Shown piece by piece: positions 1 to 20,869 of a stretch of DNA of 20,869 nt. The notes beneath the pieces were generated by a model. The model ran no database searches. It saw only the letters and a program-made list of their open reading frames with translations, and was not told the origin of the DNA. Numbering within the stretch: position 1 is the stretch's first letter; every line of letters begins with the position of its first letter. A program made the translations under genes and the position numbers. The stretch lies in sequence record NC_005830.1. The stretch is one strand, 5' to 3'.

Positions 1-9
1 CGGGGGGGA
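1..9 (+). repeat. Left inverted terminal repeat CGGGGGGGA
   Basis: Exact reverse complement of 20861-20869 (TCCCCCCCG). Confidence 0.95.
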
Positions 10-262
10 GCATGTGGTTTGCGGTTTGAGGTTCGCACTTGTGATTTTTGTTCAGTTCAGTGTGGTAATTGTTTTTTGTTCTTGTGTGTGTTTTTATCTG
101 TTTGTTTTTGTGTTTTTCTGTTTAGTTCTGTTCTTGTTCTGTTTTTGAATTTATTTCTGGACCTAAAGTGTTTTAATTGTTTTTTGTTCTTGTGTGTGTT
201 TTTATCTGTTCTGTTCAGTTAAGTTCAGTTTTGTTTCTGTTCTGTTTTGTTTTTGAATTTTG
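10..262 (+). repeat. Left subterminal T/G-rich array of short degenerate repeats (TTGTT, CTGTT, CAGTT)
   Basis: Low-complexity sequence that includes a perfect 37-bp direct repeat at 66-102 and 174-210. Confidence 0.9.
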
Positions 263-290
263 GCTAACTGCAGCCGTGATAAAAATTCAA

Positions 291-340
291 GAAAATCCTT
301 TTAAACCTAGAAAGCGGGTATGAAAATGGGGAAAAAAATG
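291..340 (+). promoter_or_regulatory. Early-type BRE-TATA plus GGGG leader cassette (ORF150)
   Basis: GAAAATCCTTTTAAA...AAAATGGGGAAAAAAATG; 47 nt from the first G to the ATG. Confidence 0.75.
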
Positions 341-790
341 AGTGAAGACCTAACTTTTGAAGAAAGGTACCAAAAAGACATAAGAAGAAGAGAGTCATTT
401 TTTTCAGACTTTCACCTAACTGATTACTCAAACTATTTGGGTATGAAAGATACAGATGAACTGCAAACAAAGGGTTATGTGGTATATATTGCAGACGGGT
501 ACATTACAGAATACATATTAAGATATTTTGATAAACAGTATGCAGTAATTGATGATTACCTATATTATGTATTAATCGTTAAGTTTATGGGCGGGTTCAA
601 AGTATTTATATATGAGTACAGTTATGGTAAGTTACTAGAGTCAGATTTGTCTGATTATTCAATATTTGAGAAAAGTATAGCAGACATAAACAGTCTAATT
701 TCAAGTTGTTATCATATTGCCCTATCTTTGTCTCACACATTTTTCAATATTACAGAGTACTACACTAAGTATATCTCTAATTTCAAGTGA
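338..790 (+). CDS. Hypothetical protein, 150 aa (ORF150)
   Basis: The ORF track starts at 320. The ATG at 338 follows the conserved GGGGAAAAAAATG leader. Tyr-rich and acidic. Confidence 0.85.
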   Translation: MSEDLTFEERYQKDIRRRESFFSDFHLTDYSNYLGMKDTDELQTKGYVVYIADGYITEYILRYFDKQYAVIDDYLYYVLIVKFMGGFKVFIYEYSYGKLLESDLSDYSIFEKSIADINSLISSCYHIALSLSHTFFNITEYYTKYISNFK

Positions 791-800
791 TTTTTTTCTT
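791..800 (+). terminator. Archaeal oligo-T terminator
   Basis: T7 run immediately after the ORF150 stop codon. Confidence 0.6.
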
Positions 801-872
801 CTTTCTGTTTGTCTTCTGTTTCTGGTCTGATTCTGTTATTCTGATTGTCTGTTTGTCTGACTTCTGGTAACA

Positions 873-922
873 GAAAGCCTTATATACTGTTTCTTTGTAT
901 ATAAAAATAGGGGAAAAAAATG
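873..922 (+). promoter_or_regulatory. Early-type promoter/leader cassette (ORF190)
   Basis: GAAAGCCTTATATAC...AAAAATAGGGGAAAAAAATG; 47-nt spacing. Confidence 0.75.
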
Positions 923-1492
923 GAAAAGAAAGTAGATAAAAATGAGTTCTTGAATATGGTACTCTTGAAACTAGAAGAAGGTAAGGTTTTTTTAGGTAAA
1001 CATGGGTTAAAAATCAACATAAGTCTAGATAACGTTAGGATAAATAGTGGTTCAGTGTCTATAACAGTAGGAGACATATATCTTAAAGTTGATATGAGAA
1101 ACAGTGAACTTGTGTTAAATGACTTAGAAAATCATGAAGTCTACATTTACAGTTACGCAAACGATGAGGTCAAGATAAGGATTACACAAAATACGTTTTA
1201 CCTGTACATGCAGATAGATGAATTGAAACCAGTAACACAAGAGGTAATGCTGAGAGCAATAGAGGCATTAAGGATACCGTTTAGCAAAAGAGAAGGGCTT
1301 AGAATCGATATTGATTTAACGCAATATCATGAGATTGAGTACACTAGTGAAGATGGATTGCAGTTACGTTATGGTGTTGATGATATACAGATTAAGGACG
1401 ATAAACTTGTAATGAATGGTTTGGCAATAGACATACTAAATAATGACTGGTTTATATCATTTGAGAAAAACGTAATGAGCATGATTTTGTAA
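920..1492 (+). CDS. Hypothetical beta-rich acidic protein, 190 aa
   Basis: Long ORF with the cassette leader and a downstream T-tract. Confidence 0.88.
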   Translation: MEKKVDKNEFLNMVLLKLEEGKVFLGKHGLKINISLDNVRINSGSVSITVGDIYLKVDMRNSELVLNDLENHEVYIYSYANDEVKIRITQNTFYLYMQIDELKPVTQEVMLRAIEALRIPFSKREGLRIDIDLTQYHEIEYTSEDGLQLRYGVDDIQIKDDKLVMNGLAIDILNNDWFISFEKNVMSMIL

Positions 1493-1494
1493 TC

Positions 1495-1502
1495 TTTTTT
1501 TT
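1495..1502 (+). terminator. Oligo-T terminator
   Basis: T8 run just after the ORF190 stop codon. Confidence 0.6.
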
Positions 1503-1613
1503 CTCTGTTCTTCTTTCTTCTGTCCTCATTTGTCTGTTTGTCTGTTTTATTATAAGGGCTGTTATTGTACTAGTTTATCTGATTTATGGGCATAAAAACG
1601 GGGAAAAATATGG

Positions 1614-1667
1614 GAAAAGTTTTTATACTTTCTCTGACTAACTGATAAACAGGGGTAGAGAAAAGTG
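1614..1667 (+). promoter_or_regulatory. Early-type promoter (ORF99 operon)
   Basis: GAAAAGTTTTTATAC...AAACAGGGGTAGAGAAAAGTG. Confidence 0.65.
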
Positions 1668-1964
1668 GACACACATGAGTTTCATAAATTGTTGATAAAG
1701 GTGGTTGATTTGTTTTTAGAAGACAGGATAAAAGAATTTGAGTTGAAGCTGAACACAACACTTGACGAATTAGAGTTTGAAGAGTTAATCGGAAAGCCTG
1801 ACAGTTCAAATTCAGCAGAAAATAACGGTATTTTTATTGATGAGTATAGCTATGATGCTAGTGAGAATGCTATTAAAAAATTGTTTGTTGAGTATGTGAG
1901 ACAGCCTGAGTTCAAATATACAGTCTTATCTATTAAAGGTGTAAACGATTGGGTGAGAGAGTGA
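1665..1964 (+). CDS. ORF99, conserved acidic protein of unknown function (rudivirus/lipothrixvirus family)
   Basis: GTG start; sequence matches my recollection of AFV1-99. Confidence 0.85.
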   Translation: MDTHEFHKLLIKVVDLFLEDRIKEFELKLNTTLDELEFEELIGKPDSSNSAENNGIFIDEYSYDASENAIKKLFVEYVRQPEFKYTVLSIKGVNDWVRE

Positions 1965-2167
1965 GAATAAAACTATATGTACCGTATCAAGATATCAGAG
2001 ATAACTGTAAAAGAAGAACTGACTTCTACTCTGACTTTGAGATAAGTGTAGATGACATACAGTACATTAGTTTCAGTGAACTGATAAGATTGGTAAAAGC
2101 AAATCCAGAGTACATAGAACAGTTAAAGAAAGTGCTAACAGAATGGGACAAAGGTGAGAGTGGATGA
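1961..2167 (+). CDS. Hypothetical protein, about 68-72 aa
   Basis: The GTG at 1961 overlaps the ORF99 stop and follows a GGTGA SD at 1952-1956. An alternative TTG start lies at 1949. Confidence 0.75.
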   Translation: MRIKLYVPYQDIRDNCKRRTDFYSDFEISVDDIQYISFSELIRLVKANPEYIEQLKKVLTEWDKGESG

Positions 2168-2637
2168 GTGAAATGAGTGTGGTTGAATATGAAGTAGTTT
2201 CAAAGAACCTTACTAGTAAGATGAGTCATGAGTTACTGTTTTCAGTCAAAAAGAGGTGGTTTGTAAAGCCGTTTAGGCATGACAGACAATTAGGCAAACT
2301 ACATTACAAACTGTTACCAGGCAATTACATCAAATTCGGTCTATACGTATTAAAAAACCAGGATTATGCGAGGTTTGAGATTGCATGGGTACATGTAGAC
2401 AAAGACGGAAAGATAGAAGAAAGAACAGTGTACAGCATTGAGACATATTGGCATATCTTCATTGACATTGAAAATGACTTAAATTGCCCTTACGTTTTAG
2501 CGAAATTTATTGAAATGCGTCCTGAATTTCACAAGACTGCATGGGTTGAGGAGAGTAATTACAGTATTGCAGAAGACGATATACAGATGGTAGAGAGTAT
2601 CAAGCGATATCTGGAGAGAAAGATAGCAAGTGATTGA
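2164..2637 (+). CDS. ORF157, viral nuclease (AFV1 ORF157 family)
   Basis: ATGA-coupled to the upstream gene. The nuclease call rests on recalled literature for AFV1 ORF157, not on a motif. Confidence 0.75.
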   Translation: MSEMSVVEYEVVSKNLTSKMSHELLFSVKKRWFVKPFRHDRQLGKLHYKLLPGNYIKFGLYVLKNQDYARFEIAWVHVDKDGKIEERTVYSIETYWHIFIDIENDLNCPYVLAKFIEMRPEFHKTAWVEESNYSIAEDDIQMVESIKRYLERKIASD

Positions 2638-2809
2638 GGTTTCTAGTATGGAAAGGGTCTATCAGTGTCTAAGATGCGGGCTAACATTTAGAACTAAGAA
2701 ACAGTTAATCAGACATCTGGTAAACACTGAAAAAGTAAACCCGCTATCAATCGATTACTATTATCAGTCTTTCTCTGTCTCTCTGAAAGATGTAAACAAG
2801 ATTATCTGA
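2630..2809 (+). CDS. 59-aa zinc-finger DNA-binding protein (AFV1p06-like; C-x2-C-x12-H-x4-E)
   Basis: Manual translation: MIEVSSMERVYQCLRCGLTFRTKKQLIRHLVNTEKVNPLSIDYYYQSFSVSLKDVNKII. Absent from the supplied ORF track. Confidence 0.9.
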   Translation: MIEVSSMERVYQCLRCGLTFRTKKQLIRHLVNTEKVNPLSIDYYYQSFSVSLKDVNKII

Positions 2810-2814
2810 ATATC

Positions 2815-2820
2815 TTTTTT
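2815..2820 (+). terminator. Oligo-T terminator
   Basis: T6 run plus pyrimidine tract after the zinc-finger gene. Confidence 0.5.
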
Positions 2821-2850
2821 CTCTCTGTTTCTCCTTCTGGTCTGATAACA

Positions 2851-2899
2851 GAAAACTTTTTTAAGCCTGACGCGGTATTATTTAATGGTGAAAAAAATG
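2851..2899 (+). promoter_or_regulatory. Early-type promoter/leader cassette (ORF95 operon)
   Basis: GAAAACTTTTTTAAG...GGTGAAAAAAATG; 46-nt spacing. Confidence 0.7.
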
Positions 2900-3184
2900 G
2901 GAAATGAAACGGGAAAGGAAACAAGTGGAAAAGAACAAGATAAAGTGAAAGATGTGATAATACGGTTAGTAGAAGAAGACGGTAGAATAGCAGTCTATCT
3001 GGTACAAGGACTGAATACAGAATTTCTAGGATACGCTGATGAGATACAATTGGCTAAAGAAATTGCAAAGTTGAACAAGTTCATAAGCATATGGAGACTG
3101 AATCCCTTAGACCACAGATTAAGGGATTACTTAAGACAAGAGATTATAGAGAGACTGGTAAGAGTCATGGCATACATGATGTGA
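2897..3184 (+). CDS. Hypothetical protein, 95 aa; paralog of the 75-aa ORF at 20314-20541
   Basis: The ATG at 2897 follows a GGTGA SD (the track starts at 2885). Three blocks of similarity to ORF75. Confidence 0.85.
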
Positions 3185-3188
3185 GAGT

Positions 3189-3368
3189 ATGAGGAAAGTT
3201 GCATTTAAAGTGAATGAAGACTTGTTAGAACTGCTAGACAAGTATGCTATAAAACACGGATTGAGTAGAAGTGAAGTAATCAGAGAGGCAATAAAAAACA
3301 TGGTGAAGGAAGAGTTAGAGAAAGACAGTATAATAGTGGCAAGAGTGGAAAAAATTAGGATATGGTGA
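3189..3368 (+). CDS. Ribbon-helix-helix (CopG-like) regulator, 59 aa
   Basis: [39 protein letters not shown]... shows the RHH pattern. Not in the ORF track. Confidence 0.88.
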
Positions 3369-3373
3369 TTCTA

Positions 3374-3607
3374 ATGGAAAGAATGCTACTGAAAAAACTG
3401 TATGCCTTGGACGATATACAAGTTGGTATATTCGAGGTAGAGAGCAAAATACAGTACTATATTGCAGTGCTAATAGACGGCTTAAACTTTGAGGTTTGGG
3501 GAAAGGGGAAAACCCCATATGAGGCGATTATTAACGCTTCAGAAAAGTGGAGCAATAGTTTCGGGGGCTTCAACCCCTTCCGTGAAGCTCTGCGTTTGAG
3601 GTGGTAA
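3374..3607 (+). CDS. 77-aa protein with a HicB-like N-terminal-domain motif
   Basis: The ATG follows a GGTGA SD at 3364-3368. [14 protein letters not shown] resembles the HicB-like G-x-T-x-x-E-A-x-x-N-A motif. Confidence 0.7.
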
Positions 3608-3608
3608 T

Positions 3609-3755
3609 GTGAGAGTTGTAACATTTAAGGCAGAAGAAGAACTGTTAGCATTACTGGACAGATATGCAATGAACAAAGGGCTGTACAGGAGTGAAGTAAT
3701 CAGAGAGGCAATAATAGAATTTCTTAGCGTTAGGGGGTACAAAGTTAATGGCTAA
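3609..3755 (+). CDS. Second RHH regulator, 48 aa
   Basis: GTG start; [48 protein letters not shown]. Not in the ORF track. Confidence 0.85.
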
Positions 3756-4248
3756 TTTTTTCAGGACTGCAAAGGCGTTAATCATAATACCAGATGACAT
3801 ACCAGGTCGTCTGGTTATCTTCAAGCTTCACGGTAGGCTAGTCTATAGATATCAGACTATCAGACGTATAATCACCAAAACAGGAAGAGAGGCTTACGTA
3901 TATAGGTTTGCTAGACTACCATGTACAAAAAAGCCGAATGAACCAGATTTTCAGATATGTATAATATCAGAGTTAGAATACTGTGAGCCAGAAATAGGCG
4001 GTAGAAGAAACAAACATCCGTTGTCTTTCAGATACACAAGTTGTCAGCCATTCTATCTTAAGGATTATGATAGTCTGGACAGTCTGTACAAGGCAATGGA
4101 CAGTACTCTTGATTCCTTAATCATAGAGTATAGTGACTTTATATCAGGTTTTGGCGAGAGTGTTGAAGACCTAGCACATGAATCAACGCAAATAAATGTA
4201 TGCAATCTACTAACTGATGAAGAGGAGATAAGTCATGACTATTGTTAA
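3748..4248 (+). CDS. Hypothetical protein, 166 aa (basic N-terminal half, acidic C-terminal half)
   Basis: Overlaps both neighbouring genes in the operon. Confidence 0.85.
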
Positions 4249-4669
4249 TATTCTTCGTGTTGATATTGACCAACCGTTTGATTATCTGGACAAGCAGTTT
4301 TACGGGAATCTGACACTCAGAAAGTTACTAGTCTGGAGAATATTCTATGTAAGTAAAGTCTTCAGTCAGCATGTAGAAAGTCTGGAGTTCAGAAAGTCAT
4401 TGAGTGGAAATATTCATGTTCTTGTTACTATCAATCCAGGCATACAGAGAACACTAGTACCGTTAGCTCAGTTTCTCATGGGTGATGATATAATGAGGAC
4501 TTTCATGAACTTGAAGAGGAAAGGAAAGGGAAACTATTTGTTCAGTTACGGTAATACAGATGCTGACAGATTTTTAGCGGAAAGGCAAATTGCAAGGAAA
4601 CAGAAAGCTTTAAATAGGAAAAAAAGTAAAACTAAAAACGGGGAAAAAAATGGGGAAGGAAAAAGTTGA
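4235..4669 (+). CDS. ORF144, putative minimal AEP-superfamily (primase-like) protein
   Basis: ORF is solid. The function is inferred from LRVDID (D10, D12), SLSGNIH (H61) and GDD-x2-R motifs. Confidence 0.55.
   Translation: MTIVNILRVDIDQPFDYLDKQFYGNLTLRKLLVWRIFYVSKVFSQHVESLEFRKSLSGNIHVLVTINPGIQRTLVPLAQFLMGDDIMRTFMNLKRKGKGNYLFSYGNTDADRFLAERQIARKQKALNRKKSKTKNGEKNGEGKS
4603..4652 (+). promoter_or_regulatory. Early-type promoter/leader cassette embedded in the 3' end of ORF144
   Basis: GAAAGCTTTAAATA...AAAAACGGGGAAAAAAATG; 47-nt spacing. Confidence 0.75.
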
Positions 4670-4997
4670 AGAGAAAAAGGAAAATAAGTCAGGTGTAAAG
4701 GAAAAAATCCAAAACTGGATAGCAGACGCAAAGAAAAGAGGTACGTGGCAAACACTGTTACTGAAGCAGATAGGAAACACAAGGCTAAACGTAGCAGTAA
4801 CGCCAGACGGAAGTGCATTATTGAAGATATTCATAAACAGACCGCAAAACGGTATCATATTCAGTTTAAACGAGTTAGAAGACATAAAGAAGGCAATAGA
4901 AATAGCAGAGAGCATAAAATCTGAGTTAGAGTCTATTCCAGAGTTTAAGAACGCCAAAGTTAGCCTAAAGACTCAGAAAGGTGTGCTAGATGAGTAA
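4650..4997 (+). CDS. ORF115, putative ssDNA-binding protein (PC4/ThermoDBP-like)
   Basis: Beta strands followed by NGIIFSLNELEDIKKAI, located next to ORF135. Confidence 0.5.
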   Translation: MGKEKVEEKKENKSGVKEKIQNWIADAKKRGTWQTLLLKQIGNTRLNVAVTPDGSALLKIFINRPQNGIIFSLNELEDIKKAIEIAESIKSELESIPEFKNAKVSLKTQKGVLDE

Positions 4998-5397
4998 GTT
5001 TGCACAGAAAATTGAAAAATTAAAGAAGTCATTGCTAAACAGATTAGAAGAACAGGATATAGTGTCTGTTGATGTAGCTAGTAAAGGTTCAGTGTACATA
5101 GGTTTACTAGGATTCAGGCAGGACGATAGAAAAGCAGTTACCCTGTATGTTAGAGGACAGAATCCGAAAAAGAAACTTTACGTCAATCTCGATGAAGTGG
5201 ACAACTATATCAGAGTATTTGAGTTCTTAAAGAAGCACAAAGAGGAACTTGAAAAGATAGTAGGCAAACCGCCAAAATCGACTTCTGCACCAGACATTGA
5301 TGAACTAGAAGAGGAGCCAGATGAAGAAACGGAAGAGAAGTCAGAAGAAAAGACAGAGAAGAAAAAGAAAGAATCAGAAGACGAAGATGAGCTATGA
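4990..5397 (+). CDS. ORF135, putative ssDNA-binding protein with an acidic C-terminal tail (SIRV2 gp17-like)
   Basis: Compact N-terminal domain plus E/D/K-rich tail, directly upstream of the ATPase as in the rudivirus gp17-18-19 cluster. Confidence 0.6.
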   Translation: MSKFAQKIEKLKKSLLNRLEEQDIVSVDVASKGSVYIGLLGFRQDDRKAVTLYVRGQNPKKKLYVNLDEVDNYIRVFEFLKKHKEELEKIVGKPPKSTSAPDIDELEEEPDEETEEKSEEKTEKKKKESEDEDEL

Positions 5398-6674
5398 CAT
5401 TCGTTGAAGATTTTTTGTCAAGTTACACTTTTTCTTACAACCCTAGAAACTTAGAGACCCTGTTACTAGGTTTGGGCATTAAAGATACAGAAGGGGCAAA
5501 AAGAGCGATAAGGTTAGGGTCTGACCCAAAGTATTTCCAGGTGTATATGATGTACAATGACAAAGCCAAACTGATAACTAGGATAATGCAGTTCAATGCA
5601 GACAAATATGGTATGAAACTTACGTTTCAGAACGGTCTCTCTGTTAAGCTATCGCCGAAAGTCCTAGCGGAATCAGTAGATGACTTCTTTGACATGTTAG
5701 ACCAATGGTTCATAGTGTCAGTAGAAAAGGATGAGATTGGTGTTTTGGTGAAGTCAGTAAAACCAGTGAAACCTAAGACTGATGTGGATATAGATGAAGA
5801 CTTCTTGAAGAAAGTAGAAGCTGAAGTACCACTGTACATCTTTCTGATAGCGTCTTTTGGGTATAAGATACCAGACAAGACAACATATAACGTGTACAGA
5901 GACTATATACTAGGTCGATTCATACATTTGTTCAGACCGAGTAGTAATATTCCGTTACATATAGCAGAGTTGAGCAATAGAGGAACTGGAAAGACTACAA
6001 CTTTTCTCATTATGAGGGACTTTCTAGGATACTATTATACTACAGAACCACCTACATTGCCGTTTCTGGTCTATGATTCAAAGACTAAACAGCAGGGGAT
6101 TGTAGCAACAAAGAACGGGATAATTTTCGATGAAGTCCAAGACTGGTCTGGAGATAGAGTAAAGGCTATTCTGTCAGTATTAGACACAGGTATGGAGAAC
6201 TGTACATGGAACCGTTCGGTATCTGGAAGTAGTGAGACTATTAACAGGTGTATTCCAATAGTGTTCTTAGGCAATGAAAACTATATTAGCATAGACTTCT
6301 ACCAGGCACCGAGTAATTTACAGCAATATATAGCAGAAAAGTCATCAATGCTAGAAGAAGTACTGCTAAACAAGTATCCAGATATCTTTCCTACCAAAGC
6401 GTTCTTGGACAGGTTTGCCAGAATTGCAGTAGGCAATAATTTCCCTTCATTTACAGAGACTATAACGGGCAAAGTACTGTTCCCTACCATTCTGAGAAAG
6501 TTAATCAGAGAATTACAGAAACGTATAGACAGAGAGTCACCGTTAAACAATGACTATGAAGGAAGGACAAGAAGGAGAGTAGAAGATGTAGGACAAGTGC
6601 TAAAGGGGTTAGGGGTAGACTTAGATAAACCAGAACTAGTATACGCGTGGACAAGGTTTGTAGGGGTGCAGTGA
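5394..6674 (+). CDS. ORF426, AAA+ ATPase of BrxL/Lon-like (MCM-clade) type; probable SIRV2 gp18-like annealing ATPase
   Basis: Walker A SNRGTGKTT, T-x-P-x-L-VYD segment, Walker B GIIFDEVQ, arginine-finger-like FLDRF. Confidence 0.8.
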   Translation: MTFVEDFLSSYTFSYNPRNLETLLLGLGIKDTEGAKRAIRLGSDPKYFQVYMMYNDKAKLITRIMQFNADKYGMKLTFQNGLSVKLSPKVLAESVDDFFDMLDQWFIVSVEKDEIGVLVKSVKPVKPKTDVDIDEDFLKKVEAEVPLYIFLIASFGYKIPDKTTYNVYRDYILGRFIHLFRPSSNIPLHIAELSNRGTGKTTTFLIMRDFLGYYYTTEPPTLPFLVYDSKTKQQGIVATKNGIIFDEVQDWSGDRVKAILSVLDTGMENCTWNRSVSGSSETINRCIPIVFLGNENYISIDFYQAPSNLQQYIAEKSSMLEEVLLNKYPDIFPTKAFLDRFARIAVGNNFPSFTETITGKVLFPTILRKLIRELQKRIDRESPLNNDYEGRTRRRVEDVGQVLKGLGVDLDKPELVYAWTRFVGVQ

Positions 6675-6725
6675 CAAAATGTTTTTATATCCCGAAAAAT
6701 AGATAAGATTTGGTGAGAGAAAGTG
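6674..6725 (+). promoter_or_regulatory. Early-type promoter (ORF74-Cas4-ORF65)
   Basis: GTTTTTATATCC at 6681-6692 is identical to the core at 20582-20571 (- strand). GGTGA SD at 6712-6716. Confidence 0.6.
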
Positions 6726-6947
6726 GAGAAAGCAGAAAAATACGTAAAAATCGGGATAGACGGATACACATACAATCTGTTCAAGTCAGAGAAAGACAAA
6801 TGGAGAAAGAAGACGGGAAGGGTTCTAGATAACAGTGATATACTGCTAATCTTAGTGCAGAGGAGCAGAGCATTGGAATGTCTGGAGAATGATAAGAGCA
6901 AAACGGTGGAAGAATGCAAGAAGGAAACAGCTTTACAGAATTACTGA
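6723..6947 (+). CDS. Hypothetical basic protein, 74 aa
   Basis: GTG start with SD, lying between the ATPase and the Cas4-like gene. Confidence 0.75.
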
Positions 6948-7585
6948 AAAACATAATAGCAGAAACTTTTAAGGAACTCTCAAAGCCTGTTGATAAACTA
7001 CAATACCTCACGGTTACACAGATTTCCCAATGCCCAAGACGAAGTTGGTATGAGCTGAAAAAAGGGGGATTAGATTTAGCAAGTGAATATGCAGACATGG
7101 GGATGGTGTTTCATAGTCTGTTAGAGGACGCAGTAAAAAACAGACAAGAACTAGGTAAATGTTACACAGAAGTAGATATAGCAAAACCATTTTACGGTAT
7201 TGAAATAAGGGGAAGAATAGATACACTGTGTATCAGCAGAGATGCATACAGAATAATAGAGTTCAAGACAACAAACATGCAAGATGGGTTCAAAGGGATA
7301 GAGACAGCACATTTGAGGCAGGTTAGTTTATACTGGTACCTGACAGGAAGCCAACCAATGCGGAAGGAAATTTATCTGGTTTATATAGACAGAAAGACTG
7401 GTGAAGTCAAGGTAATCAATATGAGACATGAAAGTATACTGAAAAAGAGAGAACTAGGAAACAGAATAAAGTATCTGGTCAGAAGCTTCAATGAAAACAA
7501 AGTACCAAAGCCAGAACCAGGTAGGAGTTGTATATTCTGTCCATATAAGACGGTGTGTAAAGCATGGAAACGGTCACGGTATTGA
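6914..7585 (+). CDS. cas4: Solo Cas4-like PD-(D/E)xK nuclease with a four-Cys Fe-S cluster
   Basis: ISQCPRR, G-x-x-FH, GRID, IIEFKT, QVSLY and C-terminal [10 protein letters not shown]. Confidence 0.9.
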
Positions 7586-7761
7586 GAAAAAAGGGAAAAA
7601 CATATCTGATAGTCAGTGTGAATGGATTTCTGACAGTAACAGACTGTAAAAGTCTGAACAAATTGCAAAAAGAATTGCTAAGACAAGCATACAGAAAAAC
7701 AAAGAATGAGGAAGAGAAAGCGTTAATTAATGTCTGTTTACAGAGTCGTTTAAATCGTTAA
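7564..7761 (+). CDS. Hypothetical basic protein, 65 aa
   Basis: Overlaps the 3' end of the Cas4-like gene; plausible composition. Confidence 0.7.
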
Positions 7762-8017
7762 GTCTTTTTTCTATCTCTTTCAAGTCATAGTCAAGCTGTT
7801 CATACAGTTTTCTCTCTTTTATCGGTGCTGTGGCAAAAATTAATCTCAGAATTTCTACTTCTTCTCTCTGTATCTCGGTTATCGGCTTAAGATAACTGTC
7901 TATCTTATTGTCTATAAATCTCACCATCATCCTGTATATCTTATACATACTTGTGATTACAGTTACTACTGTAGCTATCATGAAATATATGTTACTTATC
8001 TCCACCAACAATGACAC
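7727..8017 (-). CDS. Protein of about 94-96 aa with one N-terminal TM helix and a coiled-coil C-terminus
   Basis: Hydrophobic [16 protein letters not shown], then a heptad-like [15 protein letters not shown]. Confidence 0.75.
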
Positions 8018-8324
8018 TCACCTTATTTGGTAAGTTAGTCAATTCATCTATTGTGTATCCCTTTGACAGAAGATAGTTTACTATGTAAATCAATGCTTTT
8101 ATTGTTGTGTTAAGCCCTATATCATTGTCTCTCTGTATATTGTTCTTTATGTTTAACAGCATATTATATGTCTGTTTATCTAGTCTTATAGACAGCCTGT
8201 ATTCTTTTCTGTCTGGAAACGGTTCTACAAGTTTATCTAGCTCTGGATGAAACAGATGAACATGTATCTTGAATTCTTCAAATGTGTGAAACTTCAGTTT
8301 ACAGGCAGTACATACATATGTCAT
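7992..8324 (-). CDS. ORF110, C2H2 zinc finger fused to an RHH-like domain
   Basis: C5-x2-C8-x12-H21-x4-H26, followed by [14 protein letters not shown]...LNTTIKALI. Confidence 0.8.
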
Positions 8325-8908
8325 GTTTGCTCAACCTCGTAGTTATCTGTTATAAACTTGGGTAACAGGCTGAAATACTGTTCAAATAATTTCGGATAGT
8401 CTGTTATAATATATTTTCTTATCCTTGACAACATGGTGATGTCTCGATTATATATGGCAAAAAGTCTATATAACTTATTCTGATAGACCGCAGAGTAAAC
8501 AGTACTAAGTTTAATTATTTTTGTGTAACCTAGATACAGTATATTAGTACTTCTGACAAAAGAGATGTTGAAAATATGTATTTTATCAAGTATTTCAAGC
8601 GGGCTGATAACAGTAGCTAATTCTTCTAATGCTCTTACAGCTACATCATATCCTCTGATTGTATAAGTATCTGTTTTTCTGTTTATGTAATAGAACTGTT
8701 TGTCTAGTGGCAGTCTTTCTTTCATTGTCTGGTATATATCTAGACCATATGTCTCATCAAATGTAACAGCTACAATGCTGTGGTTCTGTTTACTTATAGT
8801 CTCAGCATACGGTATATGATATTCAAGACAGAAAGACAGAAAAGCAGAAAATAATTTTTCCAGACTGTCTTCTAGTCTATGCTCTAGAATCCTCTGTCTG
8901 AAAGACAT
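8321..8908 (-). CDS. Hypothetical protein, 195 aa
   Basis: Long ORF coupled to ORF110 by a 4-nt overlap. Confidence 0.88.
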   Translation of the reverse strand: MSFRQRILEHRLEDSLEKLFSAFLSFCLEYHIPYAETISKQNHSIVAVTFDETYGLDIYQTMKERLPLDKQFYYINRKTDTYTIRGYDVAVRALEELATVISPLEILDKIHIFNISFVRSTNILYLGYTKIIKLSTVYSAVYQNKLYRLFAIYNRDITMLSRIRKYIITDYPKLFEQYFSLLPKFITDNYEVEQT

Positions 8909-8940
8909 AAGTAGATATAAGAAAAAAGACTATATTACTT

Positions 8941-9153
8941 TTACACTCTGAGACCTACTCCAGCTAATAGACCTTTTAAGAACGTTCCTATTACTGGCAT
9001 ACTGAATATTAATCTGATTACTATGTATGCACCGATAAGGTCTCCGATTACAGAGCTGAATGAGTCTACTCCCTCGAGTATTCCAGTTGCTACGTCATAT
9101 GCTACTTGTAGTGCCTCATTTGCTAAGTTAGTTGCACTGCTTGTGGATGACAT
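8941..9153 (-). CDS. 70-aa hydrophobic membrane or structural protein; probable paralog of the 52-aa ORF at 17242-17400
   Basis: MSST start, amphipathic acidic N-terminus, ILEG motif, TM segment, TATA-like run at 9183-9191. Confidence 0.7.
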   Translation of the reverse strand: MSSTSSATNLANEALQVAYDVATGILEGVDSFSSVIGDLIGAYIVIRLIFSMPVIGTFLKGLLAGVGLRV

Positions 9154-9214
9154 GGCTGGTCTAAGTATAGTGTTGTCAGAAATATATATATACTTTAAGC
9201 TTCTATTTTTGATT

Positions 9215-9688
9215 GTGATAACAGAATCAATTCAAAACAAACTAGAAGACATTGTGAAAGAGTATAAGAAGAGAGGGATAGACTTAGGGATAATAACAAA
9301 TGTTGATGAGGTAAGCTTGTTTTTCGATACATCACAGTACGCAGAGGCAATAAAGAAGAAAGTAATAGAGATAGTAAGACAGTCAGGAACAGGAAGGGCA
9401 AAGATTGATTTTAAGACAAACGGGTATGTGATAAAATTTGCAATACAGAGAGGGTACTATAACAGGAACACAATAGAGAAGCTCAAAAGTCTAGTAGATT
9501 ACTTGCATGAACAGAAAATCAGATGCGGTTATGAGATTAAAGGTGACTTGATATTTGTCATGTCACTTACTGACTTCTTACAGAAAATCAGCGAGGATGT
9601 AAAAGAGAAACTGAAAGATGAAAGAGTTAAGATAGCATCAAAACAGGAATACACTAAGTACATAGTGGTGATAAAAGTTGAGCAGTAA
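9215..9688 (+). CDS. Hypothetical protein, about 157 aa (longest ORF 9023-9688, 221 aa)
   Basis: In-frame GTG at 9215 lies after a TATA-like region. The first 44 codons of the long ORF overlap the antisense 70-aa gene. Confidence 0.7.
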
Positions 9689-10091
9689 ACAGACACAAAA
9701 ACTTGTTGTGTCAGACCCAGAACTAAATAAGTATGTTGAGTGTATCGAGCTACTGGACGAATGGAAACAGATAATAGACAGAGCAAGAAGGACTATATTT
9801 TCACTTGACCCTGACTTTAGAAGAGAAGTATATGCAAACGTCAGTATGTTAATCGGAAATGATAATGACCCTGTGAAGCAAGTCCTTTACAAATACGTTC
9901 AGGATAAACTAGAAAGCAGAATGGGGTCTAAGGCAGAGAAAAGCAGTTTCAACTACATACCTGTTCCTGATAAAATAGTAAACTGTATGGACTTACTTAA
10001 GTCTGCAATCATGTTTGAAAAGGTAGCACAGAAATACGGAGACGTAGATGAACTAGAAAAAGAAGAAAAAAGTTCTAATAATTCGACGTAA
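9678..10091 (+). CDS. Hypothetical helical protein, 137 aa
   Basis: TTG start overlapping the upstream gene. Confidence 0.82.
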
Positions 10092-10473
10092 TAAAGTCTG
10101 CTATTTTTTGTGCTGTTTCTTGGCTTATTCCTGTTCTACTGGAAAATGCTGAAATCGCATTATTGATATACTCTGCAATCATATCACTAGAAGCACTACC
10201 AGCTTTCATTTTCAGATAACTCTTTAATAGTTTCTCACCGAAAGCTATGTACATTCCCCATTTTATATTGGGAATGCCATCAGTCTTGCAGATTTCTTTT
10301 ATCGCTAATCTGAGCTTATGGTACGGTGTAAATCCAGCTTCCCACTGTGCAGTCTGATTTGCTGTTACTGTTTCTGCCATCTCTGGCGGTACTATTCCAC
10401 CTATTGACCTATAGATATACTGTTTATATTGATACCTATCTTTTGAGTCTTGTCTGTATTTTTTATTCACCAT
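10075..10473 (-). CDS. Major capsid protein 1 (ORF132, SIRV2 fold)
   Basis: Basic N-terminus [14 protein letters not shown]; paralogous to ORF140. Confidence 0.95.
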
Positions 10474-10895
10474 TAGCTACCACCCCCCATTATAATAGGG
10501 ATTACTGCGTTATAAATTGCATCTAATACTGTCACATCTAGACCGTATACGTCGCTGTACTTTGACTCTAGGTCAGTCTTTGAGGCTTCATTTGCGGTAT
10601 TAGGGTCTGGTGAACTGTTCTTATTCTTCCAGACTTGATGTGCTAATTCTTCAGCAAATGCTATGTAACCGATATAGTCTTCTGTGGCAACTTTATTGGT
10701 CTTTAATATGTCTAGAGTCTCGTTTCTGACTTTTGACATCATGTCATTATACTGTTTCCAGTCTGCAGTAATTGATTCGGTTACAGATATTGCCATGTCT
10801 TCTGGTATCAATCCTCCTAGATTTCTCCATAAATACAGCTTGGTCTTATATCTGTCTGTAGAGTCTTGCCTTAGCTTCCTGTTTAGCTTAGCCAT
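10473..10895 (-). CDS. Major capsid protein 2 (ORF140, SIRV2 fold, amphipathic C-terminal helix)
   Basis: RKLRQDSTDRYKTK...LGGLIPEDMA aligns with [11 protein letters not shown]...[10 protein letters not shown] in ORF132; TAATG coupling. Confidence 0.95.
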   Translation of the reverse strand: MAKLNRKLRQDSTDRYKTKLYLWRNLGGLIPEDMAISVTESITADWKQYNDMMSKVRNETLDILKTNKVATEDYIGYIAFAEELAHQVWKNKNSSPDPNTANEASKTDLESKYSDVYGLDVTVLDAIYNAVIPIIMGGGS

Positions 10896-11053
10896 GGTGT
10901 CTCTAAGGTAAGTTAGCAGACTGGATATTTTATTTGTTTCGGAATACAGTGTTCACACATTCTGGTCAGTGTCCATATTTTCAGACTTATAGACTTTCAT
11001 AATATCTAAAAAACAGACATAATCTATATTAGACCGAATGTCTCAGATTTAAT

Positions 11054-11995
11054 TTGACCAGCATGTTGGAGATATATTCTGGTTGTAGGGCATGCAGTTA
11101 TGACTATTTATCAGTACTATATGAACAGTACTTCAGAAAGAATGGAATAGAGGCAAAATATGTAGGGACTTTAGTCAGACCAACAGATTCTCAGAAATTC
11201 TTGATAGATGATATTCTTCACGGTTCGCATGAACTAATGAGACAAAGAAAGAAAGTAGACTTTTTCAGAGGTGACAGTGTGCTTTACCCGTGGTATGACT
11301 TTCATATAGACAGTATACTCATAGTTCCGAGTAACTGGAATGCTGAACAGTATAGCAAATATTTTAGAAAAACATATGTTCTGCCTCACTTTGTTAATGA
11401 TGACGCAGTAGAAATGATAGTAAGAAATGAAGAGAGACTGAAAGAAGATAAACTCAGAAATATACAGTATAGTTTTCTAACAATCGGGCATAACAATGAT
11501 TTTGACAGAAAGGGTATAGTTCTGGCAAAAAGACTTATGGACAGACTGGGTATATCTAATAAACTAGTCTGTTATAGTAATGAGCCATTCTGTCATAAGG
11601 AACATAGGCTGACAGAAGTAGGTAAATATAGAGAATATTACAGAGCTAAGTTTTATGTTAGTCTGTCTTATTCAGAAAGTTTCGGTATGACTCCATTTGA
11701 GGCAATGGCAGTAGGTACACCAGTAATCTACCCTAACTGCCATGCTTATGCTGAGTATTTCAAAGGTGAAGTTGGTCTGCCGATAAACTGCCAAGGACAC
11801 AGCATAATGAGAATCGGAGACAAAGACTATAACGTCTGGTACTTTGATATTGATGAAGCAAAAGAGATTATACAGTATGCAGACTCGATGTCAGATGAAG
11901 AGTATATAGATATGTCAATAAAGACGTTTGAGTTCGCAAAACAGTTTTATGCAAGGAACATCATACCGAAGCTGATAGAGATAATGAAAAGTTAG
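11054..11995 (+). CDS. GT-B (GT4-like) glycosyltransferase, 313 aa
   Basis: E-x7-E motif ESFGMTPFEAMAVGTPVI. Confidence 0.9.
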   Translation: MTSMLEIYSGCRACSYDYLSVLYEQYFRKNGIEAKYVGTLVRPTDSQKFLIDDILHGSHELMRQRKKVDFFRGDSVLYPWYDFHIDSILIVPSNWNAEQYSKYFRKTYVLPHFVNDDAVEMIVRNEERLKEDKLRNIQYSFLTIGHNNDFDRKGIVLAKRLMDRLGISNKLVCYSNEPFCHKEHRLTEVGKYREYYRAKFYVSLSYSESFGMTPFEAMAVGTPVIYPNCHAYAEYFKGEVGLPINCQGHSIMRIGDKDYNVWYFDIDEAKEIIQYADSMSDEEYIDMSIKTFEFAKQFYARNIIPKLIEIMKS

Positions 11996-12432
11996 CTGTT
12001 TATGAATTCAAGAATCAGGTCTATCTTGTTTTCCATGCAATAGTTGTACAGAAGCATGAACGCTTCATTAAATGTGTAACTGGTACCCTTATCAACTGCA
12101 ACCATAGGCGGTCTCTTCATTTTAACTATAAGTCTGTTTTCTTCTACAGCTACTTCTGTTTCGGTAAGCACATTCAGATACTGTTTTACTGCTTCGATAC
12201 CAGTGGCTATGAGCTTCCAGTTTCCGTTTTCTAGTGGTCTCAATTTTGCTTTCTTCCCTCTGACTGTCTCAACTTTATACCATGCACCGTTCAGAAAAAC
12301 CTCTTGTCCTGTACGTACCGAATCTCCTACAGGCAGTTCTACAGTCTTGTACTTTACTTCTGCGAATTCAGTTTTAGTAAGCATTAATCTTTGCGTTCTC
12401 TCATTTCTGTATAGTCTGAACTCCTCTAGCAA
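11992..12432 (-). CDS. Hypothetical protein, 146 aa
   Basis: Convergent with the glycosyltransferase; contains a small beta-barrel-like segment GQEVFLNGAWYKVETV. Confidence 0.82.
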   Translation of the reverse strand: MLEEFRLYRNERTQRLMLTKTEFAEVKYKTVELPVGDSVRTGQEVFLNGAWYKVETVRGKKAKLRPLENGNWKLIATGIEAVKQYLNVLTETEVAVEENRLIVKMKRPPMVAVDKGTSYTFNEAFMLLYNYCMENKIDLILEFINS

Positions 12433-12709
12433 CTAGTGTCACCTCTTTCTCATTGTACATAACAAGGAACTTGTCTTTAGCTTTTCTGGTAACTATCTCG
12501 ATGAAAGATGATAATGGTAATTTACAATGATAGCAGTCAGAACACATTGCCCCTAATTGTTTCCAGTCAGCCAACTTTACTCTTTCAGAAGACAGAAATA
12601 TCATAGACCCTTTTTTCTCAGCGTGGACTCCTAGTTTTTCAATAACTAGGAACATAGAATCCAGAAATTCAGACATTGGGATGACTATCTTATTTTTGTC
12701 TACAATCAT
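12401..12709 (-). CDS. ORF102, protein of unknown function (CSDCYHC cluster)
   Basis: Matches my recollection of the structurally characterised AFV1-102. Confidence 0.85.
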   Translation of the reverse strand: MIVDKNKIVIPMSEFLDSMFLVIEKLGVHAEKKGSMIFLSSERVKLADWKQLGAMCSDCYHCKLPLSSFIEIVTRKAKDKFLVMYNEKEVTLVARGVQTIQK

Positions 12710-12740
12710 ACTTATATCCCAGTAAAACAGAATTAAAAAT
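12710..12740. promoter_or_regulatory. 31-bp overlapping divergent promoter (ORF102 / ORF807)
   Basis: TTATAT at 12712-12717 and TTTTAA on the minus strand at 12738-12733, each about 24 nt from the opposite start codon. Confidence 0.6.
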
Positions 12741-15164
12741 ATGTCAGCCCAACAGCAGTGTGACCTAACGTCATATGATGCAATGTATTACTTACAAACA
12801 GGAGATTTACAGTTAGCAGTAAACTTATTTATTTCACCGAATTCATCGTTTAGCTATTCTGGAAACAGTGGTCAGAGTATCCTACAGAGCCTAGGAACAA
12901 TAATAATATGGGTATACAAAGTAAACGGACAGATACACATTTACACTATAGGATGGCAACCGATATACTATTCATTACAGAATGGATGCAGAGCTAATAT
13001 CTATTTCAGACTGTGGGCATTAATCCAGATTCAAGGTGCATGGTTAGCGTCTGAAATAATGAACATGCCAGTAACACTGAAAAATACAGGAGGTCAGTTT
13101 GTAGGTACATTTATACCTCTTCATTTGCTGGGGTTTGCAATAGCTGACTTTCCTTCACTTTCAAGTGGTTCTCAAGGTTACACCCACATGTTAATGTCGC
13201 AGACTGATGGGTCAATAAAGTTACTTCCATCAGCACCTGGCGTATTGCCTTACTTCATAACGGTGGGCTTTCAGTGTAGGGCAGGAGCTTATGTATTGAA
13301 ACAACCATGTCCTAATTGTATTTTTGTCAGACTCTGTGTGCCTACGAGTAATGGTATACCATATGAAGTGCTTATGCTTATATGTTTATTAATATATGCT
13401 GGTTGTTATGCAAGTTACTCTGACATACTCGGAAAGAATGGGCTTTCAACAGTAGGTGCAGGGGTTAATGCCAAGGTTCCAGTTACTGCAATAGTCTACT
13501 TTGATACTCAGCAATATATCCAGCAAAATGTAGTTAGCCAGCTAAACGTTACAATACAGTTATATGCATTAATTTGGGTAGGGATATCAACCACGAATTT
13601 TGTAATACTACCAGAAATAAGCCAAATTCTAAAGATGCCATCTGGGCTAATACTAAATATTCCAGTTCCCTTTCAAGCATATCCGACTCCAACAGTAGCA
13701 ATACCCAGAATACTGACTCTCATAACATGCTGTGGCACACCATACATTTACAACCAATATTTCCCCTGCTCATTTGACAAAGCTTCTACAGTAACAACAG
13801 AGTGCGGGGTTCCTCTAGTGGCATATCCTACAATATCGCAGATGCAACCGATAGCTGGGTCTAATGTAGCATTCCTACTGTCAAACCAGAGTGCAGACTT
13901 TGCTGACTTATTGTCTCTAAATTACGGTCTGCTTAACTTAACGACACAGCAGAAGGTAAGCCTAGCTAACCAGTATTCTTACACCATGACTCAGTGTAAA
14001 AAGGAAGTAATAAGGGGTACATATTACGAGGAATGTGTAAAGAATGTCAGCAGTAATCTTAATCAATATAGTTCACAACCAGCATCGCCACAGCCAAATA
14101 TACCAGTAGATGAAATATTAATTGGAGTAGGGGCAGTTGCACTGATTGTAATAGGAACAGTAGCATTAGTCTTGACTGGTGGTGCCTCTGCACCAGTTAG
14201 TGCTGGTCTTGATGTAGCAGGTGCAGAAGCTCTCGGGTCACTGCTTTTAGACAATGGTGCTTTGTCTTTGTCATCATTGCAAGAAGAAGGTCTAGCTAAT
14301 ACACTTATGCAAACAAGTGTTAGCGATAGTTTTGAAAGTGAGGATGAAGAGATAGTCCAAAATGAGCCTAACTCTGCGAAGCTTGTTGTATTTACCAACA
14401 CCAATCAGCCCTTTACGCTAACAGTAACAGGGACTGACATAACAGGAACTGTAACAATACAAAGCGGTATTGCGGACTTTGACTTAACAATAACATTGCC
14501 ATCAGGAGTTAGTGTACCTATTTCGGTGCCAGCAGGGGTAATAGATGACTTCACAGATGACCAGGGGTACACTATATATGAGCAAGAAGACCAACCAGTT
14601 AGACTGAAATACTCTGATGGTCAAGTAATATATAATACAATTAGTCAGCTAGGCAAGAAACTAGACGGGTTCTTTTCTCTACTGAAAAAACTGTTGAAAT
14701 ACATAGCCGTGGCACTCCTGTCTGCAATCGCCTCAATTCTAGTGAACATGTTCTTGTTTATGCCACTTGTTGCCAGCATAATGACATCAATAATACAGTC
14801 TGGACAAGGAGTAAGTAGTGGTGGTACGGTGACTGTTACAGGGCAATCAACCAGCACGACATTAAGTACTGCATTAAGTGATATAGCTTCCACATTCGGT
14901 CAGATACCGCAAATACTGGAAGAAATACCAGTGGCATTAGCGTCGGCATACCTAATAACTGACCTATTGACAGACTTCTTCGGTGATTTATGGAGAGGAT
15001 TCAGTAAGAACTTGCTACCAAATAAGGCAGTGAATGTAAATATACCGCAACCATTAGAGGTAGACCTGAAATCAAGACTGAAAGCATACTCAGAGGCTGT
15101 AATATCCAAAAATGATAAAGGAGAGTGGGTCATTAACAAGAAACTGAGAGGGAGATTCAGCTAA
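12741..15164 (+). CDS. ORF807, large Cys-containing membrane or structural protein
   Basis: Two long hydrophobic segments (ILIGVGAVALIVIGTVALVL and YIAVALLSAIASILVNMFLFMPLV); beta-rich composition. Confidence 0.9.
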   Translation: MSAQQQCDLTSYDAMYYLQTGDLQLAVNLFISPNSSFSYSGNSGQSILQSLGTIIIWVYKVNGQIHIYTIGWQPIYYSLQNGCRANIYFRLWALIQIQGAWLASEIMNMPVTLKNTGGQFVGTFIPLHLLGFAIADFPSLSSGSQGYTHMLMSQTDGSIKLLPSAPGVLPYFITVGFQCRAGAYVLKQPCPNCIFVRLCVPTSNGIPYEVLMLICLLIYAGCYASYSDILGKNGLSTVGAGVNAKVPVTAIVYFDTQQYIQQNVVSQLNVTIQLYALIWVGISTTNFVILPEISQILKMPSGLILNIPVPFQAYPTPTVAIPRILTLITCCGTPYIYNQYFPCSFDKASTVTTECGVPLVAYPTISQMQPIAGSNVAFLLSNQSADFADLLSLNYGLLNLTTQQKVSLANQYSYTMTQCKKEVIRGTYYEECVKNVSSNLNQYSSQPASPQPNIPVDEILIGVGAVALIVIGTVALVLTGGASAPVSAGLDVAGAEALGSLLLDNGALSLSSLQEEGLANTLMQTSVSDSFESEDEEIVQNEPNSAKLVVFTNTNQPFTLTVTGTDITGTVTIQSGIADFDLTITLPSGVSVPISVPAGVIDDFTDDQGYTIYEQEDQPVRLKYSDGQVIYNTISQLGKKLDGFFSLLKKLLKYIAVALLSAIASILVNMFLFMPLVASIMTSIIQSGQGVSSGGTVTVTGQSTSTTLSTALSDIASTFGQIPQILEEIPVALASAYLITDLLTDFFGDLWRGFSKNLLPNKAVNVNIPQPLEVDLKSRLKAYSEAVISKNDKGEWVINKKLRGRFS

Positions 15165-15331
15165 TGCCACTAGACACATGGAAAAGTTGTTGCCCCCAAG
15201 CTGTAATGTATCAGTCAGGAGACGTTTATGTCATATCTGGATGCGGTGTAGAAGTGAAGTATAAAGACCTAAAGTTAGCAACAAGAGAATTCTGCAAAAA
15301 AGTAGCACTTAAAAGAGTGAGAAAGAAGTGA
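15164..15331 (+). CDS. 55-aa basic protein with four Cys
   Basis: TAATG-coupled to ORF807; MPLDTWKSCCPQAVMYQSGDVYVISGCGVEVKYKDLKLATREFCKKVALKRVRKK. Not in the ORF track. Confidence 0.8.
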   Translation: MPLDTWKSCCPQAVMYQSGDVYVISGCGVEVKYKDLKLATREFCKKVALKRVRKK

Positions 15332-16251
15332 CAAGAAGATACAGAAGTAATCCTGCAGTTATACCAGTACCGTTTCCTGTGCCTCTGCCTATCACAGAAC
15401 AAACCACACCACAAATACCGCCACCATCTCCTACTGCAATACAGTTTACATGTTTCGGTATACCGATTTATCAATCTCCATCTGTCCCTAAATCATATGC
15501 AGTGGTTAATGTGGTGTCACATAACGTTTTTTACGGTTGTAGCGGTGATACATGTTTTGAAGGAGTAGAAGGAGTTGATATAAGGAGTTTCGTATTTCTG
15601 CCAATAAACCTTTTCGCGTATATATTTGCATGCGAAGCACCTTTAGAAACACAAGAGACACAAGGGACACAGACAATCATAGTTATTACAGAAAGCAAAC
15701 CGTTATATAATACTGACAAAGTGACACAAGTAAACCAGATAGTTCAAGGTCAGTTTACAGACAAGTCAGAAGTCTTGTCAATAAATTACGGAGACGTGAA
15801 CGTAACAGACATAAATTATCTATCCTTTATTCAAACAGGGCTACAAATTGCAACAAAATTTACGTTACCGCTATGTGACAGAATATCGATATTTAAGACA
15901 CCATTTGAACTAGCAGTAGCCAAGACGCTTTATCTAGAGATAGTGGGTAAGGAAAGACCAGAATTGACTGCAATACTTGATTTTATGCAGTCTCTAGATG
16001 CAGAAATAAGTGGTATAATAGAAACAGACTACCAGGAAATAGAACCAAATGGCAAGCTAACAGACGTCATAAGTAAGCCAATTCAGAACCAGTTGCCATT
16101 ACAAATTCTACCTGGATTAATACTTGGAGAATCATATCAATTTAACACAAACAACATACTGATGCAAACAGAAATAGAGACAGAGATAGGAGAACAACTA
16201 TATACAGATGGCATAACATTTGAAACAGAACTAACAGTAAAACAATCATAA
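15328..16251 (+). CDS. ORF307, hypothetical protein (Pro-rich N-terminus; probably structural)
   Basis: GTGA-coupled; PAVIPVPFPVPLP...PQIPPPSP. Confidence 0.88.
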   Translation: MTRRYRSNPAVIPVPFPVPLPITEQTTPQIPPPSPTAIQFTCFGIPIYQSPSVPKSYAVVNVVSHNVFYGCSGDTCFEGVEGVDIRSFVFLPINLFAYIFACEAPLETQETQGTQTIIVITESKPLYNTDKVTQVNQIVQGQFTDKSEVLSINYGDVNVTDINYLSFIQTGLQIATKFTLPLCDRISIFKTPFELAVAKTLYLEIVGKERPELTAILDFMQSLDAEISGIIETDYQEIEPNGKLTDVISKPIQNQLPLQILPGLILGESYQFNTNNILMQTEIETEIGEQLYTDGITFETELTVKQS

Positions 16252-16284
16252 CATTTTAATAACCCAGTCAGCATAAATTTAAGT

Positions 16285-17109
16285 ATGCCATTAAACCTGA
16301 AGTATTTCGTACCAGAACAGAGGTACATTATCCTAAAAACTAAAGGTGGCGGTCTAGTATCAACAGACAGAGAAGACTTAGAAATGAGAGTAAGGGATGT
16401 GCTAATCAAGTATCTAGGGAAAAACGTATACGACTCTGACCCAAGAGCCAGGCAAATAATAGACACATTATCTAGAAACTACAGAGACGTAGAAAGCTGG
16501 ATAAGGGATTCAGAATTTGTAATGAGGTCAAGGGCTATACTGAAGTACTATCCTCACGGAGACCCATATGAAGAGGTTAAGGTCATTAAGACACATAATG
16601 AGGCTACATGTTTTCCGATTGCAACATTAGCTTACTTTATAGTAACAGCTAATTGCCCTACAGGTTGTTGTGGCTGTGGTTGTCATGCAGGCTGTAACGG
16701 TTCTGTGGGTCATGCTCCATATTTAATGGTAGGTTCTGATACATCAACATTAACATACTGTTTAATGCCCAACTTAGCACAAGGGTATACCCAATCACCA
16801 TCTGCAACATCGTATTATTGGGCTACTGGAGTCCTAGGTTCAAGTCCAGGAAGTGGCGGTCAAGTCTACGCTGTAGTAACATCAACATGGAACGCTGGAG
16901 TCTTACCTAGCGGGACAATAGGTGAAGTAGGAGCGTTTCAGTTCATGATAAACCAGCTTGCTAATAGCGTAGATTACGGGACAGGAGTACCGAATCAAGG
17001 CTATGTGATGTATGCAAGGGTATCATCTGCAAGTGGTGCATTCTCCCCAATAAGCTATACCAATACTGCACCGTTCACTGCAAGCATAACACTTTATATG
17101 GCTGTATGA
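16285..17109 (+). CDS. ORF274, probable structural protein with a Cys cluster and a tail-collar/baseplate-like C-terminal domain
   Basis: CPTGCCGCGCHAGC; GTIGEVGAF...MYARV...FSPI-x-x-T...TASITL. Confidence 0.75.
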   Translation: MPLNLKYFVPEQRYIILKTKGGGLVSTDREDLEMRVRDVLIKYLGKNVYDSDPRARQIIDTLSRNYRDVESWIRDSEFVMRSRAILKYYPHGDPYEEVKVIKTHNEATCFPIATLAYFIVTANCPTGCCGCGCHAGCNGSVGHAPYLMVGSDTSTLTYCLMPNLAQGYTQSPSATSYYWATGVLGSSPGSGGQVYAVVTSTWNAGVLPSGTIGEVGAFQFMINQLANSVDYGTGVPNQGYVMYARVSSASGAFSPISYTNTAPFTASITLYMAV

Positions 17110-17132
17110 CAAACTTGATATGAGGTGAGTGC

Positions 17133-17249
17133 ATGAGAAGAATAGAGATAGAGACAGAAAGGACTACAGTTATAAGGTTAGCAGGGAAAGAACTGAAAAG
17201 GAAAAGTTGGGAAACAAGGCATAGGAACCTAGTGATAAGACATGAGTAG
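17133..17249 (+). CDS. 38-aa Arg-rich peptide
   Basis: Strong GAGGTGA SD at 17122-17128; MRRIEIETERTTVIRLAGKELKRKSWETRHRNLVIRHE; overlaps the next start codon. Confidence 0.6.
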   Translation: MRRIEIETERTTVIRLAGKELKRKSWETRHRNLVIRHE

Positions 17250-17400
17250 CACCGCTAATGCAATAGCTGATGCGTTTCTAGGCGTACTTAATGCACTTGC
17301 ACCGATAATAGAAGGTGCAACTGAAATAATCACTTTCATGGCATTGACATACGTCATGACAATGGTAATAGCAAGAATATTAGGTGGGCTGTTTGTCTGA
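17242..17400 (+). CDS. 52-aa hydrophobic membrane or structural protein
   Basis: MSSTANAIADAFLGVLNALAPIIEGATEIITFMALTYVMTMVIARILGGLFV. Confidence 0.8.
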   Translation: MSSTANAIADAFLGVLNALAPIIEGATEIITFMALTYVMTMVIARILGGLFV

Positions 17401-17635
17401 TTTCCCATCTAAACAGTTTTACAACTGGTTTAAGGAGAACTTTGGCTACACTAGACTGCAGAGACTAGATAAGTGTATAGATACATACGGTAGTCTAGAA
17501 AACTGTGTAAAAGAAATAATGACTGTTGCGTTTGACGATATAGAAAATGAACATGACTCTGTAGACGAGTTATTTTGGGGTCTAATAAAGAAGGTGATGA
17601 GCAATAAGGCTATCTCCAGTCCTGACAATAGGTAA
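17393..17635 (+). CDS. Hypothetical protein, about 80 aa
   Basis: TTG at 17393 follows a GGTGG SD; the track starts at GTG 17384. Confidence 0.65.
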   Translation: MSDFPSKQFYNWFKENFGYTRLQRLDKCIDTYGSLENCVKEIMTVAFDDIENEHDSVDELFWGLIKKVMSNKAISSPDNR

Positions 17636-17816
17636 TACATACGCATATATAGCCCAGCCCTACTTCTTTACACGTGCATTAGTAAACACAGCTTACGCAA
17701 ATGTAAGTACAAGAGTAATAGCATCACCTACTGAACTAATCATTTTGGAGAATACAGAAGGAGCAGAAGCACAGCCCGCAATGATTTTTAATGCCGTTTT
17801 AGAATATCATACTTAA
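17601..17816 (+). other. 71-codon open frame lacking a canonical start codon, with its stop coupled to ORF300
   Basis: AIRLSPVLTIGNTYAYIAQPYFFTRALVNTAYANVSTRVIASPTELIILENTEGAEAQPAMIFNAVLEYHT*; TAATG overlap at 17814-17818. Confidence 0.4.
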
Positions 17817-18718
17817 TGACCCAAATTCTGGTTAAAAACGCGTTTAGTTGGGTAAATATAGCAGAGGATGTATGTAAGTTCATTCCAAACTGTAAGCTGA
17901 CAGTTATAGACAAAGAAGCAATACCATCAGTTGAGGACACTAACGTTATATACATAGGTGACCTGATGAATGTAAAGACTATCAGTATGTTAGAAAGGAT
18001 AAAAGCAAAAAACGTGGTGTTGTGGGTAGATGAAACAAGAGTACCGAAGACAAGCTACAGTCTAAAGAACCTCAAGTACAATTATTGGATAGTACCAGTT
18101 TCACAGTGGAATAAGGAAGTATATGAAGAACATATAGGTCACACAGAAGAGATAATCCCTAGATGTACAGAATTTAGGAGAACAGAGGGAAAAAGACGCG
18201 GAAATGTGCTGTTTGGTGTAGTATCATTTACACCAGGAGTATACAAGAGATACGAAGAACTGTTACTTGCAGTAGACTATTACAGAAAAAATTACGGTGA
18301 ACTAGAGATATATGCATACGGACATACGGAAGGTCTACCTAGTTTTCCTGGTGTACATAATATGGGCAGATTAGGTAAGTCAGAAATACAGAAGCTATAC
18401 AGTATTGCAGATTTTGCTATAGAATTAGGCATAGAGGCATTTGGAATGCCATCAATAGAAGCATGGGCAATGCAAGTACCTATGCTTTACGGTAACGTAA
18501 ACGACGTGAGAAACCATGCATATGGTGTGTCTATAGACCCAGTAGACTTTGATGCTATAGATTTCGGTGAATATATACTACCAGTACCGATTTATGATGA
18601 ATATAAACTAGCAGAGAAAATAAGAGAAGTAGCAGAAATAGAAGAAGTGCCAGAACTACCAGAGAAATACAGATGCTCATATACAGCAAAAAAGCTCATA
18701 TCTTACCTAGAAGCCTAG
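17816..18718 (+). CDS. GT-B (GT4-like) glycosyltransferase, 300 aa
   Basis: E-x7-E motif EAFGMPSIEAWAMQVPML. Confidence 0.88.
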   Translation: MTQILVKNAFSWVNIAEDVCKFIPNCKLTVIDKEAIPSVEDTNVIYIGDLMNVKTISMLERIKAKNVVLWVDETRVPKTSYSLKNLKYNYWIVPVSQWNKEVYEEHIGHTEEIIPRCTEFRRTEGKRRGNVLFGVVSFTPGVYKRYEELLLAVDYYRKNYGELEIYAYGHTEGLPSFPGVHNMGRLGKSEIQKLYSIADFAIELGIEAFGMPSIEAWAMQVPMLYGNVNDVRNHAYGVSIDPVDFDAIDFGEYILPVPIYDEYKLAEKIREVAEIEEVPELPEKYRCSYTAKKLISYLEA

Positions 18719-19370
18719 TCAAGTCCACGGCAAAGTTAAGCCAACTTTTTGGTATCTTCAGTATAACTCTTTCATGAAAACCATACCCTGTGTAACCAGC
18801 TTCTACATTATAACTGTTTACCATGTAAACTGTAGGCAGTATACCTAAATTCTGACCTATTTCTTCATAGTATATCATATACTCTTCTGGGCTGTATATT
18901 ATTACGTATGTACCTAGTTCTTTCGGTTTAACTTCTATCAACTTTGCATTGTAGTTTATCAGACCTATAAAGCCATATTCTGGCACATGGACAGTTGTCT
19001 TTGGTGGCAAAGCAAAAACAAAGCCTATTGTCTCATTATTGTAGACAGAGAGAGTATACAACGGTACATCTGCAGGGTTTGTCATATATGTGGACATACC
19101 TAGCAAGTAATAGACATCCCCGAAAGCCCTACCAAATAAGTAGTCAGGTACCTTAACTATCTGCCCGTTTATATTTAACTCTGCACCTCTTATTAGACCA
19201 ACATACCTTATGTCATCAGTACCGTTTACTAAATTCCATATCATTTTCCCGTACTGACCACCAACATAAGTCCCTGTAACATATAGCTTACTTTCATTTG
19301 TCTGTTCTACTGTTATTTCATCTTCTCTTCTGCTATACGGAAAATATTTAAACGGTCTAATGGCTCTCAT
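18696..19370 (-). CDS. Hypothetical Tyr/Gly-rich beta protein, 224 aa
   Basis: ATGA-coupled downstream of acrIII-1. Confidence 0.88.
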   Translation of the reverse strand: MRAIRPFKYFPYSRREDEITVEQTNESKLYVTGTYVGGQYGKMIWNLVNGTDDIRYVGLIRGAELNINGQIVKVPDYLFGRAFGDVYYLLGMSTYMTNPADVPLYTLSVYNNETIGFVFALPPKTTVHVPEYGFIGLINYNAKLIEVKPKELGTYVIIYSPEEYMIYYEEIGQNLGILPTVYMVNSYNVEAGYTGYGFHERVILKIPKSWLNFAVDLTRLLGKI

Positions 19371-19717
19371 ACTACACTATGCACCCTGGCATAATATATT
19401 TTTATCTTACCGTCTTCAAACATTTTTGTTATTTCTTCATCTGATAGTACTTTCCCCTCTTCAAGACGCTCGGTTACAACAACAATAAAGGCTTCATCGC
19501 CGTCCTGTAACATTACTTGTATCCTGTTCTCCTTCAAGTTTGTTTGACATATTCGGTTTATCAAGTTTATAGTGCTTTTATGTCCTATTGCGTTTACTAA
19601 CTCATCTGAAGTTAAAGCACCACATAGCATTACATCTGGTATCTGGTTAAAGAACACTACTGAGTGACCTGATGCTAACATGGCTGGACTAAATCCGTTA
19701 AGGAGATACGAACCCAT
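19367..19717 (-). CDS. acrIII-1: AcrIII-1 (DUF1874) viral ring nuclease, anti-type III CRISPR
   Basis: YLLNGFS-x-x-M, GH-x-ST (H46), NR (R65), L-x-x-GD, RLEEG-x-VL (R84, E87): the DUF1874 signature. Confidence 0.92.
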   Translation of the reverse strand: MGSYLLNGFSPAMLASGHSVVFFNQIPDVMLCGALTSDELVNAIGHKSTINLINRICQTNLKENRIQVMLQDGDEAFIVVVTERLEEGKVLSDEEITKMFEDGKIKIYYARVHSVV

Positions 19718-19755
19718 GATTCATGTTTTACAAAAAACTGGTATAAAAACTTATC
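19715..19755 (-). promoter_or_regulatory. Early-type promoter of acrIII-1
   Basis: GATAAGTTTTTATAC on the minus strand is 14/15 identical to GAAAAGTTTTTATAC at 1614-1628. Confidence 0.65.
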
Positions 19756-19960
19756 CGCTACTTTTCCCTACTTTTGACCCCGTATGGAAAATGATAGCTG
19801 TTATTAACGCGACTAGAATGTATGTCCAATATTGGCACTTCAAGAGAGAGGGATTAACAAATGTGAAGAATATCATAATAAATGCAAGTATACTGTTAAT
19901 CAGATACATTATTACTTCTAGAGTGAAGTTCCCGCTTTGCATGTCAGCATGACCTTGCAT
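19751..19960 (-). CDS. Small two-TM membrane protein (63-69 aa)
   Basis: Two hydrophobic stretches; overlaps the 3' end of ORF108. Confidence 0.7.
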   Translation of the reverse strand: MQGHADMQSGNFTLEVIMYLINSILAFIMIFFTFVNPSLLKCQYWTYILVALITAIIFHTGSKVGKSSG

Positions 19961-20270
19961 ATTTTAATGTTTTCACGTTTATATAGATGCCTTCAATAAC
20001 GTAAATTATAAGCAATATTATCCCGAACGGAAACTTATCCAGACACAGAACGCCTAGAAAGCCTACAAACCCGAGCATTATACTCTCTACCGTTTCTATG
20101 TAGTTCTTACAGAAGTGTACAGTTATCAGAGTTTCATATATTATCCAACCAAAAATTATCACTGTCATTGCTATATCGATGATTGAAGAGTTGCTTGAAA
20201 TCAGAATAACAGCTAACAATGGAAACAGACCCATTATGAATCTGTCTTCATGTGTAAACCGTTGCTCCAT
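19944..20270 (-). CDS. Multi-pass membrane protein, 108 aa
   Basis: About four hydrophobic segments. Confidence 0.82.
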   Translation of the reverse strand: MEQRFTHEDRFIMGLFPLLAVILISSNSSIIDIAMTVIIFGWIIYETLITVHFCKNYIETVESIMLGFVGFLGVLCLDKFPFGIILLIIYVIEGIYINVKTLKYARSC

Positions 20271-20295
20271 GTAACCCTAATAGTTAATGACAATT

Positions 20296-20308
20296 AAAAA
20301 CAAAAAAA
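20296..20308 (-). terminator. Oligo-T terminator
   Basis: T7-G-T5 on the minus strand just after the ORF75 stop codon. Confidence 0.55.
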
Positions 20309-20313
20309 GCTTA

Positions 20314-20541
20314 TTATTCAGTGTAGTACCAAGCTAATAGTTTCGCTAATCTGTGTTCTATCTCTTTATTAATGTCACTAGTACTCATTTCCTTTTCTCT
20401 TACTTTTATTAACTCATTAACTAAGCGAAGTTCATCTGCTGGGTTTACGTCATTAAGGTCTCCTATCTTCATCCCGTTATACTTCAATATTAGACTCCCG
20501 TCTTTTTCTTCTTCTATTTCTATCTCTATTTTTGCATGCAT
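20314..20541 (-). CDS. Hypothetical protein, 75 aa; paralog of ORF95 (2897-3184)
   Basis: Carries the cassette leader; aligns by eye with ORF95. Confidence 0.85.
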   Translation of the reverse strand: MHAKIEIEIEEEKDGSLILKYNGMKIGDLNDVNPADELRLVNELIKVREKEMSTSDINKEIEHRLAKLLAWYYTE

Positions 20542-20588
20542 TTTTTTCCCCGTTTTTATATCCGTAAAGCGGATATAAAAACCTTTTC
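20539..20588 (-). promoter_or_regulatory. Early-type promoter/leader cassette with a perfect 13-bp inverted repeat
   Basis: GAAAAGGTTTTTATATCCG-CTTTA-CGGATATAAAAACGGGGAAAAAAATG; 47-nt spacing. Confidence 0.8.
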
Positions 20589-20595
20589 CTGAATT

Positions 20596-20858
20596 TTAAA
20601 CAGAACTGAACTAAACAGAACTGAACAGAACTATATAACAATAACATAACACAAAACTGAACTTAACAGAACTGAACAGATACAAACACTATAACAGAAC
20701 TAAACAGAATAGAACAGAGCAGAACAGAAACAAACAACAAAACAACACCAAACTGAACAGAACTATACAGAACAGATAAAAACACCAAACAGATAATAAC
20801 ACAACACACCACACCAACCACCAACACCACAACCATCACCAAAACCACCACCAATATA
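20596..20858 (-). repeat. Right subterminal A/C-rich array (AACAG, AACTG, ACC), the mirror of the left array
   Basis: Repeated AACAGAACTG units grade into CCA/CAC units towards the end. Confidence 0.9.
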
Positions 20859-20860
20859 GT

Positions 20861-20869
20861 TCCCCCCCG
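20861..20869 (-). repeat. Right inverted terminal repeat
   Basis: TCCCCCCCG is the reverse complement of positions 1-9. Confidence 0.95.

Follow-up and report, generated by a model that had tools for sequence, protein, structure and literature searches.

SSV1 A100 and STIV A81 are two small proteins of crenarchaeal viruses with solved structures. The structure of A100 has been available since 2014, and the protein is near-core in fuselloviruses and without an assigned function; A81 is in the same position for STIV. The gene for A100 is the first of the early T6 transcript of SSV1, and A100 is found among the T6-operon candidates of Bhoobalan-Chitty et al. 2024 (PMC11065993). In the same study, a virus-specific early regulatory consensus was derived for Captovirus AFV1. 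The predicted anti-defence genes listed in its Supplementary Data 1 include AFV1_ORF75 (ADG.26), ORF95 (ADG.27), ORF150 (ADG.28), and "ORF90" (ADG.29), and in that table ORF99 is given as an AcrID1 homologue and ORF116 as AcrIII-1 (PMC11065993).

The subject of this report is the pair ORF95 and ORF75, that is, the same two genes as ADG.27 and ADG.26. They were flagged by a strong BRE/TATA regulatory sequence common to several small genes, and they appear as separate families, without fold, homology or dimer information and with neither gene assayed (PMC11065993). The papers searched report no activity data for ORF95 or ORF75. Both the promoter cassette and the candidacy for anti-defence have been in print since 2024; the homology proposed for ORF95 and ORF75 is absent from the published table and from PHROGs. 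That homology link, together with the membership of AFV1 in the A100/A81 fold group, is the modest new content presented here. No new kind of system is revealed by the pair.

The two AFV1 genes, their cassette and their neighbours

The window, by which is meant the whole stretch of DNA analysed, is 20,869 bases long and identical to AJ567472 / NC_005830, the full genome sequence of Acidianus filamentous virus 1 (Captovirus AFV1). Both genes are annotated in the AFV1 record. ORF95, with 95 residues, is positioned at 2897-3184 on the plus strand. ORF75, with 75 residues, occupies 20314-20541, a coordinate pair that in the earlier note refers to the minus strand. The placing of the two genes at opposite genome ends is loosely right in that ORF75 is the last gene on the right, but ORF95 starts 2.9 kb in from the left end. 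With an alternative ATG at 2885, ORF95 would be four residues longer. This codon is ATT in the closest relatives, and therefore the annotated start at 2897 stands. The calculated pI of ORF95 is 5.8, which is near neutral; ORF75, with a value of 4.9, is acidic, as is A100 (∼4.9).

Metagenomic homologues of ORF95 number eight and share 64-82% identity in a single 50% cluster, and those of ORF75 number 36, with identities down to 53%. An exhaustive profile search of 1.84 billion representatives recovered no ORF95 relatives beyond this cluster, and therefore no bridging sequences are found among those representatives. Scans of IMG/VR with both families gave no matches. In PHROGs, each protein matched only its own orphan family, the two being separate. 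Neither protein matched any Pfam entry even at E ≤ 10, DUF5517 and DUF1374 included, and NCBIfam and the PDB, the latter searched with single sequences and with profiles, gave no meaningful match. A profile match to AI-designed TIM barrels was rejected as spurious because it is the sum of four weak repeats of ∼8 bits each. The ESM Atlas, searched by features and by shape, yielded only an unspecific resemblance to the ATP synthase epsilon subunit.

The cassette that precedes both genes is characterized by a purine-rich BRE-like element, a TATA-like box, a stretch of ∼22 nt, and GG[GT]GAAAAAAATG, which includes the start codon. The leader motif GGKGAAAAAAATG is present in six copies in the AFV1 genome versus 0.1 expected. 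In the cassette of ORF95 (2848-2899, plus strand), the BRE-like element AGAAAAC lies at 2850-2856 and the TATA-like TTTTTTAA at 2857-2864, followed after ∼22 nt by GGTGAAAAAAATG at 2887-2899. In that of ORF75 (20539-20592, minus strand), the corresponding elements are GGAAAAGG (20589-20582), TTTTTATA (20581-20574), and GGGGAAAAAAATG (20551-20539). Aligned copies, all on the plus strand, precede ORF150 (290-340), a 190-residue gene at 920-1492 (872-922), and ORF115 (4602-4652), the last positioned inside the 3' end of ORF144. That ORF95 and ORF75 are each the first gene after the same cassette, as had been claimed, is confirmed, but the arrangement is not exclusive to them since five genes have it (ORF150, ORF190, ORF95, ORF115, and ORF75). 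Both genes display the strong BRE/TATA and the surrounding sequence that are common to these five AFV1 genes. The cassette is kept upstream of the ORF95 homologues in contigs L002 and L003, and that of ORF75 is kept in the AFV1-like contigs L013-L015. The ORF75 copy of ATV-like viruses lacks the cassette and has a different TATA-like promoter instead.

Several other features of the intergenic regions may be noted. An inverted repeat, TATATCCG-N5-CGGATATA, overlaps the TATA box before ORF75 (20557-20577, minus strand), and a second, TATATAC-N9-GTATATA, overlaps the cassette TATA box before the 190-residue gene (∼884-906, plus strand). Such repeats could be operator sites for a repressor, for example a ribbon-helix-helix (RHH) protein. 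At 1600-1625, ∼40 nt before the GTG codon that starts ORF99, a degenerate leader motif, GGGGAAAAATATG, is directly followed by the TATA-like AAAAGTTTTTATAC; the region looks like two overlapping pieces of the cassette. A T-rich element, TCTTTTTTCTCTCTGTTTC, and its variants are located at 793-811, 1493-1511, 2813-2831, and 7763-7781, after the stop codons of ORF150, the 190-residue gene, ORF59a, and ORF65, respectively. This element is probably a shared archaeal-type terminator, and terminator plus promoter probably form one intergenic module. The gene at 920-1492 is named "ORF90" in the GenBank note and in the 2024 paper, and its actual length is 190 residues.

ORF95 is the first gene of an operon that continues into RHH genes and a replication/recombination module. 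The RHH gene ORF59b (3189-3368, plus strand) begins 4 nt downstream of ORF95, and the 48-residue gene directly after the ORF95 homologue in relatives is an RHH_1 protein (PF01402). This order resembles that of acr-aca operons. ORF59b and ORF48 (3609-3755) are true paralogues, with 65% identity over their first 35 residues and a BLASTP E-value of 2e-12, and a 118-nt direct DNA repeat of 70% identity (3177-3294 and 3597-3714) covers parts of both genes.

Close relatives of AFV1 possess one gene without the other. Two such contigs, L021 and L025, were recovered whole from metagenomes via a mid-contig protein. Contig L021 (18,960 bp) is a near-complete AFV1 relative with ∼70-90% protein identity. 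It carries an ORF75 homologue as its terminal gene and lacks ORF95 along with the whole AFV1 block from ORF99 to ORF77 (ORF99, ORF72, ORF157, ORF59a, ORF95, ORF59b, and ORF77). Contig L025 (19,024 bp, near-complete) has an ORF95 homologue in a conserved context. A homologue of ORF75 is absent from it in any frame, and its terminal repeats adjoin the promoter of the ORF108 homologue. The same contig carries an extra B116-like gene (AcrIII-1 family) beside DUF1374 and DUF3258 genes. In AFV1 relatives, the left arm (1600-3610 of the window) behaves as a variable accessory island.

An ORF75 homologue of 79 residues, 77% identical, is also encoded at 10001-10240 of contig L016 (JGI 3300026762, 55 kb) and in L017-L019 (contigs of 9-55 kb). 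The L016-type contigs are bicaudavirus-like, with ATV_ORF273-like, MoxR, and VWA genes. This distribution, as read from the sequences, indicates recent exchange of ORF75 between unrelated Acidianus virus families. No ORF95 homologue is found in the 20 kb of ATV-like contig examined. An unannotated A100 homologue is present on the same 55-kb contig (16688-17005, minus strand), 6.5 kb from the ORF75 homologue.

Predicted folds and a putative early role

The model of ORF75, built with its alignment, has a pLDDT of 92 and a pTM of 0.79. It contains three strands delineated by residues 7-11, 17-21, and 24-28 and two helices formed by residues 34-50 and 55-74. The model of ORF95 has a pLDDT of 68 and a pTM of 0.44. 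Its first 17 residues are disordered, and they are followed by strands at 20-27, 30-37, and 40-47 and helices at 49-68 and 73-94. When the predicted monomer folds are compared, both models are β3-α2 with the same order of elements, that of ORF95 being weak at this pLDDT.

A search of ∼48,000 PDB representatives with the ORF75 model gave SSV1 A100 (4lid_B) with a Z-score of 8.9 and a root-mean-square deviation of 2.0 Å for 74 residues, and STIV A81 (3rkl_A) with a Z-score of 8.3 and 1.9 Å for 67 residues. The next match had a Z-score of 6.2. With Foldseek, 4lid was likewise the first match. The model is composed of three antiparallel strands and a two-helix hairpin that superpose on 4LID and 3RKL, which places ORF75 in the A100/A81 fold group. 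In BFVD, the best non-self matches of the ORF75 model were ASV1 C96 (E = 3e-3) and AFV1 ORF95 (rank 3, E = 0.019, probability 0.99). Those of the ORF95 model were SSV6 C93 (E = 1.5e-3) and ASV1 C96 (0.047), with ORF75 at rank 11 (probability 0.96). By tblastn, SSV6 C93 and ASV1 C96 are homologues of A100. When the PDB was searched widely with the ORF95 monomer model, which is weak (pLDDT 68), the matches were generic helical hairpins only, and neither 4lid nor 3rkl was among them.

A100 itself belongs to Pfam family DUF5517 (PF17639) with a score of 219.7 bits; the scores of ASV1 C96 and ARV1 ORF102 are 34.7 and 26.5 bits against a cut-off of 27. In profile-profile comparisons with an enlarged A100 alignment, for which homologues were taken from annotated virus records, the matches of ORF95 (P = 0.002) and ORF75 (P = 0.02) were weak and covered the two helices. 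The AFV1 proteins are outside DUF5517 as defined and are at most remote relatives within the same fold group. The A100 family is also represented in ARV1 (ORF102), in SMV1, and in an ATV-like contig. ARV1 ORF102 (1397-1705 of L020, AJ875026) is assigned to the family with an hhalign probability of 95% and a DUF5517 score just under the cut-off; its gene is situated 1.4 kb inside the left terminus of this rudivirus genome and has a 35%-identical homologue in SMV1.

On the basis of these results, the explanation that we favour, with moderate confidence, is that ORF95 and ORF75 are early, dimeric, accessory factors and relatives of A100 and A81. They would belong, as strongly diverged members, to a single structural family of small proteins from crenarchaeal viruses, with a predicted fold of three antiparallel strands followed by a two-helix hairpin and with SSV1 A100 (4LID) and STIV A81 (3RKL) as its solved representatives. 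Each gene is the first behind the repeated strong-promoter and short-leader cassette of AFV1, and because of this position both proteins are probably made early and abundantly. The working unit is most likely a dimer, which in the model has the first strands edge to edge and the four helices in a bundle. As for the role, we can only infer that each protein is most likely an accessory early factor that would bind a host or viral partner, and as such a candidate for anti-defence. The points for an accessory role are the early-type promoter, the loss of either gene in close relatives, the transfer of ORF75 between virus families, the small size and acidity of the proteins, the neighbouring genes for the Acr homologues ORF99 and ORF116, and the order of ORF95 followed by an RHH gene. 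The published anti-defence prediction fits the patchy distribution of ORF95 and ORF75. Against this explanation, no pairwise or HMM-to-sequence match is significant alone, and the near-core status of A100 and the title of its PDB entry, "DNA binding scaffold", suit replication or transcription better than anti-defence.

The last point leads to a different role for the same fold, in which the proteins would form oligomers along viral DNA or RNA, with the organisation of early transcription or replication as their task and no part in counter-defence. The match of ORF75 to 4lid and 3rkl is compatible with such an early nucleic-acid-binding scaffold or regulator, as are the description of A81 as a PCNA-like ring in a review citing a thesis (PMC5867849), the tabulation of A100 as a "Pur-alpha repeat" putative regulator and near-core fusellovirus gene (PMC9608457), the title chosen by the depositors of the A100 structure, and the continuation of the ORF95 operon into RHH genes and the replication/recombination module. 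DNA binding by A100, however, is taken only from that title, the proteins are acidic (ORF75 and A100) or nearly neutral (ORF95), and ORF75 moves between unrelated virus families. Moreover, the absence of each AFV1 gene from one close relative is not what would be expected of an essential factor in replication. With respect to the Pur-alpha assignment, no PUR proteins were observed among the top 50 structural matches of the ORF75 model. The PUR repeat consists of a four-stranded sheet and a single helix, and two such repeats pair into a PUR domain; the AFV1 models have three strands and two helices, and the modelled two-fold pairing appears only loosely reminiscent of the pairing of PUR repeats. 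A scaffold or regulator is thought rather unlikely, and the anti-defence/accessory role is rated somewhat higher for the AFV1 pair.

Sequence relationship of ORF95 and ORF75

A pairwise comparison of the two proteins shows little. BLASTP gives no match of ORF95 to ORF75 at E ≤ 100, and the Smith-Waterman score is equalled by 1-3% of shuffles (p ∼0.01-0.03). When the 40 AFV1 proteins are compared all against all by BLASTP, the pair comes 24th with E = 0.44. The two are reciprocal best matches, but the genuine paralogue pairs ORF132/ORF140 and ORF48/ORF59b rank far higher. The pairwise similarity alone is no better than chance.

A signal is present at the family level. Comparison of the ORF95 family (n = 8) with the ORF75 family (n = 36) by hhalign produced 71 colinear columns with a score of 26.0, a P-value of 3.2e-4, and a probability of only 39%. 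With the same settings, column shuffles of the ORF75 alignment scored 11.0 ± 2.4 on average, the real score being reached in 1 of 250, and block shuffles scored 13.4 ± 2.8, the real score being reached in 0 of 250. Reversed alignments score ∼15. The family-level signal is real but modest.

The family HMMs were also searched against 1348 six-frame ORFs from gathered archaeal-virus DNA. Outside its own family, the ORF75 HMM ranked the ORF95 family first (E = 0.008-0.011) and the ASV1 homologue of A100 next (0.014). The ORF95 HMM gave three A100-family proteins (0.008-0.046, or up to ∼0.05) and then ORF75-family proteins (0.2). The A100 HMM gave the unannotated A100 homologue on the ATV-like contig (6.5e-6) and then AFV1 ORF75 (0.004). 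One by one these values are marginal, but a closed triangle of this type would seem hard to obtain by chance.

The six peptide strings quoted in the earlier note are all present and colinear, and correspond to residues 22-33, 46-59, and 79-94 of ORF95 and 7-19, 34-47, and 57-72 of ORF75. The signature drawn from them survives in part. The C-terminal EI-x-x-RL helix is in the correct register (offset 22) and the strand block is about right, but the "ADE" motif is not. As quoted, the "ADE" block has an offset of 12 and is six residues out of register, given that hhalign, MAFFT, the helix boundaries, and the modelled interface all indicate an offset of 18. The alanine is AFV1-specific in both families, which read Y[VT]DE and P[IL]DE. 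The "ADE" alignment was rejected as a register error. Note that a 4-residue gap at the start of helix 2 in the hhalign alignment coincides with the four extra residues of the 79-residue ORF75 variants.

Could the likeness have arisen without common ancestry? According to this explanation, two unrelated strand-plus-helical-hairpin proteins would be alike by chance in their charged amphipathic helices and would have been chosen by eye among 780 pairs. The empty BLASTP result and the rank of 24th in the proteome comparison are what it would predict, as are the hhalign probability of 39% and the one column shuffle that scored higher. Additionally, PHROGs and the 2024 anti-defence screen keep the proteins in separate families, the ORF95 model does not recover A100 or A81 from the PDB, and a small β3-α2 layout could have arisen repeatedly. 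It is countered by the agreement of three independent lines, namely the profiles, the database-wide reciprocal ranking including A100, and a one-to-one mapping of the modelled interface. The order of elements is identical, helix ends and loop lengths match, and the sole helix 2 indel is positioned precisely where ORF75-family members differ by four residues. Separate origins are for these reasons judged unlikely.

From the family profiles, the predicted structures, and the modelled dimer taken together, ORF95 and ORF75 are in our view probably distant homologues. The earlier claim of paralogy therefore stands as very distant homology inside the wider SSV1 A100 / STIV A81 fold group but not as a recently diversified pair.

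The modelled dimer and comparison with described systems

The complex of ORF95 (residues 18-95) with ORF75 was modelled along with controls and with our own alignments. The ipSAE values were 0.71, 0.86, and 0.83 (median 0.83) versus 0.08 for the best control. The partner pLDDT was at least 84, contact agreement between runs was at least 92%, and there were ∼65 contacts. The same ipSAE mark is reached by 58 of 80 solved complexes and by 2 of 110 mismatched pairs, counts that are rough because our own alignments were used. Close cousins of a true partner also pass this test.

The interface is formed by residues 18-26, 52/56/59/60/63, and 80/83/84/87/88/90/91/94/95 of ORF95 and by residues 1-9, 34/38/41/42/45, and 58/61/62/65/66/68/69/72/73 of ORF75. 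It displays pseudo-two-fold symmetry, with strand 1 against strand 1, helix 1 against helix 1, and helix 2 against helix 2. The two sets map one-to-one under the hhalign alignment (helix 1 with an offset of 18, helix 2 with an offset of 22), and this mapping is an independent check of that alignment. In each family, conservation is highest at the residues of the modelled interface. Indeed, the invariant Ile 61 and Leu 65 to Tyr 72 of ORF75 lie within it, and the helix LAKLLAWY is invariant in all homologues including the ATV-like copies. The pLDDT of ORF95 is 68 for the monomer model but 87-92 within the complex, which suggests that its fold needs a partner subunit.

The model supports putative binding between ORF95 and ORF75, and the heterodimer suggested in the earlier note is upheld by the controls but not as an obligate pairing, since relatives keep one gene without the other. 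Contig L021 has kept ORF75 alone and L025 ORF95 alone, and therefore each protein can do without the other. A heterodimer is unlikely to be obligate. From this distribution, ORF95 and ORF75 most likely assemble as separate homodimers that have one architecture in common, which is the simplest and more likely reading. Mixed dimers may also form in AFV1. If the paralogues formed mixed and pure dimers via the conserved strand-plus-four-helix interface, one fold would provide three dimer species with different outer surfaces and a wider target range for an A100-like early factor, whether anti-defence or regulatory, which is quite doubtful. If true, this would be a combinatorial widening of targets by a 21-kb virus and the first mechanistic handle on the widespread A100/A81 family. 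Least probable of all, and in our opinion very unlikely, is a dedicated heterodimer in which the two proteins are halves of one AFV1 complex that works only with both, for although the complex model passes (0.83 versus 0.08, with runs in agreement), the common promoter/leader cassette would co-express both genes, and the ORF95 fold is confident in the complex only, L021 at ∼80% protein identity has ORF75 without ORF95 and L025 the reverse, ATV-like viruses have ORF75 homologues with the invariant interface helix and no ORF95 homologue in 20 kb, the pseudo-symmetric interface is that expected from homologous homodimer-formers, and the test also admits close cousins of a true partner.

Of the described systems, the sets of AcrID1 (DUF1374) genes at rudivirus termini provide an analogy only. 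They too consist of several diverged small paralogues that lie towards the ends of linear Ligamenvirales genomes and have an early regulatory sequence in common, and AFV1 ORF99, an AcrID1 homologue, lies 1 kb from ORF95. They differ in family and fold, and AFV1 has only two copies, which are far apart and are candidates predicted from sequence.

STIV A81 (3RKL), with 81 residues and a β3-α2 fold, is closer. A weak profile match was obtained in helix 1 (P = 0.002), and no sequence match to ORF95 is detectable. It differs in that it has been described as a PCNA-like ring (PMC5867849, citing a thesis), as opposed to the two-fold dimer modelled for the AFV1 pair, and in the location of its gene, which is mid-operon in a circular turrivirus genome.

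The A100 family of SSV1 differs from the AFV1 proteins in several respects. The latter have no Pfam match, and the profile-profile P-values are only 0.002-0.02. A100 is a near-core gene of the fuselloviruses, whereas close relatives of AFV1 can dispense with one or the other of the AFV1 genes. A100 has an N-terminal extension that is absent from ORF75, and the strands of ORF75 are shorter. If AFV1 does contain two remote members, the A100/A81 group extends to the Ungulaviridae and likewise to AFV1 relatives, an ATV-like virus, ARV1, and SMV1, and it would then be connected with the class of promoters from which archaeal anti-defence genes are now predicted. The homology link would merge two published orphan candidate families, ADG.26 and ADG.27, and the gains would be a testable dimer interface and natural single-gene variants, L021 and L025, for comparison. 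As for the likenesses to A100, the proteins are of ∼75-105 residues with three strands and then two helices, they have in common the C-terminal helix motif K/Q-E-[IV]-x-x-x-[LI]-A/V-K/R-[LI]-[LM], and A100, as ORF75, is acidic. Finally, A100 is encoded by the first gene behind a strong BRE/TATA early promoter and in fuselloviruses is often followed by CopG-like (RHH) genes, just as ORF95 is followed by an RHH gene in AFV1.

Follow-up and report, generated by a model that had tools for sequence, protein, structure and literature searches.

ORF144 of AFV1 represents a new family of minimal domains with a putative metal site resembling that of archaeo-eukaryotic primases

AFV1 replicates its genome by an unusual route of strand displacement and recombination, for which the proteins involved are not known and no replication protein has been recognised (PMC4889955), and a 2018 census of archaeo-eukaryotic primases (AEPs) is without any lipothrixvirus entry (PMC5862659). 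Among double-stranded DNA viruses, AFV1 and the betalipothrixviruses are textbook cases in which no replication protein can be identified. The window analysed here (NC_005830.1, 20,869 nt) is the complete AFV1 genome, in which ORF144 is an annotated coding sequence (AJ567472, CAD98941) labelled only as "hypothetical protein". A sequence-only reading of this stretch had proposed ORF144 as a minimal primase/PrimPol-like enzyme in a virus with no recognisable polymerase or primase, and the latter part of the proposal agrees with the literature cited above. Here, that proposal is found to be partly supported: ORF144 is described as a minimal domain with an AEP-like metal site that belongs to a new family, and its membership of the AEP superfamily is that of a candidate only. 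The features of the locus are collected in Table 1.

Table 1. Features of the ORF144 locus, with positions given in the window.
Feature	Position	Strand	Description
ORF166	3748..4248	+	Gene preceding ORF144, with a 14-nt overlap; corresponds in position to the upstream partner ORFs and to the fused betalipothrixviral N-terminal part
GAGGAG, Shine-Dalgarno-like box	4222..4227	+	Within the 3' end of ORF166, 7 nt 5' of the ORF144 ATG at 4235; read from the sequence
ORF144, 144 aa	4235..4669	+	CDS CAD98941 (translation); AFV1 representative of the domain family with D-x-D / S-x-x-G-N-x-H / D-D-x-x-R
Core domain, residues 1–106	4235..4552	+	Predicted ferredoxin/RRM-like (AF2)
Motif I-like "VDID"	4259..4270	+	On β1, with D10/D12 invariant; paired by hhalign with PrimPol "LDFE/LDFD/IDID"
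Motif II-like "SLSGNIHV"	4397..4420	+	β2-β3 hairpin and start of β3; S55/H61 invariant, G58 nearly so; pairs with PrimPol "T.HGGIHIY / THNGVHVY"
Helical segment "AQFLMGDDIMRTFMNLKR"	4469..4519	+	Invariant Q79, D85, R88, and R95; GDD at the α2/α2' kink
ORF144 C-terminal tail	4553..4666	+	Lys/Arg-rich, poorly conserved; predicted long helix of low confidence (AF2)

The gene lies in a left-arm operon, in which ORF144 and ORF115 are followed by ORF135 (SSB-like), ORF426 (BrxL/Lon-like ATPase), and ORF223 (Cas4-like nuclease). The placement of ORF144 directly upstream of the SSB-ATPase-nuclease genes was thus nearly correct, except that ORF115 intervenes. A paralogous relationship between ORF115 and the SSB-like ORF135 was ruled out, as no similarity was found between the two. 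The position of the GAGGAG box inside the end of ORF166 suggests that translation of ORF144 may be coupled to that of the upstream gene.

Judging from sequence comparison, ORF144 is a member of a small, previously undescribed family of ~100-aa domains from hot-spring archaeal viruses. The family includes members from AFV1-like viruses, all betalipothrixviruses, SSFV3/SSRV2, MTIV (c109), and several unclassified contigs, and it was found in every betalipothrixvirus and every AFV1-like contig recovered. PHROG 12608 and tblastn connected the ORF144 domain to the C-terminal half of a 260–267 aa protein in betalipothrixviruses and SSFV3/SSRV2, the betalipothrixviral form being ~265 aa in length (e.g., SIFV2 gp27). 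MTIV c109 joined the family with an hhalign probability of 96%, and a literature search for this protein returned nothing. The carriers comprise filamentous viruses, MTIV, which is icosahedral, and a contig that weakly matches a fusellovirus capsid, and by these matches the family is conserved in at least three unrelated virion types.

The split relatives, in which the domain is a separate protein, each have an overlapping or abutting upstream ORF of 150–217 aa. No homology between subfamilies was detected by BLAST or hhalign among these upstream partners (ORF166, the L002-type proteins, L012, MTIV a188, and the N-terminal domain of gp27), and the partner gene, or the fusion with it, is conserved in position only. 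No conserved downstream neighbours of the family genes were found. In the metagenomic contigs, a common ~100-aa gene is located two positions upstream and is the sole shared neighbour found.

An alignment of 56 sequences with 24–34% identity has only eight invariant positions among the 106 of its core, namely D10, D12, S55, H61, Q79, D85, R88, and R95. Q79 is replaced by Ala in MTIV c109, where the other seven residues are unchanged. The motifs named in the sequence-only reading are present in the translation of ORF144 where it had placed them, with D10 and D12 in "LRVDIDQP", "SLSGNIHV" at residues 55–62 (including H61), and "GDD" at residues 83–85 followed by R88. Five of the six residues that it had singled out (D10, D12, H61, D85, and R88) are invariant (p = 3e-6 over all positions and 8e-4 within D/E/H/R/K positions only), whereas D84 varies; the named residues make up the conserved functional core of the family. 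G58 is also not invariant and occurs in at least 90% of the sequences, and N59 of ORF144 corresponds to His in betalipothrixviruses ("SPSGKHIHIII"). The proposed correspondence with the AEP motif I pattern hhhDhD holds for D10 and D12 on β1, but position −2 of D10, which is R8 in ORF144 and K/R in most relatives, breaks the hydrophobic run, so the pattern is not strictly matched. Taken by itself, the three-motif pattern in ORF144 would be weak evidence; a loose regular expression for it matches 1.3% of shuffled ORF144 sequences and, among the 40 AFV1 proteins, ORF144 only. The pattern exceeds chance because its residues are conserved across the 56-sequence family.

The AF2 model of ORF144 (pLDDT 76–91 over residues 1–80) consists of β1 (6–14), α1 (28–42), β2 (46–54), β3 (59–67), α2 (74–82), a kink, α2' (84–91), and a probable β4 (~100–105). 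The AF2 model of SIFV2 gp27 contains a domain with matching topology, in which β4 is resolved and the pLDDT is 86–96 over most of the domain. From these two independent models, an RRM/ferredoxin-like fold with the order β1-α1-β2-β3-α2-α2'-β4 is predicted, in agreement with the AEP/RRM-like fold on which the primase proposal depended. It is noted in reviews that all three AEP motifs reside in a fold of the RRM-like class (PMC10345425). From the topology of the predicted models, we infer that the three motifs cluster and that D10/D12, S55/H61, and Q79/D85/R88/R95 form one site. The N-terminal part of gp27 is predicted as a small β-rich unit (β-β-α-β-β, residues 1–50) followed by ~75 disordered residues.

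In hhalign comparisons, the family profile matched a 12-sequence PrimPol profile with a score of 27.0 (P 9e-4) and with motifs I and II in register, at an HH probability of 22% that was scored without a secondary-structure term. None of 150 column shuffles (9.6±1.9, maximum 16.6) reached this score and the reversed template scored 9.0, with the caveat that the primase hypothesis was picked from the same motifs that drive the hhalign score. The eight metagenomic members alone matched the full PrimPol profile, its archaeal-plasmid half, and its phage half with P 0.004–0.006. The betalipothrixviral subgroup alone matched the PrimPol profile (P 0.01) and the HUH Rep profile (P 0.023) equally weakly, and the single ORF144 sequence, scoring 15.6 against PrimPol, ranked 6 of 40 AFV1 proteins and does not stand out. 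No significant AEP match was obtained for ORF144 and its relatives by searches of Pfam, PHROGs, and NCBIfam or by HMMER sequence/profile searches of PDB, and no annotated family for them was found in Pfam, PHROGs, NCBIfam, or PADLOC. Foldseek searches of both models against PDB and of the ORF144 model against BFVD returned nothing significant beyond self and the AFV3 homologue, and the top matches of the gp27 model included, at non-significant levels, LigD PolDom (2iry, E 0.17, 112 columns, 20% identity) and the Methanocella PolDom (5dmu, E 0.41). The HHpred/Foldseek-type check suggested for the primase claim thus gave no significant AEP match, LigD PolDom being the best AEP structure.

Motif by motif, the resemblance to AEPs is uneven. 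The position of motif I, which supplies metal ligands in AEPs, is occupied by "ILRVDID", which deviates by the R/K at −2 where AEPs have a hydrophobic residue. At the position of motif II (sxH, nucleotide-binding, usually SG.G.H in a hairpin that runs into a strand), H61 stands at the start of β3, aligned with PrimPol "HGGIH/HNGVH". For motif III (hD/E, the third metal-binding acid), the assignment of GDD-x2-R found no support. The invariant acid D85 is located 24 residues after H61, compared with 26 in pRN1, but it lies at a helix-helix kink in both AF2 models instead of a β-strand, and in the hhalign alignment PrimPol motif III falls elsewhere, with pRN1 D171 opposite L77 and Q173 opposite Q79. 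The RepE/RepS family of AEPs has been reported to carry Gln at motif III (PMC5862659); the Gln invariant in the 56 sequences here is Q79. The AEP catalytic core comprises an N-terminal (αβ)2 unit and a C-terminal RRM-like unit (PMC4538821, PMC10345425); ORF144 has the RRM-like unit only, with D10 ten residues from the N-terminus, and the N-terminal part of gp27 is not (αβ)2. What stands of the minimal primase/PrimPol-like enzyme is the conserved core, the RRM-like fold, and the profile match over motifs I and II; motif III does not align, the (αβ)2 unit is missing, and the database matches to AEPs are non-significant.

These findings have to be weighed against other functions of an RRM-like domain. 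The invariant set of D, D, S, H, D, R, and R implies catalysis or metal binding and leaves the chemistry unspecified, and ORF144 may be another metal-dependent enzyme on an RRM/ferredoxin scaffold, such as a small nuclease of Cas2-like logic, in which β1 ends with the Asp, or an anti-defence enzyme that modifies nucleotides or signals, in which case the AEP-like motifs would be convergent. The family shows no significant similarity to any known family, it occurs in unrelated morphotypes, as is often the case for mobile accessory genes, and ORF144 sits in a left-arm region that also carries the AFV1 anti-defence genes ORF99 (AcrID1) and ORF116 (AcrIII-1) (PMC11065993 supplement). However, ORF144 is not among the anti-defence candidates of that study (PMC11065993) and gave no match in PADLOC, and its presence in every betalipothrixvirus and AFV1-like contig found fits a core rather than an accessory function. 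The PrimPol-specific profile signal, with the motifs in register, would also be left unexplained, and we consider such an enzyme rather unlikely. A classical RRM-fold palm (GGDEF, Cas10, Thg1, nucleotide cyclases, or polymerases of families A/B/Y/RT) was ruled out, as the classical palm carries one or more acids in the β2-β3 hairpin besides the Asp at the end of β1 (PMC2904730), whereas the hairpin of this family reads S-x-[SHG]-G-[NKRE] and has no conserved acid. A non-catalytic RRM-like domain that binds nucleic acid or protein, with the polar residues serving folding or binding, would be consistent with the generic ACT, KH, and ribosomal-protein ferredoxin-like folds that dominate the Foldseek lists, with the basic C-terminal tail of ORF144, and with the adjoining RHH regulator genes (ORF48 in AFV1 and AvtR/gp26 in SIFV2). 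But the tail is unconserved in the family, being missing or different in distant relatives, and an invariant Asp/Asp/His/Asp/Arg cluster at ~25% identity is atypical of a pure binding module, so this function appears quite improbable.

The β3 strand itself invites comparison with HUH-type proteins of rolling-circle replication. As a Rep- or origin-binding-like HUH domain, ORF144 would bind, and perhaps cut, the viral origin or termini through an [H/N]-U-H metal site on β3, with the nucleophile coming from a partner or water, or it would be an origin binder that does not cleave. The betalipothrixviral members carry a textbook H-U-H-U-U-U on β3 ("GKHIHIIIVL"), for which AFV1 has N-I-H-V-L-V, and the rudiviral Rep (SIRV1 ORF119, PDB 2X3G) has a similar "SNGLHYHILVF" following the equivalent hairpin. 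The gene for the SIRV2 Rep, ORF119c, adjoins, in divergent orientation, the same SSB-ATPase-nuclease operon as lies downstream of ORF144 in AFV1; a Rep by annotation was not found in SIRV3 and SSRV1. The betalipothrixviral match to the Rep profile given above points in the same direction, and so do the best Foldseek match of the gp27 model, a Rep HUH endonuclease domain (9pqf, E 0.051, non-significant), and the occurrence of IS200/IS605 transposases and the AAV Rep origin-binding domain in the Foldseek lists, although all of the Foldseek matches supporting HUH are non-significant. As a negative control for the PrimPol comparison, the full family profile scored only 13.1 against the rudiviral Rep in hhalign (P 0.16), which is noise, since 21 of 150 shuffles reached this score. 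The first His of HUH is retained as H-I-H in the betalipothrixviral and SSFV3 members, but the AFV1 group, MTIV, and all metagenomic members have Asn in its place, and nothing in the HUH motifs corresponds to the invariant D10/D12 on β1 or to D85/R88. There is no invariant Tyr in the 56 sequences, and of the eight distant metagenomic members, four lack the best candidate, Y105, having F, E, or R there or no residue at all. A canonical HUH nickase was ruled out on the missing conserved Tyr and the null profile score, and the wider HUH interpretation is, in our judgement, improbable.

The reading that we tentatively prefer is that ORF144 is a diverged AEP unit of the PrimPol type with a priming role and with the ORF166 product as its partner; taken as a whole, it is plausible but short of probable. 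In such a protein, D10/D12 on β1, S55/H61 on the β2-β3 hairpin and β3, and Q79/D85/R88/R95 on the helices would form a site of the metal- and nucleotide-binding type, and the domain would be a reduced and strongly diverged relative of the RRM-like unit that is responsible for catalysis in AEPs. It may act as a nucleotidyltransferase, either a primase or a primer-extending enzyme, in viral genome replication. It would probably work with the product of ORF166, whose positional counterpart is fused to the domain in betalipothrixviruses, and ORF166 may supply template binding. Binding of metal and NTP, priming activity, and the role of ORF166 as a subunit are all putative. As the most conserved residues of the family look like AEP motifs I and II, ORF144 is a credible candidate for the replication enzyme that is missing from these viruses. 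A bolder version, which we regard as unlikely but worth stating, is that ORF144 and its relatives constitute the smallest primase known, built from an RRM unit of ~100 residues alone that would either descend from the AEP catalytic unit or resemble its ancestor. Such a domain would form a two-subunit enzyme with its upstream partner, and AFV1, betalipothrixviruses, MTIV, and other archaeal viruses of hyperthermophiles without a recognisable replication protein would have in common this long-sought initiator of replication.

Through this analysis, a single "hypothetical protein" becomes part of a defined family, in which the invariant residues provide clear targets for mutagenesis and the upstream partner is obligatory, either as a separate gene or as a fused part. 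If ORF144 is a primase, the AEP superfamily would have its minimal catalytic unit in this family, with consequences for the proposal that AEPs, HUH Reps, and palm polymerases all arose from a simple RRM domain. Otherwise, the family would still be a conserved and probably enzymatic core gene of these viruses.

[quoted passage not shown] HUH Reps (2X3G, 9PQF) have a similarly small RRM-like domain, with [H/N]-U-H-U-U-U on β3 past a Gly-containing hairpin, but the Asp pair on β1 and the DD..R of ORF144 are not found in Rep. PriS/LigD-type AEPs resemble ORF144 in their RRM-like fold and in the helix that separates the motif II strand from the strand after it. The third acid of PriS and of the M. 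tuberculosis LigD PolDom (2IRY) is located on the strand next to β1, whereas the invariant Asp of ORF144 lies where α2 is kinked, and its β4 begins with no more than a variable N/D. The PrimPols (PF09250 type; pRN1 ORF904, pORA1, and phage proteins) are found, like ORF144, on archaeal mobile elements that have the same hosts (Sulfolobales), and they share with it an hDh[DE] β-strand, a helix, a β-strand, and a hairpin and strand of the form [S/T]-x-[S/H]-G-[G/N]-h-H-h-h. In pRN1 ORF904, "LVILDFES" is followed by a helix and "TLCTNTVHGGIHIYV" (elements inferred from the sequence pattern), and in ORF144, "ILRVDIDQ" is followed by a helix and "LEFRKSLSGNIHVLV"; the spacing from D to H is 34 residues in pRN1 and 51 in ORF144, and it is shorter in some relatives. 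Unlike PrimPols, ORF144 is helical in the segment after the His strand and lacks the "hDh+..GGYhhhPPS" motif III block, the Zn stem, and the helix-bundle/PriCT domain. The ORF144 domain is ~100 aa in size, compared with ~200 aa for the aligned pRN1 and phage PrimPol domains, which is, to our knowledge, far below the size of any known AEP catalytic domain.

At 20,869 bp, the window spans the whole genome of Acidianus filamentous virus 1 (Captovirus AFV1; AJ567472 / NC_005830), in which the 5' end of ORF144 shares 14 nt with ORF166, its 3' end shares 20 nt with ORF115, and a GAGGAG box lies 7 nt 5' of the ATG. The residues highlighted by the sequence-only reading, which proposed a minimal archaeo-eukaryotic primase (AEP)- or PrimPol-like enzyme, are all present in the translation, including D10 and D12 in 'ILRVDIDQP', H61 in 'SLSGNIHV' (55-62), and the 'GDD' at 83-85 followed by R88, although R8 breaks the strict 'hhhDhD' of motif I. 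Taken from one sequence only, this pattern is weak evidence: 1.3% of shuffled ORF144 sequences match a permissive AEP regular expression (hDh[DE] ... s.H ... h[DE]), and ORF144 is its sole match among the AFV1 proteins. In an alignment of 56 sequences, with domain identity to ORF144 down to 24-34%, invariance within the 106-position core is limited to eight residues (D10, D12, S55, H61, Q79, D85, R88, and R95), G58 is nearly invariant, and N59 is replaced by His in the betalipothrixviral clade ('SPSGKHIHIII'). Because five of the six residues belong to this invariant set (chance p = 3e-6 over all positions and 8e-4 over D/E/H/R/K positions only), the motifs mark, as judged from conservation, the functional core of the family, and the observation counts as real for that reason.

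Sixteen close relatives (71-85% identity) originate from AFV1-like metagenomic contigs; when 1.84 billion representatives were searched exhaustively by profile, only six more proteins of 102-126 aa emerged, and a second search added two. A PHROGs scan of distant relatives matched positions 135-231 of the 267-position phrog_12608, a 'conserved lipothrixviral protein' that was found by tblastn and a third protein search in SIFV, SIFV2 (gp27), AFV3, AFV6, AFV7, AFV8, AFV9, and about 60 metagenomic clusters. The domain also occurs in a protein of SSFV3/SSRV2 and in c109 of Metallosphaera turreted icosahedral virus (MTIV; hhalign probability 96%, P 1e-9); a further member comes from a contig that has a weak fusellovirus capsid match, and another from a Thermosphaera MAG contig. 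Since its members are found in lipothrixviruses, MTIV, and the contig with the fusellovirus capsid match, the acidic hot-spring viruses that share the domain represent three or more virion types.

ORF144 and its relatives had no matches in Pfam, NCBIfam, or PADLOC and hit only unknown-function families in PHROGs, and PDB sequence and profile searches with the family returned nothing. The literature search found no discussion of AFV1 ORF144, the text sharing both terms being concerned with Sulfolobus pTC plasmids. A survey from 2016 that covered the replication proteins of dsDNA viruses lists none for AFV1, whose strand-displacement replication it describes as unusual and dependent on unknown proteins (PMC4889955), lipothrixviruses are absent from the 2018 census of new AEP families (PMC5862659), and ORF144 is not included in the AFV1 anti-defence genes listed in PMC11065993.

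For ORF144, a shallow alignment was available to AlphaFold2, and the resulting model (mean pLDDT 67; 76-91 over residues 1-80) comprises β1 (6-14), α1 (28-42), β2 (46-54), β3 (59-67), α2 (74-82), and another helix (84-91). The homologous domain of SIFV2 gp27, modelled with the 56-sequence alignment, has the same topology with a pLDDT of 86-96, and β4 and a C-terminal helix are resolved. Both models contain the ferredoxin/RRM-like βαββαβ unit expected for a primase-like protein. D10 and D12 are located on β1, S55 to H61 run from the β2-β3 hairpin into the beginning of β3, and Q79, D85, and R88 are placed where α2 ends and the next helix starts. Since β1 and β3 are adjacent antiparallel strands in ferredoxin/RRM-like folds and α2 runs back to the hairpin end, the topology predicts that the invariant residues should all be gathered at the same pole of the domain. 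No significant AEP fold match was obtained: Foldseek of both models against the PDB gave no match with E < 0.03, and the lists hold mostly generic ferredoxin-like domains (ACT, KH, ribosomal proteins), with non-significant matches to HUH Rep/transposase proteins (9pqf, E 0.051; 2ec2, 2vju, 2xma, and the AAV Rep origin-binding domain) and to AEP polymerase domains (Mycobacterium tuberculosis LigD 2iry, E 0.17; Methanocella 5dmu, E 0.41). Against BFVD, the ORF144 model retrieved nothing beyond ORF144 and the AFV3 relative. The lack of an acid in the β2-β3 hairpin excludes a classical palm (GGDEF, Cas10, Thg1, or polymerase; definition: PMC2904730).

The family profile was compared by hhalign, without the secondary-structure term, with a PrimPol profile comprising the pRN1 ORF904 prim-pol domain, five related Sulfolobales plasmid PrimPols, and six phage or archaeal-virus PrimPols. 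The score was 23.0 (P 0.0055) against the six pRN1-type plasmid sequences, with 0/200 shuffles reaching it in either direction, and 27.0 (P 9e-4) against all 12, at a low HH-suite probability (22%) and for a hypothesis picked from the same motifs that drive the score; the controls of the latter comparison gave 9.6±1.9 for shuffles (maximum 16.6, 0/150) and 9.0 for the reversed template. The HUH control was an alignment of rudiviral Reps, of which SIRV2 ORF119c is a confirmed homologue of PDB 2X3G; it scored 13.1 with the family (P 0.16; 21/150 shuffles reaching the score) and 10.4 with PrimPol (P 0.59). In the alignment, 'VDID' is paired with PrimPol motif I and 'SGNIH' with 'HGGIH / HNGVH', and the helix and strand between them also match, the order being 'LVILDFES', helix, 'TLCTNTVHGGIHIYV' in pRN1 and 'ILRVDIDQ', helix, 'LEFRKSLSGNIHVLV' in ORF144. 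GDD..R was not paired with AEP motif III; pRN1 D171 falls on L77 and Q173 on Q79. The signal is partly replicated in family subsets. For the eight metagenomic members alone, P was 0.004-0.006 whether they were compared with the full PrimPol profile or with its archaeal-plasmid or phage half, and the score against Rep was only 9.2; the AFV1-like group alone gave P 0.03 against PrimPol, and the betalipothrixviral group alone gave P 0.01 against the full profile, was null against each half, and gave P 0.023 against Rep. The single ORF144 sequence scored 15.6 against PrimPol, sixth among 40 AFV1 proteins.

These comparisons point to an AEP-like nucleotidyltransferase as the likeliest, though still tentative, candidate function. 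An HUH-like origin binder or nuclease would accord with the perfect HUHUUU string on β3 of betalipothrixviral members, with 'SNGLHYHILVF' at the same place in rudiviral Rep, and with the SIRV2 Rep gene adjoining the same SSB-ATPase-nuclease operon, but is unlikely given that the family has no conserved Tyr, that Asn replaces the first His in most subgroups, that the β1 Asp pair has no HUH counterpart, and that the comparison with rudiviral Rep was null. Another metal-dependent enzyme is conceivable though rather doubtful, and a non-catalytic binder is quite improbable. In SIRV2, the Rep gene is divergent beside the ORF131b-ORF436-ORF207 operon; upstream of the homologous AFV1 operon, ORF166-ORF144-ORF115 lie on the same strand, and no Rep homologue was found at the corresponding AFV1 place.

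Except on contig L010, an ORF of 150-217 aa overlaps or abuts each split family member on its upstream side; the L010 upstream ORF has only 101 aa and matches the L002-type partner over its C-terminal half. In betalipothrixviruses, the domain makes up the C-terminal half of a single protein and follows a small β-rich N-domain and a disordered Arg/Gly-rich linker. Partners from five contigs are mutually related and carry CxC...C..C clusters resembling a zinc-binding element, and ORF166, the L012 partner, MTIV a188, and the gp27 N-domain have no detectable relation to them or to one another. Because no homology is detectable between the partners of different subfamilies, the partnership is kept in position, not in demonstrable sequence. 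MTIV c109 and a188 share the arrangement in an icosahedral virus of 9.8 kb, and the gene pair is therefore common to filamentous (Adnaviria) and icosahedral archaeal viruses. The metagenomic relatives share a third gene of ~90-115 aa, without a recorded Pfam match, directly upstream of the partner, which makes a three-gene module; AFV1 has no recognisable counterpart. Genes of ribbon-helix-helix or AvtR-type regulators are situated just upstream of both the ORF166-ORF144 pair and gp27, which hints at a regulated cassette.

Coordinates of ORF144, its relatives, and neighbouring genes (L002 to L015, contigs with ORF144-like genes; L017, SIFV2; L035, SIRV2; L040, MTIV)
Genome	Feature	Coordinates	Strand	Remark
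AFV1	ORF144	4235-4669	+	annotated CDS, CAD98941, 'hypothetical protein'
AFV1	ORF166	3748-4248		partner
AFV1	ORF48	3609-3755		regulator
AFV1	ORF59b	3189-3368		regulator
AFV1	ORF135-ORF426-ORF74-ORF223	4990-7585		operon downstream of ORF144
AFV1	ORF135			PHA01746-like Pfam family
AFV1	ORF426	5394-6674		BrxL/Lon-like ATPase
AFV1	ORF74			between ORF426 and ORF223
AFV1	ORF223			Cas4 / PD-(D/E)XK nuclease
L002	partner	2125-2727		pair 2125-3079
L005	partner	483-1088		pair 483-1431
L007	partner	3268-3921		pair 3268-4228
L012	partner	1536-1991		pair 1536-2286
L015	partner	878-1453		pair 878-1809
L040	a188	1438-2004		partner; pair 1438-2330
L040	c109	2001-2330		family member
L017	gp27	5602-6399		fused form
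L017	regulator genes	4927-5608
L002	third gene	1740-2054
L005	third gene	91-435
L007	third gene	2966-3235
L010	third gene	1561-1860
L015	third gene	649-930
L035	ORF119c	9013-9372	-	HUH Rep
L035	ORF131b-ORF436-ORF207	9868-12216	+	operon

The Pfam family of ORF135 includes the rudiviral ssDNA-binding protein, and the corresponding SIRV3 gene is so annotated. ORF426 is a 'protease' in RefSeq NC_005830, its Pfam match is restricted to the BrxL-like ATPase domain (E 9e-13), and its rudiviral homologues are annotated as ATPases with ssDNA-annealing activity. The ORF144/ORF115 overlap holds 'GGGGAAAAAAATGGGGAAGGAAAAAG' (4636-4669), including a run of seven A, and ORF115 starts in the +1 frame within the final 20 nt of ORF144. 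Both genome ends (1-120 and 20750-20869) begin with CGGGGGGGA, a 9-nt inverted terminal identity, followed by short G/T-rich repeats (TGTTTTT, GGTGGT) that are unlike at the two ends. The CDS at 920-1492 is labelled 'ORF90' in the GenBank note, yet its 573 nt make 190 codons, which looks like a label slip.

The primase-like interpretation is partly supported, holding for the family match to the PrimPol profile and for motifs I and II and not for the motif III pairing, the (αβ)2 unit, or significant AEP similarity; ORF144 was negative in two defining tests of AEP superfamily membership. Together with ORF166, it may plausibly serve as a putative nucleotidyltransferase in AFV1 replication. The AEP core consists of an N-terminal (αβ)2 unit and an RRM-like unit with motifs I-III (PMC4538821, PMC10345425), whereas ORF144 has the RRM-like unit only. 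The fused betalipothrixviral N-terminal part is not (αβ)2 but a β-β-α-β-β of ~50 residues, followed by about 75 disordered, Arg/Gly-rich, and poorly conserved residues. The third invariant acid, D85, sits at a helix kink, while the AEP acid is on the strand beside β1; the PrimPol 'GGYhhhPPS' block is missing, and the residue two positions before D10 is basic instead of hydrophobic. Gln replaces the motif III Asp in one published AEP family (PMC5862659), and the invariant Q79, which is Ala in MTIV c109, lies near the motif III placed by hhalign. The most fitting description of ORF144 is a new RRM-fold domain of minimal size, in which the first half of the active site is AEP-like (PrimPol-like).

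What the first reader, a model, noticed from the sequence alone, without database searches (positions are those of the whole stretch)
4235..7761. Extended recombination-dependent replication module: primase-like, SSB x2, BrxL/MCM-clade ATPase, Cas4-like nuclease
Seen: contiguous co-oriented overlapping genes. Known: the SSB / annealing ATPase / Cas4-like trio is described for SIRV2 gp17-19. The ATPase motifs match the BrxL/Lon-like family without a protease domain, with Ser replacing the first Walker A Gly. Inference: with ORF144, ORF115, ORF74 and ORF65 added, this could be a self-contained resection-invasion-priming machine acting on the repetitive ends and recruiting the host polymerase.
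Basis: partly seen in the sequence, partly recalled or inferred. Interest (0 to 1): 0.68.

Follow-up and report, generated by a model that had tools for sequence, protein, structure and literature searches.

The report
AFV1 recombination gene cassette with neighbours
This stretch of the archaeal virus AFV1 holds the already-known three-gene DNA-recombination cassette of rod-shaped and filamentous archaeal viruses, plus four small neighbouring genes that travel with it only in AFV1's closest relatives, one of which is a real lead to a missing replication enzyme.

Summary
The window is the complete genome of Acidianus filamentous virus 1 (AFV1, 20,869 bp). The seven genes lie exactly where stated, co-oriented and mostly overlapping, and all are under purifying selection.

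**Core cassette.** ORF135, ORF426 and ORF223 are the AFV1 version of the characterised SIRV2 gp17/gp18/gp19 cassette:
- ORF135 is a gp17-type ssDNA-binding protein with an acidic tail.
- ORF426 is a BrxL-type (MCM-like) AAA+ ATPase without a Lon domain; its Walker A has Ser where BrxL has Gly.
- ORF223 is a Cas4-like four-cysteine nuclease.
This part is already known.

**Extra genes.**
- ORF115 is probably a diverged, tail-less copy of the SSB; the evidence is fold-level only.
- ORF144 belongs to a separate family found in beta-, gamma- and deltalipothrixviruses and in unclassified virus contigs. D-x-D, D, R and R are invariant and S, G, H, Q are nearly so. The pattern is primase-like, but no fold or HMM test confirms a primase.
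- ORF74 and ORF65 are specific to the genus Captovirus and of unknown function.

**Co-conservation.** The extra genes accompany the cassette only within captoviruses. Rudiviruses have the trio without ORF144. No Cas4 or SSB was found in SIFV2, AFV2 or SBFV3, which carry ORF144-like genes. The "extended machine" is therefore not supported as a conserved module.

The scan's first-stage notes on this same window also flag ORF144 and the tandem SSBs.

The parts
4235..4669 (+). ORF144: small ferredoxin/RRM-like domain protein with a basic C-terminal tail. It belongs to a family shared with beta- and deltalipothrixviruses and unclassified archaeal virus contigs. It carries an AEP-like motif pattern (D10-x-D12, S55..G58-N-x-H61, D85..R88..R95).
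   Evidence: Family and invariant residues. AF2 model with pLDDT 67 and only generic ferredoxin-like matches. AEP-like leads. No primase HMM hit in AFV1.
4650..4997 (+). ORF115: probable diverged gp17-like (non-OB) ssDNA-binding paralogue. It lacks the acidic C-terminal tail and is found only in captoviruses.
4990..5397 (+). ORF135: gp17-family ssDNA-binding protein. It has a core of about 95 aa plus a disordered acidic tail ending in EDEL.
   Evidence: phrog_7201 E 1.8e-7. blastp to SIRV2 gp17 E 0.004. Alignment with six rudiviral gp17 homologues, including the shared acidic tail. PF21017 (weak) on the L006 homologue.
5394..6674 (+). ORF426: BrxL-type AAA+ ATPase, orthologue of SIRV2 gp18. 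Walker A at S194-T201, Walker B at D246-E247, no Lon protease domain.
6675..6722 (+). The only intergenic gap in the block. It has an A/T-rich TATA-like stretch (6682-6689) and GGTGA (6712-6716) ahead of the GTG start of ORF74. It may be an internal promoter.
   Evidence: Sequence read directly. This is inference only.
6723..6947 (+). ORF74: small captovirus-specific protein inserted between the ATPase and nuclease genes. Function unknown.
   Evidence: Singleton PHROG. 76-85% identical in captovirus contigs, dN/dS 0.06-0.10. No homologue in rudiviral cassettes.
6914..7585 (+). ORF223: Cas4-like PD-(D/E)xK nuclease, orthologue of SIRV2 gp19. Cysteines C40, C206, C209, C215; D103; E116-x-K118; Q136..Y140.
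   Evidence: TIGR00372 E 2e-16, phrog_1706 1e-51, PADLOC Cas4 8e-20. blastp to gp19 6e-16. Motifs.
7564..7761 (+). ORF65: small captovirus-specific protein at the end of the co-oriented block. Function unknown.
   Evidence: Singleton PHROG. 78-92% identical ORF in all six captovirus contigs, although it was called as a gene in only one. dN/dS 0.05-0.16.

Best explanation
The region is a stretch of AFV1's long co-directional left arm.

**Functional core (4990-7585).** This is the captovirus version of the gp17-gp18-gp19 recombination cassette of rudiviruses.
- Shown by homology: ORF135 is a gp17-type non-OB ssDNA-binding protein with a disordered acidic tail. ORF426 is a BrxL/MCM-like AAA+ ring ATPase without a protease domain. 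ORF223 is a Cas4-like iron-sulfur nuclease.
- Inferred from the SIRV2 biochemistry: the nuclease resects DNA ends or flaps 5'->3'. The SSB coats the ssDNA and recruits the ATPase through its tail. The ATPase anneals or remodels ssDNA. Together they support recombination-dependent restart, termination or maturation during strand-displacement replication of the linear genome.

**ORF115** is most likely an old, tail-less duplicate of the SSB gene. It may pair with ORF135.

**ORF144** is a separate entity: a compact ferredoxin-like domain of a lipothrixvirus-wide family. Its invariant D-x-D, D, R, R and near-invariant S, G, H suggest a metal-dependent enzyme acting on nucleotides or nucleic acids, with an AEP-like motif pattern. 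It sits beside the cassette only in captoviruses.

**ORF74 and ORF65** are genus-specific accessory genes of unknown role.
For: - Identity of the genome.
- Trio homology and motifs.
- ATPase and Cas4-like gene adjacent in all seven rudiviruses examined, with the gp17-like gene adjacent or nearby in six of them (SIRV2, ARV1, SRV, MRV1, SSRV1, ARV3).
- The cassette is described in the literature as SSB, annealing ATPase and ssDNA nuclease (PMC5062984; bioRxiv 10.1101/2020.01.16.907410).
- BrxL is MCM-like, and type-4 BrxL lacks the Lon domain.
- The full block ORF166 to ORF65 is conserved in order in six captovirus contigs, with dN/dS 0.04-0.17.
- ORF115 fold match to SIRV1 ORF131.
- ORF144 family distribution and invariant residues.
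Against: - No AFV1 protein has been assayed; function is transferred from proteins that are 23-33% identical.
- The ORF135-ORF115 complex prediction gave only weak support: score 0.37, best control 0.00, a range in which passes are more often wrong than right.
- The ORF426 score is far below the NCBIfam BrxL equivalog cut-off (51 against 329 bits).
- ORF144's structure model is mediocre (pLDDT 67).
Confidence: 0.72

Rival explanations
1. All seven genes form one self-contained resection, invasion and priming machine. ORF144 acts as the primase, two SSBs are involved, and the machine works on the repetitive genome ends and recruits the host polymerase.
For: - Tight, overlapping, co-oriented genes conserved as a block in captoviruses.
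- ORF144 has an AEP-like motif pattern and language-model similarity to Pfam AEP-like.
- AFV1 has no other recognisable replication protein (PMC4889955).
- The genome ends are pentamer-repeat arrays.
Against: - The extra genes are not co-conserved with the trio outside one genus.
- The whole left arm, 338-7761, is co-oriented, so adjacency is weak evidence.
- No AEP appears in four fold searches, and there is no primase HMM hit on AFV1.
- ORF74 and ORF65 have no recognisable function.
Confidence: 0.12
2. The cassette mainly serves to attack the host or counter its defences rather than to replicate the virus. The Cas4-like nuclease would degrade host DNA, and the BrxL-like ATPase would interfere with host BREX-type or replication factors.
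For: - Degradation of the host chromosome has been proposed for SIRV2 gp19 (cited in PMC6105669).
- ORF426's nearest cellular relatives are defence proteins.
Against: - The nuclease is linked to an SSB with a partner-recruiting tail, and the SIRV2 homologue has reported annealing activity; both fit recombination.
- The cassette is treated in the literature as a set of core proteins conserved across rudiviruses, which underscores a critical role in viral reproduction.
Confidence: 0.08
3. ORF115 is unrelated to gp17. It would be a small alpha/beta protein with a gelsolin/ADF-like arrangement and some other, non-DNA role, and ORF144 would be a non-catalytic ferredoxin/ACT-like binding domain.
For: - VIA-align ranks gelsolin-like domains above ORF131 for ORF115.
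- hhalign probability is 2%.
- ORF144's fold matches are generic: ACT, ribosomal protein S6, IS200 TnpA.
Against: - ORF131 is the best of 350,542 PDB chains by Foldseek. It aligns over 91% of its length at 20-25% identity, against 5-8% for gelsolins, and the gene lies next to a true gp17 homologue.
- In ORF144, three Asp and two Arg are invariant and Ser, Gly, His are nearly so, across relatives that are 18-37% identical. That points to catalysis rather than plain binding.
Confidence: 0.25

Closest known systems
SIRV2 gp17-gp18-gp19 operon (Guo et al. 2015, J Mol Biol 427:2179; the paper is not held here and is summarised in PMC5062984)
   Same: The same three protein families in the same order and orientation. 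The SSB has an acidic disordered tail. The ATPase is 33% identical over 95% of its length. The nuclease is 31% identical and has all Cas4 motifs.
   Different: - AFV1 has a second, tail-less SSB-like gene (ORF115) upstream.
- A 74-aa gene and a 48-nt gap are inserted between the ATPase and nuclease genes.
- A 65-aa gene follows the nuclease gene.
- The virus is an enveloped captovirus (Ungulaviridae), not a rudivirus.
BrxL of BREX systems (PDB 8emc; Pfam PF13337; NCBIfam TIGR02688 short form, TIGR02653 long form)
   Same: Homologous AAA+ core from Walker A to sensor 1. The best NCBIfam hit is the roughly 450-aa TIGR02688 model, about the size of ORF426; whether that model corresponds to the Lon-less type-4 BrxL was not checked. 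BrxL is the top PDB profile hit.
   Different: - Virus-encoded, with no BREX neighbours.
- Walker A has Ser/Thr where BrxL has the first Gly.
- The score is far below the equivalog cut-off.
- The N-terminal domain was not compared.
CRISPR-associated Cas4 (TIGR00372)
   Same: A PD-(D/E)xK core with an N-terminal Cys and a C-terminal C-x2-C-x5-C cluster.
   Different: A stand-alone viral gene with no CRISPR context. It scores 60.2 bits, just under the 65-bit cut-off.
Archaeo-eukaryotic primases (AEP); Pfam PF24387 'AEP-like'
   Same: ORF144 and its relatives keep a D-x-D, an S-x-x-G-x-x-H and a later Asp, in the same order as AEP motifs I-III (the motif definitions are from my own knowledge). 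They show language-model similarity to PF24387 clusters, 0.90 and 0.96. Nine of 13 betalipothrixvirus homologues give a weak hit to phrog_1829 'DNA primase'.
   Different: - The domain is only about 100 residues and forms a single ferredoxin-like unit.
- No AEP appears in the PDB, BFVD or Atlas fold searches.
- There is no significant HMM hit.
- The third Asp is modelled between two helices rather than on a strand.

Membership tests
gp17-type viral SSB (PF21017 / phrog_7201): ORF135 | Sequence homology to SIRV gp17/ORF131 over the core domain | tested here: met
   phrog_7201 E 1.8e-7. blastp E 0.004. Colinear alignment with six rudiviral homologues.
gp17-type viral SSB: ORF135 | Disordered acidic C-terminal tail. 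In SIRV2 this tail mediates binding to gp18 (from memory of Guo et al. 2015). | tested here: met
   Residues of about 100-135 are rich in E, D and K and end in EDEL. Rudiviral tails end in EEEF or EDEF/L.
gp17-type viral SSB: ORF135 and ORF115 | Binds ssDNA | not testable with these tools
   Needs EMSA or fluorescence anisotropy with purified protein.
gp17-type viral SSB: ORF115 | Sequence homology to the family | tested here: not met
   No blastp hit to ORF135. hhalign E 0.02, probability 2%. No PHROG cross-hit. Atlas similarity to PF21017 only 0.78.
gp17-type viral SSB: ORF115 | Same fold as the solved SIRV1 ORF131 (2x5g, 2x5t) | tested here: inconclusive
BrxL ATPase family (PF13337, TIGR02688): ORF426 | Significant match to family models across the AAA+ core | tested here: met
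   TIGR02688 E 7e-14 over residues 65-357. PADLOC BrxL 2e-9. PF13337 on close homologues. 8emc is the top PDB profile hit, E 0.036.
BrxL ATPase family: ORF426 | Reaches the curated equivalog score and lies in a BREX locus | tested here: not met
   51.3 bits against a 329.3-bit cut-off. The gene is in a virus next to SSB and Cas4-like genes. It is therefore a relative of BrxL, not a BrxL.
MCM-like AAA+ clade: ORF426 | Clade-specific structural inserts (pre-sensor-1 hairpin, helix-2 insert) and a hexameric ring around DNA | not tested
   No structure was predicted for ORF426 because both jobs went to ORF144 and ORF115. The MCM link rests on published BrxL structures (PMC10164562).
Cas4 nucleases: ORF223 | PD-(D/E)xK motifs plus four cluster cysteines | tested here: met
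   D103, E116-x-K118, Q136..Y140, C40, C206, C209, C215. Cas4 HMM E-values from 2e-16 to 8e-20.
Archaeo-eukaryotic primase superfamily: ORF144 | Motifs I (D-x-D), II (s-x-H) and III (D) conserved in order | tested here: met
   D10, D12, D85, R88 and R95 are invariant, and S55, G58, H61, Q79 are at least 90% conserved, in 16 sequences down to 18% identity. The assignment to AEP motifs is by resemblance only.
Archaeo-eukaryotic primase superfamily: ORF144 | AEP catalytic fold, or a significant profile match to AEP families | tested here: not met
   - No AEP in Foldseek PDB, VIA wide, BFVD or Atlas searches.
- No PDB or NCBIfam profile hit.
- phrog_1829 reaches only E 0.004 on betalipothrixvirus homologues and gives nothing on AFV1.
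- A comparison with the Pfam PF24387 model itself could not be run.
Archaeo-eukaryotic primase superfamily: ORF144 | Template-dependent primer synthesis | not testable with these tools
   Needs an enzyme assay.
HUH endonucleases: ORF144 | H-U-H motif plus a conserved catalytic Tyr | tested here: not met

The most novel reading that the evidence does not exclude
The ORF144 family is the missing virus-encoded replication initiator of lipothrixviruses. It comprises AFV1 ORF144, AFV2 ORF116, the C-terminal domain of the 265-aa SIFV gp30/SIFV2 gp27 proteins, and small homologues on unclassified archaeal virus contigs. It would be a minimal, roughly 100-residue AEP-like or palm-like nucleotidyl transferase. 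In captoviruses it has come to sit directly upstream of a duplicated SSB and the recombination cassette, giving a priming-plus-recombination unit for strand-displacement replication.
Probability: 0.18. Interest if true: 0.75.

Novelty: new variant of a known kind. Interest (0 to 1): 0.4.

Why it matters
AFV1 and AFV2 are among the few dsDNA viruses in which a global survey found no typical replication protein (PMC4889955). AFV1 is reported to replicate by an unusual strand-displacement, recombination-linked route.

Placing the known SSB/ATPase/Cas4 cassette in AFV1 is not new. It does fix which proteins to assay.

Two pieces are new.
- **A likely SSB duplication.** One copy has lost the partner-recruiting tail.
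- **A conserved motif-bearing small domain (ORF144 family) across lipothrixvirus genera.** This is a concrete, cheaply testable candidate for a viral priming or initiation enzyme.

Showing that the seven genes are not co-conserved prevents a genus-level gene order from being read as a machine.

Tried and rejected
- **The search for related loci** with ORF426 in viral contigs found nothing. Relatives came instead from the search for homologous proteins and the look-up of encoding contigs.
- **PDB sequence searches** found nothing useful with ORF135 or ORF426 alone, or with the ORF144-family profiles A4 and A7.
- **NCBIfam** gave no hit for any ORF144-family member.
- **Split-gene idea rejected.** I tested whether ORF166 plus ORF144 is a split version of the 265-aa betalipothrixvirus protein. 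ORF166 shows no similarity to its N-terminal part, nor to the genes upstream of other ORF144-like genes.
- **No conserved neighbours.** Genes next to ORF144-like genes elsewhere (SIFV2 gp26 and gp28, AFV2 ORF286b, L019, L021, L023) and the small genes inside rudiviral cassettes (ORF90, ORF84, ORF74a, gp20) show no relation to ORF115, ORF74, ORF65 or ORF166.
- **Rep-Arvir (PMC13107129)** was considered for ORF144 and rejected. It has a TBP-like fold and a catalytic Tyr.
- **HUH endonuclease** was rejected because no Tyr is conserved.
- **Complex prediction, ORF135(1-100) with ORF115(12-115):** weak support only. Score 0.37, best control 0.00; 51 of 78 solved complexes and 2 of 108 mismatched pairs reach the mark; at 0.60 or under only 5 of those 78 solved complexes passed, as did all 4 mismatches that passed (of 180, the harder ones counted). 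The runs agree in at least 68% of contacts and partner pLDDT is at least 66. I make no binding claim from it.
- **Bacterial promoter and terminator scan** is uninformative for an archaeal virus.
- **Last word-index search with ORF115** found only captovirus homologues.

Full report
**What the window is.** The 3,527-base stretch is 100% identical to Acidianus filamentous virus 1 (Captovirus AFV1, Ungulaviridae, Ligamenvirales), and the window equals the whole 20,869-bp record.

| Gene | Coordinates |
|---|---|
| ORF144 | 4235-4669 |
| ORF115 | 4650-4997 |
| ORF135 | 4990-5397 |
| ORF426 | 5394-6674 |
| ORF74 | 6723-6947 |
| ORF223 | 6914-7585 |
| ORF65 | 7564-7761 |

They are co-oriented and overlap by 4-34 nt, apart from one 48-nt gap before ORF74. 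That gap holds a TATA-like stretch and a GGTGA ahead of the GTG start. The left edge of the finding is arbitrary. ORF166 overlaps ORF144 by 14 nt, and all 18 annotated genes from 338 to 7761 are on the + strand. In this genome, co-orientation and overlap are therefore weak evidence of shared function.

**The genes are real.** Metagenome contigs of six AFV1-like viruses (L006-L011, up to 19 kb) carry the same eight genes, ORF166 to ORF65, in the same order at 68-92% protein identity. ORF65 is present in all six, although it was called as a gene in only one. Pairwise dN/dS against three of the contigs is 0.04-0.17 for every gene, with synonymous sites near saturation.

**The known core.**
- *ORF426.* It has full-length orthologues at 28-33% identity in every rudivirus in the phage collection, and partial ones in the deltalipothrixviruses AFV2 and SBFV3.
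  - It matches BrxL models (TIGR02688 E 7e-14, PADLOC BrxL 2e-9). Close homologues carry Pfam BrxL_ATPase. A profile of the viral family finds solved BrxL (8emc) as its best PDB hit, although only at E 0.036.
  - Its Walker A is S-N-R-G-T-G-K-T. Ser or Thr occupies this position in all twelve viral homologues aligned, where BrxL has Gly. Walker B is D246-E247. There is no Lon domain.
  - Published work describes BrxL's ATPase as MCM-like and notes that type-4 BrxL lacks the Lon domain (PMC10164562, PMC12839542).
  - The older "Lon protease" label for ORF426 and SIRV2 gp18 appears in PMC4124505.
- *ORF223.* It is a Cas4-like nuclease with all RecB motifs and four cluster cysteines, and it is 31% identical to SIRV2 gp19.
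- *ORF135.* It is a distant but consistent member of the gp17 SSB family: phrog_7201 E 1.8e-7, blastp E 0.004, and a colinear alignment with six rudiviral proteins. It shares their acidic tail with a hydrophobic last residue.
- *Literature.* The papers read here describe this cassette as an ssDNA-binding protein, an annealing ATPase and an ssDNA nuclease with a proposed role in recombination or genome maturation. From my memory of Guo et al. 2015, which is not held here, the gp17 tail mediates binding to gp18.

**ORF115.** No sequence method links it to anything outside captoviruses. An AF2 model (pLDDT 73, built from only four close sequences) has an alpha-beta3-alpha-beta layout.
- Its best Foldseek match among 350,542 PDB chains is SIRV1 ORF131, the solved gp17 homologue: E 0.011, probability 1.00, 21-25% identity.
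- The gene sits directly upstream of a true gp17 homologue. I read ORF115 as a probable old duplicate that lost the acidic tail, at about 60-65%.
- A complex prediction with ORF135 gave only weak support (0.37 against a best control of 0.00).

**ORF144.** This gene is not an orphan.
- *Family and distribution.*
  - A profile search of 1.84 billion representatives found six small relatives of 102-126 aa at E 2e-5 to 5e-4.
  - tblastn and a profile scan then found the same domain in the 252-267-aa "conserved lipothrixviral protein" of all betalipothrixviruses (C-terminal part; SIFV2 gp27, phrog_12608) and in AFV2 ORF116.
  - None was found in SIRV2, ARV1 or SRV, nor in any rudivirus by tblastn.
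- *Conserved residues.* Across 16 sequences down to 18% identity, D10, D12, D85, R88 and R95 are invariant, and S55, G58, H61 and Q79 are nearly so. That set suggests a metal-dependent enzyme.
- *Leads towards a primase.*
  - The order D-x-D, S..G..H, D resembles AEP motifs I-III.
  - The language-model search puts Pfam PF24387 "AEP-like" clusters among the neighbours of ORF144 (0.90) and of SIFV2 gp27 (0.96).
  - Nine of 13 betalipothrixvirus members weakly hit phrog_1829 "DNA primase" (best E 0.004) across the D-x-D to His segment.
- *Evidence against a primase.*
  - No profile hit to PDB or NCBIfam exists.
  - phrog_1829 does not match AFV1 at all.
  - The conserved domain is half the size of a canonical AEP core. 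In betalipothrixviruses it is preceded only by a 60-aa domain and a variable Gly/Arg-rich linker.
- *Other readings.* HUH endonuclease is excluded by the lack of a conserved Tyr. Rep-Arvir is a different fold.
- *Verdict on ORF144.* "Primase-like" is a fair description of the motif pattern but is not an established membership. I put a real priming or initiation enzyme at about 20%.

**Is it one module?** The distribution says no.

| Virus group | Trio (SSB / ATPase / Cas4) | ORF144-like gene |
|---|---|---|
| Rudiviruses | present; SSB sometimes displaced by one to three genes or inverted | none found |
| Deltalipothrixviruses (AFV2, SBFV3) | ATPase only; no Cas4 or gp17 found | AFV2 ORF116, about 22 kb from the ATPase gene; none found in SBFV3 |
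| Betalipothrixviruses | ATPase not found in any; no Cas4 or gp17 found in SIFV2, the one tested | present, next to transcription-regulator genes |
| Captoviruses | present | present, adjacent |

The genes next to ORF144-like genes elsewhere are unrelated to ORF115, ORF74, ORF65 or ORF166. Negative searches in single genomes are not proof of absence, and the tool says so, but the pattern is consistent.

**Mechanism.**
- Shown by homology: an SSB with a recruiting tail, a BrxL/MCM-like ring ATPase, and a Cas4-like nuclease.
- Inferred from SIRV2 biochemistry: resection, ssDNA coating, and ATPase-driven annealing or remodelling, serving recombination-dependent steps of strand-displacement replication or maturation of the linear genome.
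- The genome ends are pentamer-repeat arrays at 59-260 and 20597-20854. AFV1's D-loop and strand-displacement replication (Pina et al. 2014) is cited only through PMC4889955; I could not read the paper.
- Action on the termini and recruitment of the host polymerase remain speculation.

**Verdict.** The core is already known. The extension is a genus-level gene arrangement and not a demonstrated machine. Two modest new points stand: a likely tail-less SSB paralogue, and a conserved, motif-bearing ORF144 family that spans lipothrixvirus genera and deserves an enzyme assay. First-stage notes of this scan on the same window (s1-165098, s1-166114) raise the same two points; they are not independent evidence.

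Noticed in passing
window 3748-4248: ORF166 overlaps ORF144 by 14 nt. It is conserved at 75-88% identity with dN/dS of about 0.06 in all captovirus contigs, so the block starts further left than the finding states. No homologue or family was found for it.
   Followed up: partly
window 6675-6722: This is the only intergenic gap in the block. It has a TATA-like run at 6682-6689 and GGTGA at 6712-6716 ahead of ORF74's GTG start. ORF74, ORF223 and ORF65 may be a separate transcription unit.
   Followed up: no
L017:5602-6399 (SIFV2 gp27) and alignment A6: The betalipothrixvirus 252-267-aa proteins have three parts: a conserved 60-aa N-terminal domain, a highly variable Gly/Arg-rich linker (about residues 60-130), and the ORF144-like domain. 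That domain carries an H-I-H where AFV1 has N-I-H.
   Followed up: partly
L019:1536-2286: On an unclassified archaeal virus contig with a weak Fusello_VP2 hit, the ORF144-like gene is again overlapped by 14 nt by an upstream 151-aa gene. That upstream gene is unrelated in sequence to ORF166.
   Followed up: partly
window 59-260 and 20597-20854: The terminal arrays of pentamer repeats (TCTGT/TGTTC on the left, AACAG on the right) mirror each other at the two genome ends.
   Followed up: no
L013, L014, L015 (MRV1, SSRV1, ARV3): In hoswirudiviruses an 84-90-aa gene sits between the gp17-like SSB gene and the ATPase gene. The cassette therefore tolerates small inserted genes at different junctions in different lineages, as with ORF74 in AFV1.
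   Followed up: partly

Follow-up and report, generated by a model that had tools for sequence, protein, structure and literature searches.

The envelope of Acidianus filamentous virus 1 (AFV1) is unusually thin (about 2 nm) and has horseshoe lipids, and we know of no viral membrane protein for it. The viral DNA is fully wrapped by a heterodimer of ORF132 and ORF140 (PMC5517147), and the virion lumen contains a protein density that is unexplained (PMC5517147). Membrane proteins of the envelope have been described in other viruses: VP3 of SFV1 is a glycosylated virion-envelope protein with two membrane helices (PMC6105669), and VP3 of the tristromaviruses is a small envelope membrane protein (PMC7189273). 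The family that probably lies closest to the locus described here is phrog_9875, the 71-72-aa proteins of the betalipothrixviruses, with members in SIFV2 (gp38, 'conserved lipothrixviral protein'), AFV9 (ORF72), AFV3, AFV6, AFV7 and AFV8 (ORF71), SSFV3 (ORF23) and SIFV (AF440571.2 21032-21244, unannotated). Our literature search found no paper on AFV1 ORF221, on an AFV1 transcriptome or on the ORF71/72 family.

The window analysed here, a stretch of 20,869 bases, is the complete genome of AFV1 (Captovirus AFV1, AJ567472 / NC_005830; 100% identity). An initial annotation, made from the letters alone, had proposed a hidden antisense gene of 70 codons, called ORF70 below, within the 5' part of the annotated ORF221; the sequence features that it described (ORF70, ORF221, GTG 9215, the A/T run and ORF52) are all present at their positions. 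The two GenBank records, AJ567472 and NC_005830, both annotate ORF221 and carry no minus-strand annotation at 8941-9153, and the minus-strand frame overlaps the first 44 codons of ORF221 as annotated (Table 1). The exact ORF70 sequence was not found in a collection of 15 billion proteins, and its relatives there are solely gene calls from metagenomes, named 'hypothetical protein'. Our main reading, to which we give a probability of roughly 85%, is that ORF70 is real and ORF221 mis-started, that the ORF70 product is a small membrane protein, that the two genes share a promoter spacer and that ORF70 is a probable orthologue of phrog_9875.

Table 1. Positions of the features discussed, in AFV1 genome coordinates
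Feature	Position	Strand	Description
ORF70	8941..9153	(-)	Predicted protein-coding gene, unannotated; ATG 9153, stop TAA 8943-8941, 70 aa
Annotated ORF221	9023-9688	(+)	221 aa in record
N-terminal extension of ORF221, predicted spurious	9023..9214	(+)	64 codons; chance-open antisense shadow frame of ORF70
Corrected ORF221, predicted	9215..9688	(+)	157 aa, start GTG 9215
Divergent intergenic promoter region, predicted	9154..9214	both genes	61-bp spacer, conserved block 9176-9210
Spacer ORF70-ORF195	8909..8940	(-)	TATA-like octamer and T run, conserved in 8/8 genomes
ORF52 (phrog_28228)	17242-17400		52 aa

We compared the region with seven distinct AFV1-like genomes from hot-spring metagenomes (L002, L008, L009, L010, L012, L013 and L014), which were found with a word-index protein search, which gave AFV1-like relatives in hot springs only, followed by retrieval of the encoding contigs, and then aligned with AFV1; here they are 79-95% identical to it. 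The word-index search gave 70-aa homologues with 93-95% identity, and in the seven aligned relatives the identity of ORF70 is 86-94% at the amino acid level; the gene callers predict a 70-aa gene in relatives. No loci related to ORF70 or to the core of ORF221 were found in IMG/VR, and a tblastn search of ORF70 against the INPHARED phages returned AFV1 itself and chance matches in actinophages (E 3-5) only. The hidden gene of the initial annotation is well supported by this alignment, the minus-strand frame being intact in all seven relatives and the plus-strand extension not. Counting AFV1, ORF70 is open in eight of eight genomes, and variable sites within it number 19, 10 and 46 at codon positions 1, 2 and 3 (of 70 each), with a pN/pS of 0.174. 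On AFV1 codon usage, the minus frame is ahead by 6.2 bits within the overlap and by 12.6 bits overall, a smaller margin than is typical of genes in AFV1 (on average, 20 bits for 43 codons); a codon-usage value as far on the wrong side is seen in 3.9% of real-gene windows.

As the minus-strand frame is short, one could argue that it is untranslated and owes its conservation to a non-coding RNA or a DNA element. We consider this extremely improbable. The 19/10/46 distribution is a three-base periodicity of substitutions; the start and stop codons are kept in all eight genomes; no indel has occurred across 213 nt, though both of the spacers flanking the gene vary and one of them carries insertions of 48 and 12 nt; and, finally, the product resembles, at the protein level, a family from another virus family. 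A translated ORF70 is thus strongly preferred, and the question turns to what the plus strand encodes.

The 221-aa call had been suspected of being over-extended, and the relatives agree. The plus-strand extension is interrupted by in-frame stops, one or two each, in five of the seven (L010, L002, L009, L008 and L014), and the ATG at 9023 has turned into ATA in two (L010 and L002); the only start kept in all eight genomes is the codon at 9215, which is GTG in AFV1, L012, L010 and L002 and ATG in L009, L013, L008 and L014. Between 9155 and 9214, the variable sites are spread evenly over the codon positions of the plus frame (8/9/8), and the pN/pS of 0.88 is like that of non-coding DNA; from 9215 onward the plus frame is constrained, with a pN/pS of 0.19. 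Homologues of ORF221 have been called at 221, 229, 168 and 157 aa, the last of these in four protein clusters. Given the stops in the relatives, the lost ATG, the neutral evolution of 9155-9214 and the retained start at 9215, the true length of ORF221 is 157 aa. Both strands might still be coding in AFV1, with the 221-aa form a true, strain-specific long isoform overlapping ORF70: all 221 plus-strand codons are open in AFV1, L012 and L013, and the apparent pN/pS of the extension is 0.35. Such a low value is, however, expected where a shadow frame is wobble-matched to a constrained gene. The third codon positions of the two overlapping frames coincide, and this both leaves the antisense frame open in AFV1 and makes its pN/pS deceptively low, as in a classical shadow ORF. 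The stops, the missing ATGs and the neutral stretch speak against the long isoform too, as does the promoter evidence: upstream of 9023, no TATA was found at a fitting distance, and a TATA that is conserved would fall within the supposed coding region. We therefore regard dual coding as very improbable, if marginally less so than an untranslated ORF70. Taken as comparative sequence evidence, the alignment shows that the AFV1 reference is without a genuine minus-strand gene and that ORF221 is drawn 64 codons too long.

Some other irregularities of annotation were seen on the way. The 168-aa plus-strand calls of some relatives begin at an unconserved ATG within the TATA box (9182-9214, plus strand; peptide MYIYF...) and are probably over-extended as well. 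Homologues of the capsid protein ORF140 (10473-10895, minus strand) in L009, L011 and L012 are called at 167 or 175 aa versus 140 aa in AFV1, the differences in length being likely due to start-codon inconsistency among the AFV1-like genomes. The GenBank note of the plus-strand gene at 920-1492 reads 'ORF90' though the product is 190 aa, a typographical slip. The SIFV record is without the homologous 71-72-aa gene (our L021:1501-1716, equal to AF440571.2 21032-21244, plus strand), and its locus numbers skip from SIFV0041 to SIFV0043; the unannotated frame overlaps the annotated 5' end of the glycosyltransferase SIFV0041 by 61 nt, so the start of SIFV0041 may be over-extended too. The equivalent in SIFV2, gp38, is annotated. 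AFV9 ORF157a was considered as a counterpart of the corrected 157-aa protein and rejected, as the two have no similarity and the equal length beside a 70-aa ORF is coincidental.

The spacer between the two divergent genes has the features of a shared promoter region. A TATA-rich stretch had been pointed out between ATG 9153 on the minus strand and GTG 9215 on the plus strand; the block is indeed there and is conserved across the eight genomes. It is nearly invariant at 9176-9210, and the adjoining 9154-9175 varies. Within it, a run of alternating A and T at 9181-9193 includes a palindromic TATA, TATATATA, at about 9184-9191, flanked on the plus side by a BRE-like CAGAAAT. The octamer is located at -32..-25 of GTG 9215, a spacing that recurs in the leaderless-looking ORF274, ORF300, ORF116 and ORF224, and at -39..-32 of ATG 9153. 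The distance from TATA to the transcription start is usually about 26-27 nt in archaea, and with this distance, the single palindromic TATA would give a leaderless plus-strand transcript with a predicted start near 9214 and a minus-strand transcript with a predicted start near 9161, inside a conserved ACTTAGA. If one palindromic TATA truly drives both of the divergent genes, this could be an independent novelty.

The region upstream of the major capsid gene ORF140 (10896-10955, minus strand) is built in a similar manner, with a TATA at about -38..-30 and CTTAGA at -12..-7, and is kept in the relatives. The position of CTTAGA is exactly the same, -12..-7 from the ATG, in ORF140 and ORF70, again kept in the relatives; in the whole genome, the hexamer occurs 10 times, counting both strands. 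The two genes may share CTTAGA as a late-promoter or initiator element, and the likeness of the two upstream regions, a post-hoc observation, hints that ORF70 might be co-regulated with the capsid operon. At the other end of ORF70, the spacer towards ORF195 contains TAATATAG at 8937-8930 (minus strand), a candidate TATA spaced for a leaderless ORF195, and a run of six to eight T at 8927-8922 (minus strand) that follows the ORF70 stop and is a candidate oligo-T terminator for ORF70. In L013, the whole unit of TATA-like octamer and T run is tandemly duplicated (48 nt; region 1366-1397), and L014 has the 12-nt insertion within the spacer; as the spacer tolerates both, it appears to be non-coding and plastic. 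A scan for bacterial promoters and terminators found nothing, the model being bacterial and the virus archaeal.

AlphaFold2 (AF2) models ORF70 as essentially one long helix (helices at 3-51 and 53-66; pLDDT 72.6). Residues 1-37 are polar and acidic and residues 39-68 hydrophobic; the acidic residues are at 13, 20, 27, 30 and 38, and the basic ones, R47, K60 and R69, are confined to the C-terminal half. D38, R47 and K60 interrupt the hydrophobic stretch and make a classical transmembrane span uncertain. No signal peptide was found in ORF70, and a Foldseek search of its fold against PDB and BFVD (E<=10) gave no matches, a result that is uninformative for a single-helix model. With its polar, acidic N-terminal half and hydrophobic C-terminal half, ORF70 is most likely a small membrane protein anchored by its C terminus; read more widely, the architecture suggests a C-terminally anchored or an interfacial membrane protein.

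Profile comparisons link ORF70 to the betalipothrixvirus family, and do so in both directions. The sole PHROG match of AFV1 ORF70 is phrog_9875 (E 0.018, near full length); with the metagenomic relatives included, 10 of 10 members of the ORF70 family match it, and it is essentially the only PHROG matched consistently (best E 0.002 in 38,880 families; profile positions 11-67 of 72). Conversely, a profile built from six betalipothrixvirus sequences and run directly on AFV1 with hmmsearch, filters off, placed ORF70 first among the 155 AFV1 ORFs, with an E of 9.4e-4 against 0.29 for the next best and an ungapped alignment over residues 3-60. In five rudivirus and lipothrixvirus records, the phrog_9875 member was found in SIFV at 21032-21244 (E 6.5e-35), and the same ORF was the sole match of the ORF70 profile (E 0.013); tblastn recovered the phrog_9875 family from all betalipothrixviruses. 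The hhalign comparison of ORF70 with the betalipothrixvirus family gave a probability of 52% and a P of 1.4e-4, a score that none of 200 column shuffles reached, the reversed control remaining at 1%. In a language-model search, the nearest neighbours of ORF70 were clusters of 69-71 aa from Taleaviricota, with lead-level scores of 0.80-0.82.

The two families are alike in length (70-72 aa) and in starting with MS, and in each the N-terminal half is polar and helical and the C-terminal half hydrophobic. Each is the best profile match of the other, and they have D-L, K/R and S-x-P-x-x-G-x-F-L positions in common, D38/L39, R/K47, S51, P53, G56, F58 and L59 of ORF70 being aligned with D37/L38, K54, S58, P60, G63, F65 and L66. 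On the other hand, the identity is only about 39% over 36 aligned columns, the hydrophobic segment of ORF70 is eight residues shorter (two gaps of four residues), and its N-terminal half is acidic (four to five D/E), whereas that of the betalipothrixvirus proteins is uncharged and rich in Ser, Ala and Asn. The genomic settings show the same mixture. In both lineages, no more than about 3 kb separates the gene from the capsid genes and from a homologous GT4 glycosyltransferase (E 1e-22 to 1e-27); order and orientation differ, however, AFV1 having ORF70, ORF157, ORF137, the capsid genes ORF132 and ORF140 and the glycosyltransferase ORF313, and SIFV, SIFV2 and AFV9 having capsid or structural genes, the glycosyltransferase and ORF72. 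The betalipothrixvirus gene adjoins the pyramid-egress gene (SIFV gp43), a gene that AFV1 does not have.

The scores of the link are weak (12-16 bits), the proteins are short and hydrophobic and the alignments are shallow (Neff 1.1-1.5); in a control set of 14 cellular genomes, the phrog_9875 profile also found matches (E<=1) in 4. A search of 1.84 billion representatives with the ORF70 profile (hmmsearch, E<=0.001) did not recover the betalipothrixvirus family and returned only ORF70's own cluster and giant, repeat-rich proteins. In one of the latter, the metagenomic protein P0022 (4282 aa), a repeat (SASN[IL]DREVLTVAYDGSIG) occurs at least 17 times at a spacing of 42 residues and resembles residues 6-24 of ORF70 with 58% identity over 19 residues; the resemblance is probably coincidental, and we treated these giant proteins with their repeats of about 42 residues as a coincidence of composition or motif and not as kin of ORF70. 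A phrog_9875 match in AFV2 (E 0.002) was rejected as spurious, the matching 42-aa ORF being antisense to the annotated ORF107a. All in all, the family link is moderately supported, the membership of ORF70 in the phrog_9875 superfamily seems probable, and the distant orthologue of ORF70 in the betalipothrixviruses is probably the 71-72-aa 'conserved lipothrixviral protein'.

The initial annotation had looked for the kin of ORF70 elsewhere and paired it with ORF52, the two being paralogous, small, coat-like proteins with an architecture like that of pVIII or pilins and perhaps serving as envelope or end-cap components. There are grounds for the idea. ORF70 and ORF52 are the only 2 of 41 AFV1 proteins that start with MSST, and in both an amphipathic N-terminal stretch (muH about 0.4-0.46) is followed by a hydrophobic one; both have acidic residues in the amphipathic half and all basic residues in the hydrophobic C-terminal half (acidic residues of ORF52 at 10, 24 and 28, its sole basic residue at 45), and both are predicted as single long helices, that of ORF52 with a pLDDT of 87.1 in AF2. 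ORF52 is likewise encoded in the structural half of the genome, and in a language-model search its nearest named clusters were of the pVIII type (PF19199 and PF05356), at low scores of 0.76-0.79. The proposed architecture, with its acidic amphipathic N terminus, hydrophobic stretch and C-terminal basic residues, holds for both proteins; the resemblance between them does not rise above chance in standard tests. BLASTP aligned nothing between them, and the Smith-Waterman score was 29, shuffled sequences averaging 25.3 (p about 0.22). With the ORF70 HMM, ORF52 was 8th of the 155 AFV1 ORFs (E 2.3), behind junk ORFs, and with the ORF52 HMM, ORF70 was absent from the top 8; no ORF52 member matched phrog_9875, and hhalign of ORF52 with the betalipothrixvirus family gave 3.1%. 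The comparison of the two family alignments by hhalign, proposed originally as a check, yielded a probability of 3.2% and covered the first 15 N-terminal columns only; its score of 15.5 was reached by just 2 of 200 column shuffles, a faint residual signal that stems from the MSST...A..A..L.V N terminus common to both. Nor does the shared I(I/L)EG motif survive, as its E is not conserved among the relatives of either family (ILQG, IITG).

The membership of a coat or pilin class fares no better. Neither ORF70 nor ORF52 has a Pfam family at E<=1, coat families included, and ORF70 lacks both a hydrophobic class III signal at its N terminus and a fold match. An archaeal type IV pilin has a short basic leader followed by an N-terminal hydrophobic helix, and ORF70 is the opposite, with its hydrophobic segment C-terminal and its first 37 residues polar, acidic and free of basic residues. 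Like ORF70, the pVIII proteins of PF19199 and PF05356 are single helices, of about 50 residues, that are acidic at the N terminus, hydrophobic in the core and basic towards the C terminus; unlike them, ORF70 lacks a Pfam match, a signal peptide and a C-terminal lysine cluster, and the AFV1 genome is coated by unrelated capsid proteins with four-helix bundles. The pVIII resemblance is architectural only, and the ORF132/ORF140 heterodimer described above leaves the DNA already fully wrapped. ORF52 differs from ORF70 also in being 18 residues shorter, in having a single basic residue and in its Shine-Dalgarno-like context of the GGTGA type inside a putative claw operon, ORF70 having a predicted TATA promoter of its own. 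We find a paralogous pair of coat-like proteins unlikely and prefer to see ORF70 as a small membrane protein probably related to phrog_9875.

What such a protein would do is a matter of analogy. The VP3 proteins of SFV1 and the tristromaviruses are small, hydrophobic and encoded beside capsid and glycosyltransferase genes, as is ORF70; no sequence similarity to ORF70 was found, and sizes and topologies differ. The VP3 proteins provide a functional precedent for a possible role. ORF70 would be co-expressed with the structural genes and inserted into the membrane, where it could have a part in the viral envelope or in how the virus acquires it. We hold a role in the envelope, or in envelope acquisition or assembly at the host membrane, to be the likeliest, at nearly even odds, the main alternative being a function in the host membrane during infection. 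A bolder version combines these ideas: ORF70 and ORF71-72 could be a structural component, overlooked by proteomics, that the enveloped filamentous archaeal viruses share, in AFV1 an organiser or anchor of the envelope or the source of the density in the virion lumen. The proteins would then have escaped by being small, hydrophobic, poor in tryptic sites and unannotated in AFV1 and SIFV, and the hydrophobic runs of 8-12 residues between the charged residues would suit a thin envelope. From ORF70, trypsin would release just two peptides fit for use, residues 48-60 and 61-69. We think this bolder version rather unlikely as a whole. Whatever the role, ORF70 is in no database, and the published proteomic searches were unable to find it.

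Overall, the correction of the reference genome is useful and does not reveal a new kind of system. The shortening of ORF221 from 221 to 157 aa matters for anyone expressing that protein, the extra 64 residues being an artefact on our reading. If the link to phrog_9875 holds, ORF70 is one more gene common to the Ungulaviridae, to which AFV1 belongs, and Betalipothrixvirus. Among enveloped filamentous archaeal viruses, AFV1 serves as the structural reference, and the corrected map adds to it a conserved small protein, predicted to be membrane-bound, that makes a concrete candidate for the membrane component missing from AFV1.

Follow-up and report, generated by a model that had tools for sequence, protein, structure and literature searches.

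In Acidianus filamentous virus 1 (AFV1), the predicted fold of ORF274 from about residue 96 to residue 274 is that of modules by which tailed viruses hold fibres or receptor-binding proteins at the tip of the tail. The likeness is seen in the fold, and in sequence only transitively. By fold, the modules in question are the N-terminal domain PF12571 of P2 gpH-type fibres, A511 gp105, the phi812 arm segment, T4 gp8, and GP4 gp80. Judging from sequence comparison, the same residues almost certainly belong to a family that has no name and numbers more than 220 proteins. ORF274 is also the first concrete candidate for a component of the pilus-gripping claws of AFV1. For tailed phages, both the fold and its function are already known. 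What is new is its presence in Adnaviria, at the C-terminus of a protein and without a fibre, together with an unnamed family that links realms and a conserved gene neighbourhood.

The window analyzed here is the complete 20,869-bp genome of AFV1 (100% identical to AJ567472), a virus classified as Captovirus AFV1, Ungulaviridae, realm Adnaviria. It carries a single copy of the domain family, namely ORF274. In the AFV1 record, ORF807, ORF55, ORF307, and ORF274 are all labelled hypothetical, and a literature search found no published discussion of ORF274. The protein forms a singleton PHROG, and its single sequence has no match among PDB sequences.

Domain anatomy of ORF274 and its protein family

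The features of ORF274 and its surroundings are collected in Table 1. The N-terminal domain (residues 1–95) is conserved across 13 AFV1-like homologues, and a phmmer search of 1.84 billion representatives gave no match to it outside the AFV1-like clade. The sole model that covers it, a full-length AlphaFold model of ORF274 based on 13 close homologues, is of low confidence (pLDDT 39) and was discarded.

Table 1. Positions of the discussed features in the AFV1 genome.
Feature	Position	Strand	Description
ORF313	11054-11995		GT4-type glycosyltransferase homologue
ORF807, ORF55, ORF307	12741..16251	+	upstream of ORF274, co-directional; stop/start codons overlap
Spacer 5' of ORF274	16252..16284	+	33 nt; A/T-rich box ~22-30 nt before ATG (read from sequence)
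ORF274 CDS	16285..17109	+	274 aa, 29.8 kDa; no predicted transmembrane segment
N-terminal domain, residues 1-95	16285..16569	+	basic, pI 9.2; rich in charged residues; predicted mainly helical
Family-domain start, residues 96-121	16570..16647	+	short strand, then alpha-helix 109-121 (model residues 15-25)
Cys-rich length-variable loop, residues 122-145	16648..16719	+	between helix and beta-sandwich; lowest confidence of the model, pLDDT 52-67
Beta-sandwich core, residues 146-274	16720..17106	+	eight strands, pLDDT mostly >90; contains all quoted motifs
ORF300	17816..18718	+	glycosyltransferase, downstream of ORF274; phrog_4356, E 1.7e-68

The rest of the protein, residues ~96–274, is predicted as a single domain in which a helix and a variable Cys-rich loop precede an eight-stranded beta-sandwich. 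The AlphaFold2 model of residues 96–274, calculated from a 118-sequence alignment, contains one helix and eight strands, with a mean pLDDT of 84.8 and a pTM of 0.81. Six close homologues (P0010–P0015) retain only a few residues of the loop and lack its Cys cluster, and others differ. The fold can therefore do without the loop. With its pI of 4.05, the beta-sandwich core is acidic; it is nearly uncharged, and Ser, Gly, Thr, and Ala are abundant in it. Loop aside, the beta-sandwich shows 75–86% identity across AFV1-like viruses and is among the most conserved parts of ORF274. The first-pass annotation had assigned residues of about 145–274 to a module resembling tail-collar and baseplate proteins. 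These limits describe the core correctly, as residues 146–274 form the beta-sandwich, but they place the start too late, since the conserved unit extends from residue ~96–98. In phmmer searches, the alignment of distant homologues begins at ORF274 residue 100 to 146. The stretches YLMVGSDTS, GTIGEVGAF, MYARV, and FSPISYTNTAPFTASITL, quoted in that annotation, are all found within the core and occupy near-invariant columns of the family.

Searches of large databases retrieve metagenomic homologues of ORF274, twelve at 75–86% identity and two at 39–42%. Four non-AFV1 proteins of 175–214 aa match the C-terminal part of ORF274 only (E 1.2e-5 to 5.3e-4; phmmer, 1.84 billion representatives). The domain profile retrieves 223 proteins at E <0.01, mostly of 180–230 aa and a few of ~350 aa. 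Among the matches listed, none of the ORF274 homologues or family members carries a Pfam domain, and NCBIfam gave no usable match. The few named members come from Thermoplasmatota and Bathyarchaeota assemblies. As the profile that retrieved 223 proteins already included distant members, the AFV1-like clade was compared separately with the rest. A profile of 14 AFV1-like sequences, set against a profile of the other 104 in the 118-sequence alignment, gave an hhalign probability of 99.8% and an E-value of 1.5e-28 over 163 columns. The singleton PHROG profile of ORF274 is matched by 85 of the 118 members, and the family (alignment A3) overlaps phrog_37005 and phrog_5417. A match of the family profile to antibody heavy chains in the PDB was rejected as spurious, reflecting a chance similarity to '...TVTWNSG...'.

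The motifs of the family are VG-S/T-D-T-S/T, T-W-N-A-G, G-x-x-G-E-x-G, and R-x-S/A-x-A/G-D/S-G-x-F, all present in ORF274, with motif columns defined as invariant or at least 90% conserved in alignments A2 and A3. The columns that are invariant or nearly so, both in the 13 AFV1-like proteins and in the 118-sequence alignment, are the G of VGSD, the W of TWNAG, the E of GEVG, the R of YAR, and the G and F of SGAF. When ORF274, P0018, and P0021 were used as tblastn queries against 50,697 phage records, AFV1 itself was the only match.

Probable kinship with tail-fibre anchors

A Foldseek search of the model against the PDB gave no match below E 1e-3. Ranked highest in the PDB are A511 gp105, the arm segment and the baseplate of phi812, baseplate proteins of phiKZ, and the tail of Haloferax tailed virus 1 (HFTV1). 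The best 12 are all tail, baseplate, or neck parts, and none of the 12 is a carbohydrate-binding module. In BFVD, about 20 tail-collar fibre, tail fibre, or baseplate wedge proteins are matched with a Foldseek probability of 0.9–1.0. ESM Atlas clusters with PF12571 (33–73% of members) align at TM 0.57 over 129–130 residues with an rmsd of 3.3 Å. Other clusters there carry PF23140 Gp80 (TM 0.56) or PF25691 BW3TFN (TM 0.48), and a cluster of 219 aa reaches TM 0.61, its few classified members being Taleaviricota. The nearest ESM Atlas clusters are labelled 'Viruses 80-88%, commonest Uroviricota'. The scores are moderate, but the match list is uniform across the PDB, BFVD, and ESM Atlas. Since the models are predicted on both sides, the agreement of the predicted fold with PF12571 is rated as being of moderate strength. 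The likeness to tail-collar and baseplate proteins read earlier from sequence motifs is borne out by these results, and the structural matches to tail proteins that were to be sought have been found.

Weaker BFVD matches include proteins of Sulfolobales Beppu filamentous virus 2 (283 aa), a SIFV2 gp54-like protein (343 aa), AFV2 ORF289, and a protein of Aeropyrum coil-shaped virus (303 aa). BFVD also returns the haloarchaeal tailed viruses HHTV-1 and HGTV-1. A three-copy prediction of residues 96–274 scored 0.15 and 0.08, where the tool sets its mark at 0.42, and is evidence neither for nor against a homotrimer.

The first-pass annotation had read the motifs as similar to DUF3751, that is, PF12571 (Phage_tail_fib, 'phage tail-collar fibre protein, N-terminal domain'). 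This reading stands at the level of fold and of a transitive sequence link, but not as a direct profile match. Single-sequence comparison of the ORF274 family with PF12571 is not significant. An HMM-to-sequence search gives bit scores near 0, all ≤5, and hhalign of the family against a PF12571 alignment scores 16.3, within a column-shuffle null of 12.2 ± 1.5 (maximum 16.8). That alignment consists of 11 gpH-type fibre N-termini taken from records of phages of Escherichia, Klebsiella, Ralstonia, Xanthomonas, Mannheimia, Pseudomonas, Clostridioides, Campylobacter, and Vibrio. A search with the P2 gpH N-terminus yielded near-identical E. coli proteins only, too uniform for a profile. When hhalign is run in greedy mode, the motifs of the two domains are collinear (the i-T-x-aG helix, VG-D/S-G/T, and G-x-x-x-E-x-G-L/A), and the region of the ORF274 helix at residues 109–121 is aligned to the N-terminal helix of PF12571. 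The pairs are exactly those proposed earlier; this alignment does not amount to statistical support.

The transitive link runs through two bridges. The first is ORF164 of the betalipothrixvirus AFV9, which contains a fibre-like 'NIMTNAGLNEIA' helix and a 'VGSGTGTP' strand. Against the family profile, it scores 34.2 in hhalign (E 8e-5; 60 shuffles, mean 11.9, maximum 16.4), and against the 11-sequence PF12571 alignment, 26.4 (80 shuffles, mean 12.6, maximum 22.0). The second is phrog_5417, matched by 46 of 118 family members (best 1.3e-10), by a provirus protein of 128 aa (4.8e-9) that itself matches the tail-collar-fibre phrog_1780 at 0.005, and by the fibre N-terminus of Vibrio phage phi 2 (0.0039). 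These bridges place the C-terminal domain of ORF274 in the PF12571 superfamily, outside that Pfam family, and its kinship with the tail-fibre-anchor superfamily can be regarded as probable.

Like the ORF274 domain, PF12571 in the N-terminus of P2 gpH combines an N-terminal helix with a following beta-sandwich. In P2 gpH, annotated as a probable tail fibre, the domain occupies the N-terminal 155 residues. However, in gpH-type fibres the domain is N-terminal and is followed by a long fibre, whereas in ORF274 it is C-terminal and ends at the stop codon, with no shaft. Moreover, AFV1 has neither tail nor baseplate, unlike the phages with PF12571. A511 gp105, the phi812 arm segment, and T4 gp8 (baseplate wedge 3, PF25691 BW3TFN) are similar in size to free-standing members of the ORF274 family, but their identity to the ORF274 domain is 12–16%, the rmsd 4–5 Å, and TM only 0.43–0.48. 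These proteins are parts of contractile-tail baseplates, which AFV1 does not possess. The C-terminal strands of the arm segment pair with a scaffold protein (PMC13433997). The fibre-tail adaptor gp80 of podophage GP4 (PF23140) is shorter, at 136 aa, and no sequence match between it and the ORF274 domain was seen. In the HFTV1 tail chain 9h4p_BD (953 aa), the match, at 8% identity, covers a single domain out of the several that make up this large protein. As for HFTV1 in general, its hub anchors three fibres (PMC12494034).

Occurrence in head-tail elements and filamentous viruses

Some members of the family occur in archaeal viruses or proviruses with head-tail genes. One of them, P0022 (358 aa), lies with a tandem paralogue in an integrated element that also encodes an integrase, the small and large terminase, and a portal. 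Its neighbours are two PKD-domain proteins and a 698-aa protein matching 'tail fiber assembly'/'minor tail protein' PHROGs (E 6.9e-13). The contig of another member, P0040, encodes an HK97-type major head protein and a Neck1 protein. In the related element L009, a 128-aa gene with a weak PF12571 match is located three genes upstream. The ~350-aa provirus paralogues carry the ORF274-type domain at their C-terminus. It follows from these contexts that the domain of a filamentous adnavirus, judged at the sequence level, also occurs in head-tail viruses, as had been suggested in the first reading of the genome. In an integrated head-tail element of an archaeal assembly, the 128-aa protein, the PKD-domain proteins, and the two ~350-aa paralogues stand in a row (L002/L003, 6758–12177; L009, 8108–13087).

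A quick maximum-likelihood tree of the family recovers the AFV1-like clade as monophyletic (SH-aLRT 99) and as sister (94) to the group of contigs L027 and L032, and places it within members from tailed-virus contexts. No direction of transfer is inferred from this tree because its branches are long and its root is arbitrary.

Among filamentous viruses, the ORF274-type module is not peculiar to AFV1. AFV9 ORF164 was first met as a structural match in BFVD (E 2.4e-3, TM 0.52) and escapes plain HMM and tblastn searches. The family HMM gave no match in the genomes of AFV9, AFV2, SIFV, AFV3, and SIRV2; for AFV9 and AFV3, hhalign showed this outcome to be falsely negative. AFV3, AFV6, and AFV8 possess copies of ORF164 that are 85% identical, and ORF164 in these four viruses is the counterpart of the family at the matching gene position in betalipothrixviruses. 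Searches with ORF164 found no match in AFV2, SIFV, or SIRV2, and the large AFV9 protein ORF1170 has none in SIRV2, SIFV, AFV2, or AFV1. In contrast to ORF274, ORF164 is a free-standing protein of 164 aa, without the AFV1-type N-terminal domain or the Cys loop. Eight genes bear the annotation 'viral structural protein' in the AFV9 record (L033), and ORF164, ORF293, and ORF1170 carry no such label.

The gene neighbourhood is conserved. In AFV1, ORF274 closes the co-directional block ORF807-ORF55-ORF307-ORF274 and is followed by ORF52, ORF80, and the glycosyltransferase ORF300. The order of the block is retained in the close relative L026. In the more distant L025, the order is a 453-aa and a 182-aa gene, the ORF274 homologue (36–42% identity), a 60-aa gene, a glycosyltransferase, and an ORF426-like ATPase. 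The large proteins upstream have diverged there beyond recognition, the only recognizable part being an N-terminus similar to that of ORF307. In AFV9, the order is ORF1170 (on the opposite strand), ORF293, ORF164, ORF64b, and a glycosyltransferase. A large protein, a protein of ~200–300 aa, a family member, a small ORF, and a glycosyltransferase thus follow one another in AFV1, L026, L025, and AFV9. L027 and L032 show a large protein, two family members, and a glycosyltransferase. The glycosyltransferases that follow family members in L025, L027, L032, and AFV9 are homologous to both ORF313 and ORF300, with E 1e-14 to 1e-24 for ORF313 and a weaker match for ORF300. The L025 contig (ERZ27246762, 13.3 kb) holds ORF146-, ORF313-, ORF274-, ORF300-, and ORF426-like genes with 23–36% identity to AFV1, and it suggests an unsampled diversity of Ungulaviridae-like viruses.

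The closest relatives outside AFV1 are encoded on contigs L027 (ERZ27248160), L028, and L032, which come from an archaeal virus of unclassified type. On these, a protein of 519–573 aa with weak tape-measure-like matches precedes two family members, followed by glycosyltransferases. The 573-aa protein of L027, placed like ORF807, has weak matches to tape-measure PHROGs. L027 has a third paralogue of 200 aa upstream, for which L032 has a putative counterpart of 198 aa. For two tandem ~175-aa proteins of L027 and L032, considered as possible filament coat proteins, no relatives could be detected. The parts of L027, L028, and L032 that were seen show no hallmark gene of head-tail viruses.

No recognizable family was found for any of the three genes upstream of ORF274, and a search of the ESM Atlas with ORF307 gave no usable match. 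The C-terminal half of ORF807 (12741–15164), as read from its translation, contains two long hydrophobic, Gly/Ala-rich stretches. The A/T-rich box in the spacer before ORF274 would fit a separate promoter and a leaderless mRNA, despite the overlapping genes upstream.

Possible role in the AFV1 virion

The claw-like ends of AFV1 have been seen in micrographs since 2003. The virus uses the claws to attach to host pili, around which they close, and reviews of 2015, 2021, and 2024 name no claw protein (PMC4456609, PMC7911016, PMC10791045). On balance, the evidence slightly favours ORF274 as a two-domain structural part, present in low copy, of the virion terminus, in the claw or the collar, with the function that this implies. 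The gene context makes a claw hub plausible, and the products of ORF807, ORF55, and ORF307 are presumably the partners of ORF274 in the terminal structure. In this proposal, the acidic, Ser/Thr/Gly-rich C-terminal domain would be an exposed assembly or attachment module that oligomerizes or pairs with the neighbouring products ORF807 and ORF307. The basic N-terminal domain, specific to AFV1-like viruses, would tie ORF274 to the end of the nucleoprotein filament or to the envelope. The adjacent glycosyltransferase may modify ORF274.

A different division of labour, in which the C-terminal domain is not an adaptor or hub but the receptor-binding tip that itself touches the pilus, is unlikely. 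It would suit the exposed, acidic appearance of the domain with its very few charged residues, as well as the hypervariable, indel-rich Cys loop, a feature common on host-recognition surfaces. Tandem paralogues within single genomes are typical of diversifying adhesins, and the provirus members adjoin adhesin-like genes with PKD domains. Yet outside the loop, the beta-sandwich is highly conserved in AFV1-like viruses (75–86% identity), and in relatives of AFV1 the proteins that have changed past recognition are the larger ones encoded upstream. In addition, A511 gp105 and the phi812 arm segment, which among solved structures with a role read from the literature come closest, serve attachment or act as scaffolds and are not receptor binders.

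A further objection is directed at the kinship itself. The likeness to PF12571 and gp105 could reflect convergence on a beta-sandwich without any evolutionary link, and the function may then be unrelated, for example that of a glycan-binding or glycosylated envelope protein acting together with the glycosyltransferases encoded nearby. The non-significant direct profile comparison with PF12571 and the middling Z and TM scores are compatible with this, as are the Pfam-free status of all family members listed and the linkage to GT4 glycosyltransferases, which recurs in five virus lineages. However, chance resemblance to a common fold sits poorly with a set of best 12 PDB rows drawn entirely from tail, baseplate, and neck parts, with no carbohydrate-binding module among them. 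The motifs are also collinear (helix, VG-x-G/D, and G-x-x-x-E-x-G), AFV9 ORF164 exceeds every shuffle against both profiles, and members in tailed proviruses adjoin tail-fibre-like genes and a protein with a weak PF12571 match. Convergence is accordingly judged quite improbable.

Least probable is a role outside the virion, at or within the infected cell (for example in acquiring the envelope, in egress, or in excluding superinfection), with the same fold acting as an assembly scaffold: the placement of ORF274 in the virion is inferential, AFV9 ORF164 has no structural annotation, and the basic N-terminal domain could bind nucleic acid or membranes in the cell, but ORF274 sits in the sole long co-directional block with the largest AFV1 protein, has no enzyme-like features, and finds only virion parts as structural relatives, while terminal proteins present in few copies could plausibly escape gel-based identification.

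With ORF274 taken as part of the virion terminus, a broader view can be put forward tentatively. One ancient tail-fibre-anchor module may underlie host-recognition organelles in both the tails of Duplodnaviria and the terminal claws or filaments of Adnaviria (AFV1-like viruses and betalipothrixviruses), with ORF274 as the claw connector. The family would then mark adsorption genes of archaeal viruses and, in filamentous viruses, always accompany a large, fast-evolving protein and a glycosyltransferase. The capsids of Adnaviria and Duplodnaviria are unrelated. A family that is common, at the level of sequence, to the adsorption machinery of both realms would mean that, in archaeal viruses, modules of this kind pass from one realm to another. 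A recognizable attachment fold also offers a handle on the claws for antibodies, pull-downs, and cryo-ET fitting. Finally, the unnamed family, with more than 220 members and no Pfam entry, could help to annotate host-recognition gene clusters in archaeal viromes.
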